A stretch of 64,000 bases of DNA, taken from assembly GCA_964016885.1 (NCBI GenBank), contig OZ024741.1, forward strand, positions 78,306,001 to 78,370,000, read 5' to 3'. A program made the position numbers and the translations under genes. Origin of the DNA: Eledone cirrhosa (taxonomy: Eukaryota). The notes below the pieces were generated by a model that was given only the letters and a program-made list of their open reading frames with translations, did no database searches and was not told where the DNA came from. This document shows positions 1 to 64,000 of the stretch, piece by piece (within the stretch, counting starts at the first letter, position 1; the number at the start of each line of letters is the position of its first letter).

Positions 1-501
1 AGGGACCGCCGCCTTATTTTCTTTCCTACAAACTAGAACTTTGGTCTTAGACAGATTAATTTTAAGGCCTTTTGATTCTAGGCCGTGCTTCCATGTTTGG
101 AATTTCTTCAGCTTTGAGTGTTAGGTCGTCTGCGTATAGGAGTTCCCATGGGCAGCCGGTCTTGAACTCCTCTGTTATAGCCTGAAGGGCAATAATAAAT
201 AGTAGGGGGCTGAGAACAGAGCCCTGATGGACGCCAGCTTTTACGCTAAACTCTTCACTATATTCGTTGTTAATTCTAACCTCGCTGACTGTTTCTTTAT
301 ACATGGCTTGTATAGCTCTCACAAGCCATTCGTCGACACTTAGTTTTCTAAGGGCCCACCAGATAATGGAACGGGGGACTCTGTCGAAGGCTTTCTCCAA
401 GTCGACAAAAGCTAAGTAGAGGGGTTTACTTTTAGCTAGGTACTTCTCCTGTAGTTGTCGTACAATGAAAAGAGCGTCTGTGGTACTTTTGCCTGACACA
501 A
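1..501 (-). mobile_element. RTE LINE fragment (RT region), 5'-truncated, runs off the window edge
   Basis: Reverse complement matches the full-length LINE at about 23560-24080 (AFVDLEKAFD, GVHQGSVLSP, YADD). A ~20-bp deletion just after YADD causes a frameshift. Confidence 0.95.
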
Positions 502-593
502 ATATATAAATATATATATATTTATATAAATATATATAAATATATATATATTTATATAAATATATATAAATATATATATATTTATATAAATAT

Positions 594-628
<35 letters not shown>

Positions 629-637
629 AATATATAT
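502..637. repeat. (TA)n-type microsatellite with interspersed AAA/TTT
   Basis: Direct reading. It lies between two oppositely oriented LINE pieces. Confidence 0.95.
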
Positions 638-1722
638 ATAAAAGATGTAGTGGGATCACAGGTAAACTAACTAAGAACATAGATTTTACATGTGGCCGGT
701 GTTCTGGTGCAATAAGTAGCAGCAAGTGCCCACAAAATACTAGCTCTTTCAATTGCGCAGAGGGTTCTATAGAAATAGTGGACAGCTTCCGTTACCTGGG
801 CGATAAAATCAGCAGTGGGGGAGGGTGCTCTGAAAGTACTGTAGCTAGAGTCAGAACTGGTTGGAAAAAGTTCAGAGAGCTTATACCACTATTAGCTGCT
901 AAAGGGTTCTCCCTAAAAATGAAAGGCAGGTTGTACGATGCCTGCATACGAACAGCAATGTTGCATGGCAGTGAGACCTGGGCATTGTGTGCAGAGGATA
1001 TACGCAGACTAGAGAGGAATGAAGCTTGCATGCTCCGCTGGATGTGTAACAGTAATATACGTGAACGGCAAAGCATAAACGAACTAAGGAAAAAATTAGA
1101 GATAAGAGGGATCAGATGTTGTTTACTCGAGAGAAGGCTACGTTGGTATGGACACGTGATGCGCAGGAAAGTCGATAGCTGTATAACAAAGTGCAGGGCA
1201 ATAAAGATAGACGGTAGCCACGGAATAGGCAGACCTAGAAAAACCTGGGACGAGCTGATAAACTCCGACCTCACACACTTACACCTCTCCAAGACAATGT
1301 CACTGGACCGAGACCTTTGGCGGTACTCAGTAACAGAGAAGACCCGCCTTGCCAGTAGGCATCTCTAACAAATACACCCCGTCCCGCCACCACCCCCACC
1401 CATCCACACCACCCCGTCCTATGTAAAGTTATGTTGGTGCCGCGCCATCCAGACCGAAACAAATGAGATCGTGTAGGTGTCACGACAAAAAAACACACAG
1501 TCCACGCTGTAATGTGGCCGTGTAGGCAACACGGTAAAAACCTCCCAGACCCACACTGTAAATGTGGTTGGTGTTAGGAAGGGCATCCAACTGTAGAAAA
1601 CCTGCCAGACAGTCCTATGCGAGCAAGACAATCACTCTTGCCTCAAGTGGGACTACCCCCGTCCAAACCCATGCAAGCGTGGAACACGGACGTTAAACGT
1701 TGATGATGATGATGATGATGAT
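638..1722 (+). mobile_element. RTE LINE 3' fragment with 3' UTR and (GAT)n tail
   Basis: Nearly identical to 24163-25250. ORF 778..1368 ends in TRLASRHL. Confidence 0.97.
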
Positions 1723-1995
1723 ATGTAGGAGGTGAGTTTTATTGTAGTACAATATGTTGATTTAAAACTGCACTATCCACAAGTGTTTTTTAACCTTCAT
1801 ATCATGTCTTCCTATTTTATGTGATGAAAACACAAATGTTATTGCATGATGATATTTGTTTTTGAAATGCGCATAATAAAATACATGGAACTCTTTTAAC
1901 CATCTTTTGATCTTATATATTATATATATATATATATATGCAAGCAAGAAAAAGCGGACGTAAAATGATGATGATGATGATATATATATATATAT

Positions 1996-2165
1996 TATCA
2001 TCATCATCATCATCATCGTTTAACGTCTATCTTCCACGCTAGCATGGGTTTAGATGGGAATTGTCCCACTTGAGGCAAGATTGGTCGTCTCGCTCGTATG
2101 GGACTGTCTGGCAGGTTTTCTACGGCTTGATGCCCTTCCTAACACCAACCACGTTTACAGTGTTT
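1996..2165 (-). mobile_element. RTE/SINE 3'-tail fragment
   Basis: (ATC)n followed by the reverse complement of the LINE 3' UTR motifs (ttagatgggaattgtcccacttgagg, tgcccttcctaacaccaacc). Confidence 0.85.
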
Positions 2166-2172
2166 TATATAA

Positions 2173-2217
<45 letters not shown>

Positions 2218-2243
2218 TATATATATAAATATATATATAAATT

Positions 2244-2606
2244 TGTAGATAAATCTACCAAAATAGTGTCCAATCCATATGAAGAACTCAATGTAATCCA
2301 AATATCATGAAAAGAGAAGATGCATTCAAAAATTTTCTATAAAAATCATAGGAAAACAGAGTCAAGATAAATTAATAAAAACAATGAATAAAAACAAAGA
2401 AACAGTTCCTTATATTAAAAAATTCATCATTTTACGATCGTTTCTGGGATGTATATGTGTGTTGGTATGTATATCATATAGATCTATGTAAAAATATTAC
2501 AAATTATCAGAGGAAATATACATCCCAGAAACGATCGTAAAATGATGAAATTTTTAATATAAGGAACTTGTTCTTTGTTTTTATTTCATTGTTTTTATTA
2601 ATTTAT
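2244..2606. mobile_element. Fold-back copy of hammerhead repeat family B (arms 2367-2456 / 2516-2606)
   Basis: Homologous to 47349-47852 and 30576-30740. Both arms keep GAAACGATCGTA but CTGAAGA is lost at the inversion point. (TA)n lies on both sides. Confidence 0.85.
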
Positions 2607-2870
2607 ATATATAAATATATATATCAAAAGAAATCATTAGGATTTCTTTTGAATGAAACAGTTCTAGTCCTGTAGAAGCCATTTCTATATTTATCATGAT
2701 ATATATATATTATATACATAGAGAGGGTACCAATCTGGTGAATCTAGTAGTCCACATGGAAGAAAGAAGTCAATAAAAACAGTCTTATATAAACACACAT
2801 CCAGTTCCATTCTCTCTACAACTACACTCTAGTCACTAGCAGACCCATGGTGAACAAAATGGTTGTTTAC

Positions 2871-3022
2871 CAATTCTTTAATCTGTTTTCAAGGTCACAG
2901 AGCAAATCTTCATTAAAATTCTGTAGTTGTGGAAGGAAATCTAAAATTCGATTCAAGACATCAGTTGGAATTACAGGCCTTCCAGCCTTTTCAGTAGCAT
3001 TAGACACTGCAAGACGGAAATC
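2871..3022 (-). CDS. FGD6: FGD5/6-like RhoGEF exon (DH domain)
   Basis: cttcAG...GTaaac boundaries. DFRLAVSNATEKAGRPVIPTDVLNRILDFLPQLQNFNEDLLCDLENRLKN(W) resembles the FGD6 DH segment as recalled. Phase 0 matches the previous exon. Confidence 0.88.
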
Positions 3023-3714
3023 CTGAAGTGAAGGACAAAGGCATATATCAGTGATTGAAAGCATAGATGAGGTTTTGATGGTAAGACAGGGAAAATAAGC
3101 AAAATATATAGTGGAGTAGGATGTAGTCATGTGACAGGAACACATGAGTTTGATTGACTAGATATCAAGTGTAAGCAAGAATAGTAAAGAGAGAGAGTTA
3201 GAAGTGGGGTACCTCAGAAAAAGTGATGAGAATTTTTATGGTAAGTTCCATGTGAACATCTGTTGAACTAGAGAAGATAGGTTGTATACAAAGTAGTGGT
3301 GGTAGGGTAATTGTATATATAGGGATGAGGAGAAAGAAAGGGTGAGAGAAGAGGGTTAAAAAATATGATGACATAAGTGACACAGTAATAATCCAAAGAA
3401 AGAAGGAAAATAAGAGGAAAGGGGAAATAAATTTAAAATAAACAGAGCTGGGTCTTAGTCGAGCTCCTCTGCAAGATCGGAACATCAGTGGCCTGTCTAA
3501 GGAAGGAGCCCTCTGAGGTGGGGTGGCTGTTGCAGTGGGTGTCACTAGCCATTGTCTGTGGGAATGCTTTTGCGGTCTTGTCTGTGGGTTTCAGCCCCTC
3601 TACTGCTGTGCCCTAGGCCCAGAGCCCAATCAACCCCCCTTCCCATTCCCCTGTGACACTAGAGTCCTTGCCATTCCCTCCTTTGCCTTTTTTCTCTCTT
3701 TTTTCTTTCATCAT

Positions 3715-4042
3715 TTCATTTTACGCTCGCTTTTTCCTTGCTTGCAAGGGTGGGACGGGAACTGATTCTGGCTTGATTTCTACAGCTGGATGCCCTTCCT
3801 AACACCAACCTCATTTACAGTGAGTGCTGGGTGCTTTTTTGCCATGGCACCTCCATGACCACTTTGCATTGGAATGATAGGGACCCCAGTCCCTATCATC
3901 TCATTTCTACAGCTGAGTAAACTGGAACAATGTGAAATAAAGTGTCTTGCTCAAGGAAACAACACATCACCCGGTCTGAGAATTGATCTCACAACCTTTT
4001 GATTGCAAGGCCAATGCTCTAACCACTAAGCCATGTGCCTCC
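3715..4042 (-). mobile_element. tRNA-derived SINE with RTE-like tail (family S1)
   Basis: Head gaggcacatggcttagtggttagagc, then ccttgagcaagacactttatttcac, then LINE-type tail. Homologous to 30745-31076 and 51408-51845. Confidence 0.85.
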
Positions 4043-4193
4043 TTTATATTTTATTATTTTACATTCCATTCTTCTCAATCTAAATTTTCTTTTTTTTCTT
4101 TTTCTATTAAACTGTATTTACATGATATATTCCATAAACAAAATAAATAGAAGAAGGGACCAGAAATAAATAAAGAAAGTGGAGGCCTCTTAC

Positions 4194-4289
4194 CACATTG
4201 ATGAGACAAAGAACACGCACAAAAACTTTTTCTGATGACATGATTTCTTCTGCAATATAGTAGACTTTCTTGGCACTTCGTTTACTCTT
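4194..4289 (-). CDS. FGD6: FGD5/6-like RhoGEF exon (start of DH domain)
   Basis: ttacAG...GTaaga boundaries, 96 nt, phase 0/0. Encodes KSKRSAKKVYYIAEEIMSSEKVFVRVLCLINV, the DH helix 1 EIMSSEKVFV motif. Absent from the ORF track. Confidence 0.9.
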
Positions 4290-4341
4290 CTGTAACAGAA
4301 TGAGGAAGAGATAATGTACAATGGACAGGATAAGGCAGAGG

Positions 4342-4344
<3 letters not shown>

Positions 4345-4399
<55 letters not shown>
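4345..4399. repeat. (GA)n microsatellite
   Basis: Direct reading. Confidence 0.97.
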
Positions 4400-4405
<6 letters not shown>

Positions 4406-4499
4406 GATATTTGTTTGTAAATGATAGAATTGTTACAAATTACAAGCAAGATATAAATTTAAAACAAACATTGCCAACAATGAAGTAAAAGTGAAAATC

Positions 4500-5325
4500 C
4501 AAAAGATTAGGTTTAATATAAGATTTCTCTTTTCCTCTACACTGTATGACCATATCAAAGCTCTGGATGGGGACACCTGAGTGAGGGTGCTTGGATGGAG
4601 GATGCTTGGTAGGGGTTCTTGGGTGAGGTTGCTTGGGTGAGAGTGCCTGATATTGGAAGCTCTAAAGCACCTAATTGCCCAAGTTAACATCACTGACAAC
4701 TTGTTTAGATACATACCAGGAATAGGCTTAGGTGTCAACCAAGAAGAGACTGGTGACAGCTGGAGTGACAGTAAACAGCCTGGAGAGATAGCAATGGGGC
4801 AGCAGTGAGGGTTAGCAGCTCCACCTTGCATCTTCTGAGAACTGACAGTAAGTTATAGGTCAGCATAACAATAGATAGCTCTTAAGGGATTCCTGAGAGA
4901 TGGGAAGGATAAAAATTCCATTTGGATAGGCCAACAGATACTAACACTTGGAAATATATATGGAACAATGACTAAGGAATGTATTTACACTTGTTTTGCT
5001 GGGGGAAAATGGAACCAGAAGTTCACCCTCTGTGCATGAGAAGAGAGAGCCTGGAGCACATCCTCAGCAACTGTCCAAAAGCCAAAGGTGAAGGGTGCTA
5101 TCACAGCTGCCATTGTTGCAACATACTATCTGCAATGGGATTAACCATTACAAAAACCTTTGCTCAGAGAAAAAGACCATCACTTTTGTCAGGGCTGAAG
5201 AGATGCTAAAATCAATTTCCATGATAACCTCATCTGTCCTATTATTAATGATACAAGATTGAGAGCTGAAAGTTGATTTGGTGAGACAGTTGAAACTATT
5301 GTCATAACATTGCTAAGGCCAGACA
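4500..5325 (+). mobile_element. Decayed non-LTR retrotransposon C-terminus (zinc knuckle / restriction-like endonuclease type)
   Basis: Remnant peptides PLC..ESLEHILSNCPKAKGEGCY and LRPD, with multiple stops. Confidence 0.5.
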
Positions 5326-5500
5326 AGGAGTAATGTAAGTGTTTTAACAGTGTATTAGTAAGACAAGAAATGGTGTAAGTGTTATAGCAAAGTATTTGTA
5401 AGACAAGGAATGGTGTAAGTGCTATAGCAGAGTATTAGTAAGACAAGGAGTAATGTAATTAGTAAGATATGAGTAATGTAAGTGTTATCACAGTGTATTA
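5320..5500. repeat. ~41-bp tandem repeat, about 4 copies, next to the splice donor
   Basis: agacaaggagtaatgtaagtgttatagcagagtattagta-like units. Confidence 0.85.
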
Positions 5501-5511
5501 GAATAACTTAC

Positions 5512-7784
5512 AGCATGTTCTGTTTCATCTTCTTCAGAGGAATCAGTACCTGAACTGAGAATGGAATTGGTATTTGGCATTTCAGCACTTCCTGAACCAC
5601 TATCTGAGGGCAAACTCATGAGACTGATTGAGCTCAATGGTCGATCATGCTTGAACGTGGGGCTCTTGTTTGAGATATCATTAATAATGTGCAGTTCAGG
5701 GTGACCAGTTTTAAGGGAAGTATTTACAAAACCTTTGTTGGTTTTTACAGGTATTTCTTTTAATAAGCCATTATATTGTTGATCAGATATAAGTGACTCT
5801 TGGCTATCAGCATTGGCTTTGTCTGCCATATCGTCCTCATTATAATTACGTGGAGGCACACGAGGTGGTGTTGGACTATGCTCTTTTGATTTGTTCTGTG
5901 GTACAGGGGAAGGAGAGTTGCAAGATAATTTGGGAGGGTGAAAAAAGTCTGTTACACCAGTATCAGTGATTTTTTCTGTAACACTGCCTCCATCTTCACT
6001 ATTTGAGCTTGTATCATCACTTTTAGTGCAAGGTGATTTTCTCTGTTCCTGTTCTCGACCATACCACCTGCGAGGTGGGGGAGGAACAGAGCTTTTCGAT
6101 ATGTTTGGGGAAGAGGCATCTGGTCGGTTGATCATTTTGTTACCTCCTCGAGTTGTTGGGGGGCTAGATGTTGACATGTCAGTGGCTTTCTGAAAGCTTT
6201 GACTTTGAGACCGACTTCGATTATTTTCTACATCTTGGCTATCGCTGCGATGGTCTGCAGCATCAGAACGACACCGCCGTAGAAGATTTTTGCGTTGAGG
6301 TTTTGGAGGGCCAGTTTTTCGAGTTTCAGGCTTCTGTCTTGTTAATATAGGTGCTCCAAGTTCTTGAGCTTGTTGGGAAGATGTGAAGTCAACGTGCATA
6401 AACTGGATGTCGGATGCTGTCAACCTAGAATGAGATCGCTTGATTTCCTCATGTTTGGGCCGAGGTGGTCGAGCAGGAGGTTTTGGAGGAGTTAAATTGC
6501 TGACATTCGTGTTAAGAAGGTCAAAAGGAAAATTGTTTGTTCGTATTTTATGTGGTAAGTGCACTTGCTCTTCGGGTTCTTGCCAACTTTTGAAGTATGT
6601 TTGGAACACGCTGATTCTATCAACAGAAGCTGACCTGAGTTTATAATCTCTAACTGGGACTTCAGGGGCTCGCCGCCGAGACCTTTCTGAAGATACCAAG
6701 TTGTCAACGTTTGGTTGAGACTTTAATATATTATTTACACATTCCTCAAATCGTTGTAATGATGTGTCTTCACTGTCTATTTCTTTATAGATACTTTCAT
6801 TGTTTACTGAATGGTTGACATGAGTTGGTTCCGAATGTGTTGATTCTAGTGTTGGGGGCTCACTGAGTGGTTGTGCTATAATGCTGTTCAGTTCATTTGT
6901 TGAACTTGCATCAGAATGGTAATCTGTTGTTGACGGTGCACCACTGTCACCAACAGATTCTGTAGAGTTCTGCCGTTGTAATAGTGAAAGTCGCCGTACA
7001 GGCACGGGACGTTCCCGAGGTTTTGGTCTAGGCTTTGGTTTCACAGGTGGAAGTGGTGGTGTTCTCCTGGTTTCTAAGTTATGTAATTGACTATGTTCAA
7101 AGGAACTTTTATGTGTGGGGTTTTGTTTGTTGTCTGATATTTTCTGGCCAATGATGTTGTTATTATTGTTTTTATCATTATTTAAAGTGTCTAATCGTTC
7201 AGCATCAACAGTGCTTGAAGAATATGACCGACTCTTCACTGTGCTGAAAGTTAGCTTGGTAGCAACTGTTTTAGATGAGAGCAATGATGAGCTTATGGTT
7301 CTTGTGATGACTTTCCTAGAATTTACCTGTGGGATATCAGTTTTGGAGGACAGTTGCTTTTCATCTTTCTTTTCCTTGTCAAAGGTATTAATGTTACTGT
7401 TACCGTTGTTGTTGTTATTATTATTGTTGTTGTTATCGTTAGGTATACAAGTAGTACTAGTTGTGGTAGAAATACTGGTAGAAGTGTTGTTCATGTGGCT
7501 GAGGTTGGTGTTGTTGAGTACGGAATTTAAAATCTTAGTCTGGATGTCATTTTTAGGGAATGGCGATTTCTTCACGGTCACTGGAGTAGAACTTGATGAA
7601 TTGGAAGCAGCACTTCTGGGCGGGTCTGTCCCTGTTGGTTTCTTTAAAGTAGGATGTGGGGGTGTTGTATCTTTGGGTGGTAGTTGTGGTGGTGATGATG
7701 TTGATGATAAAGATGATGATGATGATGATGGCGATGGTGATGATGATAAAGGTGAAGTCGGTGGAGGTGGTGCTTTTCCTTTAC
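5512..7784 (-). CDS. FGD6: FGD5/6-like RhoGEF large Pro/Ser-rich exon (2273 nt)
   Basis: ttttgcAG acceptor at 7785-86 and GTaagt donor at 5510-11. Open frame with phase 1/0, consistent with both neighbours. Contains ORF 5488..7581 with PxxP-rich motifs. Confidence 0.9.
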
Positions 7785-7984
7785 CTGCAAAATAATTAAA
7801 AACAAAAATAAATAAATATAACCAAAATGCAGTTTAAATGTTTATAATTTAACATGGAAGGGACTGTCTTAGAGAATGTCTTTGTAAAGAATCGATTAGA
7901 AAGGAGGAGAATGAAAGTGAAAGACAGTGAAAATAAGTGAGAATTAGAATTGGAGACAGAGAAAAGGTAAAAGGACTCTAAAAC

Positions 7985-7989
7985 AGAGA

Positions 7990-8081
<92 letters not shown>
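7985..8081. repeat. (GA)n microsatellite
   Basis: Direct reading. Confidence 0.97.
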
Positions 8082-8085
<4 letters not shown>

Positions 8086-8905
8086 GAAACTTCTATTCTT
8101 TGTATATGCAAATGCATAAGCTTCTATTTGTCTGTATGTGTGAGGAGGGTGATAGCTGTGCAAGGTGTTAGAGGTATTAGTATACTGTCTGAAAAGTCAG
8201 TTCATATCACATCCACAACACAACTCTGTATCTATGGTTGAATCATTTAATTCTCACTGACTCAGTCTTACTAGCTGTAAAATAAATATTGGGTAGTGGG
8301 GGAGATGTAGGTCACATAGTATTGAGTGCATGGCCGAATTGTTTATCTCTCACTGTCTCCAGCTGTAAAACAGATGTCATGACCAGAGAGGCACAGTTCA
8401 CACAGAATTGTGTCAATGGTTAAATTGTTTATATCTCAGTGCCTCAGTTCAATTAACTGTAAACCAGGTGCCAATGGGAAGAACACCTTTAAGAAAAGAA
8501 AACTGGAATGAATTTGACTCAATCAGAGTTGTCCTGGATCTAAACAACATGACATATCTGGTGAAGGTCAGTCAACATTGCATTGTGTTCATCAAGTCAC
8601 TTAACTGTCACTGGTTTAATTCATCTAGCTGTAAAACAGGTGACATAGTTGATGAGATTCAATTGACATTGTCTTGTGTTTACTGACAAGTCACTTCACC
8701 ATCACTGGCTCAATTTATCTAGCTATAACATGTGCCTTGATAATTCAGCAGAATGAAATAGAACACAGTGTGCCCTATGGGCTGTGGATCAAACTTACTA
8801 ACCACTATGCTATACACCTTCGTTGTCTACAGTCACCTAAAAAACAAATTGGCCTGAGAGAAATAGATAGAAAGAAGGAAAGAAGAAGAAGAAAAAGAAA
8901 ATTAC

Positions 8906-9090
8906 CTGAAGAATCTAAAGTAATTCTCTGATTGGTTGATGTTAATTCTCTGCTGACTCTCTTTGATGTAAGTGGTTTGACGTGAGCAATAGGTGGCTTT
9001 TTGGGAATTGTTACATTCGGTTTTATTGGAAGAGGAGGGCGTGGTTTGTTTGGTAAAGGAGGTTTAGTCTTATGACGATATGGAATGGGT
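8906..9090 (-). CDS. FGD6: FGD5/6-like RhoGEF exon (Pro-rich N-terminal region)
   Basis: ctcttcAG...GTaatt, 185 nt, phase 2/1. PIPYRHKTKPPLPNKPRPPLPIKP...LDSSG splices in frame to the 7784 exon. Confidence 0.85.
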
Positions 9091-10794
9091 CTGAAGAGAA
9101 AGTAAAAAATAAAATAAAAAATTAGAAAATTAATAAAATGCATTTCAAACTTAAATAAAATATCCACAGTAATGTTTTTATTTTCATCTGAAAAAAACAA
9201 AAAAACAGAAAGATGGCTGGACACATTTCTCACAAATGTGTGGCCACTTCTTGATAAAAATTCTTACATCCATCTACTAAAAATAACATATGAAGGCTTA
9301 AAAGCTTCCTTCAAGTGTGATACTGATATTTCAACATCTATAGATATACAGAAAATATATTTTTGCTATCATGCTGTTATGCACTGTCATCGCAACCTTG
9401 ATATACAAGAAAGATCAAGAACTATGTGAGATTTAAAACAGAGAATTATAGGGAGTTAAGCAGAAGAAGCAGAGTACTCCAAAGGTGGATAAACTATTTT
9501 GAATCTCAATTAAGTTGATGACATACCAATCACCAGTTCCAACATTAGAAAACTCCAACAGTTTATAATAATGAAATTATTGTGTAACAGAAGTAGGTCT
9601 GTAAATATACACAGCAAGAATGGAATGTATGTCCATATTTAATGACAATAATAAATTAAGCATGACAATCAATGGGAAATAAATCAATGAATTTGTATAA
9701 TTGGGTTAAATGGTCCAGCACAAGTAACCACTCCATTGTAGTAAGTCATACATGGGGTACATACATATTCTCTTAAGCCCCTTCAGGTTCCCTTAGCCAT
9801 TTATTGGCTGTCTTTTGTGCTTCATTTTAATATATAATTTTTTTATTTAGCAACGCCTGAGTGAGACAAACATTTTTCTATTCCAAATTTCTTTAAAATG
9901 TCCTTTAACAAACTTAGCATCTTTCCTCTGTTTTTTTTTTTTTATGTGATTTAACAAACTTTAATATTTACTTCGTACATTTCTGTTCTATTATTAGTAA
10001 AAGTGTGATGTAGAATACATATTCTCTTAAGCCTGTTCAGATTCCCTTAATCATTTATTGGCTGTCTCTTATGCTTTGTTTTAATATTTAGTTATTTTAT
10101 GAGTGAGTCAAACATTTTTCTATTCCAAATCTCTTTAAAATGTTCTTTAACAAACTTAGTGTCCTGATCTTTTATAAATCAATGAACTTGTATGATTGAG
10201 ACATAAATTATCCAGTATAAATTACCACTCCATTGCAGCAAGTCATAGGATTCCCCAAGATTGTGCTGCATTCAGCAAGAAATAACACATCTGGAAATCA
10301 ATGAGAATCTCTGTGAAAATCAAGAAAAAGTTCTACAATACTCATATTGTTCTATTCTCTATACTAAGCCTTTCATTCATAGGATGGAGGTCTTCCAAAC
10401 TACGTTAGGTGCTTTATTACAGGATATAGGCTAACTGACCACAAACATATCACTGACCTTCAAGATGTGTCCAGCCTTACCTCCATCAAGTCTATAACTC
10501 TAGAACTTTTGGGGCACATTAAAAAATCACCTAAAGGCTGGTCTAAGGTAAATCTTGACGGACTGGTTGAAGGTAGAAGAAATTATGGTGTATTTAAATG
10601 GGGGGATAACATTAGAGATTGGTGTGACCCTGAAACTGGACCTCAATAAACCCTACCAGTAAATACATAAATAAATAAAGGGTGGGTGGGCAACCTGCAA
10701 AATTTGCAAAGCAAAATGTAATGACAAATGTACTAGTTCTTGTGGCTAATAAAGAATAAGTTGTTGTTAGAGCAGTGGATTAGCAGAATCATTA

Positions 10795-11030
10795 TAAAAG
10801 AGCACCTAGTCCACACTGTAAAGTGGCCATGTAGGTGCCACGATAAAAAACACCTAGTACTCACTGTAAATGAGGTTGGTGTTAGGAAGGGCATTCAGCT
10901 GTAGAGATCAAGCCAGAATCAGTTTGTATGAGTAAGACATAGTCACCTGACCTGGCATTGCCCACAATAGGACAACTTGTCTAACCCATGCTAGTGTGGA
11001 AAAATGGACATAAAAAAGTGATGATGATTA
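10795..11030 (+). mobile_element. RTE/SINE 3'-tail fragment
   Basis: gttggtgttaggaagggc...aacccatgctag...(tga)n. Confidence 0.75.
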
Positions 11031-12019
11031 TAGTGTCAAACAAAATGCTTTACACTATTTGTTCCGGACTTGATAAAATAAACTACCAGTCAAGTACTGG
11101 AGTTGATACAATCAACTGCTCACTCCTTATGTAACAAACTAGAATAAATGCTGGTGTTGACATAATTGACTAAAAGCTTTGAAGATGGTGTCCCAGTATG
11201 GCTGTAGTCCCATGACTGAAACCAGTAAGAATAAAAGAATTTAAAAAAATAGCTTAAATATGACTGTGCACAACCACCACCACCCAACCATCTACCCTTG
11301 TCTATGACTTCTCTATCATCACCACCGCTCCATCTGTCAGTACCCCTCTCTGCTACAAACACTAATGCAACTACAACCTCTATGCTCCACTCCCTATCTA
11401 CCAGCACCAGAACCACACCAATCTAACAGAATGTCTGCTACAAGAAAATTACTAAAAATATATATATATACTATGTAAGCAGTTGTATTAGCATTGGCAT
11501 AGTGTGAATCATAATAGTGTTGTATATTGAAGCATATACGATGTTTAAGAATGATAAACTTCCTTTTAGCCTTGCTATGAGATTTCTTAATATGCTTTAA
11601 TCATGCCACCACTATCTCAGCAACGGCAAATTAAAAAAAATCTCATTGGGAGGCTAAAAGGATGTTTATTATAAATATGCTTCCATATATACAACCCTAT
11701 TGTGATTCATTCTATGTCGGTGTTAATACTATTGCTTATTAGTTTGAACTGCTTAGCAAATTTCATAAAAATGTCCTTTAACAAACTTAGTGTCCTGATC
11801 TTTTATAAACATTTTTCCCAACCGCCCTCCCCTACTCACCACCATAGCACAGTCCAATGAAAAAGCAGAATGCCATCTTGGAAACCTAACCGTATCACCT
11901 ACACACCCCACACACCAAATATCGCTAACTGGAAAATAATATTCATAATAAACAAGGTCCCAATTGAAACACCCAGCCCTCGTTGCATCCAACACCTGAA
12001 TTGAGGATGCACTCTTGTC

Positions 12020-13511
12020 CATCCTCAGAGTGGTGCCACCAAGTCCCAGGCTCACACAATGTGGCTTTGTATTGAGAAGGGTTTGCTGTGTGGAGAATGA
12101 CCGGCTCCAAAACTGGGGTGCCACTGTGAGAATAGTTCGGCACCGCCAACTGGCATTTCCCTCCTTATAGTGGTGTCATCCAGTGCCGGACTCCGAAACT
12201 GGTTGCGCTGTAAGAGGGGTTTGGCATGGCAATGGGCCTGCCTTTCCTCATAGTGGAGTCACACGTAATTTTATATTGAGTAGGGTTCGTTGCCTGGAAA
12301 GTGTCTTTGAAATTGGGGCACCTCTGTGAAAAGGGTTTGGTGCAGCCAACTGGCCTGTCCCTCTTCATAGTGGTGTCATCCAGTCCCAGGCTGCCAGAGC
12401 CCAGTTTTGTATTGAGAAATGTCTGTTGCGTGGGGAGTGCCCAGCTTCAAAACTGGGGTGCCGCTGTGAGAAGGGTTTGGCATGGCCAACTGGCTTGTCC
12501 CTCCTCATAGTGGTATCACTGTTCCCTTCCCATAGTGGTGCTATCCAATGTCAGGCTCCCAAACTCTGTTTCCGCACCTGTCCCTCCTCATAGTGGTGTC
12601 ATCCAGTACCAGGCACCAAAACTGTGGTAACGTTGAATGCGTTTCACAGGGCTGACTGCCCCTCCCCCCTCAAAGTGGTTTGGTATGGCCAACTGGCCTG
12701 TCCCTCCTCATAATGGAGCCATCTGTAAACATGGTTGGTATTAGGCAACCAGCTGTAAAATACCCTGCCAAATTTACAGTCCTTGCCGAAGCAAGGTGCA
12801 ACACATGGCTAACCCTGGCCAGACTTGCCTCCCAACGTGGATGATCCATCTAATCCATGCAAACATGGAAAAATGGATGTTAAACGATGATGATGATGGT
12901 GAAACTGCAGTGGGTTGGACTTCGTTTGGCCAGATGTTTCTCATAACATGCCCACCCAGCCAGTACACAGGCTCTGTGCAGCCAACTGGTTAGCCTTCCT
13001 GCCATGAACAAGGTATGGTACTGCCAACTGGCCAGACCTGTCTGATAATGGTACCACCCAGTCCCACACAGTAAATGTGGTTGGTGTTAGGAAAGGCATT
13101 CAACAGCTGTAAAAATCTCAGCCAAAATACAGGTTCCACTATGAGCAAGGTTCGACGCAGCCAACTTGCAAGACCCCTTTCATATCAAGACCACCCAGTT
13201 CTACACTGTAAATGTGGTTGGTGTAGGAAGGGCATCCAGCTGTAAAAAATGACCAAATTACAGTTCTGTTTGAGCAAAGTATGACACATCTAACTGGCCA
13301 GAGCCCTCTCATAACAGGGCCACCCAGTTACACACTATAAAGGTGGTTGGTGTTAGGGAGGGTATCTAGCTGTAAAAAAAATGGCCAAAATACAGTTCCA
13401 TTTGAGCAAGGTACAGTTAGCTGTCTAACTGGCCAGACGTGCCTCATAACTTGGACGTCTTGTCAAACCCATGCAAGCATGGAAAATAAGGCGTTAAATG
13501 ATGATGATGAT
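12020..13511 (+). repeat. Tandemly amplified SINE/LINE-tail-derived repeats
   Basis: Recurrent gccaactggcctgtccctcctcatagtgg units, then ~130-bp units containing cacactgtaaatgtggttggtgttaggaagggc. (GAT)n tails at about 12890 and 13500. Confidence 0.75.
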
Positions 13512-13679
13512 AATATATATACACAAGTGTATACATGTGCACATACAGAAACACAAACCCAAGAGGTTGCATATATCATGCAACACCGACAAAGAAATAC
13601 AAAAATAACCAGACTTGTGTCTGTGTGTGAATGTGTATGTGCGTGTGTGTAAGAAAACACGAGGGGGAGGAGGATGCAT

Positions 13680-14249
13680 ATATGTATATCTACACTAATG
13701 AGGGCATACAAACATTCATAAAATTCCATATACACTAACAATAATATGTTTGTATACTGAAATACAGTTTGTAGACAAATAGATACAGATTAATTTGAAC
13801 AGATCATTATCATCATTTTATGGCCCCTTCATTTATATGTGTGCCCCAGCATGGTCTCAGCCTGTTGGAACCCATATTAGAGTAATATATATGTTATAAA
13901 GAAGAGATACACAATGTATTCGTGAGTTTTATATAAAATGATATTCGATTTGTTTGCAAGCAAACAGCCTCATAATGCTGTTTTTTAGATGACCATCGCC
14001 ATCCTTTTGTTCTAGCAGTGACAGAGAGAAACAACTGACAATATTGTTTATAGGTTATTCCCCTTTGTTAAGATTGTGTATCTTTCTTCCGTCACTCATT
14101 AGAACTGTTGAGATTATATAGTATTCCTAAAGTATACATCGGTTAATTAGCCTAATTCGCATTTCAAGCGATTTTACAGCTGGCTTTGCCGAAAATTAAA
14201 ACTCTACTTCCGTACTGAGTACTCTTTTCTCTTAGCTGTCAACCACATA

Positions 14250-14319
<70 letters not shown>

Positions 14320-14439
14320 AGTTATGTAATAAACAACATAAGATAATTATTTCATTTACCAAATATGTATATCTACACTAATGAGGGCATACAAACATTC
14401 ATAAAATTCCATATACACTAACAATAATATGTTTGTATA
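13680..14439 (+). repeat. Perfect 77-bp direct repeat (13680-13756 / 14363-14439) overlapping a degenerate hammerhead motif
   Basis: The two strings are identical. tctaca-CTAATGA...hairpin...GAAA-tacagtt-tgtaga at 13689-13775. Confidence 0.7.
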
Positions 14440-15677
14440 ACTAAAAAGTTCTGTAGCCTACATAGAGCACTCTCTTTTCCTTTACCTTTCCTACAGAAAT
14501 ACTTCAATATATATATATATATATATACACTCATAACAATACATATATATCCATTAAGTATTGATGGTTATGAGTAGAAATTGATAATCATATTACAGTT
14601 GAGTCAATGTCTTGTTACTCAGGAGTTTTACCTGTATGTTTACAGGGTCATCAAAGAGCCAGAACTGTCTGATGACCCCGGTCATATTTTTATGGTAAAA
14701 GATATGACTTATACAATATATAGTAATAGAGATGTTTTAGCTCCCTACATTAAGTATGTAAGTGTCAACTTTACTATGTTTTTTGTTTACACGTATGTTA
14801 CTCGGTTCCCCTTCTCTCTCCAGTTATTATTTCAATGACATTGTTGTTGTCATCAATCTAGTATCATTCTGTCACCACTAGGCCACACAACAAGCAAAGT
14901 TAAAATCCAAATAAATCTACACTTAAGAGAGACTGTAGGATTAAGTTAATTGAAGGAATGTTTGTGTAACTGCTCAAGAGTTCTCTTAATAAACTCTTTT
15001 AGTGTCTTCTGAGAATTCTTCTAGTGCCATTTACAATTTAGCTCGACAAAGTTCAAAAGTTAAATACAGTAGATGACAAAGACAAAGATGATAATGATGG
15101 TGATGATGATTGAATGGTAGTTTAAGTGTTTTAAGTTATGAATTATAGGTTAACATGCCCAAAGAGAAATATAACTCACCCTTGGGTGGGTGCAATGGGA
15201 GGAATATTGTTGTTGGTAGTGGTAGTGGTGGTTGACGATATAAAACAATATAATTCACAAGTGTGTTTTTGTTAACTAGCAGTGTTGGTTTCAAATATTC
15301 ATATAAATATATATATATATATATCAACATCATCATCGTTAACATCTTCCATGCTAGCATGGGTTAGATGGGTTTGTCCCATTTGAAGCAAGTTGGGTCA
15401 GGTGACCGTGTCTCGCTCATATAGGACTGTTTCTGGCTGGTTTTCTACGGTTGGATGCCCTTCCTAACACCAACCACATTTACAGTGTGCTGGGTACTTT
15501 TTGCCATGTCTCTTACATGGCCACTTTACAGTGTGAGCTGGATGTCTTGTGATACCAACATTTGTGTGTGTGTATGTGTTTTTGTGTTTGTCATGTCTAT
15601 ATGTGTTTTATGTGTGTGTGGATTTGTATTGTTTGCCGTTTGTGTATTTTGTGTGTGTGTGTGTCGTTATTCTGTCT

Positions 15678-16079
15678 TTAGTCATTAAGTTGGGGGTTGT
15701 TACTATTCCACTCATGTTTTCTATTCAGACTAGGACTATATTCTATTATGTAAGTGGCCTCCGTAATTTGTCTGAGTATTGCATCAGTCCTATGTGTGGA
15801 TAGGTTCTTTATTTCTATGTTATCTATTGAGCCCTGGTGTTCTAGTTAGGCATGTTGGTATAGCACTGATGAACTTTTCTCTTCCTTAAGTTCTCACCAA
15901 TGTTCCTTTAATCCGTCTTCTATACTACAGGCGGTCTCTCCTATATATGATGTTGTCTTTATTCTGCAACATCCCTCTGCTCAATAGATAACATAGAAAT
16001 AAAAATCCTATCCACACATAGAACTGACACAACACTCAGACAAATTATGGAAACCACTCACATAATAGAAGATAGTCCT
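15678..16079 (-). mobile_element. Penelope-like GIY-YIG endonuclease relic (15678-15978, minus) with adjacent inverted partial copy (15979-16079, plus)
   Basis: Manual translation gives SYIGETACSIEDGLKEHW*...SVLYQHA*LEHQG...LRQITEATYIIEYSPSLNRKHEW. Inverted repeat at 15732-15832 / 15979-16079. Confidence 0.85.
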
Positions 16080-16555
16080 CCTCATTGAGGAAGTTACAGA
16101 AAGGATGACAAGAACTTTGGTAAACATATGAATAATGAACAATAAAGATAAAGTGAAAATTATATGGTGCGTGTGTTTCTTTCTATTGGCAATATTGGTA
16201 ACATGACCATCCCCAAATATACCAAATATAACACTATCAGTTTCAACACACGATTTCACATCAAGAATCTTTCAGAACAAATATATTTATATATTTTGAC
16301 TACTGAAAATAGTATAATAATAATAGACTGTATAAGCCCCTAGAACAGAAAAAAAATGTTTATATATATCATCATCATCATCATATATATATAAACATTT
16401 ATAAATGTGACATTTTATTGGAATTGAAAGGAGGTGAGACAGGGTAGGTGGATGGAAATAACTGAAAAGCCTCAGTGTTGACATAAAATTAATTGACAAA
16501 AACAGAATTACAGTCACATTCTAAAGGTTTTCAGAAAGGAAATACTTATTTTTTA

Positions 16556-16655
16556 AAGAAGAAGAAGAAGAAGAAGAAGAAGAAGAAGAAGAAAAAGAAG
16601 AAGAAGAAGAAAAAGAAGAAGCAGAAGAAAAAGGAGGAGGAGGAGGAGAAGAGGA
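16556..16655. repeat. (GAA)n/(GGA)n microsatellite
   Basis: Direct reading. Confidence 0.95.
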
Positions 16656-18039
16656 AATGCATACAAAGACCCAGCCAAAAAGAAAATGTTTCCTTGTTTT
16701 AATTACAAATACAAACAAAAGAACTTCCCCCTCTACCCATCTCTTCCTACTGCTAAAAAGATACACTGGGAAGGAATGGGAAAAGAAATTATGATTTCCA
16801 TTTCAATAAACAACATGCAAGATTTTTTGACTGACTAAAACCAGTTGGAATCCAAACAAGTGCCAAGAGAATTGGTGCAAAAGTAAAAAACAACATATGG
16901 GACCAGTGCAAGCAAGGGTTTTATTATTTATATATGGTTCAAAGAGGCAGTGAATTGGCAGAGTTGTTAAAACAACAGATTCAATGTGTTCCAGCTCAGT
17001 GTGTTCTGAGTTCAAATCTTGCCAAACTTTGCCTTTCATCATTTCAATGTGGATGATAAAAGCATTAGTCCAATACGGGGATTGATTTTTCCTCTATATC
17101 TATTTTTCACCACTTCCTCTCCATCACTCTCTCTCTATGGAAGAAATTGGCTGAGTTCAGACCTGGAGGAGGATGGACTCTGTCAGTTTTCAAATGTATG
17201 ACACTATAGCACCCATATGATTCTATCAGAGTTACAGGTCCATATATATATATTTATATATAATTCGTTTTTGTATTTGTTTTGCAAGATTTCCTATCTG
17301 AAAACGTGTGTTGAATCAAATATTGTTATACTTTGGGAGGGTCATGTTGCCTATAAAAACACATGCATCTGCTGGTATTTCACTTCAATTTATTGTAAAC
17401 TCCCAGTCGGATTAGTTTAATAACTGGATGGTTGTTTAGTTGTTGATAATAATAATAGTTTCTTTATTAACCCCAAAGAGTTTACAAAAAATACATTAAG
17501 GACAGCACAAGAGGGTACAGGACAGTACAAATATGAATTCCTGTATGTAAAAAAGGAAACAAAAACACAAGATGTAACAAAAAAATTGGAAACAAAGGAA
17601 AAATCCCCAATATGGGGGAGACTACGAGGGTTACTCATGGAGAAATCTCACAAAAGCCTTGGTCACCCTGATCACTAGGGCAAGTGCCCTCTCCCAGTTT
17701 TCCTCCTACAATATTACAGGCACACACTCAGAGCAGGCCCATTCACACGGGCCATTCTTGCCTCTCTCACCCGTCTTTCAACAACACTTCCTTCTTCATC
17801 CTGATTTTCCTTTTCAGGTGAAACCTGAAAAAGTTAATGAGAGCGTCACTGAAGAGGAAAGTGCCCATCTTCAACCTTTTGAGACGCGTCCACCATACAA
17901 CCTCTCTCACCATGGCCACTAGGCAGATAAAACCTGCCTGCCCTTCCTAGTTAAAGGAATATTAATGATTTCTTTATTAACCACAAAGGATTTACAAAAA
18001 ATATATATTAATAATAATAATAATTATTATTATTATTTG

Positions 18040-18295
18040 GACAACATGCTTTGTGGCATAGAGTTTATGACCCTTTATATTCTGAGTTCAAATCCCGCCG
18101 AGGTTAGCTTTGCCTTTCATCCTTACAGGGTCGATAAAATAATGCACCAGTAATGCACTGGGGTTGATTTAATCGACTTTCCCCTCCCCTAAAATTGTTG
18201 GTCTTGTGCCTAAATCAGAAACCATTATTATTATTAGTATCAGTAATGCACTGGGTAATTGCTGGCCTTGTGCCAAAAGTAGAAACAATTATTAT
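18040..18295 (+). mobile_element. tRNA-derived SINE family S2 (Meta-domain-like core)
   Basis: B-box-like gagttcaaatccc followed by gccgaggttagctttgcctttcatccttacagggtcgataaaa. A degenerate copy lies at 16950-17090. Confidence 0.8.
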
Positions 18296-18819
18296 TATTA
18301 TTTCATTATTGGTTACTAGAGCTGAAATATAAAGGACAATACAAAAACAGGGACAGTGGTGATTTACATCAAAACGTGTAAAAATGGTAACAGGTAACAA
18401 TTAACAACAAATTAATAACAACAAAGTTCTTCAATAAGGGGAGTACCATCCAGGAGTAATTTAAGAACTCCACAGATCCTAAACAACCCTAATCTCCAAG
18501 AACAACATCAGAAGGTGCCCCTCTCCTCTTTATACTCTCCAGCCTAGAGGCACATGGTCAGAGTAGGCCCATTTACTTGGGTCATCCTTGCTGTATGCAC
18601 TAACGACACTGAATGTAAATGTGATGAGAGTTTGGAGACACCATGGAGGACAAGAGGTGCTTTGTAGCCGGCAGTCGATGGGACAACCTGATGGAATGCA
18701 CTTGGTACTCCCTGAAAAGTGGCAGATAGACTGAATCAACAAATGGATGTATGATGATGATGATATTACATGCAAGCATGCATGCATACATACATATTAA
18801 GGAAAACAACATTAAAAAC

Positions 18820-19033
18820 AAATGAGGAGGAATATGTTGAGATAGATGGCACCTTCAGCTTCATACCAAGCATTATTGGAGCTACAGGTTATATACCAAC
18901 CCGCTTGGACCAAAGTATGACTGAACTAAGATTTGTAGACAAAGAGCGCAGCTCCCTAATTCATAGACTACAAATGGCTGTGATAGCTGGCACCTTCAAA
19001 ATTTGCAAAACATTCTTGCGATTCAAAGGATGA
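18820..19033 (+). mobile_element. Non-LTR retrotransposon C-terminal relic (R4/Dong-like restriction-like endonuclease end)
   Basis: IPSIIGATGYIP...LQMAVIAGTFKICKTFL. Confidence 0.55.
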
Positions 19034-19406
19034 CAATTTCTTTTCTTTTACAACCTTGCCACCAGGAAGGTGGCCGGTCAAAAATGTACTCAAAATTAAA
19101 ATAAAGAAAGAAAGGCATATGTACTACATGCATACATACGTACATACATATGTACATACATACAAACAAAGAAACAAACAAAGGCAACATTGGTGCAATT
19201 TGAACTTAGGAAGTAGAAAGATGAAGCAAAACACTTTAAAACATTTAGACATATGTCCTCCTGTTTCTTCCAGCCCCAGCTCAATATTGTGTAGCTCATT
19301 AAATAGACAGACAGACAGATAGATAGATAGAGAAAATATATATATATATATATATATATATAATCATCATCATTGTTTAACGTCTATCTTCCATGCTAGC
19401 ATGGGT

Positions 19407-19819
<413 letters not shown>

Positions 19820-19957
19820 AATTGGAATAAATGCTCTGAAATAGCGATATATATGTGAATATAGACATAGAATATTCGAAAATATTCTGTATGTTTATAA
19901 TAAACATTTTGAAGACCTAATCGCTATAGAATAGAATACGTCACGTATTACAATTAG

Positions 19958-20046
19958 ATTCTCGATAAAAGCAAGGGAAGTAATCTACGCGTTTCATTCT
20001 TGTTAGAAATCATCAGGACTACATATCCAGTGCTTTTATCGAGAAT
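19958..20046 (-). ncRNA. Type I hammerhead ribozyme, family A
   Basis: Reverse complement of the 20611-20699 motif. Confidence 0.85.
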
Positions 20047-20267
20047 GACACAGCTAGAGACTTATAGAATACTTAGCTGTGTACAGGAACTGGTTTGAAA
20101 GAGCGGTTGCCGGTCCGGCAGAAATTAGAAATTGGAATAAATGCTCTGAAATAGCGATATATATGTGAATATAGACATAGAATATTCGAAAATATTCTGT
20201 ATGTTTATAATAAACATTTTGAAGACCTAATCGCTATAGAATAGAATACGTCACGTATTACAATTAG

Positions 20268-20356
20268 ATTCTCGATAAAAGCAAGGGAAGTAATCTACGC
20301 GTTTCATTCTTGTTAGAAATCATCAGGACTACATATCCAGTGCTTTTATCGAGAAT
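20268..20356 (-). ncRNA. Type I hammerhead ribozyme, family A
   Basis: Reverse complement of the 20611-20699 motif. Confidence 0.85.
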
Positions 20357-20610
20357 GACACAGCTAGAGACTTATAGAATACTTAGCTGTGTACAGGAAC
20401 TGGTTTGAAAGAGCGGTTGCCGGTCCGGCAGAAATTAGAAATTGGAATAAATGCTCTGAAATAGCGATATATATGTGAATATAGACATAGAATATTCGAG
20501 CATTTATTCAGAGCATTTATTCCAATTTCTAATTTCTGCCGGACCGGCAACCGCTCTTTCAAACCAGTTCCTGTACACAGCTAAGTATTCTATAAGTCTC
20601 TAGCTGTGTC

Positions 20611-20699
20611 ATTCTCGATAAAAGCACTGGATATGTAGTCCTGATGATTTCTAACAAGAATGAAACGCGTAGATTACTTCCCTTGCTTTTATCGAGAAT
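20611..20699 (+). ncRNA. Type I hammerhead ribozyme, family A
   Basis: gtagtc-CTGATGA-t ttct aaca agaa t-GAAAC-gc-GTA/gattac. Stem I is extended by a 16-bp attctcgataaaagca / tgcttttatcgagaat helix beyond an internal loop. Stem III is the palindrome ACGCGT. Confidence 0.88.
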
Positions 20700-20920
20700 C
20701 TAATTGTAATACGTGACGTATTCTATTCTATAGCGATTAGGTCTTCAAAATGTTTATTATAAACATACAGAATATTTTCGAATATTCTATGTCTATATTC
20801 ACATATATATCGCTATTTCAGAGCATTTATTCCAATTTCTAATTTCTGCCGGACCGGCAACCGCTCTTTCAAACCAGTTCCTGTACACAGCTAAGTATTC
20901 TATAAGTCTCTAGCTGTGTC

Positions 20921-21009
20921 ATTCTCGATAAAAGCACTGGATATGTAGTCCTGATGATTTCTAACAAGAATGAAACGCGTAGATTACTTCCCTTGCTTTT
21001 ATCGAGAAT
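20921..21009 (+). ncRNA. Type I hammerhead ribozyme, family A
   Basis: Same motif, 310 bp downstream. Confidence 0.88.
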
Positions 21010-21093
21010 CTAATTGTAATACGTGACGTATTCTATTCTATAGCGATTAGGTCTTCAAAATGTTTATTATAAACATACAGAATATTTTCGAAT

Positions 21094-24000
21094 CTCTCTC
21101 TCTCTCTCTCTTAGCTACACACACACACACACATATATATATAAGATAAATTCCCGTTCATGTTTATTCACTTTCGCCAAACAATTGCTGCTTCAACTAC
21201 CCCTACTACGGTGTAACCATGTAATCGTAACGTTCACGTTTTTCCTATCTCCTCCACACACCACAATTTCGTACAAACATCCAATCCCGCAAAATCCGAA
21301 ATCTGTATTTTTTGTTATTTATTAAGGTTTAAATACGGTGTTTTTGTCGTATTGAACAGAACAAATCTTGCAGTTTTGCTTTTTGTTACTCGCTGGTAAA
21401 CATTCATAACCTTCCAGCTAGCTACCCCACATCCCTCCCACCCGCCCCCACACACCACCATTCTTAATACGTGGACCAATCATAAGCCAGAGACCCCCCC
21501 CACACGCATCACCATTATTACTATAAGCCAGAGACCCCCCCCCCACACGCATCACCATTATTATTATTACGCGGACCAATCATAAGCCAGAGGCCTATAC
21601 TATCGCTTGCACGGTTGCCTTCGATATATGATGGATGGATGGATTGATGGACGGACTGCGGAATCCTGGAGAGTGGAGGGGAGAGAAAAATCTGGACGCT
21701 CAGAGCGAAAATGCCAATGCTAAAGTCAAATTCACCTCGTGGACGAGAATGCGAGCACTCTTCTTTGTTTCGCCCGCGGATGGCTAACATAACCCCATCT
21801 CCCCCCGCCCCACACCACCCCCACCCTCCAAACGCGATCCAAAACTTCAGAGTTGGTACCATAAATGTAGGCACCCTAAAGGGGCGCGCTAACGAGGTTG
21901 TAGAAATGCTTGAACGTAAGGAGGTCGATGTTTGTTGTATTCAAGAGACCAGGTGGAGGGGTGGGTCTGCTAGATTCATTGAGGGTAAAAAACGATGTTA
22001 TAAGCTTTTCTGGGTGGGAAACGACGATGGGCTGGGTGGAGTAGGAATCATGGTAGCAGAAAAGTGGGCGGATAAGATAATAGACGTAAATAGAGTGAAC
22101 GACAGAATAATTAAAATACGACTTGTCCTCAATAGAACTACGGTGACAGTAATATCTGCGTATGCACCCCAATCCGGACTGCCCGGCACTATAAAAGACA
22201 GATTCTATGAGACACTGATGCTCACTACCTCCCAAATATCTGACAGTGACTATATAATTATTGCAGGCGACCTAAATGGTCACGTTGGGGAACATTGTGA
22301 CGGCTACGACGAAATCCATGGAGGCTATGGGTTTGGTACTAGAAATGAGGAAGGCTCCAGAATCCTGGAATTCTGTGATGCAAATAACCTAACTATCTGT
22401 AACACTAACTTCAAAAAACGTGACAATCACCTGATCACCTATAGATCCGGGGAACACACAAGCCAGGTAGATTATATCCTTACCAGAAGACGTGACAGAG
22501 TGTCTGTTGTAAACACTAAATCCCTCCCCCATGAAGAATGCACCTCCCAACATAGACTGATAATTAGCGACCTCATAGTCAGGTCGAGACGTACTCGACA
22601 GCAGAAGAGGACTATCCTCAGGAGAAAAATATGGAAGCTAAAGGACCCCACAGTCAAAAATAAATTTCAAAACATATTACTTGATGCTTTCGACAGTAAG
22701 GAAGAACACTTAGAGTCGGACAATATAGAGGGACAGTGGGAATTTCTGAAAGCAAACCTGCTGTTGGCCACAGACGAAGTCTGTGGCTGGAGCAGGCCTG
22801 TAGGCAGGAGGAGAGTAACATGGTGGTGGAACAGTAAGGTGGAGGAGTCAATTAAGGCCAAAAAGCAGGCTTGGAAAGTATGGCGGGATGGGGGAAGTAG
22901 AGTAGACTATCAAGTGGCCAGGAGGGAAGCTAGGAGAGAAGTGTACTTAGCAAGAAGGGAAGCTGAGGAAAGAAAGTTCAAGCATGTCCTACAACGCGAT
23001 GACCAAAAACGTGAGGTGTTCAGGATTGCTAGGCAATGCGTCAAGGAAAACCGTGATATTGTCGGGGAGAAGTGTGTACTTAACGATGATGGCATACTTG
23101 CCATCACCGACACTGATAAGAAGGCAGCTTGGAAGTGTCACTATGAAAGGCTACTAAATGAGGAGAATAAATGGGAGAAAGACAGTCTCCCCCATGTCGA
23201 CCCAATAGAGGGACCAGCAGTGTTAGTCGAGGGGAGTATAATAAGTAAGGCAATCAAGGATATGAAGACAGGTAAGGCGGCTGGGCCTTCGGAAATAGTT
23301 GCTGAGATGCTGAAGGCATCTGGCACGGTGGGACACACCATGGTCACCCGCATAGTTAACCAAGTCGTACAGAATGGGGCTGTTCCGAAGGACTGGCATA
23401 GCAGCATCATCGTTAACTGTTATAAGGGTAAAGGAGACGCCCTAGATAGGAGTAACTATAGAGGCATTAAATTAATCGACCAGGTCATGAAGGTCACAGA
23501 AAAAGTAATAGCGCAACTAATCAGAGAGAGAATTGACCTAGATGAAATGCAGTTCGGGTTTGTGTCAGGCAAAAGTACCACAGACGCTCTTTTCATAGTA
23601 CGACAACTACAGGAGAAGTACCTAGCTAAAGGTAAACCCCTCTACTTAGCTTTTGTCGACTTGGAGAAAGCCTTCGACAGAGTCCCCCGCTCCATTATCT
23701 GGTGGGCTCTTAGAAAACTAGGCGTTGACGAATGGCTTGTGAGGGCTATACAAGCCATGTATAAAGAAACAGTCAGCAAGGTTAGAATTAACAACGAATA
23801 TAGTGAAGAGTTTAGCGTAAAAGTTGGCGTCCATCAGGGCTCTGTTCTCAGCCCCCTACTATTTATTATTGCCCTTCAGGCTATAACAGAGGAGTTCAAG
23901 ACAGGCTGCCCATGGGAACTCCTATACGCAGACGACCTGACACTCATAGCGGAATCAATGGCCGAGCTAGAGAAGAAATTCCAAACATGGAAGCACGGCC

Positions 24001-25250
24001 TAGAGTCAAAAGGACTTAAAATTAACCTGGCTAAGACCAAAGTTCTAGTTTGTAGGAAAGAAAACAAGGCGGCGGTCCCTTCTGGGAAATGGTCGTGCTC
24101 GGTGTGTAGGAAAGGCGTAGGTAGAAACTCCATTTTGTGTCCTAAATGCAAAGTATGGGTGCATAAAAGATGTAGTGGGATCACAGGTAAGCTAACTAAG
24201 AACATAGATTTTACATGTGGCCGGTGTTCTGGTGCAATAAGTAGCAGCAAGTGCCCACAAACTACTAGCTCTTTCAATTGCGCAGAGGGTTCTATAGAAA
24301 TAGTGGACAGCTTCCGTTACCTGGGCGATAAAATCAGCAGTGGGGGAGGGTGCTCTGAAAGTACTGTAGCTAGAGTCAGAACTGGTTGGAAAAAGTTCAG
24401 AGAGCTTATACCACTATTAGCTGCTAAAGGGTTCTCCCTAAAAATGAAAGGCAGGTTGTACGATGCCTGCATACGAACAGCAATGTTGCATGGCAGTGAG
24501 ACCTGGGCATTGTGTGCAGAGGATATACGCAGACTAGAGAGGAACGAAGCTTGCATGCTCCGCTGGATGTGTAACAGTAATATACGTGAATGGCAAAGCA
24601 TAAACGAACTAAGGAAAAAATTAGAGATAAGAGGGATCAGATGTTGTTTACTCGAGAGAAGGCTACGTTGGTATGGACACGTGATGCGCATGAAAGTCGA
24701 TAGCTGTATAACAAAGTGCAGGGCAATAAAGATAGACGGTAGCCACGGAATAGGCAGACCTAGAAAAACCTGGGACGAGCTGATAAACTCCGACCTCACA
24801 CACTTACACCTCTCCAAGACAATGTCACTGGACCGAGACCTTTGGCGGTACTCAGTAACAGAGAAGACCCGCCTTGCCAGTAGGCATCTCTAACAAAATA
24901 CACCCCGTCCCACCACCACCACCCCCACCCCATCCCCACCACCCCGTCCTATGTAAAGTTATGTTGGTGCCGCGCCATCCGGGCCGAAACAAATGAGATC
25001 GTGTAGGTGTCACGACAAAAAAACACACAGTCCACGCTGTAATGTGGCCGTGTAGGCAACACGGTAAAAACCTCCCAGACCCACACTGTAAATGTGGTTG
25101 GTGTTAGGAAGGGCATCCAACTGTAGAAAACCTGCCAGACAGTCCTATGCGAGCAAGACAATCACTCTTGCCTCAAGTGGGACTACCCCCGTCCAAACCC
25201 ATGCAAGCGTGGAACACGGACGTTAAACGTTGATGATGATGATGATGATG
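21094..25250 (+). mobile_element. Apparently full-length RTE-type LINE inserted into the 310-bp array
   Basis: The array unit is split precisely at ttcgaat|attctatg. The insert has a 5' region with CCAAT-containing tandem repeats, a single ORF, a 3' UTR and a (GAT)n tail. No clear target-site duplication. Confidence 0.95.
21711..24893 (+). CDS. LINE ORF: APE endonuclease, reverse transcriptase and PHD-type Cys/His finger (1060 aa)
   Basis: TINVGTL, CIQETRW, AGDLNGH and SQHRL (APE); AFVDLEKAFD, GVHQGSVLSP and YADD (RT); CSVC..CPKC..WVHKRC..CGRC. No stops. Confidence 0.97.
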   Translation: MPMLKSNSPRGRECEHSSLFRPRMANITPSPPAPHHPHPPNAIQNFRVGTINVGTLKGRANEVVEMLERKEVDVCCIQETRWRGGSARFIEGKKRCYKLFWVGNDDGLGGVGIMVAEKWADKIIDVNRVNDRIIKIRLVLNRTTVTVISAYAPQSGLPGTIKDRFYETLMLTTSQISDSDYIIIAGDLNGHVGEHCDGYDEIHGGYGFGTRNEEGSRILEFCDANNLTICNTNFKKRDNHLITYRSGEHTSQVDYILTRRRDRVSVVNTKSLPHEECTSQHRLIISDLIVRSRRTRQQKRTILRRKIWKLKDPTVKNKFQNILLDAFDSKEEHLESDNIEGQWEFLKANLLLATDEVCGWSRPVGRRRVTWWWNSKVEESIKAKKQAWKVWRDGGSRVDYQVARREARREVYLARREAEERKFKHVLQRDDQKREVFRIARQCVKENRDIVGEKCVLNDDGILAITDTDKKAAWKCHYERLLNEENKWEKDSLPHVDPIEGPAVLVEGSIISKAIKDMKTGKAAGPSEIVAEMLKASGTVGHTMVTRIVNQVVQNGAVPKDWHSSIIVNCYKGKGDALDRSNYRGIKLIDQVMKVTEKVIAQLIRERIDLDEMQFGFVSGKSTTDALFIVRQLQEKYLAKGKPLYLAFVDLEKAFDRVPRSIIWWALRKLGVDEWLVRAIQAMYKETVSKVRINNEYSEEFSVKVGVHQGSVLSPLLFIIALQAITEEFKTGCPWELLYADDLTLIAESMAELEKKFQTWKHGLESKGLKINLAKTKVLVCRKENKAAVPSGKWSCSVCRKGVGRNSILCPKCKVWVHKRCSGITGKLTKNIDFTCGRCSGAISSSKCPQTTSSFNCAEGSIEIVDSFRYLGDKISSGGGCSESTVARVRTGWKKFRELIPLLAAKGFSLKMKGRLYDACIRTAMLHGSETWALCAEDIRRLERNEACMLRWMCNSNIREWQSINELRKKLEIRGIRCCLLERRLRWYGHVMRMKVDSCITKCRAIKIDGSHGIGRPRKTWDELINSDLTHLHLSKTMSLDRDLWRYSVTEKTRLASRHL

Positions 25251-25575
25251 ATTCTATGTCTATATTCACATATATATCGCTATTTCAGAGCATTTATTCC
25301 AATTTCTAATTTCTGCCGGACCGGCAACCGCTCTTTCAAACCAGTTCCTGTACACAGCTAAGTATTCTATAAGTCTCTAGCTGTGTCATTCTCGATAAAA
25401 GCACTGGATATGTAGTCCTGATGATTTCTAACAAGAATGAAACGCGTAGATTACTTCCCTTGCTTTTATCGAGAATCTAATTGTAATACGTGACGTATTC
25501 TATTCTATAGCGATTAGGTCTTCAAAATGTTTATTATAAACATACAGAATATTTTCGAATATTCTATGTCTATAT
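25251..25575 (+). repeat. Remaining ~1 unit of the 310-bp array
   Basis: Continues the unit broken at 21093 and ends in (TA)n. Confidence 0.95.
25388..25476 (+). ncRNA. Type I hammerhead ribozyme, family A
   Basis: Same motif, with CTGATGA at 25418. Confidence 0.88.
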
Positions 25576-26052
<477 letters not shown>

Positions 26053-26058
26053 CAATAT

Positions 26059-26189
26059 ACATATTGTCTATATGCTTCAGCTTCGGCTTGTACCCGTGGT
26101 AAGTCGGGTCTTCTGTATTATTGCGTGATGCCTGAGGTCACGGTCGTGTGTCATCACCTTTAGAGGTGCAATTGGGTAAGGTCGGCTTT
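26059..26189 (-). mobile_element. RTE subfamily-2 ORF-end fragment
   Basis: Similar to 33264-33392. Confidence 0.8.
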
Positions 26190-26198
26190 ATATATATA

Positions 26199-27553
26199 CT
26201 AGCTGGCACCCGGCTAGGTATACCGGCATTTTATCTTTTCAGGAATCCTCCCTACACTCCAGGGCAAAGATACCGCACGCTCTCTGAAGTCAGTAGTTTT
26301 TATGATTCCCCAGTTCAGCAGCCAGTATGTTAAAGAAAATTGATAGTTACAACAATAAAGGCTGAACAGAGAACAAATTTTTTAACAAACAATAATTTGT
26401 ACAACCATAATGGAAATTCCAAGTAACAGAAAATATTTAAATTACATTGTTAGAGCCTCAGAGTATACACTATTTTTTGTTCAGCCCTCTGGAGCAAAGA
26501 TGAAGAGATTGTTTGGCGAGCTCACCCTAGAGCATCCTACATACAATTGACCATGGGAGAATCACTGATTTCATAGCTCGTCTCGCGTAGAAGCTCTGTA
26601 GACGTTGACCTCTGGACACTCCTGTCAGAAGCAGGTAAGCTGTAGTGACTTAGAGGCCTACCACCAATCTCCAGGACACTGTTTTCAAGACAAATGAGCG
26701 CCTCATTGAAAACGACATTGTATGTTACGTTTGGATTGTGTCTGCATGTGCGGTGGAGGATGTCCTCAGCTAGACTTTCCCGGTGGTTGTTCCACAGTGT
26801 GAGAGGGTCGGCGAGATCGCAATTGTGCAGCATAATAGCAAAAAGTTTTCACAGCTGAGAAGGGACTTTAGCAGTTGCTGCTTCTTGCAAGGTGAGGTAC
26901 CAATGGCTGTCATCGTGTAACATACCACGCATCTGGCAAGCCAAACGGTAAGTGGAACATTGATGGCCATTGATGGTTCTCAGATCTTGGAAAGACTGTG
27001 GTCCTCTCACCTCGAACAGTAACAATGACGATAAGCCGTCTGTGCTTTCGTGAAATAAATAGGTTTTTGTTTTTGTGTATGCAAAAATATCTGTACACGA
27101 ATATATATATCAAAATAACAGTTTAAGCAAAGAATCGCTGCTTTCATCCTTAACGGGATTTTCTGAAACTTAAAAAAATCTGTCTGTGAACGCAGAAGTA
27201 AATATTTCGAAAAACGTTATCTAATGCAGACAGTCAGACATATTATAAGGGCGCTACATTATAGCTATGTATCTATCTAAAAAGACAGACTAAGAAAAAG
27301 AGGGAAATGTTGTCCGATGTCATAAGAAAAAGTTAGGAATGACGTATAACCGGAAGTGTTGACATTTGAAATTTTTAAGAAGTGAATATTTAAATAATGT
27401 CTTTAATCTTTTAATAAAATTCAGTAGAGAAAAATACCCTCACTTTTTTACTTGGAAAAAGTTACATCTATGGTGCAAATTTAGTGCTGTTTGGTCCAAC
27501 CGTTTGGCGGAAAGTTTGTTACCTACATACGGCCGTCAGCTTTATAGTATAGA
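26199..27553 (-). mobile_element. Internally deleted Helitron
   Basis: 5' TC at 27553 and 3' ccgg..ccgg hairpin plus CTAG at 26199. Peptides LWNNHRESLAEDILHR..NEALICLE (Rep-helicase linker) and FSHGQLYVGCSRV..TKNSVYSEAL (Pif1-type helicase end) are juxtaposed. Confidence 0.88.
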
Positions 27554-27754
27554 TGTATATATATATATAACTAACAAATAGTTGTGCTTATATGCCAAGA
27601 CAAGACCAAAAATGATGAGGTCATTCTACTTACATTTGCTTAAAAAGCTGTTTGCATAATTACAAACGAATTGAATATTATTAATATTTGAAAAACTCAG
27701 ATTTACATTTTATATATATATATATATATAGTGTTGTTATCTCTGTTTACCTTT

Positions 27755-27798
<44 letters not shown>

Positions 27799-27948
27799 TA
27801 TATATATATATAAAATATTCCACTAAAAATAAATCAGTATAAACATGTTTTTAGTCACCAACAAAACATAAGAACAAAAAAAAAAAGCAAAAAAAAACCA
27901 GGCAATAGTTAAAGGAGTGTGAGAGAAGTTGTAGAATATAGTAGATAC

Positions 27949-28015
27949 CTGTTTGGCAAATGTTCACACCTCTGATCTGTTGCTGTGGCATCTGTTGCCG
28001 TAGCATCTGAAGAAT
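27949..28015 (-). CDS. Probable upstream exon of the FGD-like gene
   Basis: ttcattctcttctAG...cagGTatct, 67 nt. Encodes SSDATATDATATDQRCEHLPN(R), and its phase 2 end fits the 9090 acceptor. No homology support. Confidence 0.5.
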
Positions 28016-28269
28016 CTAGAAGAGAATGAAACAGGAAGATTTAGAAATGACAAGTCACAATTATGGAAATATCAAATTGAATAAATGAATGTACAAGATG
28101 AAAATAAGAGTGTTAGTAGAATTTAAGTATAAATATATATATATACACACACATATATATACATTATATATACACACACCTACACATACAGCAGCATGCA
28201 AGTAGATGGAAAGACAGCCAGCCAGATATATTTCATTATAAAAATATGTATGTATTATATTATATTAAA

Positions 28270-29800
28270 GGGCAGTGGATTGGCGTGTTGGACGCTATGC
28301 TTTGCAGCATAGAGTTACGACCCTTTACGTTCTGAGTTCAAATCTCGCCGAGGTTAACTTTGCCTTTCATTCTAATTGGTCAACAAAATAAAGTACCAGT
28401 AATGTACTGGAGTTGATTTAATCAACTTTCCCCTTCCCCAAAAATTGTTGGCCTTGTGCCTCAATCAGAAACCATTATATTATATTACAAACAGGGCGGT
28501 GGATTGGCAGTATCGGTAGAGAGTCGGACGCCATGCTTTCCAGCATAGTTACGTCCCTTTACAGTCTGAGTTCAAATCCCGTCTAGGTTAACTTTGCCTT
28601 TCATCCTTACGGGGTCGATAAAATAAAGTACCAGTAATGTACTGGGTAATTTATGGCCTTGTGCCAATAGTAGAAACAATTATGTCTATACATTATGTCT
28701 ATTCATTCGGTGAATTGGCAGTATCGGTAGAGGGTAGGATATGCTTTCCAGCATAGTTACGTCCCTTTACGATCTGAGTTCAATTCCCGCCGAGGTTTAC
28801 TTTGCCTTTCATCCTTACGGGGTCGATAAAATAAAGTACCAGTAATGTACTGGGATAATTGCTGGCCTTGTGCCAAAAGTAGAAACAATTATGTCTATAC
28901 ATTATGTCTATTCATTATGTCTATAAGGATGAAAGGCAAAGTTAACCTCGGCGGGATTTGAAATCAGATTGGCAAGGGCCGTAACTCTATGCGTCAATGG
29001 ATGGCAATAGACATAATGTAATAGACATAATATATAGACATAATGTATAGACATAATGTATAGACATAATGTATAGACATAATGTATAGACATAATATAT
29101 AGACATAATGTATAGACATAATATATAGACATAATATATAGACATAATGTATAGACATAATATATAGACATAATATATAGACATAATGTATAGACATAAT
29201 ATATAGACATAATATATAGACATAATGTATAGACATAAAGAACAGGTGAAATTAGAGTGAGACAGAGAGAGTAAAAAAAGAAATAGAAAACAAGAGAGAG
29301 ACTGAAGTAAGAGAAAGAGAGACATGACGGAGAGAGAGTGAAAGAAAAACATTAGCTACGTTACCATGAAGAAAATCTTCAGAGGAATGTGGACATTATT
29401 ACCATCATTAAAGTACCAGAAATGTACTGGGTAATTGCTGGCCTTGTGCCAAAAGTAGAAACAATTATTATTTTCGCCATGCTTTGAAGCATAGAGTTAC
29501 CTCCCTGTATGATCTGAGTTCAAATCCTGCCAAGGTTAACTTTGCCTTTCATCCTTCCGGGGTCGATAAAATAAAGTACCAGTAATGCACTGGGTATTTG
29601 CTGGCCTTGTGCCAAAAGTAGACACAATTATTATTATCATATCATTATCATCATTCTATCTTCTAGGTCAACTTCGCTTTTCATTTTTCGAGAGGGGCAG
29701 GGGGTCAATAAGATAAAGTACCAGTCAAGTACTGGGATCAATTTAATCCACGTTTCCTTCCCCTCAAATTGCTGGCCTCGTGCCAATGGTAGAAAGAACT
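28270..29800 (+). mobile_element. Cluster of S2 SINE copies (several plus, one minus at 28925-29006)
   Basis: Repeated gagttcaaatcccgccgaggttaactttgcctttcatccttacggggtcgataaaataaagtaccag core. Confidence 0.85.
29005..29237. repeat. 13-bp minisatellite (atagacataat[g/a]t)n
   Basis: Direct reading. Reverse-complement units occur at SINE tails near 28680 and 28890. Confidence 0.95.
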
Positions 29801-30575
29801 ATTATAATGTATTTTTTAAAATTATTTTCATTGACACACACACCAGAATCAAAATGTGTGTGTTTGTGTGAGTTTTTGTCCTTTGAACCAACTGAGATGA
29901 TAGTACAATGTTTTAAACAGTTTCAGAAAGAGGAGTTTTTGTATCTTTGCAAATGTTTTACTATTATTCGATTAATCTAACTTTAGTGAACTCTTCTGTG
30001 AAGAGGAATTAAAAACCTGTTGATGGCAACAATCTAAAAGTTCTCCAGGAAATTGATGTATTTATAGTGTGTTAACTGAAAGCTAACAGGCTTCTGATGC
30101 TGGATTTTATTATTAAAAGAAAATAACAACAAAGAGACAAAACTACAACAAAAGAACAAGGTAATGTTTAAGGTGTTGGGTGTATATTTTTTATTGTCTG
30201 TTTTGATTATTGTGTATAGAGAGTACATATATTGGGATGGGGTGAGTTACAATGGGGGGAATAACCAACAACTTCATTCTATTATGAAATTTGGCTTTAT
30301 TGCTTGTTGTTATGTTTATTATTTAAAAAAGAAACTGAAATTGAAAAAAATTTAAAGTAAAATAACATGTTGAAAATCTAATAAAAGTTTGGCATAAAAA
30401 CAGACACATACATATGTGTGTTTGTGTGAGTATATATATATATATATATATATATTCTACTACTACTATTCTATCAACTTGACCTCTTACTACTTTTCTA
30501 TTGGTCAATTCAAAACCTGTTCCCAAACAGCCCTATTATATTAAATCTTTGTTGTTTTTTTTCAATAAACAAATC

Positions 30576-30679
30576 TCATCATTTCTGAAGACACATATAT
30601 ATGTGAAGGTATGTATATTTCCTCTGATAGTTTGTAATATTTTTACATATATATCCTAGAAACGATCGTAAAATGATGA
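30576..30679 (+). ncRNA. Type I hammerhead ribozyme, family B (enlarged stem II)
   Basis: tcatcattt-CTGAAGA-[67 nt]-GAAAC-gatc-GTA/aaatgatga. Stem I is 9 bp and stem III is the palindrome ACGATCGT. Confidence 0.75.
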
Positions 30680-30744
30680 ATTTTTTAATATAAGGAACTT
30701 GTTCTTTGTTTTTATTCATTGTTTTTATTAATTTATATATATAT

Positions 30745-31074
30745 CATCATCATCATCATCTTACGTCTGCTTTTCCCTGCTTGCAAGGGTGGGACGGGAA
30801 CTGATTCTGGCTTGATTTCTACAGCTGGATGCTCTTCCTAACACCAACCTCATTTACAGTGAGTGCTGGGTGCTTTTTTGCCGTGGCACCTCCACCTTTG
30901 CAGTGGAATGATAGGGACCCCAGTCCCTATCATCTCATTTCTACAGCTGAGTAAACTGGAGCAATGTGAAATAAAGTGTCTTGCTCAAGGAAACAACACA
31001 TCACCTGGTTTGAGAATTGAACTCACAACCTTTCGATTGGAAACCCAATGCTCTAACCACTAAACCATGTGCCT

Positions 31075-31076
<2 letters not shown>
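30745..31076 (-). mobile_element. tRNA-derived SINE family S1
   Basis: Close match to 3715-4042. Confidence 0.85.
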
Positions 31077-31117
<41 letters not shown>

Positions 31118-31120
<3 letters not shown>

Positions 31121-32520
31121 GCTATAACAGAGGAGTTCAAGACAGGCTGCCCATGGGAACTCCTATACGCAGACGACCTGACACTCATAGCGGAATCAAT
31201 GGCCGAGCTAGAGAAGAAATTCCAAACATGGAAGCACGGCCTAGAGTCAAAAGGACTTAAAATTAACCTGGCTAAGACCAAAGTACTAGTTTGTAGGAAA
31301 GAAAACAAGGCGGCGGTCCCTTCTGGGAAATGGTCGTGCTCGGTGTGTAGGAAAGGCGTAGGTAGAAACTCCATTTTATGTCCTAAATGCAAAGTATGGG
31401 TGCATAAAAGATGTAGTGGGATCACAGGTAAGCTAACTAAGAACATAGATTTTACATGTGGCCGGTGCTCTGGTGCAATAAGTAGCAGCAAGTGCCCACA
31501 AACTACTAGCTCTTTCAATTGCGCAGAGGGTTCTATAGAAATAGTGGACAGCTTCCGTTACCTGGGCGATAAAATCAGCAGTGGGGGAGGGTGCTCTGAA
31601 AGTACTGTAGCTAGAGTCAGAACTGGTTGGAAAAAGTTCAGAGAGCTTATACCACTATTAGCTGCTAAAGGGTTCTCACTAAAAATGAAAGGCAGGTTGT
31701 ACGATGCCTGCATACGAACAGCAATGCTGCATGGCAGTGAGACCTGGGCATTGTGTGCAGAGGATATACGCAGACTAGAGAGGAACGAAGCTTGCATGCT
31801 CCGCTGGATGTGTAACAGTAATATACGTGAACGGCAAAGCATAAACGAACTAAGGAAAAAATTAGAGATAAGAGGGATCAGATGTTGTTTACTCGAGAGA
31901 AGGCTACGTTGGTATGGACACGTGATGCGCATGAAAGTCGATAGCTGTATAACAAAGTGCAGGGCAATAAAGATAGACGGTAGTCACGGAATAGGCAGAC
32001 CTAGAAAAACCTGGGACGAGCTGATAAACTCCGACATCACACACTTACACCTCTCCAAGACAATGTCACTGGACCGAGACCTTTGGCGGTACTCAGTAAC
32101 AGAGAAGACCCGCCTTACCTAAATATATAGTAAAACCTACTCCAGCCAGTAGGCATCTCTAACAAAATACACCCCGTCCCACCACCCCCACCCCCACCCG
32201 ATCCACACCACCCCGTTCTATGTAAAGTTATGTTGGTGCCGCGCCATCGAGGCCGAAACAAATGAGATCGTGTAGGTGTCACGACAAAAAACACACAGTC
32301 CACGCTGTAATGTGGCCGTGTAGGCAACACGGTAAAAACCTCCCAGACCCACACTGTAAATGTGGTTGGTGTTAGGAAGGGCATCCAACTGTAGAAAACC
32401 TGCCAGACAGTCCTATGCGAGCAAGACAATCACTCTTGCCTCAAGTGGGACTACCCCCGTCCAAACCCATGCAAGCGTGGAACACGGACGTTAAACGTTG
32501 ATGATGATGATGATGATGAT
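31118..32520 (+). mobile_element. 5'-truncated RTE LINE copy
   Basis: Nearly identical to 23877-25250, with an extra 28 bp at the ORF end. Starts directly after (TA)n. Confidence 0.97.
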
Positions 32521-32722
32521 ACGTACATACATATATGTATACAGACGTACAGTAGTATGTATATATATACATACATGCACATATATATATATGCACGTAT
32601 CGGTTTACCGAACATTTATTATAATGCTTGGTTTGTTTGTTTGCAAACAAACAAACAGCCCGAATTTCGCTGTACAGTGTTTAGGCAACCACGTCACCTT
32701 TTTGTTCAACACTGACAGAGGA

Positions 32723-32765
32723 ACGATGTACTAGTTTCAAGCTTATTAGCTATCGTCAGCATCGT
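32723..32765 (-). ncRNA. Minimal type I hammerhead ribozyme, family C
   Basis: acgatg-CTGACGA-t agct aata agct t-GAAAC-ta-GTA/catcgt, with stem III palindrome ACTAGT. Confidence 0.85.
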
Positions 32766-32950
32766 ATACCTTCCTGCCAGATGGTTGAACGTCTGAAAGT
32801 ATGTACTTTCCTTATACATATTAACGGCTGAGCAGCCTAATTTGCATATCGAGTGAGTTCAGTCGGCCGGGCGCACCAAAAACGATAAATGGAATAGAAT
32901 GAAACAAAATTTCATTTCTCACTCTTAGTACGGCTCTTACTTAAATGTAT

Positions 32951-32990
32951 ACGATGCTGACGATAGCTAATAGGCTTGAAACTCGTTCTA
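32951..32990 (+). ncRNA. Degenerate inverted partner hammerhead, family C
   Basis: acgatg-CTGACGA-tagctaataggctt-GAAAC-tcgtt. The 3' strand of stem I is corrupted. Confidence 0.55.
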
Positions 32991-32996
32991 CGTCTG

Positions 32997-34100
32997 TTTT
33001 ATGTCCACTTTTCCACGCTAGCATGGGTTAGACGGGTTGTCCTGTTGTGGGCAGTGTCTGGTCGGCTGACCATGCCTTGCTCATACAGGAACTGATTTGG
33101 CTTTATTTCTACAGCTGGATGCCCTTCCTAACACCAACCTCATTTACAGTGAGTGCTGGGTGCTTTTTTCCGTGGCACCTACACATCCACTTTACAGTGT
33201 GGGCTGGGTGCTTTTTTGCCGTGGCACCTCCACGACCACTTTGCAGTGGGAGGGTTTGGGGGCATATTGTCTATATGCTTCAGCTTCGCTTGTACCCATG
33301 GGAGGTCGGGTACTCTGTATTACTGTGTGACGCCAGAGGTCACGGTCGTGTGTCATCGCCTTTGAGAGGTGTAATTGGGTAAGGTCGGTTTTTATCACCT
33401 CATCCCAGGTTTTCTTGGGTCTCCCCACTCCGTGGTTTCCATTGACTTCTAGTGCTCTGCACCTTTTTATGCAGCTGTCATCCTTCATACGCATCACATG
33501 TCCATACCAACGCAACCGCCTCTCCTGCACACAGTATTTGATTCCTCTTATGCTCAGTCTCTCTCTCAATTCATTTATGCTTTGTCGTTCGCGTATATTA
33601 CTATTACACATCCATCGGAGCATGCAGGCTTCGTTTCTCTCCAATCTACGTAAGTCTTCCACCTTCAGCGCCCAGGTCTCACTACCATGTAACATTGCTG
33701 TTCGGATACACACATCATACAGTCTGCTTTTCATTTTGAGGGAGAAGCCTTTTGCAGCTAGCAGTGGCAGTAGTTCCCTGAACTTCTTCCATCCAGTTCT
33801 CACCCTAGTTATTGTACTTTCTGAACACCCACCTCTGCTGCTAATTCGGTCACCTAGGTAGCAGAAGCTGTCTACTGTTTCTACAGAGCCCTCCCAGAGA
33901 CTGGTGGTACTTGTTTCCTCTGGCTGTTTGCTGCTTGCTGTCCCAGCACAGCTGCTGCATGTGAAGCCTACATTCTTAATTAAGCTTCCTGAGATCCCGC
34001 TACATCTCTTGTGTACCCAATGTTTGCATTTGGGGCAGAGAATGGAGTTCCTATCTACACCTCTCCTACATACTGAGCAAGACCATTTCCCTGAGGGGAA
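32997..34100 (-). mobile_element. 5'-truncated RTE LINE, diverged subfamily 2
   Basis: ORF 33192..34151 is homologous to the PHD and C-terminal part of the full ORF. Starts at (TA)n. Confidence 0.92.
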
Positions 34101-34172
34101 TATATATATATATAAACCCTTGCATATGTACAGTCTCATATACATAGACACACAAGTGCATATGTATGGGTT

Positions 34173-34203
<31 letters not shown>

Positions 34204-34630
34204 CATCATCATCACCACCACAATTTAACGTCCATTTTCCATGCTAGCGTGTGTTAGACAAGCTATGTCTCGTTATTAGGCAAGCCAAGTTAGATGACAG
34301 TGTTCTACTTATATAAAACTGATTTTGGTTTGGTTTCTACAGCTGGATGCCCTGCCTAAGGTTAACCACATTTATAGTGTGTACTGGGTGCTTTTTTTCG
34401 TGACACCTATAGTGTCCACTATATAGTGTGGAGTGGGTGCTGATTGTCGTGACACCTATACGACTACTTTACAGTGTGGTGTGGGCACTTTTGGTCATGA
34501 CACACGATCACTTTACAGTGTGGCCTGGGCACTTTTTGTCATGACACACGATCACTTTACAGTATGGGCTAGGCACTTTTTGTCATGTCATCAACACTAC
34601 CACTTTATGTATATATATATATATATATAT

Positions 34631-35060
34631 AGCAAACTGCTATGCTACACAACAGTGAAACATGAGCCTTGACTGCAGAAAACCTGTGGAGACTAGAAAA
34701 AAATGAGTTGAATATGTTCTGAAGGATGTGTAATGTTAGTGTGCATAAGTGACATAGCATAAGTAAACTGAGAGAAAAACTTAGCATAAGAGGAATTGGA
34801 TGTAGTGTGCAGGAGAGATGACTGCATTGGTATGGACCTGTGATGTGCATGGAAGATAGCAGCTGCATAAAGAAATGTAGAGAAACCCCAGTGGTTGGGA
34901 CCCATGGAAGATGCAGATCCAGGAAGACATGGGATGATGTTGTGAAAACCAACCTTAAAAAACTAAACCTCACAACTGAAATGACTAAAGATCTCAAGTG
35001 CTGGCATTATGCAGTGCTGAGCAAGACCTGACCTACAGGATACAATGTGATCTGGACTGC
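34631..35060 (+). mobile_element. Old RTE C-terminal fragment
   Basis: MEDSSCIKKCR..GRCRSRKTWDDVV, with stops and frameshifts. Confidence 0.8.
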
Positions 35061-35448
35061 CCCCCGCCTCCACTAGCACTCCTCAACAGTTATCCTGAAA
35101 ATCACTGCTTTAACTCTACCGTGCATGCCTCCTCCATTCCTAGCAGCTGCCCTGCCTCATATGAAGCAGAGTGGGGTTTACATCAAATAAAGGAAAGGGG
35201 ACATCACCAATGAGAAAACATTAGAAATAACAATAGAAATTTTAATAATTATACATAACAATAGAAAACAGAAAATATCTAGAAGGACCAGTTTCACAAT
35301 AGTGGGGAACTGCATTTTAGGGCAATTCCAAGGACCCCTCACAAAACCTCAGGTTACTTTGTAACCTCATTAGCATTGAAAGTATTTTCTCCTGGTTTCT
35401 TTCCTCCTACTTAAAAAAAAAAAAATCAGAGTGGCCCATTCAGCCACA

Positions 35449-35659
35449 TTAACCCTTTAGCATTTACATTACTCTGTATATACAATTATATTTTTATGGT
35501 AAAGGCTTTATCTCACATAATATTCTATGAGATTTTGATATTATTTATTTTGAGAACAATACCTTAACATCAGTAAGAGTGGACGGTTACAGACAGTTTG
35601 AACAAAAAAAGTGAGAGATTTCAGGCCAGATATGGCCAATTCAAATGCTAAAGTGTTAA
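35449..35659. mobile_element. TTAA-flanked MITE (piggyBac-like ends)
   Basis: TTAA-CCCTTTAGCATTT...AAATGCTAAAGTG-TTAA. Homologues at 39506 and 60036. Confidence 0.8.
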
Positions 35660-36253
35660 TCTTGCCATTCTTATCCCACTTTCATAACACAAAGAAGGAG
35701 GAAGGTGATGACGAAGATAAAAGAAGGTAGAAAAAGAGAAATACAGATAGACAGAAAAAGAAATAGAAAGACAGAGTAAAAGAGAATAAAAACAAAGGAA
35801 TGGACAACAACCATAAAGCGAAATAGATAAACAGAAAGAAAGAGAAACTGACGGAAAGGGTGAGAGAAAGAAAAAGACAAAAAGTGGGAGAGTTATCTGT
35901 TCTTCTCCTTCTTTGCCCTTCTTCTGCAACAACAATCAAGGTAGAATTAAAGTTAGACATTAATGAGAGTGATACATGTTCAGACAGATTCAGGCATGTA
36001 TTCACAACACATCATATTTTGTTAAATTATTAGTGTAAACCAACCATACATACATTCTTTTATTCTTTTAGTGATTTCAGTCATTAGACTGTGGCCATGC
36101 TGGGGCACTACCTTCAAGGGAGTTAGTCAATCCTTTTGTCTCCATTACTTGTTTCTTTAAGTCTGATACTTATTTTATCAATCTTTTTTGTCATATTACT
36201 AAATTACAGGACAAAGTTACATAAACAAACATAAACAAACATAAACACATACA

Positions 36254-36256
<3 letters not shown>

Positions 36257-36341
<85 letters not shown>
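36257..36341. repeat. (TG)n microsatellite
   Basis: Direct reading. Confidence 0.97.
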
Positions 36342-36342
<1 letters not shown>

Positions 36343-36429
36343 ATATATCATCAACATCATCAGCCATCTACAGATGAAACTATGACATCACTCACACTCT
36401 GCCTCCAATTGTCTTTGTTCCCCAATCAA

Positions 36430-36890
36430 GACTTTGACTTCAGAATCTGAGTTTATACTAGTATCTTCTCTGAGTAGTTTTTAGAAAGATTTTCATTCCT
36501 GCTCCTCTGTACCACCTACCTCCTGATGGTGGCTAAAATAAAAACTTAGAAACCAGTTTGTCCCTTGTTCTGTGCAAATTACCACCAAAACATAATCTTC
36601 TCTACTGAATGGTATCTGAGAGCTGCAGCATGCCTTGGTATAGCTCTCTGTTGGTTATAAGATCTTTCTAGCTGATGTTACAAATCCTTTTCAATAGCTT
36701 AGTATATAATCCATCAATTTTTATTTCTAGATTTCGTGTTATGGACCAAGTTGTATAGCTGAATACTTTTTACACATACTCTGAAAAATCTAAGTTTCAG
36801 TTTTCTGTCCATGTTAGACTTCCATATTTTATCTAGCTGATTTATTGAAGACCATGCCAGTTCTTTCCTTACTCTACAATCATCATAGAA
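36430..36890 (-). mobile_element. Decayed LINE thumb-domain fragment
   Basis: RKELAWSSINQLDKIWKSNMDRKLKLRFFRVCVKSIQLY. Confidence 0.65.
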
Positions 36891-39505
36891 AATCATGCAT
36901 GTATGTATAATGTGTTCCCATACAGTTTCTACCAAATTTCACTTACAAGGCATTGATAATAGAAGATGCCAAAGGTGCCATGCAGTGAATTCCTTAACCA
37001 CACAGCCATGTTCACTGTGTTTTGTACTTTTCACAAGATTTGGTTTATATACATTGTTGTGGAGTTTCTATAGAGTTGCCATAGTCAATAAATTAAAGAA
37101 GGAATGACTTTTGTTAAGCTGGTATGCCCTTTACCACATTACATGAACACTACTGAGCCGATGAGAAAGCTATACTGCAATCACTTCGCTTGCTTGAAAT
37201 AGCAGACAAAATTTAAAAAAACAACACCACACTAGATAATGCACTTGATATATTATAAAAATAGCTAAAGTACTGAGAGAGTCTTTATGTTGATAGATTG
37301 TGAATGCTTAACTCTTAACTTCCTGCAATGATTTAGCAGAAAATATCTAAAAACGGATTTGTCAATTCAAATATTTTTTATATCTTAATTAGTGAAAATC
37401 TGCAGTAAACTAAAGTATATACTTTCATTTTTATTGTAAAGCAGTCACAGCACTGCTTTATACTTTTTAAGAATGTCTTGTCAATATAGTTTCATGTGGT
37501 AGAAGATGTTACACATGTTGGTGTTAGGAAGCACATATAGCCATAGAAAACTTGCTAAGCAAAGGGTCAAGAGGACTCTTCAGTTATGTCAAGGTACAAC
37601 AGTCTCTTTAGTGCTAGTGTAGTGATAAAATGTGCCCAGTACACTCTGTAAATTGCTGGATGTACGTAAGTGAGATGGCCCATCTAATGGATCAGTAACT
37701 CCGATTAAGTACCGTCTTGGACTGTGATGACCCAGCCAACCCATGCCAAAATGGAAAAGTGGATGATAAATGATAATGAGGATGAAGGGGAAGAGTGGTT
37801 AGAAAGTTTCTGGACTGCACATGCTGTGATTCTAGTGTTCAGTGGAAATGCCTGCATAACTGATGATTGTTGATAGTTAACCTATCAAGTCAATCTATAA
37901 ATAGGCTTCATGTCATCTACCCATGTTCAATTCTTTGGTTAGAGAATAGGTTTTTGAGTCGCATACATATTTCAAGGTCAGTTGAGGCTCAGTTCAAAAT
38001 TGTGAGCATTCAGGACAAACAGCCACTAAAAAATGTGGAAAAAATTCATAAAATCATATACAAGAATTATCACTAAAAATTTCCTCACTCTCTCACATGA
38101 TTGGTATCCGTTATTGAGTCTGCTAGGATTTTCTCAAACAAAACTTGAACACAGATTAAGTTGCTCTGAAGTTTGTTCCTTGGCTCTTGACACTCAATCA
38201 AAAGCAGAAATGTCTTGATTAGTGACTTTAGTTACACAAGAAGTCTATCAATGAAATTGAAACTAAAAAAGTTTTATCTTGATCTGCTATATTAAATTCA
38301 AATAGAATCACAGCCAGTATTGGATGGTCTTCAGGAAGAGGACTTTTGGAGTCTGAAAGTCATGCAGTATCACAGTATAAATTCGAAAGGGGACTATTTC
38401 AAAGTTGATGGTGCCCTAATATATATGAAGTATATTATTTATCTGGTGTACTTCTTTTACACTTTGTCCAGGAACTTTCTAATACCTCCTTATATATTCA
38501 GCTTCAATTTGTGGTTAAACATGAAAGATACATAGTTCAACTCCTGAAACAGAATCTGTATCTTTCTGTCTTAAGTCATATGAATAAATGTCTTATATAC
38601 AATTTATATTTAAATAACTTAACCATTTACATTATAACTTATACATTTGTATATTTGTATGCAGACTTGTGCAAAGCTGTGAAATGTAGATCCCATTTTA
38701 ATCTGCCCATTATGTATTTTAGTAATTAGTGATAAATACATATGGTTTATAAATGGGTTGTGGGTATAGTACATGACGTACTTGTAAGTAACAGAACAAT
38801 AAAAGAATGATAAATTGATGGGAGAAGGCAAGCCCCTTGAATTCATAAGCAAATGCTAACTGGCCTGCTTGCCACATCTCTGTTCTGTTCTGGTCAGCCT
38901 GCCTGCTTGCATGTGTACGTGTTTTTAAAAAACTACAATATATATCCACAAGACCAACCTGCTACTACCACAACAGCCAACACCTATCTTGGTGCTTTAT
39001 TTTTATGGAACCTTTTGGAAGACGAAAAACAAAACCTACATTGGTAGGATTTGAAAACTCCAAACTGCTAAATACCGCCAAACTCCAAACTGCTAAATAC
39101 CGCCATTAATAACTGAAAATTTTCTGTTTCTCTTAAAATAAATCTAATGGGCAATAAATGTTAACTCTCAACATGCTAGACATTTTTATGAATTGCATTA
39201 TGAATTGCATTATGTATTATGTATTAAAGGGAGATTACTCTATCAGCAACTTAATGCACCTGGAGCCTCCAGAAGGTTATGTTGAGCCAGAGCAGCAGTT
39301 CAAGTTGTTGCTATTTCATTCAATGAACTATTTTTAGAGGGATGAGACAATAATCAGCTGGCCTCAATTCTTTTCCAGTTTACTTCCTTTACAATGTGGT
39401 TGTGTTGTGACCTTATTTCTATAATCAGACATAGAGTGTGTTGGAGACAAACTGGATAATTAGTGCTTTGCAACAACACATATTCTTTCTACTAAAAAGT
39501 GTATG

Positions 39506-39691
39506 TTAACCCTTTAGCATTCACATTATTTTATATATACTATTATTATCTCACATAATATCGAATCTATGAGATTTTGAAAGTATTTATTTTGAGAATA
39601 ATACCTTAACATCAGTATGAGCGACCAGTTACAGCCAGTTTCAACAGAAAGAGGTAGAGAATTTTGGCCGGTTTGAACACTAAAGGGTTAA
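39506..39691. mobile_element. TTAA-flanked MITE
   Basis: TTAA-CCCTTTAG...CTAAAGGG-TTAA. Confidence 0.8.
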
Positions 39692-39852
39692 GAGTAATAT
39701 TTACAATTTACAAGTAGAATGGCTGGAACTGACCCCACATCTATACAAACATATATACATAGATAGATACATATATTTACTCACACACATATATATACAT
39801 ACACATGTATATACATACACACATATATATATATACATATATATATATACAT

Positions 39853-39901
<49 letters not shown>

Positions 39902-39965
39902 CAAATATATATATATACATACAAATATATATATATACATATATATATATATACATATATATATT

Positions 39966-40872
39966 GAAAGTACAGTAGCCAGAGTCAGAATAGGATGGAA
40001 AAAGTTCAGAGAGCTTATACCACTATTGGCCATTAAAGGTTTCTCTCTAAAAATGAAAAGCAGACTGTATCATGCCTGCATACGAACAGCAATGTTACAT
40101 GGTAGTGAGACATGGGCATTGTGTGCAGAGGATCTGTGCAGACTGGGGAGGAACGAAGCATACATGCTCCGTTGGATGTGTAATAGTAATATACGTGAAC
40201 GACAAAGCATAAATGAACTCAGTGAGAAATTAGGAATAAGAGGATCAGATGCTGTTTACTCGAGAGAAGACTACATTGGTATGGTCACGTGATGCGCATG
40301 AAAGATGACAGCTGTATAAAAAAGTGCAGAGCAATCAAAATTGATGGAAGTTACGGGGTAGATAAACCCAGAAAAACCTGGGACGATTTGATAAATTCCG
40401 ACCTTACACACTTACACCTCTCTAAGACAATGTCACTGGACAGAGATCTTTGGCGCTACGCAGTAATACAGAAGACCTGCCTTGCCTAAGTACAAAGTGA
40501 AACCTACAGTCAGTAGGCACCTCTTAACCAAATCCCCCCCCCCAATCCCCCCACCCCCATCAACACCACCCCTTTCTCTGTAAAGTTATGTTGGTACCAC
40601 AACATCCAGTCCTAAATAAATGAGGTCGTGTGGGTGTCACGACAAAAAAACACACAGTCCATGCTGTAATGTGGTTGTGTAGGTAACACGGTAAAAACCT
40701 CTCAGTCAGTCCACACTGTAAAGGTGGTTGGTGTTAGGAAAGGCACCCAGCCATAGAAAACCTGCCAGACAGTCCTATACAAGCGAGACAACAAATCTTG
40801 CCTCAAGTGGGACAATTCCCGTCTAAACCCATGCTAGCGTGGAAGATAGACGTTAAACGATGATGATGATGA
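39966..40872 (+). mobile_element. 5'-truncated older RTE LINE copy
   Basis: Frameshifted C-terminal ORFs, 3' UTR and (GAT)n tail. Preceded by a TA-rich tract. Confidence 0.92.
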
Positions 40873-41069
40873 TATACATACACATATATATATATACATG
40901 CACATATATATATACATATATATACATGCACATATATATACATACACATATATATATATACATATATATACACATATATATACATATATATACATATATA
41001 TACATACACATATATATATATACATATATATACATACACATATATATATACATACATTTATATATACAT

Positions 41070-41116
<47 letters not shown>

Positions 41117-41747
41117 TATATACATACACATACACATATATATTCATATATATATACATACACATATATACATATATATACATATATATATACATACACA
41201 TATATAGATATATATACATATATATATACATACATATATATACATATATATATATACATACACATATACATATATATATATACATACACATATATACATA
41301 TATATACATACACATATACATATATATATATACATATATATACATACATATATATATACATACACATATATACATATATATACATACATACACATATATA
41401 TATACATACACATATATATATATATACATACACATATACACATATATACATATATATACATACATACACATATATATATACATACATACACATATATATA
41501 TACATACACATATATATATATATATACATACACATACATATATATATATACATACACATATATATATATATATACATACACACACATATATATTTATACA
41601 TATATATATACACATATATACATACACATATATACATATATATACATACACACATATATATATATACATACACACATATTTATATACATATATACATACA
41701 CATATATATATATATACATATATATACATACATATATATATACATAT
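40873..41747. repeat. Compound (TA)/(CA) microsatellite
   Basis: Direct reading. Confidence 0.97.
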
Positions 41748-41929
41748 GATGTCTGCCCCCTCGTTATCGAGTATGGCCATTGCACGAGAAAAAAACCCCC
41801 ATAATAATAACAATAATAATAATAATAATAACAACAATAATAATATACATATATATATACATACAGGCACACACATAAACATATCTACACACACACACAC
41901 ACACGATAGCAACTAACAGCGCTGCGATC

Positions 41930-42440
41930 GAATGTGGCTTTTTAGCCCGGCCAATGATCTAAAATGTCTTGCACAGAGTCGGCAACCAAAACATTCATTG
42001 GCAATAGCCGGCTGTGGTTGGAGTTCATGTACTTTTGCATGTCGTTTGAGCCTCCTGCTGATTTACATTCTCTACCACATGCTTGGCAAGCATGATGAGT
42101 AGCATCTCCAACATCAGCCTGGTAGTCAACCACTGGTCTTACTTTATGACTGCGAAGATGACTTTCGAGTCCAGCTTTGCTTAGGCAGAGTCTCGCACAG
42201 ACGCTGCATGTCAACACCAGAGGAGGACCCTCGCTGTCTGGAAGTGCAACAGCAATGCCCTTCCTCACATCCCGCTTTACTTTCTCGTATGCGATTCGAG
42301 ATGCCTCAAAGGCAACTTTTCCCTCATATACAGTCTTTCTCCATTTATTACGACCAGCAGCAATATTTTCCCATGTATCAACAGAGATGTTAGCGTCTTT
42401 CAAAGAGGCTTTCAAGGAATCCTTATACCTCTTTTTTGGT
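41930..42440 (-). mobile_element. 3' end of a different RTE/BovB-like LINE with a C2H2 finger
   Basis: KASLK..TWENIAAGRNKWR..CSVCARLCLSKAGLESHLRSH. Confidence 0.8.
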
Positions 42441-42752
42441 TACACATATATATATACATATACATACATATGTACATACATGTATACATATATACATATA
42501 CATATATATAGTATTTTTTTCACCTTAGCGAATTTGGTCCTTTACGATTTGAACACATATATGTATATATCTGTGTTTATCTTTCTTTTATATTCAATTA
42601 TAATAAGGAGTTGACGGACCCAGCATATTTATCAATGCCAGGACCGGTTGTATCTCAGCGTACTCAATAGGTAATGTAGGATACATTCCCAGAGTATACA
42701 CATAGCTATTCACTTCAATACAACACACGTAAAACGGGTGCCTATACTAGTT

Positions 42753-42863
42753 CCAGGACTCGAGTTTCAGCCACACTTAATGCAGTGGTAGGGTGCACTG
42801 CACCTTCTGTCTGCATATATTATGCAACAATGTATAATCGGCGTATGTGGCTTCATCAGCGGG
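42753..42863 (-). ncRNA. Type I hammerhead ribozyme, family E (branched stem II)
   Basis: cccg-CTGATGA-agccacat..[two hairpins]..gtgtggct-GAAAC-tcga-GTC/ctgg. Stem III is the palindrome ACTCGAGT. Stem I has one mismatch. Confidence 0.75.
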
Positions 42864-43218
42864 TATCGCCTAATCAAAAACCAATCGATCGACAGAATCC
42901 AAACCCCAGCCCATGCCGGCTATGACTGTTTGTAACGGCCGACACAGTAAGGTGATTAGCAACTGGAATCCAATACAATTCTGTCCCCCAACCAGCCACT
43001 GATTTACAAACTTTACGTGGTGGCGGGAGAATAGAAAACAAATCTTTTCGTTCCCGTCAAAAGCTCTCAGCCAACGTCTTTCAAACACAAATTAATAAGA
43101 AGTGAAAAGGTGGTTATGCATACATATATATATATATATATATATATTCATATATATATATATACATACATATATACACATATATACATACATACATATA
43201 CATACACATATATATATA

Positions 43219-44111
43219 CGAGGTGTGTCAGAAAAGTTCCAGGACTGATGTCACAAAAGATTTATTTCAAACCCAAACTTCACACTAAGAGTTTTCTCCT
43301 TCAAAGTAATCCCCTGGAGTATGTAACTGTAATCTTAGCTCTCTGCAGCGATCAAACTTTTTTCTTTATAATTTTATAAACATGTCCTCTGTTTCAGGTC
43401 GTCAAGCAATGATCACAGAGCAACGAACAAACTTGAAAACTCCGTCAGAAGCACTGGGATTGCTGCAGCAAGTGTATGGAGATAAGACGATGTCATGTTC
43501 ACGTATTTTTGAGTGGTGCAAGAGGTTTAAAGAAGGACGCGAGGACGTGAAAGATGACCCCAAGAGCGGAAGGCCCTCAACAACCAGGACTGAGGTCAAC
43601 GTTGAGCGCGTCAGGCAGATGGGGCGTAGTGATCGTGGGCTGACTGTTCGACTGATGGCAAATGAGCCGGGCATGAATCGGGACAGCATCTGGAAGATTC
43701 TCACTGAAGATTTGGATATGCGGAAAGTCTGCGCGAAGATGGTGCCAAAACTGCTGAACGATAACCAGAGGGTCGACGCATGCAAGTGTGCCAGGACATC
43801 CTCGAGCATCTTGAAACCTAATCAGACTTGCTAGGGACAGTCATCACTGGTGATGAGTCATGGATTTTCGAGTACGATCTGGAGAGGACCCGTTTTGAAG
43901 ACGTGGATGACATCAAAAAGGCCATGAGGACGGAACTGCGAAGGATCCTGGAAGAATCCTTCCAGGAGTGCATGCAAGCGTGGCAGAAAAGGATGGAAAA
44001 GTGCATTAGACTCCAGGGGGTTACTTTGAAGGAGAAAACTCCTAGTGTGAAGTTAGGGTTTGAAATAAATCTTTTGTGACATCAGTCCTGGAACTCTTCT
44101 GACACACCTTG
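43219..44111 (+). mobile_element. Internally deleted mariner transposon
   Basis: ~55-bp terminal inverted repeats (cgaggtgtgtcagaaaagttccaggactgatgtcacaaaagatttatttcaaaccc) and TA flanks. Peptides FEWCKRFKEGREDVKDDPKSGRP and ITGDESWIFEYD. Confidence 0.93.
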
Positions 44112-44257
44112 TATATACATACACACAGACATATATATATATATATATATACATACACACACACATATATATATATATAGGAAAAAGTTTAACCACAACG
44201 GCAGAGCTCACACACACACATACATATATATACACACACATATATATACACACACAC

Positions 44258-44288
<31 letters not shown>

Positions 44289-44454
44289 TATATATACATA
44301 TACATACACATATACATGCATATACATACACATAAACACACACATATATATATATATACATGCATATGCATACACATAAACATATATATATATATACACA
44401 TACATATATATATATACATGCATATACATACACATAAACATACATATATATATA

Positions 44455-45145
44455 CTAGCTAAACTACCCGCACTTTGGACGGTCCAAGTAGCTTTCGATG
44501 TAGCTCATTAAACTAAACAAAGTAAATTTGAATACATAGAAGAAAAACGTACTTTATGTAAACATGAGAACCTTAGGCACTATTCCAGCGAAATAATTAA
44601 TATGTAAGCTCAGTGTCATCCGTTATACCATGTAACAACAGAAATCCTGTCTCGGTATACATTTTTTTGACAACAGTAAAAGCGCATGATGAAATAGAGA
44701 GGTGAAGTGAATAATAGACACTATTATGTACAAAGCATAATATTGAAACGATAAATTATACAATGACAAATCTATAACTTAACTTAGATATCTGTTAGAA
44801 ATTGCTGGTTTTGAAATATACAAAATGATATTGTTAGTCTCAAGGAAGCGTACCTTTTGTTTCAAGTACAAAGAGTAAATTAAAATCCGAATGAGCCGAA
44901 TTACGAAAGATAACTCTTGTCTTACTTAATCACGAAAATTGACACAAATAACCGAAACTTTTTTAATGTCTCCAAAGGCCCCAATATCGATTTTTGAAAG
45001 CCTTTGTAGATCATGTACAGGTTTTGTGCAAGGAGAAGCTCTGTAAAATATTTCAAAGAAATCGCATGAATGGTTTAGAATATATGAGCCCTCATTAAAA
45101 ATTGTCCACACACACACATATACAGAAAACTTCGTCTTTATATAT
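44455..45145 (-). mobile_element. Non-autonomous Helitron-like element
   Basis: 3' CTAG with a subterminal GC hairpin at 44455-44482. The (CA)n-containing 5' end lies in (TA)n. Confidence 0.6.
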
Positions 45146-45150
45146 ATATA

Positions 45151-46152
45151 CTAGCATTAAAGCCCGGCGTTGCTCGGGGTCAGTAAGTTACCAAAGTTAG
45201 GTTGCACCACCCATTTTATGGCAGCACTTTTTTGTCTGCCAGGCACTGGGTGAATGAATTGCAGACCTGGACTGCCGAAGCAGGAGCTGCGCCAGCAGTG
45301 ACAATTGTAGTTTCGCCTATGGATATTATCTCTGTGCAAAGAAGTGTTGAAATTTATTGTTTCACAGTACTTGCGCAACACGCGCGTAGACGGTGCCAGC
45401 CGTACAACAGAGCTGCGATGGAGTTGTTCTACATGGTTGTCTAATGTGTTTTCTAAATTTAAGACAGTAGGGAGGGGTGTGATATGGGGGAGAGTTAGCT
45501 GCTGTTTCTAGCAGGTTTAGTGACCTCATAGAGGATATGTGTTTTCTAAATTTAAGACAGTAGGGAGTGGTGTGATATGGGGGAGAGTTAGCTGCTGTTT
45601 CTAGCAGGTTTAGTGACCTCATAGAGGATATTATTTTGTATAGTAAATAAACTGATACTTCTTTCTTCCACGTTCGTTGAGAGGTTTTAAAAAAGATTTA
45701 TCGCTATTTTTTGTTGTTGTTGAATAAATTTATCTGTTGCTTTTGAATAATGGTTGTTTCGTATGAAATGTAATAAGTTCTCTTTGTCATTGAAGTAAAT
45801 AAATGTTTGACCGTTCCACACTAAAAAACAAACGTTCTCTCTTTCTCTCCCTCTCTCTTCGGCGTTCCTAAAGGAAGTTTGTAAGCATGTATGTAGTTTT
45901 ATCGAATTTTAAGGGGAGGAGAGAGAGGTATTTATAAAGTATTAGAGGGGTAAAGCGTCATGTATTTAGTTTTATCGATTATTTCCATAATTGTGGGTGA
46001 GTCTGAATGAAATAAATAGTCGTTGATATAAGTTAGACCATTTACAACATTCTTACAGACTTTGAGTCAAATCGGTTTGAAATTGTGCAAATGTATAAAC
46101 ATGGAACATGCACACACACACACAACAACAATCTGCCTTTTATAGATAATGA
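45151..46152 (-). mobile_element. Non-autonomous Helitron-like element with an internal 93-bp tandem duplication
   Basis: ctagc..cccggcgttgctcggg terminus shared with the 52899 element. Duplication at 45444-45630. Confidence 0.7.
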
Positions 46153-46334
46153 TACAGATATACACATACATATACATACACATATATACATACACATACA
46201 TACACACACACATATATACATACACATATATATATATACATGTATATATATATATACATATACATACATACATATATATACATGTATATATATATATATA
46301 AATACATACATACACACACACACATTATATACAT

Positions 46335-46381
<47 letters not shown>

Positions 46382-47051
46382 CATACATACACACACACAC
46401 ACATATATACATATATATATACACATACATACATACACACACACACACATATATATATATATAATTGAATATAAAAGAGAGATGAAAATATAGGTTTGTA
46501 TTCCTTTTCTTGATTTATTATTTTAAAACTGGCAGTTTTATTATTTTAAAACTGGTTGGGTGAATACATTAAAAAAAGACGATATTATATATAAACTGCA
46601 TTAGGAGAAAATTAGTGACAGAAATATATGAATATTTATTTAAGCGATCACTAACCGGAAATGTTGACATTTGAACATTTTAAAGAAGTGAATCTTTAAA
46701 TAAGTAATAAAATATATTTAATGAACAGCCACGACATTTAGTAGATAAATTATGTAATATTCATTCATTATTTATTCAAAGTAATCCAACTTATTTTACT
46801 AAGGGGATAACAAATTATAAACCGTACAGAGTCCCGCGCTTCTTACTTTATTATAGTTTAAATTGAGTCTGGCAAACCATATTGTTAATAATATTTTTTT
46901 CACCCTAGTGAACTTAGTCCCTTGCGATTTGCACACATGTATGTTTATATCTGTGTTTATCTCTCTTTTATATTCAATTATATTACACGGCTCAGAAAAA
47001 CCTCTTTAATTGTAAGAGACTATTTTGAGATTCTAACTCAATATATACCTT

Positions 47052-47104
<53 letters not shown>

Positions 47105-47313
47105 TATATACATATATACATACACATATATATACACACACATACAAGCAGGGAAAAGCGGACGTAAAATGATGATGATAATGTATATATATGTATATAT
47201 ATACACACATACATACACAAGCACACATATATATATATATACATATACATACACACACACGCACATATATATACACACACACACACATATATACACACAC
47301 ACACACATATATT

Positions 47314-47348
<35 letters not shown>

Positions 47349-47852
47349 GTAGATAAATCTACCAAAATATACGGTAGTGTCCAATCCGTATGAAGAACTC
47401 AATGTAATCCAAATATCATGAAAAGAGAAGATGTATTCAAAAATTTTTTCAATGAAAATCACAGGAAAACAGAGTCTAGATAAATTAATAAAAACAATGA
47501 ATAAAAACAAAGAAACAGTTCCTTATATTAAAAAAATCATCATTTTACGATCGTTTCTAGGATATATATGTGTGTGTTGGTATGTATATCATATAGATCT
47601 ATGTAAACATTTTACAAACTATCGGAGGAAATATACATACCTACACATATATATGCTGTCTTCAGAAATAAGACAGCATATATATGTGTAGGTATGTATA
47701 TTTCCTCTGATAGTTTGTAAAATGTTTACATAGATCTATATGATATACATACCAACACACACATATATATCCTAGAAACGATCGTAAAATGATGAATTTT
47801 TTAATATAAGGAACTGTTTCTTTGTTTTTATTCATCGTTTTTATTAATTTAT
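47349..47852. mobile_element. Fold-back copy of hammerhead family B (183-bp arms 47480-47662 / 47670-47852)
   Basis: Near-perfect palindrome. The minus strand at 47537-47669 retains CTGAAGA...GAAACGATCGTA. (TA)n lies on both sides. Confidence 0.88.
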
Positions 47853-47866
47853 ATATATATATATAT

Positions 47867-48300
47867 AGGAAGCATCTTCCTCTGCTGACGAAGAAGGGTT
47901 TCTCCCTGCATACGAAAGGTCAGTTATATGATGCCTGTGTAAGGTGCACGTTGCTGCATGGTGGTGAGACATGGGTAGCAACTGCAGAAGATATGCGATG
48001 TCTGGAGAGAAATGAGGCAAGCATGCTCCGTTGGATGTGCAATGTCAATGTGCGTGAATGACTGAGCATGGATGTGTTGAGAGAGAAACTGTGTTTGAGA
48101 GGGATAAATTGTAGTATGTGGGAGAGAAGAATGCGATGGTATGGACATGTGATGCGCGTGGAGGATGACCACTGGATGAAGAAATGCCAGTTGAAGGAAG
48201 ACGTAGTAGAGGAAGACCACGAAAAACATGGGCGGAGGTGGTGAGAGCAGAAGCTCACGTTGGAGATGACGGTGGAGAGAATCGGACCCGTCCCACCCGT
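47867..48300 (+). mobile_element. Old RTE C-terminal fragment
   Basis: LPLLTKKGFSLHTKGQLYDACVR..ERNEASMLRWMC. Confidence 0.85.
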
Positions 48301-48447
48301 TGTAAGCAAGGGAAAGCCGACATAAACTCACAATCTCACAATTGCGAATCCAATTCTCTAACCACTCGGCCACGTGCCATCACTACATACATATCTACAT
48401 ACATATATATATATATACACATACACACACACATATATATATATATA

Positions 48448-48759
48448 TCTTTGTTTCGCCCGTGGATGGCTAACATCCGCGCCATCCAGGCCGAAACAAA
48501 TGAGATCGTGTAGGTGTCACGACAAAAAAACACACAGTCCACGCTGTAATGTGGCCGTGTAGGCAACACGGTAAAAACCTCCCAGACCCACACTGTAAAT
48601 GTGGTTGGTGTTAGGAAGGGCATCCAACTGTAGAAAACCTGCCAGACAGTCCTATGCGAGCAAGAAAATCACTCTTGCCTCAAGTGGGACTACCCCCGTC
48701 CAAACCCATGCAAGCGTGGAACACGGACGTTAAACGATGATGATGATGATGATGATGAT
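48448..48759 (+). mobile_element. Internally deleted RTE copy: 29 nt from the ORF start fused to the 3' UTR
   Basis: 48448-48476 matches 21762-21790 at 28/29 positions. 48477-48759 matches 24970-25250. Confidence 0.88.
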
Positions 48760-48773
48760 ACATACATATACAT

Positions 48774-48809
<36 letters not shown>

Positions 48810-48849
48810 ACACACACACACATATATATATATATACATACATATGCAT

Positions 48850-48886
<37 letters not shown>

Positions 48887-49009
48887 CATACACACACACA
48901 CATATATATATATATACATACACACACACATATATATATATATATACATACACACACACATATATATATATATATACATACACACACACACATATATATA
49001 TATATACAT

Positions 49010-49061
<52 letters not shown>

Positions 49062-49100
49062 CCCTTGCAAGCAGGGAAAAGTGGACGTATGATGATGATG

Positions 49101-49143
<43 letters not shown>

Positions 49144-49299
49144 CATACATATACCCCCTACCCCACCCCACACATATATATATTGTATTGAAGCGAATAA
49201 CTATGTGTATACTCTGGAATGTGTTCTACATTATCTATTGAGTACGCTGAAATACAACGAGTCCTTGCATTGTTAAATAGGCTGGGTCTGTCAACTCCT

Positions 49300-49480
49300 T
49301 TGGTAGTATCGGTAGAGGGTCGGACGCCATGCTTTCTAGCATTGACTTACGGCCCTTGCCATTCTGAGATGAAATCCCGCCGAGGTTAACTCTACCTTCC
49401 ATCGTTACGGGGGTCAATAAAATAAAGTACCAGTAATACACTGGTGTAATAGCTGGCCTTGTGCCAAAAGTAGAAACAAT

Positions 49481-49482
<2 letters not shown>
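49300..49482 (+). mobile_element. S2 SINE
   Basis: Core motif as at 28270-29800. Confidence 0.8.
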
Positions 49483-49513
<31 letters not shown>

Positions 49514-49589
49514 ACGATGACTTGTGGTAAGGAACCAGATGGACCATAACGCACCAGAGTACTCAATACTTAGGGTAGTAGAGTGGGTA

Positions 49590-49705
49590 ATAGGAAAATG
49601 TATGACCCTGACGGCAGAGCTGAAGCCGTTTCGATGGCTATTTCTGGACAGAAATAGCCGTCGAAACGGCTTGAGCTCTGCCGTCGGGGTCATACATTTT
49701 CCTAT
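49590..49705. repeat. Near-perfect hairpin with 56-bp arms and a 4-nt loop
   Basis: ataggaaaatgtatgaccc...tttct GGAC agaaa...gggtcatacattttcctat. Confidence 0.92.
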
Positions 49706-49939
49706 ATATATGCTTTTACATTATACATGAAATATGCTTGTTTCAGTTATAATATAACTCTTACCTCATACATGCCTTTATTAATTGTATAATTGTATTG
49801 ACTCTTGCATCATATACCCTTAACATTACCTAATTTCCAATGCTATGATATCTTTTATCTTTTATCTATCTTATCTTACCTTTTTTTTTTTGCTTGTACC
49901 TTTTGCACATGTTTTACCTTAAACAATACCTATTTATAC

Positions 49940-50133
49940 ATAATTGTTTCTACTTTTGGCACAATGCCAGCAATTACCCCAGTGTATTACTGGTACTTTA
50001 TTTTATCGACCCCGTAAGGATGAAAGGCAAAGTTAACCTCGGCGGGATTTGAACTCAGAATGGCAAGGGCCGTAAATCTATGCGTCAAAGCATGGCGTCC
50101 GACCCTCTACCGATACTGCCAATCCACCGCCCT
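49940..50133 (-). mobile_element. S2 SINE
   Basis: Reverse complement of the core motif. Confidence 0.85.
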
Positions 50134-50271
50134 TATATACATAATATGCTTATTTTTCACCTTCCACCATTGCTCCTTGTAATTGTGATTTCTGAAGCAT
50201 AACATTCTTATTTAACTCCTGATTTTCTATATGATGTCTATGACACTGACAACAGTTACGTATCTGTCTAA

Positions 50272-50364
50272 ATGTTCTGAAGACTAGGATTTCAATCACC
50301 TGTTTCAACATTCTATATGCTCCGTGGATTCTAGACATCCTTCTGGAAGAAACAATTGTCAAAT
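50272..50364 (+). ncRNA. Candidate type I hammerhead ribozyme, family F
   Basis: atgtt-CTGAAGA-[65 nt]-GAAAC-aatt-GTC/aaat. Stem III is the palindrome ACAATTGT. Stem I is weak. Confidence 0.5.
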
Positions 50365-50477
50365 AAATGTATTAAACTAAGATTTGATTGTATTAATATT
50401 TGTATATATAGATATATATATATATACATACATATATAGATATATACATACATATATAGATATATATATATATACAT

Positions 50478-50509
<32 letters not shown>

Positions 50510-50815
50510 TTGAGAGAAGACTACGTTGGTATGGCCACGTAATGTGCATGAAAGACAACAGCTGTATAAAAAAGTGCAGGGCGATCAAAATTGATGGTAG
50601 TTACAGAGTAGGTAGACCCAGAAGAACCTGGGACGATCTGATAAATTCCGACCTTACACACTTGCACCTCTCTAAGACAATGTCACTGGACCGAGATCTT
50701 TGGCGCTATGCAGTAATACAGAAGACCCGCCTTGCCTATGTACAAAGCGAAACCTACAGTCAGTAGGCACCTCTTAACCAAATATACACCCAATCCACTA
50801 CCCCTACCCTATCCT
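50510..50815 (+). mobile_element. RTE ORF-end fragment (older subfamily)
   Basis: Similar to 40262-40560. Starts after (TA)n. Confidence 0.88.
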
Positions 50816-50824
50816 CTCACTCCA

Positions 50825-51388
50825 ACCTAAAACTCGAGAAGTATCCAACCGTTTGTTTTCAAACTATACATGTGTATTACTTATGTATCTGGGAGAGTTA
50901 TGCACATAAAAAAATTCCAGTTTTTGATCCCCTAAGGCCCGCATTAGGTGAAAAACTGCGTTTTTTCAGCTTTTTAGTTTTTTTTTATGCGTTACGTCAG
51001 ACCGATTTTCTTGAAATTATAACTATGTATTAGTCAGTCTCTTCTTTATACCGTGAGAAAACAAAATCCAACTTTTTTATGGCCTAGGGCCCACATTAGC
51101 TCTTTAGAGCTTTTTTGAGGTGTTACGTCTAGCCGATTTTCCCAAAATTTAAAGGCATATTATGCACATAAAAAAAATTCATTTTCTTGATCTCCTAGGG
51201 CCTGCATTAGGTAAACCTGCATTTTTCCTGCTTCATCGAGGAAAATCTTAAAGATTATCCAGCCATCAGAGTATTCAGTTTATTTTCTTTACATATTACC
51301 CAGGCATGCAATTTTTCCACGATTAGGTCTGTTGGCGGCCCGCGTTCCAAAATACCTTATCTCATGCAACGCCGGGTACCACTGCTAG
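50825..51388 (+). mobile_element. Helitron-like 3' portion
   Basis: Ends in gcaacgccgggtaccactgCTAG-t, the reverse-complement type of the 45151 and 52899 termini. Confidence 0.6.
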
Positions 51389-51407
51389 TATTATATATAT
51401 ATATGTG

Positions 51408-51845
51408 AAGGCACATGGCTTAGTGGTTAGAGCTTGCAATCGAAAGGTTGTGAGTTCAATTCTCGGACCGAGTGATGTGTTGTTTCCTTGAGCAAGACAC
51501 TTTATTTCACATTGCTCCAGTTTACTCAGCTGTAGAAATAAGATGATAGGAGTGGGGTCCCTATCATTCCACTGCAAAGTGGTCGTGGTGCCGCCACGGC
51601 AAAAAAGCACCCAGCCCACACTATAAAGTGGACGTGTAGGTGCCACGGAAAAAAAATCACCCAGCACTCACTGTAAATGAGGTTCGCGTCAGCAAGGGCA
51701 TCCAGCTGTAGAAATCAAGCAGAATCAGTTACTGTATGAGCAAGACAAGGTTAGCCGACCAGACACTGCCCACAACAGGACAACCCGTTTAACCCATGCT
51801 AGCGTGGAAGAACAGACGTAAAACGGTGATGATGATAATGATGAT
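51408..51845 (+). mobile_element. tRNA-derived SINE S1 with RTE-like tail
   Basis: A/B-box-like head. Tail similar to the RTE subfamily-2 3' UTR. Ends in (GAT)n. Confidence 0.85.
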
Positions 51846-52424
51846 ATATATATATATGGTGGCTGCCAACTTGTTTTCGAGTACGGCCACTACTTTATAT
51901 CCATGTAGGAGAACTCCTACCAATGCGCTGAACGAGTGTGACTTTATAGTCCAGCCAGCGACTTGAAAACTCTGGTACAAACACTACACTTGTGACAATT
52001 ATTGACACATAGTGCTGGGCCCATGGTACCATGTGATGACAAGTGCAGAGAGATCTCCAGATATAAAGCAATGCCTGTGCCGTGAAGCTTTTATAGTGAG
52101 CAAAGGCACTGCACAAAGCCAGTCCCACTCTCTTAACCAAGATGATATTTACCAAAAAGAAGAACAAGTCAACATCATTGGATACCATCAGAGTTGCAGG
52201 TGTTATATCAGAGTTTTCCTTCTCGTAGAATTCTGCCTTGACAAAGGCTAAGGGGTCATCTCTCCCAGTGATTTTGGATGGCCATTGACTCTTAAGAGCT
52301 CCTTTGCCCTTTGACAGGTTTTGTTTTTAGTCCTGCAGGATGTCCAAAGTCACCCTCCTCACCAAGAAACCATATATATATATACATACACATATATAGA
52401 TATATACATACACACACACACACA

Positions 52425-52580
52425 TACTCCATGCTTTCCAGCATAGTTACGTCCCTTTACAGTCTGAGTTCAAATCCCGTCGAGGTTAACTTTGCCTTTC
52501 ATCCTTATGGGGTCGATAAAATGAAGTACCAGTAATGTACTGAGTAATTGCTGGCCTTGTGCCAAAAGTAGAAACAATTA
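52425..52580 (+). mobile_element. S2 SINE fragment
   Basis: Core motif. Confidence 0.8.
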
Positions 52581-52820
52581 TATATATATATATACATACA
52601 CACACACATATATATATAAATACATAATCGGAGAAAGCTAATAGCGATACTCCGGCCAAATTCCAACTCACTCAACAAACATTAGGAAATACCTGAGTAT
52701 ATTCCTAATTAAACGTTCGGGGTGGTAACTAATTATATTGTGGAAAATTGGCTGTATCATTTCATATGAGATATATCAAATATATCTCTTCCCATCAATG
52801 AATTCTGAAAAGAATTCAAG

Positions 52821-52898
<78 letters not shown>

Positions 52899-53803
52899 CT
52901 AGCAGTTTAGCCCGGCGTTGCTCGGGTTTATTCATTTGCTATGAAAAGTTACATACAGGTAAACGTAGCTTGAAAGCGAGTAAACTTATCAATTAAGTGC
53001 ATAAAGCAGTTGAACAGGTTATTAAAAGTTACAAACCAATTAGCATTTTGGACAATCAATGATGGGTTAATAATCTTCCAATAGCGAATTTAGCAGACCA
53101 AAGTTGCAAGATGGTGGCCCTGATGCCGCTGGGTGTCAAGGGGAAGTAGCGAAAAATTTCAATTGAACAATGAATAAGTGGAAAGTGAGTATTAAGTAAG
53201 TTGTATGAATGTGTGTTAAACCTCAAAGCATGAAGAGAGTAAAGCAGTTAAATTATAGAGAGGGGAATAATCTATTGTAGAAAGAGGGAAGAGCGACGGA
53301 GAGAGTGAAGCTATGTTTGTTGTTGTATAAATCGATGTGTTGCTTAGTTTTCAAAGTTTGTGTCGCGTTCCTTGAAAAGAAGTTTTGTCGCTGTTCTAAA
53401 CTGTAATGGTGATAGGGTAGTAGACGGAGGCAGTAACCTTTTAAAGAGAGTTGCAGAGAAGATTGACGGGGGAGTAGAGAGAGGGATGAACCTTTTAAAG
53501 AGAGTTGCAGAGGAGATTGAGAGTGGAGTAGAGGGAGGGATGAACATTTTAAAGACAGTTGCAACATGTATGTAGTTTGATAGATTGTTGAGTGTAGTAG
53601 TGAGAGTGAATAAGCTTGTAAGAGAGCGGGTTACAGCATGTATTTAGTTTTATCGATTTTCTTCATAGAAGCAGGAAATTGTTGGCAAACTTTATTACGC
53701 GTTGACCAGCCTTGGTAAATTTGGAGCACATTGGAAAAAAAATCATCAAAATCGGTAAAAAATGTGGAAATGCATAAAAATCATACACACACACAGACAG
53801 ACA

Positions 53804-53805
<2 letters not shown>
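52899..53805 (-). mobile_element. Non-autonomous Helitron-like element with internal short tandem repeats
   Basis: ctagc..cccggcgttgctcggg terminus. Repeats at 53420-53560. Confidence 0.7.
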
Positions 53806-53836
<31 letters not shown>

Positions 53837-54131
53837 TTACGTATTGATGTTAATAAAACAAAATACTAGTTACTTCCCCTGACAAGGTTTATCTTGTCTT
53901 CCTTTGAACACATTATTTGCAAGCTATCTGAAATGGAGAGGGGCTCTCCATTACGATTACACACACACACACACACAAAACTCTCATTCTCTCTAAGTTT
54001 ATTGAATGAATGATTATATATGTGTTGTGTATGTGTGTTAATGTTTGTGTTGATGACAAAATATTATAAATACTAACAAACATTTACTGATGGGAGAAAC
54101 CCCAAACTAGTAGTGAAGTCAGGTTTATTAT

Positions 54132-54182
<51 letters not shown>

Positions 54183-55249
54183 TAGATTACCGATATAAAA
54201 GACACAGAAGCGAAAAGCGAAAACCAACCAAACAGTGAGTGTGTTCTGTTATTAATTCTGGCAATATTACACAAATATGACCCTCCCCAAGTATAACAAT
54301 ATATATATATATATATAAGCTGTTGACACATTGAGGTGGATTGAGTCACATCAGCCTCACCTAAGATTGTGTAGTGAAGGAGTTTTGTTGCCTACATTTG
54401 TGGGTGGTTCCTAGGAGATCTGGTGTTGTGGTGGAAGGGGCAAAAACACCTACAGAATTACTTCACAGCCTGATGAGACATTGACTCCTGCATTCGGAGA
54501 CGGAGTGTAGCAGCACTTTCAGCACAGATATTTGTTTAGCAAGCTTCTTGTTTCTCTAGACCATCCTGCTGAAAATGAGCAACAGCTGTATCTGAAAGTT
54601 AACTCTATGATGGTTGCTTAACACTAATGAAACTAGGATAAGCACTGATCCAATGAGCCTCCAAGCATGGGACAAACTTTAATTTTATATATATATATAT
54701 ATACATACCAGCACAGCTCAACACAACTACCCGTAACTACAATTTATACCAGACAACTAGGAATCTAGTCTAAATTACATGCATATTAAATTACTTCTGT
54801 TTCTCCACCATACTCAAAATATACACAATGTTGATGATGACGATGAGCCACCACTACCAACAAAACTGCCTGTGACTGCCACCACCACTACCATACTGTT
54901 AATGACATATAATTTGTAGCAGGTCATTTCATGTCATGTGAGGTCTGGTCAGGTCAGGATATGTCAGGAACAAATTGTTTTCTAATAGGTCAGCCATCAT
55001 TGTTGCTCACTGAGTAGTCAACACACAAATACACATCACTATTGACTCAGACATCATTATCATCTTCCCAACCCCTTCATAATACCTATTGCCTTCATTT
55101 CCACTGAACAGAAAACATACAAACACTAACAACTATTATCTGTCATTATCACCATCCCTACTGCCACTATTGTCTGTATCATTTACACTTAATGTAACAC
55201 ACACACACACACACAGAACATTATTATCAACACCAACACTAAGACATTA

Positions 55250-55420
55250 ATTGTTTCTATATTAGGCACAAGGCCAGCAAATACCCAGTGCATTACTGGT
55301 ACTTTATTTTATCGACCCCGTAAGGATGAAAGGCAAAGTTAACCTCGGCGGGATTTGAACTCAGAATGGCAAGGGCCGTAACTCTATGCGTCCGACCCTC
55401 TACCAATACTGCCAATCCAC
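55250..55420 (-). mobile_element. S2 SINE with a probable target-site duplication
   Basis: Core motif. caccaacactaagacattaat occurs on both sides (about 55231 and 55418). Confidence 0.85.
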
Positions 55421-56219
55421 CAACACTAAGACATTAATGTTGGTGCATGAATGTTGGCTACAAATCCAAGCAGTGTTGGCTTTTTTAAGTGTCTCTAGGT
55501 AAAGACACTTCATCCCATAAGATGAATAGGCACCTAGGGAGAGATAATGGTGAGGAAATGGCCATGGTAGACTTAATCCATCACTCAGAATAACACTATG
55601 TCCTGGCCTTTGGGTATTTTGAGTATTATTAATTTTGCAAGCATTTGAGTCAGGTCGCCAGCTGGGAAATATCTACCTCTCTTCTTCCTACTTATCTGGT
55701 AGATCCTGAAGAAGAACAAGGGTGTTGCCCATTTTCCTCTGAGCTATGTAATAGCTGGGGCCTCTATGTCTTGTGATACTGTATACAAAGTGCACTCCTG
55801 AGTGAGGTTTGTTTTTATAAAGAAAACCAGCAGTTCCCTATGCATGCAAGTCCCTCCTCTCAATGTCACCTACTTTGTCTATGGGAAAGGCAAAGGCCAA
55901 TGCAGCTTCACAGTAGGGTTATCACAGGCATTACTATCAGAATATAAAAAGCCAAAGCAACTCCACCAATCCACCACAATGAAGTGGTACATTATTTAGT
56001 GAGCCCCAAAGGATGAAATTAGGATGAAATGAAAAATTAACCATGGCAGGATTTGAACCCAGAGTGCAGTCAGCCAGAACAAATATTGCAAATTATTCTG
56101 TTCAGTACTTTAATGATTTTGCCAAGCCGCATACATCTTTTATAAATAATACATCGAAAAATCAAGAAACCACCTACTCATAATATTTTGTTGTGTTTTG
56201 GGTCAAAACACTTTATTTC

Positions 56220-57640
56220 CCCATACATCACTGCCTTCAACTATCAAAGATTTGGTATAAATAAGATCGCCTGGGAATGTTACCTGTAATAGACTGGTAT
56301 TCTATCTATTATGTAGAAAAGATGTGCCTCTCATCTTCTTCAGGCACTGCTTCAAAACATTGGCTTAACTCATGGCACTTAGTAGGCAAGGAGCTATAAC
56401 TTGGAAGAAGGTTTTGTGGGAAATTAATTTTGATAGTTGACTATCATTTTATCCAGGTAGGAAGAATATGTCTCCTCTGTTTAATATTTCAGAAGGCAGT
56501 CATTCAGCATATGGAATTTCAATGATCCATTCCGATCTGAGCTTGGCAGTGTCCTATAACCTAATGTTGAAATAATTCCTGTTGAGTGGAAGCTAATAGT
56601 GACTCCTACCTCCTCTTTCATCCTTCTACATAACAGTAATTTGACAGAGATGAAGAAAAAATATTAAACAGTACAGGAGCCAGCATGCAGCCTCACCTAA
56701 CATCCATTTTTATATTGAAGGGCCTATATTTCTGCCCTCAGACAATAACTTGAACCATGATCCCTGCATCACAATCGCAGAAGGGAATGCTAAATTTGGC
56801 AGCACAACCAAATCTTTTGAGAGCATTCTACAGAAGTTACCTGTTTATAGTGTCAAAACCCTGACAAATCTACAAATGCAATAAACAGATTGTGATGTTG
56901 TTCTTTGCATTTCTCCAGAAGCTGCTTTGTAACAAACATTTCATTCGGGCATTAGTCCCTGCAGAAGTTACACTGTAACTATGGTATCAAGTTTTTCAAT
57001 ACTGATTGAACTAGTCCTCCAAGCATGAAAATGGCTTTGACCTCTTCAGCAATAAATAAGTGTATTATACCAGCTACTTTTAAAGCAAACAGACTTATTT
57101 CTCTTGTTTTTGTAGATGTTAACATACTTTCAGTTTTATAGTCTATACTCCTGGTTCCACACTTTTGTGGTGTAGCAATGAAGTGCTCTTGAGTAAAAAT
57201 AACTACTCTCCTCCAAGATTTCTTGTTTTTAACGATTTGATGATAGCATTAACTTCAGTAAAAATCATGGGTTCATGAGTCCATGAAATGATGGATTCAC
57301 TGGTTTGTGTTGATTTAGAAGATTGATGAATTACTTTCTCCATGTGTCTGCATGCATTTGAAATTCTTGAGCTTTTACAATCTGCCATCTATTTTCCTGA
57401 CCACAAAGGATGAATTGAACCTCACTCTGAAGAGCTCAGCACTGCTTCTCTGATGAGGGATTGTTTGGGCTGCTCATGCTCAGTTGTGCATACCATTCAG
57501 AAGCCTGCCAACTGTACTGGAGTTCTCATTAATGTATTTTCATCTTGAATGGTTTCTGCAGCAGTATCATACATTGTGAAATGTCTGCTTCTGGTGCAAT
57601 GAATGCCTTTGAAGCTTTCAGTTTGACAGGGTTGCAAGTT
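56220..57640 (-). mobile_element. Highly decayed RTE/BovB-like RT region
   Basis: Remnants AFVD...FDTINR and GCMLAPVLFNIFF among many stops. Confidence 0.6.
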
Positions 57641-57642
57641 TA

Positions 57643-57679
<37 letters not shown>

Positions 57680-57684
57680 CATAC

Positions 57685-58020
57685 ATCCCCTCGCACATCC
57701 ACGACACTAATCATGCCCTTTGACTGTTTAACTCCTTCTCCTTCTCTTCTGGCTCCTCTTGCCTTCCCTTTACCATGGACATTAACTCTCTCTACACTGT
57801 CATCCCTCGCAATGATGGCCTCTGCCATTTTTAGACTTACGCCCTACACCCTACCCTACCACTTCTACTCTTCTCTACCTTGTTGAGCTCGTTCTCCCTC
57901 TCAGTGGTTTTTCCTTTTGTGGAGAGTTTTACCAACAGGTCTCTGGGGTAGCCATGGGTACAAGAATGAGCCCTAACTATGCCAACTTGTTCGTTGACTA
58001 TGTTGAGGCCTTAAACTCCA
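57685..58020 (+). mobile_element. Penelope-like reverse transcriptase relic
   Basis: PSHIHDTNHAL..FTMDINSLYTVIPRNDGL..LVELVL..FSFCGEFYQQVSGVAMGTRMSPNYANLFVDYVE. Flanked by TA/CA tracts. Confidence 0.85.
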
Positions 58021-58405
58021 CCCAGTACATCTCTGATGAATGCAAGACTATTTGTAAGTATATACCTTATACAGCTTGCTCTCCTCAAGCATGTTCAGCT
58101 AACACTTTATTGACACACACACACACACTATATATATATACACGCATACACACACATCACTAATGTTTGAAGCTCAGAAATGAAAAACTTAGAGTAAGGT
58201 TTTGTAAAGTTTTAAGTTTCCAATAAATATATAAATAACTCTAAGTTCCATACTGAATACTCTTTTCTCATTCTTGTTTAAACTATTTGTGTTCATCTCT
58301 CTCTCTCTCTCTCCCTCATATATATATATATATCAAGCGTAAAACTAATATATTTCTTCATTGTACTGTGTCATTTGCTTCGTTATTTTTGTTTGTCTTT
58401 TGCAT

Positions 58406-58446
<41 letters not shown>

Positions 58447-58575
58447 TATATATAGTCTGTGTGGAGGAAAAGAGGAAGAGAAAGAGAAAAAGTATGAGGG
58501 GGAAAGAAATATGTTGAATATTTAGCTACCTTTCTGATGAAACACTGAGAATGAGAAAATCTGGAAAGCCCATTA

Positions 58576-58622
<47 letters not shown>

Positions 58623-58695
58623 CTTTTACCTGCTCATGGTGTGGCCGATGATAATGTTGTTAGATCTCAATGTATCCTTGGAAAGATGGTTTCAG

Positions 58696-58874
<179 letters not shown>

Positions 58875-59946
58875 GAAGTAGAAATTTAAGAACAAGGCAG
58901 AATAGCAGGATGGATCTATTTATGAGTCATAATTAATATTTATAATCATGTATGTAATCATAAAATATTCTATTGATTAAACTGTCATTTAACCATTTCA
59001 GATACAAAAAAATGGATTCTTATTACCAGCTAAATTTTATTATCATCCCTGTGAAGAGTGTTTAGGATGTTGGGCTCACAATTTTAAGGTCATGAATTCA
59101 ATTCCTGGCCTGGGCAGGAATCATTGTGCACTTGAGCAAGACACTTTATTTCACATTGTTACAGTCCAGTCAGCTGGAAAAAACTATTTGCATTCCTCTT
59201 TATGCTGGTTGAGTTGATAGACACACATACACCAGCTTGTGTTTTCTTAACTTGGGGTGAGTCAATGAGGTTCTCTCATGTAGTCACTTAACCTGCTAAG
59301 TACAGTAAGGAAAATCTCCCCCCTATTCTCCAAATCCAACAAAACTTCCCTACCGACTTTAAAATGGAGACATTTACTTCTAACATATATAATTCCTTGC
59401 TCTCCATTTTCTTCTACCATATATAATTAATTCTTTCCACTTTCTTCTAATCTGTCCAAGCATATCTCATGGTTTTCATGACTCTATCTACTGTATCACG
59501 CCACAACCATGTGACCATCCATCTAGCTGGAAACCTGCTCTATTTATAGATCTGGTCAGTAATTTTTAGCAGGATGTCTTGTATTAATTATATATATCTA
59601 TATCTCTTTCTTTGTTATACATGTCAACTAATACTTCTTATTCCTAGTCTGAGGCTGCTTATCACAAGTCTACATTGAGTGGTACATTTGGGAACAATCA
59701 TTACTCTATTCTGAGTGGTACATCATCATCATCATCGTTTTTACATTGGCTTTTCCATGCTGGCATGGGTTGGATGTGAATATTTTGAGGCAGTATTATA
59801 GTTTGTTGCCAACACTTATTTTATTTTATTTTTTTTTAAAGTAAGGTATTGACTCTCATACATCAAACTATTGATATTGTTTATGTAGGATAAAAACATC
59901 ACTGCTTGGCAGTGTCAAATGCAATGCAAAGACATGCAGACACATA

Positions 59947-61524
59947 CAGGGTGACTAAAAAAAAATTGGCCCCATTTTTATTTTTGTCTACATTATTCAT
60001 TGACAAAAACTGATGAGCGTCCAACTATATCTAGCTTAATCCTTTAGCATTTACATTACTTGATATTTACTCTTGTATTTTCACAGTAAAGGCTTTATTT
60101 CATATAACTATCTTACATAATATCAAATCTATGAGATTTTGATATTATTTATTTTGAGAATAATACCTTAACTTCAGTTATAATATCTTAACTTCACAAT
60201 CGGTTTGAAAAGAAAGAGATGAGAGAATTCTGGCCGGATATAGCCGGTTTAAATGCTTAAGGGTTAAACCATTAAAAACATCGAAAATTTCAATAACTTC
60301 TGATGTTTCTCTCCAAAATTACAGCACATGTTCCAAGTCCAAGTGATCCCCATTTGAATCCATGCATATTTTGGGTGTATGATGAAGTTTAACATAACAT
60401 CTTTAAAAAAAGACCTAGAGATGCCTTTCCTTTAGTTCAGTGATGGTCCTGGATTTGTTGACATATACCCTATCCTTCAGAGAGCCTCAAAGAAAGAAAT
60501 CTGAAGGGGTTAAATCAGGGCTTCAAAAGGGAGCTACAGACCATGCACCGATCTCTAATAAATAAGTTCTGGTTCCAGTAAGACAAAGTAAGCCCTCACA
60601 CCTCCAGTGAGTCACAAGAATGACTGAAAAATAACTTTGGAAACCATGGGATCAATTTGAAGACTGATTTTGAATGGGTCTATAGCTACCTTTTGAAGTC
60701 TCCCAGGACTTCCATATAGTGTTCCTTTGTAACTGTAGCAATGACACTATTTTCTTCAAAGAAGACTGAACCAATCAACCCTCTCGCAGGAATGGCTGCC
60801 TAAACAGTATAATTAACCATGTGGAGAGGCTTCATAGCCACTTCAGTGGGTTTCTCTGATTCCCAGAACAGATTGTTCTTAGAGTTAATCTTCCTCTCTA
60901 AATGAAAGGGTTTCATCATAGGTCCACAGCAGATTCAGAAAATTTGTGTTGTTTTCCATCTCCTTCAGCATTTTCTCAGCCATAGCCTTTCTCTTAGTCT
61001 TATCAGCTACAGTAAGACTTTGTTAAGTCTGTATTCTGTAGGGATACTTCTTAAGATCTTCTTTGACAACCCTTCTTCAAGTTTCTGTGGATAAACCTAA
61101 GGATTGGCTCCTCCTGTGCATCAATCATTTTTGGGCTCTGTTCAACAGACTCTTTGACCATGTCAATAACTTCCTGTATATACTTCCTGTATCATCCAGA
61201 GTAGGTACAATGGTCCTCAGATATTGTATTGAGGTTTTCCACTGTCTTGTAGGTGTCAAACCTCTTCACTCAGTTTTGTATATTGGCTTTGAAGGTAGAT
61301 TTGTCAGTGCCAAAAAAATGCATGAAATTTCTCTTGGACCTGCTTGTACTAACAACACTTATAGAAGTGTGTCACACAGAACTCTTGTGCTGGAGTTTTC
61401 ATTGGAGTCATGTTGTCTTCTGAGACATTGTATCTGCCATGCTCTGAATATTAAGTTGATTGGTTAGAAAATGAATATACAGTGGCACACAACATGTGTG
61501 AGGCCAGTTTTTTTAATCACCCTG
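59947..61524 (-). mobile_element. Decayed Tc1/mariner-superfamily transposon
   Basis: TA-CAGGGTGA(C/T)TAAAAAAA..TGGCC terminal inverted repeats. Remnants PLH..VW..LIG..FFEE and SPDLTPSDFFL. Confidence 0.8.
60036..60267. mobile_element. TTAA-flanked MITE nested in the transposon
   Basis: Homologous to 35449 and 39506. Confidence 0.8.
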
Positions 61525-62090
61525 TAAATAAATGTATATATATATATTTTTTTTTATATATATGCAAGGTTACAGTCTACACTAAAAGAGAAAGAAAGAA
61601 AACTACAGACAAAAATGTGAACTTTTCTCCCTAAATATGTATGTAAAACAAATTGTTTCCCCCATATTCTTATTATTCTTATTAATGTGCAATTTAATTG
61701 CATTATATACTTCCGTCGTTGAAAAAGCGCATAAGCTGAAACCGGTAAAATTAATGCAGAAATTCCTATTTTGTAAATAAATATTTTGATGTTATTCTGA
61801 GAGAAAATCCCTTTAGCATTTTCTACTGTTTTTTTTTCTTTTTTACTATTTTTTATATATATTAACTCGTGTGTTACTTCTCTACATTGTGTATATATAT
61901 ATATATAATAGGATATGTGTTCCTTCACGCACAAGGCGCTAAGGGACGCATGTATTGTCTAACCAAATACCAATGTGGTTCAATGGCAGGTTAATAAATT
62001 AACGAGCCAGAACATATATAAACAAGGTTTAGCAAATAATGAAAAAGTTTCAAAATAAATTTTAAAAAATTGACTTTACCTAATATAGTT

Positions 62091-62173
62091 ACCTTTACCG
62101 ATCGGTTTCGAATCCCAAAAATAAACGGAGGCCATAAGGCCTTCGTTGCAAAGAAAGATTCTCGTCAGAAGGT
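62091..62173 (-). ncRNA. Type I hammerhead ribozyme, family D
   Basis: acctt-CTGACGA-gaatc..gattc-GAAAC-cgatcg-GTA/aaggt. Canonical G-C pair at the base of stem II. Stem III is the palindrome ACCGATCGGT. Confidence 0.88.
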
Positions 62174-62516
62174 TCTTTTCATTCGAAGAATATAAAATTC
62201 TTGAATTTAAATTACGAACTAGCGCTATCCAAAACTGTTCCCGAGATGAGAGTGAATGAAGTGGAATCAATTTGTGCATAAAGGAACACATATCCTATTA
62301 TTACTATTCTCCTCTATTGTTGAGAAGCAAATTTGGTCGTTCCGACTGCTGCTAGTGATAGTTGCGGCCGGTTGACCTACCTCCCTCTGCCTCTGTCTTT
62401 ACTTCGGCCCTTGAAAAAATTGATTCCACTTCATTCACTCTCATCTCGGGAACAGTTTTGGATAGCGCTAGTTCGTAATTTAAATTCAAGAATTTTATAT
62501 TCTTCGAATGAAAAGA

Positions 62517-62599
62517 ACCTTCTGACGAGAATCTTTCTTTGCAACGAAGGCCGTATGGCCTCCGTTTAATTTTGGGATTCAAAACCGATTGGTAAAGGT
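62517..62599 (+). ncRNA. Mutated inverted partner hammerhead, family D
   Basis: Same motif with GAAA changed to AAAA (62581) and the palindrome broken (cgattgg). Predicted inactive. Confidence 0.7.
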
Positions 62600-62666
62600 A
62601 ACTATAGTAGGTAAAGTCAATTTTTTAAAATTTATTTTGAAACTTTTTCATTATTTGCTAAACCTT

Positions 62667-62702
<36 letters not shown>

Positions 62703-63451
62703 GATAAGAAGGGTAGAGTAGAATCCAAAGCCATGTAGTTGCAAAACGAACCTCTTAACCACACAGCCATGCATGTACGTACATTTGTGAATAACCACAA
62801 GTCTATGTTAAGTGCTAAATTTGTGAAAAGTCACTAGTCTATGTTGATTGGTGCATTCTTCAATGGTTAAGAATTAGGAACTTCCTATTTACATCAGGTT
62901 CTCACCTATCCCACTTCCTGGTGAGTATAAAGTCTATCTTGCTTGCATGAATATAAATATCTATACATAGAACTCTTGGTTAAGGAGATTATTTCACAAT
63001 CATGTGATCACAGGTTTCATCACATGTTGTGCTATCATGGGTTCTTGGATAAGTGTCTTTTACCATAGCTTTGGGTCACCCCCAAAATTGTGAATGAAAC
63101 TGTGTAGAGGGGAAATGTGTAGAAGTTTGGTGATAGATTGTACCTTAATTCAAAGGTCCAGCTTTGTCACATATTGTACCATTCTGATTCTGCTTGAAAA
63201 TTACATTTAATGTATACATGTTTGTGGAATACTCAGCCACTTACACATCCTCGAAACTGAGAGAGAATCCATCATGTAATGTGTGTATGTGCATTACTAT
63301 GTGTGTGTACATTATGTATGTATGTGTGTGTAATGTATGTAGACACTTTATAAAGATCAACATCAGGAATCACATAATGAAGCAATTCAAGAATGGTGTG
63401 AATGTTTCTTAAAATACAAGATGGTATTCTTGGTATTTTTCTCCCCTCTCC

Positions 63452-63483
<32 letters not shown>

Positions 63484-63791
63484 CTCTCATAGACACACAA
63501 ACACCAAAATATAGCTGACAAAAAATACATCAGGGAATTTTCTGCATACTAAAAATATAGTAAAGTCATATGTAATATATCTAAGATTATCCATGCAATT
63601 AATAGGTAAAAAATCCCCAAGAAAGTGTTTAAAATAATCTAAAAAAAATAAAGAAAAAAAATATAACAGATAATTCCAATAGAATTAGTGAAATTTTGGA
63701 AAATATACAAAATACAGTATGGGAATGTATCTTGTCTTTAAGGGCAGTTGGTGGAAGCAATTGAAATGTTTCAGTCAAATTAAACCTCTTC

Positions 63792-63833
63792 AGCAAACAT
63801 ACTCTACTCAATTGGCAAGATTAAGAATGCTTA

Positions 63834-63891
<58 letters not shown>

Positions 63892-64000
63892 TAAGCATTC
63901 TTAATCTTGCCAATTGAGTAGAGTAGAGTAGAGCAAACATACTCTACTCAATTGGCAAGATTAAGAATGCTTAGTATATATATATATATATATATATATA
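63792..64000. repeat. 43-bp unit in direct/inverted/direct arrangement around (TA)n
   Basis: 63792-63834, inverted 63891-63925, direct 63932-63974. Confidence 0.92.

Follow-up and report, generated by a model that had tools for sequence, protein, structure and literature searches.

The window, meaning the whole 64,000-nt stretch of Eledone cirrhosa DNA that was analysed (host genome 3.0 Gb, with repeats that look octopod-like), carries on its forward strand a young LINE copy and, further downstream, a short derivative in which the ORF is skipped. The features referred to below are as follows.

21094..25252, + strand: young RTE-type LINE copy, starting within its 5′ UTR (5′-truncated) and inserted in a 310-bp tandem repeat unit
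21711..24893, + strand: intact single ORF of 1060 aa with APE endonuclease, RT, and a PHD finger in the RT region
About 24096-24227, + strand: PHD finger inside the RT region of the ORF
25232..25252, + strand: (GAT)n tail, from the sequence of the window copy
21759..21793, + strand: 5′ arm of the stem, from duplex folding and alignment; likely coding, codons 17-28
21780..21782, + strand: ATG covered by the stem; probably an internal Met codon, replaced by ACG in a large subfamily
21794..21829, + strand: C-rich tract on the interior side of the 5′ arm, a Pro/His-rich linker of variable length
24899..24949, + strand: C-rich tract on the interior side of the 3′ arm, from sequence
24958..24998, + strand: 3′ arm of the stem, in the 3′ UTR, from duplex folding and alignment
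24967..24973, + strand: 7-nt bulge splitting the duplex into two helices
48448..48759, + strand: junction copy, ORF skipped

The LINE family

The element has one ORF with APE endonuclease and RT, a microsatellite 3′ tail, and frequent 5′ truncation, all hallmarks of RTE elements, and on this architecture we take it to belong to the RTE clade. No named RTE element occurs among the best 120 of 163 protein matches to the ORF; in the same best 120, many unnamed relatives at 33-53% identity also have the PHD finger in the RT region. The family resembles RTE-clade LINEs such as octopus RTE-2_OV (PMC9115989) in that APE and RT share one ORF of about 1.1 k aa and in its microsatellite tail, but differs in having the PHD finger. 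It is young and large, with 20,407 matches to the LINE 3′ motif vs 3,418 to the ORF-start motif in a genome pattern search. Other copies extend further upstream than 21094, and the longer ones have tandem 5′-UTR monomers with a spacing of 543-636 bp. No target-site duplication is visible at the window copy, and elsewhere (TA)n flanks would hide one; the repeat families listed for the window include no terminal direct repeat.

Position and energy of the stem

The initial annotation described two segments, one near the APE domain and one in the 3′ UTR, as complementary over two helices, and the window copy bears this out. Folded without flanks, the arms form two helices with 29 pairs at -35.1 kcal/mol, and flanks add 21759-62/24995-98 and bring the duplex to -40.7 kcal/mol, so that a real complementarity of -35 to -41 kcal/mol is confirmed. 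The C-rich tract reported on the inner side of each arm is present as well, and both tracts are on the same strand.

Among 76,636 pairs of 40-nt windows within the element, the arm pair ties for first rank, although the next-best unrelated pairs are close (-38.0, -37.1, and -36.2 kcal/mol). Against dinucleotide-shuffled 3′ UTRs (-26.9 +/- 3.4 kcal/mol) the start region pairs at -40.2 kcal/mol with the observed 3′ UTR (z = -4.0; 1/150 shuffles as low), a comparison that the initial annotation had proposed. The minimum free energy (MFE) structure of 21400-25245 contains the stem (32 bp). Across five two-strand partition functions the outer helix has P = 1.0, 0.26, 1.0, 0.83, and <0.3, being at least 0.83 in three of the five according to the choice of segments, while the inner helix is weak (P = 0.12-0.39). 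Rfam returned nothing close to threshold. The energy of a single copy is suggestive and not decisive, and the case for the stem comes from comparison within the family.

The stem had also been proposed to bring the ends of the RNA together. The arms do appear to meet, judging from the junction copies described below, but neither arm is terminal: some 240 nt separate the 3′ arm from the tail, and the 5′ arm has at least 670 nt of sequence upstream of it in the window copy and, because of the tandem 5′-UTR monomers, more than 1.2 kb in longer copies. The stem loops out the ORF and the termini are not joined.

The covered ATG

ATG 21780 is in frame and covered by the 5′ arm, as the initial annotation stated, and lies in the central helix, but it is probably an internal Met. 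Two in-frame ATGs, at 21711 and 21717, lie upstream of it, and 72/74 copies keep its distance to the upstream anchor at a multiple of three despite lengths of 66-81 nt and several subfamily indels (in 10 of the 74 the anchor fell on another in-frame codon). The downstream C-tract keeps frame in only 46/74 copies. Changes in the 5′ arm, as read from alignments, are mostly synonymous in the 21711 frame, and a subfamily with 548 pattern matches has ACG in place of ATG 21780 in 99 of the 100 matches listed. This conservation of frame points to ATG 21711 as the ORF start, and the frame kept upstream but less so in the C-tract, together with the ACG subfamily, indicates that the 5′ arm is likely coding and ATG 21780 internal, not the initiator.

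These observations bear on the suggestion that, by covering the start codon, the stem acts as a switch that commits the RNA to either translation or reverse transcription. The position of the ATG in the central helix fits that suggestion, as does the finding that in the sister family B an ATG lies about as far from the APE motif; however, the upstream in-frame ATG, the conserved frame, and the success of the ACG subfamily all argue against it, and ATG 21711 is outside both the 32-bp helix and the adjoining 21737-21754 helix of the MFE structure. Masking of the start is accordingly given very little credence. ACG could be a weak start, or the ACG subfamily could move in trans, so the start-codon evidence is strong yet indirect.

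Covariation and probable selection on the arms

Conservation with covariation across subfamilies, named beforehand as a deciding observation, was found at two pairs in an alignment of 49 full-length copies with both arms and ORF identity of 87-100% (48 of 80 fetched stretches, 60 + 20, in which both arms were found, plus the window copy; L184 was left out). At 21767-24990, the 13 oldest copies have A-T and the remaining 36 have G-C, with 0/49 mismatched, and both changes fall on one branch. Pair 21774-24983 is A-T in 6 copies, C.T in 9, C.C in 2, C-G in 31, and a gap in 1, following the course A-T to C.T to C-G. These are the only pairs changed on both sides.

Subfamily changes were also placed on a natural older-state copy, so that pairs were not defined from the youngest copy, and scored against all single changes; changes and backgrounds were picked by hand and the 5′-arm part covers 15/17 changes. 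On the + RNA, the duplex gains stability from 5/12 subfamily changes of the 3′ arm, where 1.3 would be expected (P about 0.006), and loses none from 10/12. In 18 junction copies, 94.1% of cells are paired vs 28-49% in slid controls, and 0/500 shuffles are as high, a shuffle test that kinship inflates. The 5′ arm behaves differently: successful subfamilies have pair-breaking changes at 21770, 21773, 21774, and 21781 costing +4 to +7 kcal/mol, parsimony gives 10 pair losses vs 6 gains, and the ACG subfamily thrives with a duplex of -29 to -35 kcal/mol. With 0.31 internal changes per site vs 0.11 in the 3′ UTR beyond, the 3′ arm shows no extra conservation.

By age, duplex energies are about -18 to -31 kcal/mol among the oldest intact copies, -43 to -45 among those of intermediate age, and -29 to -41 among the youngest. 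Family B, 74.5% identical, is without the 3′ arm, and the stem is absent from the one copy folded, in which the best duplex (-29.8 kcal/mol) is located elsewhere and interrupted. Among more distant relatives, 37 metagenome loci were found, and none of the 4 examined is full-length; the relative L297 (54% aa), a 5′-truncated copy, has a best duplex of -27.0 kcal/mol. Taken over the family, these patterns read as a lineage-specific stem in which the non-coding arm has followed the coding arm, and selection on it looks real but weak.

The 3′ arm looks, by eye, to have been derived from a degenerate 3′-UTR repeat unit of about 49 bp. Because of this likeness, and because pairing is poorest in the oldest copies, it is unlikely that the 3′ arm arose as an inverted duplicate of the 5′ arm. 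The idea that ADAR editing produced the A-to-G gains was rejected at this depth, since stem adenines are almost invariant in 116 copies and a further search listed a single variant.

The stem could instead form in single-stranded cDNA at integration, with the 3′ flap trimmed and second-strand synthesis slipping across the stem base. Minus-strand duplex energies in the aligned copies are as low as the plus-strand ones or lower, many plus-strand mismatches are A.C and hence G.T on the cDNA, and the reading would account for the insertions, described below, whose 5′ ends lie at the stem edge. The substitution test, however, fits the minus strand less well (P 0.045 and 0.24); positions 21785, 21792, and 21761 accept G.U, and the sole intermediate at 21767-24990, seen in one junction copy, is G.U. 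A long cDNA freed of RNA would also be required, and this route is considered improbable.

Insertions that join the two arms

In the junction copy of the window, 48448-48476 corresponds to 21762-21790 and 48477-48759 to 24970-25252; the copy sits in a (TA)n site and folds as a local hairpin. A genome search with the junction pattern gives 25 matches vs 0 for the reversed pattern, or 23 events after merging 3 with shared flanks. Several related pattern searches bring the set to 31 independent events (29 tabulated plus L226 and L343). Chance matches (L334-L336, L338, L339, L342, L404, L405, L407, and about 19 unrelated rows) were removed before counting, and two possible junctions (L406 and one C26 match) were left uncounted. 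Junction copies are rare: about 31 were found vs 20,407 3′ ends, a minimum that depends on the search patterns. In contigs of four runs covering the element, the arm junction is absent among the 15 joints listed of 355, and no RNA data set is among those listed as containing the element.

The layout is bipartite, with 5′ and 3′ parts of the parent joined and the ORF deleted, but the 5′ UTR is not kept: 30/31 junction copies begin at 21755-21783, compared with 2/83 ORF-keeping copies (Fisher P 5e-24). The copied 5′ pieces are 16-49 nt long (median 28.5), and 13/30 end at 21790, a U before A; the start of the piece does not track its end (Spearman 0.05). The sequence resumes at 24969-24976 in 27/30 tabulated junction copies, with microhomology of 0-3 nt, and the (GAT)n tail is present in 23/25. 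Among junctions that leave 21790/91 for another part of the element, 13/16 rejoin it within the 13 nt of 24964-24976, out of a possible 3.2 kb, as counted in the 100 of 116 matches listed (50 checked on loci, the rest from the match list). In a set of 26, the junction copies are spread over the 3′-UTR tree from the oldest to the youngest subfamily, with origins in all subfamilies, and the arm variants of each match the subfamily of its 3′ UTR.

If the complementarity were due to chance, junction copies would be ordinary post-insertion deletions or one amplified short family. Other window pairs do equal the arms in energy, and small internal deletions are frequent around the 3′ arm. Three matched controls in which one side was moved by 23-146 nt nonetheless gave 0, 0, and 2 matches (the 2 with similar flanks) vs the 25 for the junction; later deletions would leave long 5′ parts, which are absent in 30/31; and the junction copies are polyphyletic with many different junctions, a single event being found at 3 places with shared flanks. 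Chance is very improbable. Judging from their spread over the whole tree, their subfamily-matched arms, their tails, and their short 5′ parts, the junction copies are repeated retrotransposition events, neither later deletions nor one amplified family.

A different source for the same junctions would be processed RNA. The arms would still pair, and the template would be either a duplex protected from the nucleases that trim the rest of the transcript or a sense fragment of 20-35 nt annealed to the 3′ arm; RT would reach the 5′ end of the 3′ fragment, run off it, and jump end to end onto the piece annealed there. No intact panhandle would be required if this happened in trans. Such processing would account for all three breakpoints together and for the piece lengths, and the frequent end at 21790 would suit the known lability of UpA. 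The small microhomologies are also in keeping with it. A control event (L408/L409) also has a 28-nt piece, which could pair, by eye, through a palindrome; the edge of the stem may thus not be what keeps the 5′ part short. Against this, the agreement of the arm variants with the 3′-UTR subfamily favours cis, the lack of correlation between the start and end of the piece does not fit, and the 3′ breaks do not appear to be opposite nt 10-11 of the piece, unlike PIWI slicing. Processed RNA is judged an unlikely source.

Proposed mechanism and role

Processed RNA, the cDNA stem, and a template switch on the stem all need arm pairing. The complementarity, the subfamily covariation, and the 31 joined ORF-skipping insertions make pairing in vivo likely, and the reading that is favoured by a modest margin over its negation is that the arms pair in the LINE RNA in vivo and reverse transcriptase switches template across the stem. 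On ribosome-free RNA, codons 17-28 would pair with the 3′ UTR and the ORF would be looped out. During target-primed reverse transcription (TPRT), the enzyme would enter from the tail, displace the outer helix, and occasionally move at the bulge (24964-24976) to the tethered partner strand at 21788-21803, where it would copy the short piece of 16-49 nt before the product is integrated. An RT pause at the bulge was rejected: an early hint from four copies did not hold, and plain truncations at the bulge show no excess (85 vs 177 reverse-strand matches at the control window).

As to role, an elongating ribosome must open the stem 50 nt after the start codon, so that the stem would close only on full-length, untranslated RNA. 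It is tentatively suggested that the stem may favour full-length, no longer translated RNA as template; it is also possible that the stem has little or no function.

Comparison with known systems

Under TPRT one would expect neither a tRNA primer nor strand transfer. Long-range pairing of 5′-proximal and 3′-proximal RNA segments is described for CYC5/CYC3 cyclisation in the LTR retrotransposon Ty1 (PMC3592414, PMC7969010) and for HIV-1 5′-3′ circularisation (PMC1976439). The LINE stem is similar in that a 5′-proximal segment pairs with a 3′-proximal one and the pairing is conserved and covarying, but here the pairing is predicted, confined to one family, and found in a non-LTR element without terminal repeats. 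The RTE RNA structure reported in PMC6007223 is a local 3′-terminal hairpin, not a long-range stem. The initial annotation knew of no such stem in RTE elements, and no long-range 5′-3′ stem was found for any LINE in the open-access literature searched.

For SIDEs and other bipartite non-autonomous LINEs, such as R2 SIDE, Persaeus, RIME, and Bov-A, template jumps are one proposed origin (PMC3414825, PMC6740152). The junction copies are like them in joining a 5′ to a 3′ LINE part with the ORF removed, but differ in being single events without the 5′ UTR, not an amplified family, and in that their breakpoints coincide with two complementary segments rather than mostly with direct repeats. PMC5786205 states that few LINE groups yield SIDE-like derivatives, “for unknown reasons,” and that RTE 5′ regions recur in SINEs. 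Further literature comprises PMC13282606, PMC11014359, PMC8857657, and bioRxiv 10.1101/2023.04.05.535757. A speculative and rather doubtful extension is that this is a non-LTR element with an evolved Ty1-like cyclisation stem, between the coding 5′ region and the 3′ UTR, licensing full-length untranslated RNA for TPRT, in which RT U-turns spawn RTE bipartite derivatives and SINE bodies. If U-turns of this kind are a step towards such derivatives, genomic junctions would be readable as in vivo RNA proximity data.

Pairing of 5′ and 3′ segments is already known for Ty1 and HIV-1; the arm-to-arm junction insertions are new here. The junction copies are likely a fossil record of template switching by RT across a stem formed in vivo. 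They would provide, with no experiment, evidence from the germline that RNA segments 3 kb apart touch in vivo, and any abundant LINE could be examined in this way. The question why few LINE groups such as RTE make internally deleted derivatives, as raised in PMC5786205, would then become testable by asking whether their breakpoints lie on complementary 5′ and 3′ segments.

Insertion site and neighbouring features

The LINE copy lies among other repeats, and the features considered here are as follows.

13005–13414, 33135–33248 and 34365–34587: further places with the LINE 3′-UTR units or motif
19819–21093 and 25253–25570: 310-bp units, 100% identical, in inverted arrays
24096–24227: PHD finger (Pfam match) within the RT region of the LINE ORF
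24999–25130: tandem units of the LINE 3′ UTR
33192–34175 (−): family B, a second abundant APE-RT family, also found at the genomic loci L165–L169
41942–42439 (−): putative LINE C-terminal fragment with C2H2-like motifs
43310–43834 (+): fragment resembling the N-terminus of a mariner-type transposase

One of the 310-bp units is split by the LINE copy, and no target-site duplication is visible at that split. Elsewhere in the window, an open frame of 781 amino acids (5488–7833, −) is of low complexity and rich in Pro and Ser; it is probably a large host exon.

Coding region and untranslated regions

The Pfam match to the PHD finger is carried by many relatives, with 33–53% identity among the matches listed. 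The ORF of family B is 74.5% identical to that of the main LINE family and the 3′ tails of the two families share one design; the 3′ arm of the stem is absent from family B. The LINE 3′ UTR contains degenerate tandem units of 44–49 bp and a motif common to many short repeats of the window; this motif may resemble a conserved RTE 5′-UTR segment.

Among ORF-keeping copies, 5′ truncations are mildly in excess just upstream of the 5′ arm, with about nine events in the 40 nt equivalent to 21715–21755 versus ten in the next 137 nt, as counted by eye and post hoc. The 5′ UTR diverges rapidly among LINE subfamilies and consists of tandem monomers spaced 543–636 bp apart (copies L003, L007, and L028, upstream of the equivalent of 21094). 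Mouse L1 promoters are likewise built of tandem monomers.

Variants of the stem

An identical 8-nt palindrome occurs inside the loop (21854–21861) and, in older copies, at 24965–24972, in the bulge of the older subfamilies; one junction event (L408/L409) connects the places of these two palindromes. In the subfamily with ACG at the stem-covered ATG (L201, L204, and L187), the predicted duplex shifts register such that bulge bases become paired, and this shift would partly compensate for the loss through the ATG-to-ACG change.

Follow-up and report, generated by a model that had tools for sequence, protein, structure and literature searches.

Breakpoints of recurrent internally deleted LINE copies in Eledone cirrhosa trace a predicted long-range RNA duplex

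How does a retrotransposon come to insert two distant parts of itself as one short element? The question is raised by a LINE copy at positions 48448–48759 of the window, the 64,000-nt stretch of Eledone cirrhosa DNA analysed here, which also harbors a full-length parent-type element whose window coordinates serve below as LINE positions. The short copy opens with 29 nt (48448–48476, + strand) corresponding to LINE 21762–21790 at 28/29 identity, passes through a blunt junction into the 3′ UTR from LINE 24970 onward (48477–48735, +), and closes with a (GAT)8 tail (48736–48759, +); from the junction to the end, 48477–48759 matches LINE 24970–25252 at 98.9% identity over 283 nt, tail included. The initial annotation had described this fusion correctly, and had read it as a LINE copy missing exactly the 3.2 kb looped out by a panhandle of paired RNA ends. 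Our analysis narrows that account. The junction skips 3,179 nt, which take in the 3′ strand of a predicted inner helix besides the loop, and the 668-nt 5′ part of the LINE is gone as well; the two breakpoints do lie within the complementary segments, with 21790 in the inner helix and 24970 in a 7-nt bulge; and the segments are not the RNA ends, the 5′ arm lying ~670 nt inside the LINE and the 3′ arm ~250 nt from the tail.

The short copy and its parent LINE

The parent-type element is a full-length LINE at 21094–25252 (+), with a start assigned from copy extents (many of 100 fetched copies run to 21094–21133) and near-twins elsewhere in the genome at up to 99.8% identity. One intact ORF of 1,060 aa (21711–24893, +, ATG at 21711) encodes an AP endonuclease, a reverse transcriptase (RT) and a PHD finger, recognized by Pfam as Exo_endo_phos, RVT_1 and PHD; the best protein cluster carries the same three domain families, and the nearest solved protein is L1 ORF2. 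The 3′ UTR is built from degenerate repeat units of ~48 nt each and ends in a (GAT)n tail (25232–25252, +). A single ORF with AP endonuclease and RT, followed by a short-tandem-repeat 3′ tail, is characteristic of RTE elements, and from this anatomy we take the LINE to be RTE-like; no named RTE reference appeared among the protein-cluster and solved-structure matches of the ORF, and an Rfam scan of 21050–25300 returned 0 matches. A 16-nt 5′-arm pattern has 1,054 matches genome-wide, and the young LINE family has ~1,000 copies bearing the arm. In PMC9115989, microsatellites are presented as a common RTE feature, and the octopus RTE described there, with a C2H2 finger and a microsatellite 3′ UTR, appears to belong to a different family from the window LINE.

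The full LINE is embedded in a 310-bp tandem repeat (window 19874–21093 and 25253–25560) that also occurs inverted at 19874–20277. At window 1–1722 lies a copy of the same family with a twin-priming-like inversion of its 5′ part (23559–24080 reversed at 1–502, then 24163–25252). Elsewhere in the genome, a ~120-nt duplication in the 3′ UTR (LINE 25024–25145) marks a subfamily (loci L036, L070, L114, L222, L242, L247 and L248), and ~45 tandem copies of the 48-nt 3′ UTR unit at L163 (886–3115) form a minisatellite born from the LINE UTR.

The 5′ piece of the short copy could in principle have been folded back from the 3′ arm. Its C at 21773, an extra base before GGATGG, and TAACAT could not have come from such a fold-back, and the local alignment to a fold-back of the 3′ arm spans only 21 nt, with one mismatch and one gap. 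An origin by fold-back or 5′ inversion was rejected, given the 28/29 match to the sense arm and the subfamily bases of the 5′ arm that the piece carries; the initial annotation had likewise preferred the ORF start. Splicing was also rejected: the skipped part in the window copy runs AA...TG, not GT...AG, and junction sites vary between copies. The joined arms are predicted to fold into a hairpin (48450–48500, +; −31.5 kcal/mol, z −5.07, 0/200 shuffles). Because the flanks are (TA)n/(CA)n microsatellite, no target duplication is callable.

Together with loci L017 and L084, the short copy carries a common 3′ UTR variant (window 48666, LINE 25159), while at 21773 (window 48459) it has C and they have G. 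This mismatch would reflect either repeated mutation, an unsampled subfamily, or a 5′ piece taken from another RNA molecule. A near-perfect MITE-like palindrome with arms of ~165 bp, noted by eye, lies 600 nt upstream of the short copy (window ~47500–47835). Elsewhere in the window, a Pro/Ser/Asn-rich 781-aa open frame (5488–7833, −) is probably a large host exon, and a frame at 43310–43834 (+) presumably resembles the N-terminus of a mariner-type transposase.

Recurrence and independence of junction copies

Patterns joining the two arms matched 29 loci at gaps of 0–30 nt and 15 loci at gaps of 31–91 nt, and reversed control patterns over the same gap ranges gave 0 matches. One further locus came from a search with the older arm (which returned a similar number of matches to its reversed control, the locus itself being a true junction) and two from a sample of TA-flanked copies, giving 47 junction loci in the genome; after removal of L143 and L144, whose flanks are common with L120, 45 insertions remained. 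Mutated copies escape exact patterns, so these counts are lower bounds. Breakpoints were placed by dynamic programming and 5′ ends by exact-match calling, with a by-eye check at 14 loci. Junction copies start with the LINE's own arm right after target DNA, have 3′ parts 88–99% identical to the window LINE, and carry the (GAT)n tail at 45/47 loci. At L259 (G000:C24, ~5908464–5908530), two slightly different 5′ pieces (~21746–21773) stand in tandem before the junction, possibly reflecting two successive jumps or a small duplication.

Among the first 100 of the 1,054 5′-arm matches (contig C1 up to 196 Mb), one is an arm-to-arm junction and 96 of the other 99 extend upstream of the arm; none of these 96 skips to the 3′ arm, which was out of reach in 11. 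The arm was captured in ~1 in 45 truncations within the 30-nt zone (C1 sample, first 100 of 1,253 rows), which makes the junction copy a rare by-product. In contigs from four sequencing runs, none of the 15 joints listed, out of 148, connects the two arms, a result of no weight either way.

Do these copies record separate events, or the spread of a few deleted masters as a SINE-like or SIDE family? Two junctions recur, 21790|24972 seven times and 21790|24970 five times, as amplification would predict, and L122 and L125 match in both junction and 5′ end, so that a small two-copy master is conceivable. The 45 insertions nevertheless comprise 31 different junctions in old and young subfamilies, with the recurrent ones spread over different subfamilies. 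On a 3′ UTR tree of 47 junction and 82 other copies (those without a usable 3′ arm excluded, support values rough), the junction label needs 27 changes, at least nine of them forced by well-supported branches, and one origin for the junction copies is found in 0% of bootstrap trees. Relative to shuffled labels the junction copies are slightly clustered (27 versus 35 changes), in part through an older-subfamily bias compared with the pattern-selected full-length set. One supported clade, corresponding to a subfamily, holds five copies with five junctions, and three sets of identical 3′ parts each contain both junction and full-length copies. The two halves of a copy nearly always come from the same subfamily, down to the A-U or G-C state of the pair 21767:24990, where L130 and L259 disagree.

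The junction diversity, the tree and the subfamily-matched halves together indicate repeated events, mostly in cis, not a SINE family. Amplification from one or a few masters, against which the lack of a 5′ UTR or RNA head also counts, is very improbable, and its single-master form is largely refuted by junction diversity and the tree. Thus the genome contains clustered, independent junctions at the duplex and not the identical-junction SINE that the initial annotation had named as the alternative; its further suggestion of a route to SINE-like elements finds no support, since the copies are without 5′ UTR and show no clear amplification on the tree.

Footprint and structure of the predicted duplex

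The 5′ arm (21759–21793, +), inside the ORF, contributes the 5′ strands of a predicted outer helix (21759–21782) and inner helix (21783–21793). The 3′ arm (24958–24998, +), in the 3′ UTR, supplies the opposite strands of the inner helix (24958–24968) and outer helix (24976–24998), separated by a variable 7-nt bulge (24969–24975); the inner helix has 11 bp, including G·U pairs.

The ends of the junction copies follow this outline closely. Landings in the 3′ UTR number 28/45 at 24964–24976 and 15/45 at 24948–24957, an unpaired AU-rich zone (+) just beyond the inner helix, with 0 at 24958–24963 and 2 farther upstream, so that 43/45 lie beside or within the predicted duplex (24948–24976). The 5′ strand is broken at or before 21793 in 22/28 bulge landings versus 1/15 outside landings; the two strands of the inner helix thus tend to share one fate, both retained or both lost. 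A cut directly after U21790 is compatible with 17/45 junctions. All 45 junction insertions also begin at the duplex edge (21746–21778), versus 3/99 non-junction copies. Fisher values for these contrasts are far below 0.001 but rough, the samples being pattern-derived. Overlap at the junction is 0, 1, 2 and 3 nt in 23, 12, 8 and 4 of 47 loci, by a method that ignores inserted bases and slightly undercounts two junctions.

Copies without the junction behave differently. Plain 5′ truncations end in the inner helix at 20/44 loci (by eye, first 100 of 1,253 rows), a count inflated by TA microhomology with the target, versus 1/45 junction landings. In a TA-flanked sample of arm-ending copies chosen without regard to the junction (the first 100 of 132 rows, 47 loci minus 2 chance matches), 23/45 skip to 24936–24976, 19 run on and 3 are cut off; skipping to the 3′ arm therefore occurs in 23/45 arm-ending copies versus 0/96 of those extending farther 5′. 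Internal deletions are thus enriched at the duplex, as the initial annotation had predicted, and control patterns gave 0: joining the 5′ arm just downstream (24977–25006) yielded 0 junctions, with that anchor present in 74/86 copies, and joining another ORF anchor to the 3′ arm also yielded 0, with that anchor present in 90/100. A control with the anchor 21856–21866 was void, its 20 matches, 10 of them aligned, being native 3′ UTRs of older relatives.

A 5-nt direct repeat common to both arms in older subfamilies accounts for 0 junctions, though 35/45 events come from such subfamilies, and a 14-nt C-rich repeat on the loop side is no junction hot spot. Because no homology is used at the junctions, slippage and microhomology repair are disfavored, and homology-driven slippage was rejected. 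Piwi slicing was rejected as well: a guide that begins near 21762 would direct cleavage to about 24988, within the interval 24977–25006 that holds 0 junctions.

That every such deletion comes with a 5′ end at the duplex edge links these events to retrotransposition, since loss of DNA after insertion would have left the 5′ UTR in place. Inverted repeats are known to make DNA unstable, and other internal deletions occur among the 100 sampled copies, as expected if hairpin slippage or recombination removed genomic DNA after insertion. Such a process should retain the 5′ UTR in ~97/100 copies, and 0/45 have it, on which ground post-insertion deletion was rejected. A fold-back at 5′ truncation, the other way to the same product, conflicts with 5′ pieces that bear 5′-arm subfamily bases, not 3′-arm ones; we regard this pair of explanations as highly improbable.

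Separate observations concern neighboring positions. Several young copies among loci L016–L115 begin within LINE 21720–21745, at 21721, 21722, 21725, 21731, 21736, 21739 (three times) and 21743, making this stretch a possible truncation hot spot. L022, L111 and L070 each reach upstream of the arm and carry a deletion that begins at 21794, 21791 and 21842, respectively, and lands in the ORF (at 22876, 22139 and 23360); the arm's loop-side edge may be prone to breakage in general.

How firm is the duplex itself? Pairing of the 5′ arm with the 3′ UTR is predicted at −44.1 kcal/mol, compared with −29.6 ± 3.3 for shuffled arms (0/300 as low), and among 376 LINE windows compared with the 3′ UTR the arm ranks first, ahead of unrelated G-rich ORF windows that reach −40.3; the shuffle test and this ranking show that the complementarity is more than chance. 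An ungapped inverted-repeat search sees 17 nt of the duplex, at rank 10 of 51. Against the first 3′ UTR repeat unit the 5′ arm reaches −40.7 kcal/mol, versus −10.6, −12.9 and −17.4 for the next three stretches. Older relatives carry an unmodified repeat at the 3′ arm site, from which we infer that the outer half of the 3′ arm is a later gain.

The evolutionary record is mixed. Among 81 copies having both arms, the pair 21767:24990 is G-C in 68 and A-U in 8, the change being synonymous (Leu). The pair 21773:24984 is unpaired in 40/81 (T·C in 27, C·C in 12) and is broken in the youngest, most abundant subfamilies; 21774:24983 is broken in 18/81. At 21783 and 21785 the older family pairs A-U and C-G in place of the young family's G·U, and at 21774:24983 it has A-U in place of C-G; in this older family, a 3′ arm is recognisable in ~9/20 fetched loci, and 5/20 are without 5 nt of the 3′ strand of the inner helix. 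Across lineages this amounts to two double and two wobble changes against two pairs broken in large subfamilies, all from few lineage events, and the 5′ positions 21774–21789 are fixed by the search pattern and so give no evidence for conservation or covariation. The mean non-major fraction is 0.014, 0.005 and 0.031 in the helix strands, 0.028 in the rest of the 3′ UTR and 0.20 in the bulge (n = 80); the rest of the 3′ UTR is about as constant as the helix strands, and the bulge alone stands out.

We conclude that the junction copies are real, recurrent and well beyond chance, and that the duplex is predicted by folding and footprinted by their ends. Folding and footprint together make it quite probable that the arms pair at the RNA level, and the junction copies likely record the pairing of two distant RNA parts in the cell. 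The reading of the short copy as a fossil of a long-range duplex is in this respect well supported by the clustered independent junctions, for a duplex that itself is predicted.

Candidate mechanisms and known systems

We tentatively favor, at somewhat under even chances, an origin of the short copy in arm pairing within a broken, trimmed transcript, whose annealed 5′-arm fragment would receive the jumping RT. The arms would pair in vivo over 3.2 kb; nucleases would cut the unpaired loop and strip the 5′ UTR, leaving a 15–110 nt fragment held by the duplex. Target-primed reverse transcription is established for such elements, and by this route RT would initiate on the (GAT)n tail where the target is TA-rich, copy up to the break in the bulge or just beyond the inner helix, jump end to end without homology, copy the fragment, and halt at its 5′ end. 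The products we observe are dead-on-arrival insertions, mostly of 300–400 nt. A broken RNA with an end-to-end jump is favored as the simplest way to explain the three sets of clustered ends at once, and PMC3414825 documents template jumps of non-LTR RT in vivo and in vitro.

The initial annotation had proposed that RT jumped across the paired arms. On intact RNA, a plain jump leaves unexplained why all copies stop at the duplex edge; breakage and trimming of the RNA, or RNA ligation, match the data at least equally well. A more elaborate version would have RT pause at the bulge or inner helix end, switch to the adjoining 5′ strand, and be released at the arm edge as the helix re-forms and the cDNA snaps back. 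Proximity alone would predict both landing zones and the matching 5′ breaks, and the strong fold of the joined arms and the common subfamily of the two halves agree with it; 5′ end positions show no clear difference between the two landing classes by eye, and so do not separate trimming from snap-back. Yet the blunt 21790|24970 junction, present in at least three subfamilies without homology, better suits fixed RNA ends, and in none of the 45 copies does synthesis continue into the 5′ UTR, not even in L227 with its 380-nt loop. We consider this version possible but distinctly doubtful, though it, like ligation before reverse transcription, suits the data almost as closely as the broken-RNA jump.

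Breakage could also be repaired before reverse transcription, an endonuclease removing the loop and an RtcB-type ligase sealing the ends held by the duplex. The blunt junctions and the 17/45 that fit a cut right after U21790 would be expected from ligation, and PMC6789731 describes RtcB ligating U6 to broken L1 RNA ahead of retrotransposition. A separate cause, trimming or cDNA snap-back, would then be needed for the 5′ ends, and a quarter of the junctions show 2–3 nt overlaps that ligation does not need. We hold this route to be unlikely; with DNA products alone as data, it is inseparable from the RT jump.

The arms could pair at the cDNA stage instead, with near full-length cDNA losing its RNA at integration and repair nucleases cutting the loop and 3′ flap before end joining. 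With DNA parameters the arms would still pair at −27.7 kcal/mol, and flap trimming by repair enzymes would explain the 5′ ends. The G·U pairs tolerated in evolution, however, become C·A mismatches in cDNA and shorten the inner helix, and repair by end joining should have exploited the 5-nt and 14-nt repeats, neither of which is used. The DNA-level panhandle seems to us slightly less likely than ligation.

What might the duplex do in an intact LINE under the favored account? The 5′ arm spans codons 17–28 of the frame from ATG 21711 and covers an in-frame ATG at 21780; with the first codons buried, pairing would compete with translation, and our guess is a switch between translation and packaging. 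More broadly, the predicted fold and its footprint raise the possibility, which we hold with less than even confidence, that a non-LTR element circularizes its RNA by means of a selected duplex that joins the first codons to the 3′ UTR and derives from a reshaped 3′ UTR repeat unit, and that the genome holds dozens of natural proximity-ligation products mapping this duplex within a few bases. The literature covered, which took in few subscription papers and none of the original ones on RTE and Bov-A, contained no report of such 5′–3′ pairing in a non-LTR element. That the breakpoints of 45 events trace a predicted duplex and stop at its edge offers a concrete, testable cause for internally deleted LINE derivatives and points to an RNA control element over the ORF start in a young LINE family with ~1,000 arm-bearing copies. 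Insertion junctions become usable as a footprint of RNA structure and, if the proposal is true, RNA structure in any LINE family could be probed through its deletion junctions.

Several known systems share parts of this picture. L1-type 5′ inversion, or twin priming, also yields a 5′-truncated LINE with an extra piece making an inverted repeat, whereas in the junction copies the extra piece has the sense orientation and originates 3.2 kb upstream. In flaviviruses and HIV-1, 5′–3′ pairing circularizes the viral RNA. Long-range pairing of 5′-proximal and 3′-proximal retroelement RNA likewise underlies Ty1 CYC5/CYC3 cyclization (PMC3592414); Ty1 is an LTR element in which pairing serves priming and strand transfer, while the window LINE is a target-primed non-LTR element with a predicted duplex. 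The R2 template-jump chimeras of PMC3414825, with snU12 or tRNA at the 5′ junction, similarly carry a short RNA piece upstream of the reverse-transcribed non-LTR sequence; unlike them, the junction copies would capture their own ORF start, chosen by pairing, at an internal 3′ UTR break. In the U6/L1 chimeras made via RtcB (PMC6789731), a blunt joint again connects a short RNA and a 5′-truncated LINE, but here a single element supplies both parts, which are complementary to each other, and ligation is suggested by analogy.

The closest relatives are the bipartite non-autonomous LINEs and SIDEs, among them RTE-derived Bov-A and WALLSI3, an R2 SIDE, RIME, Vingi derivatives and also Ingi (PMC5786205, PMC3414825). 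RTE is reported as one of only four clades to make bipartite derivatives, and the main text of PMC5786205 states the cause of their internal deletions to be unknown and does not contain the term "base pair". If our proposal is true, a cyclising duplex could be a general reason why RTE, among few clades, spawns bipartite elements and SINE bodies. Like these elements, junction copies unite 5′ and 3′ portions of a single LINE by internal deletion. They begin with the LINE arm in place of a SINE head from tRNA, 7SL, 5S or another small RNA, and the LINE's own 5′ end, where a promoter or ribozyme would lie, is absent from all 45 (LINE start ~21094). Since they differ in two features, the 5′ end and amplification, we do not file them as SIDEs or SINEs, though they are akin to the first step of such elements: bipartite LINEs and SIDEs, in the accounts cited, as a rule retain the very 5′ end and expand into families, whereas junction copies lack the 5′ UTR, form repeatedly, and have breakpoints apparently set by complementary arms.
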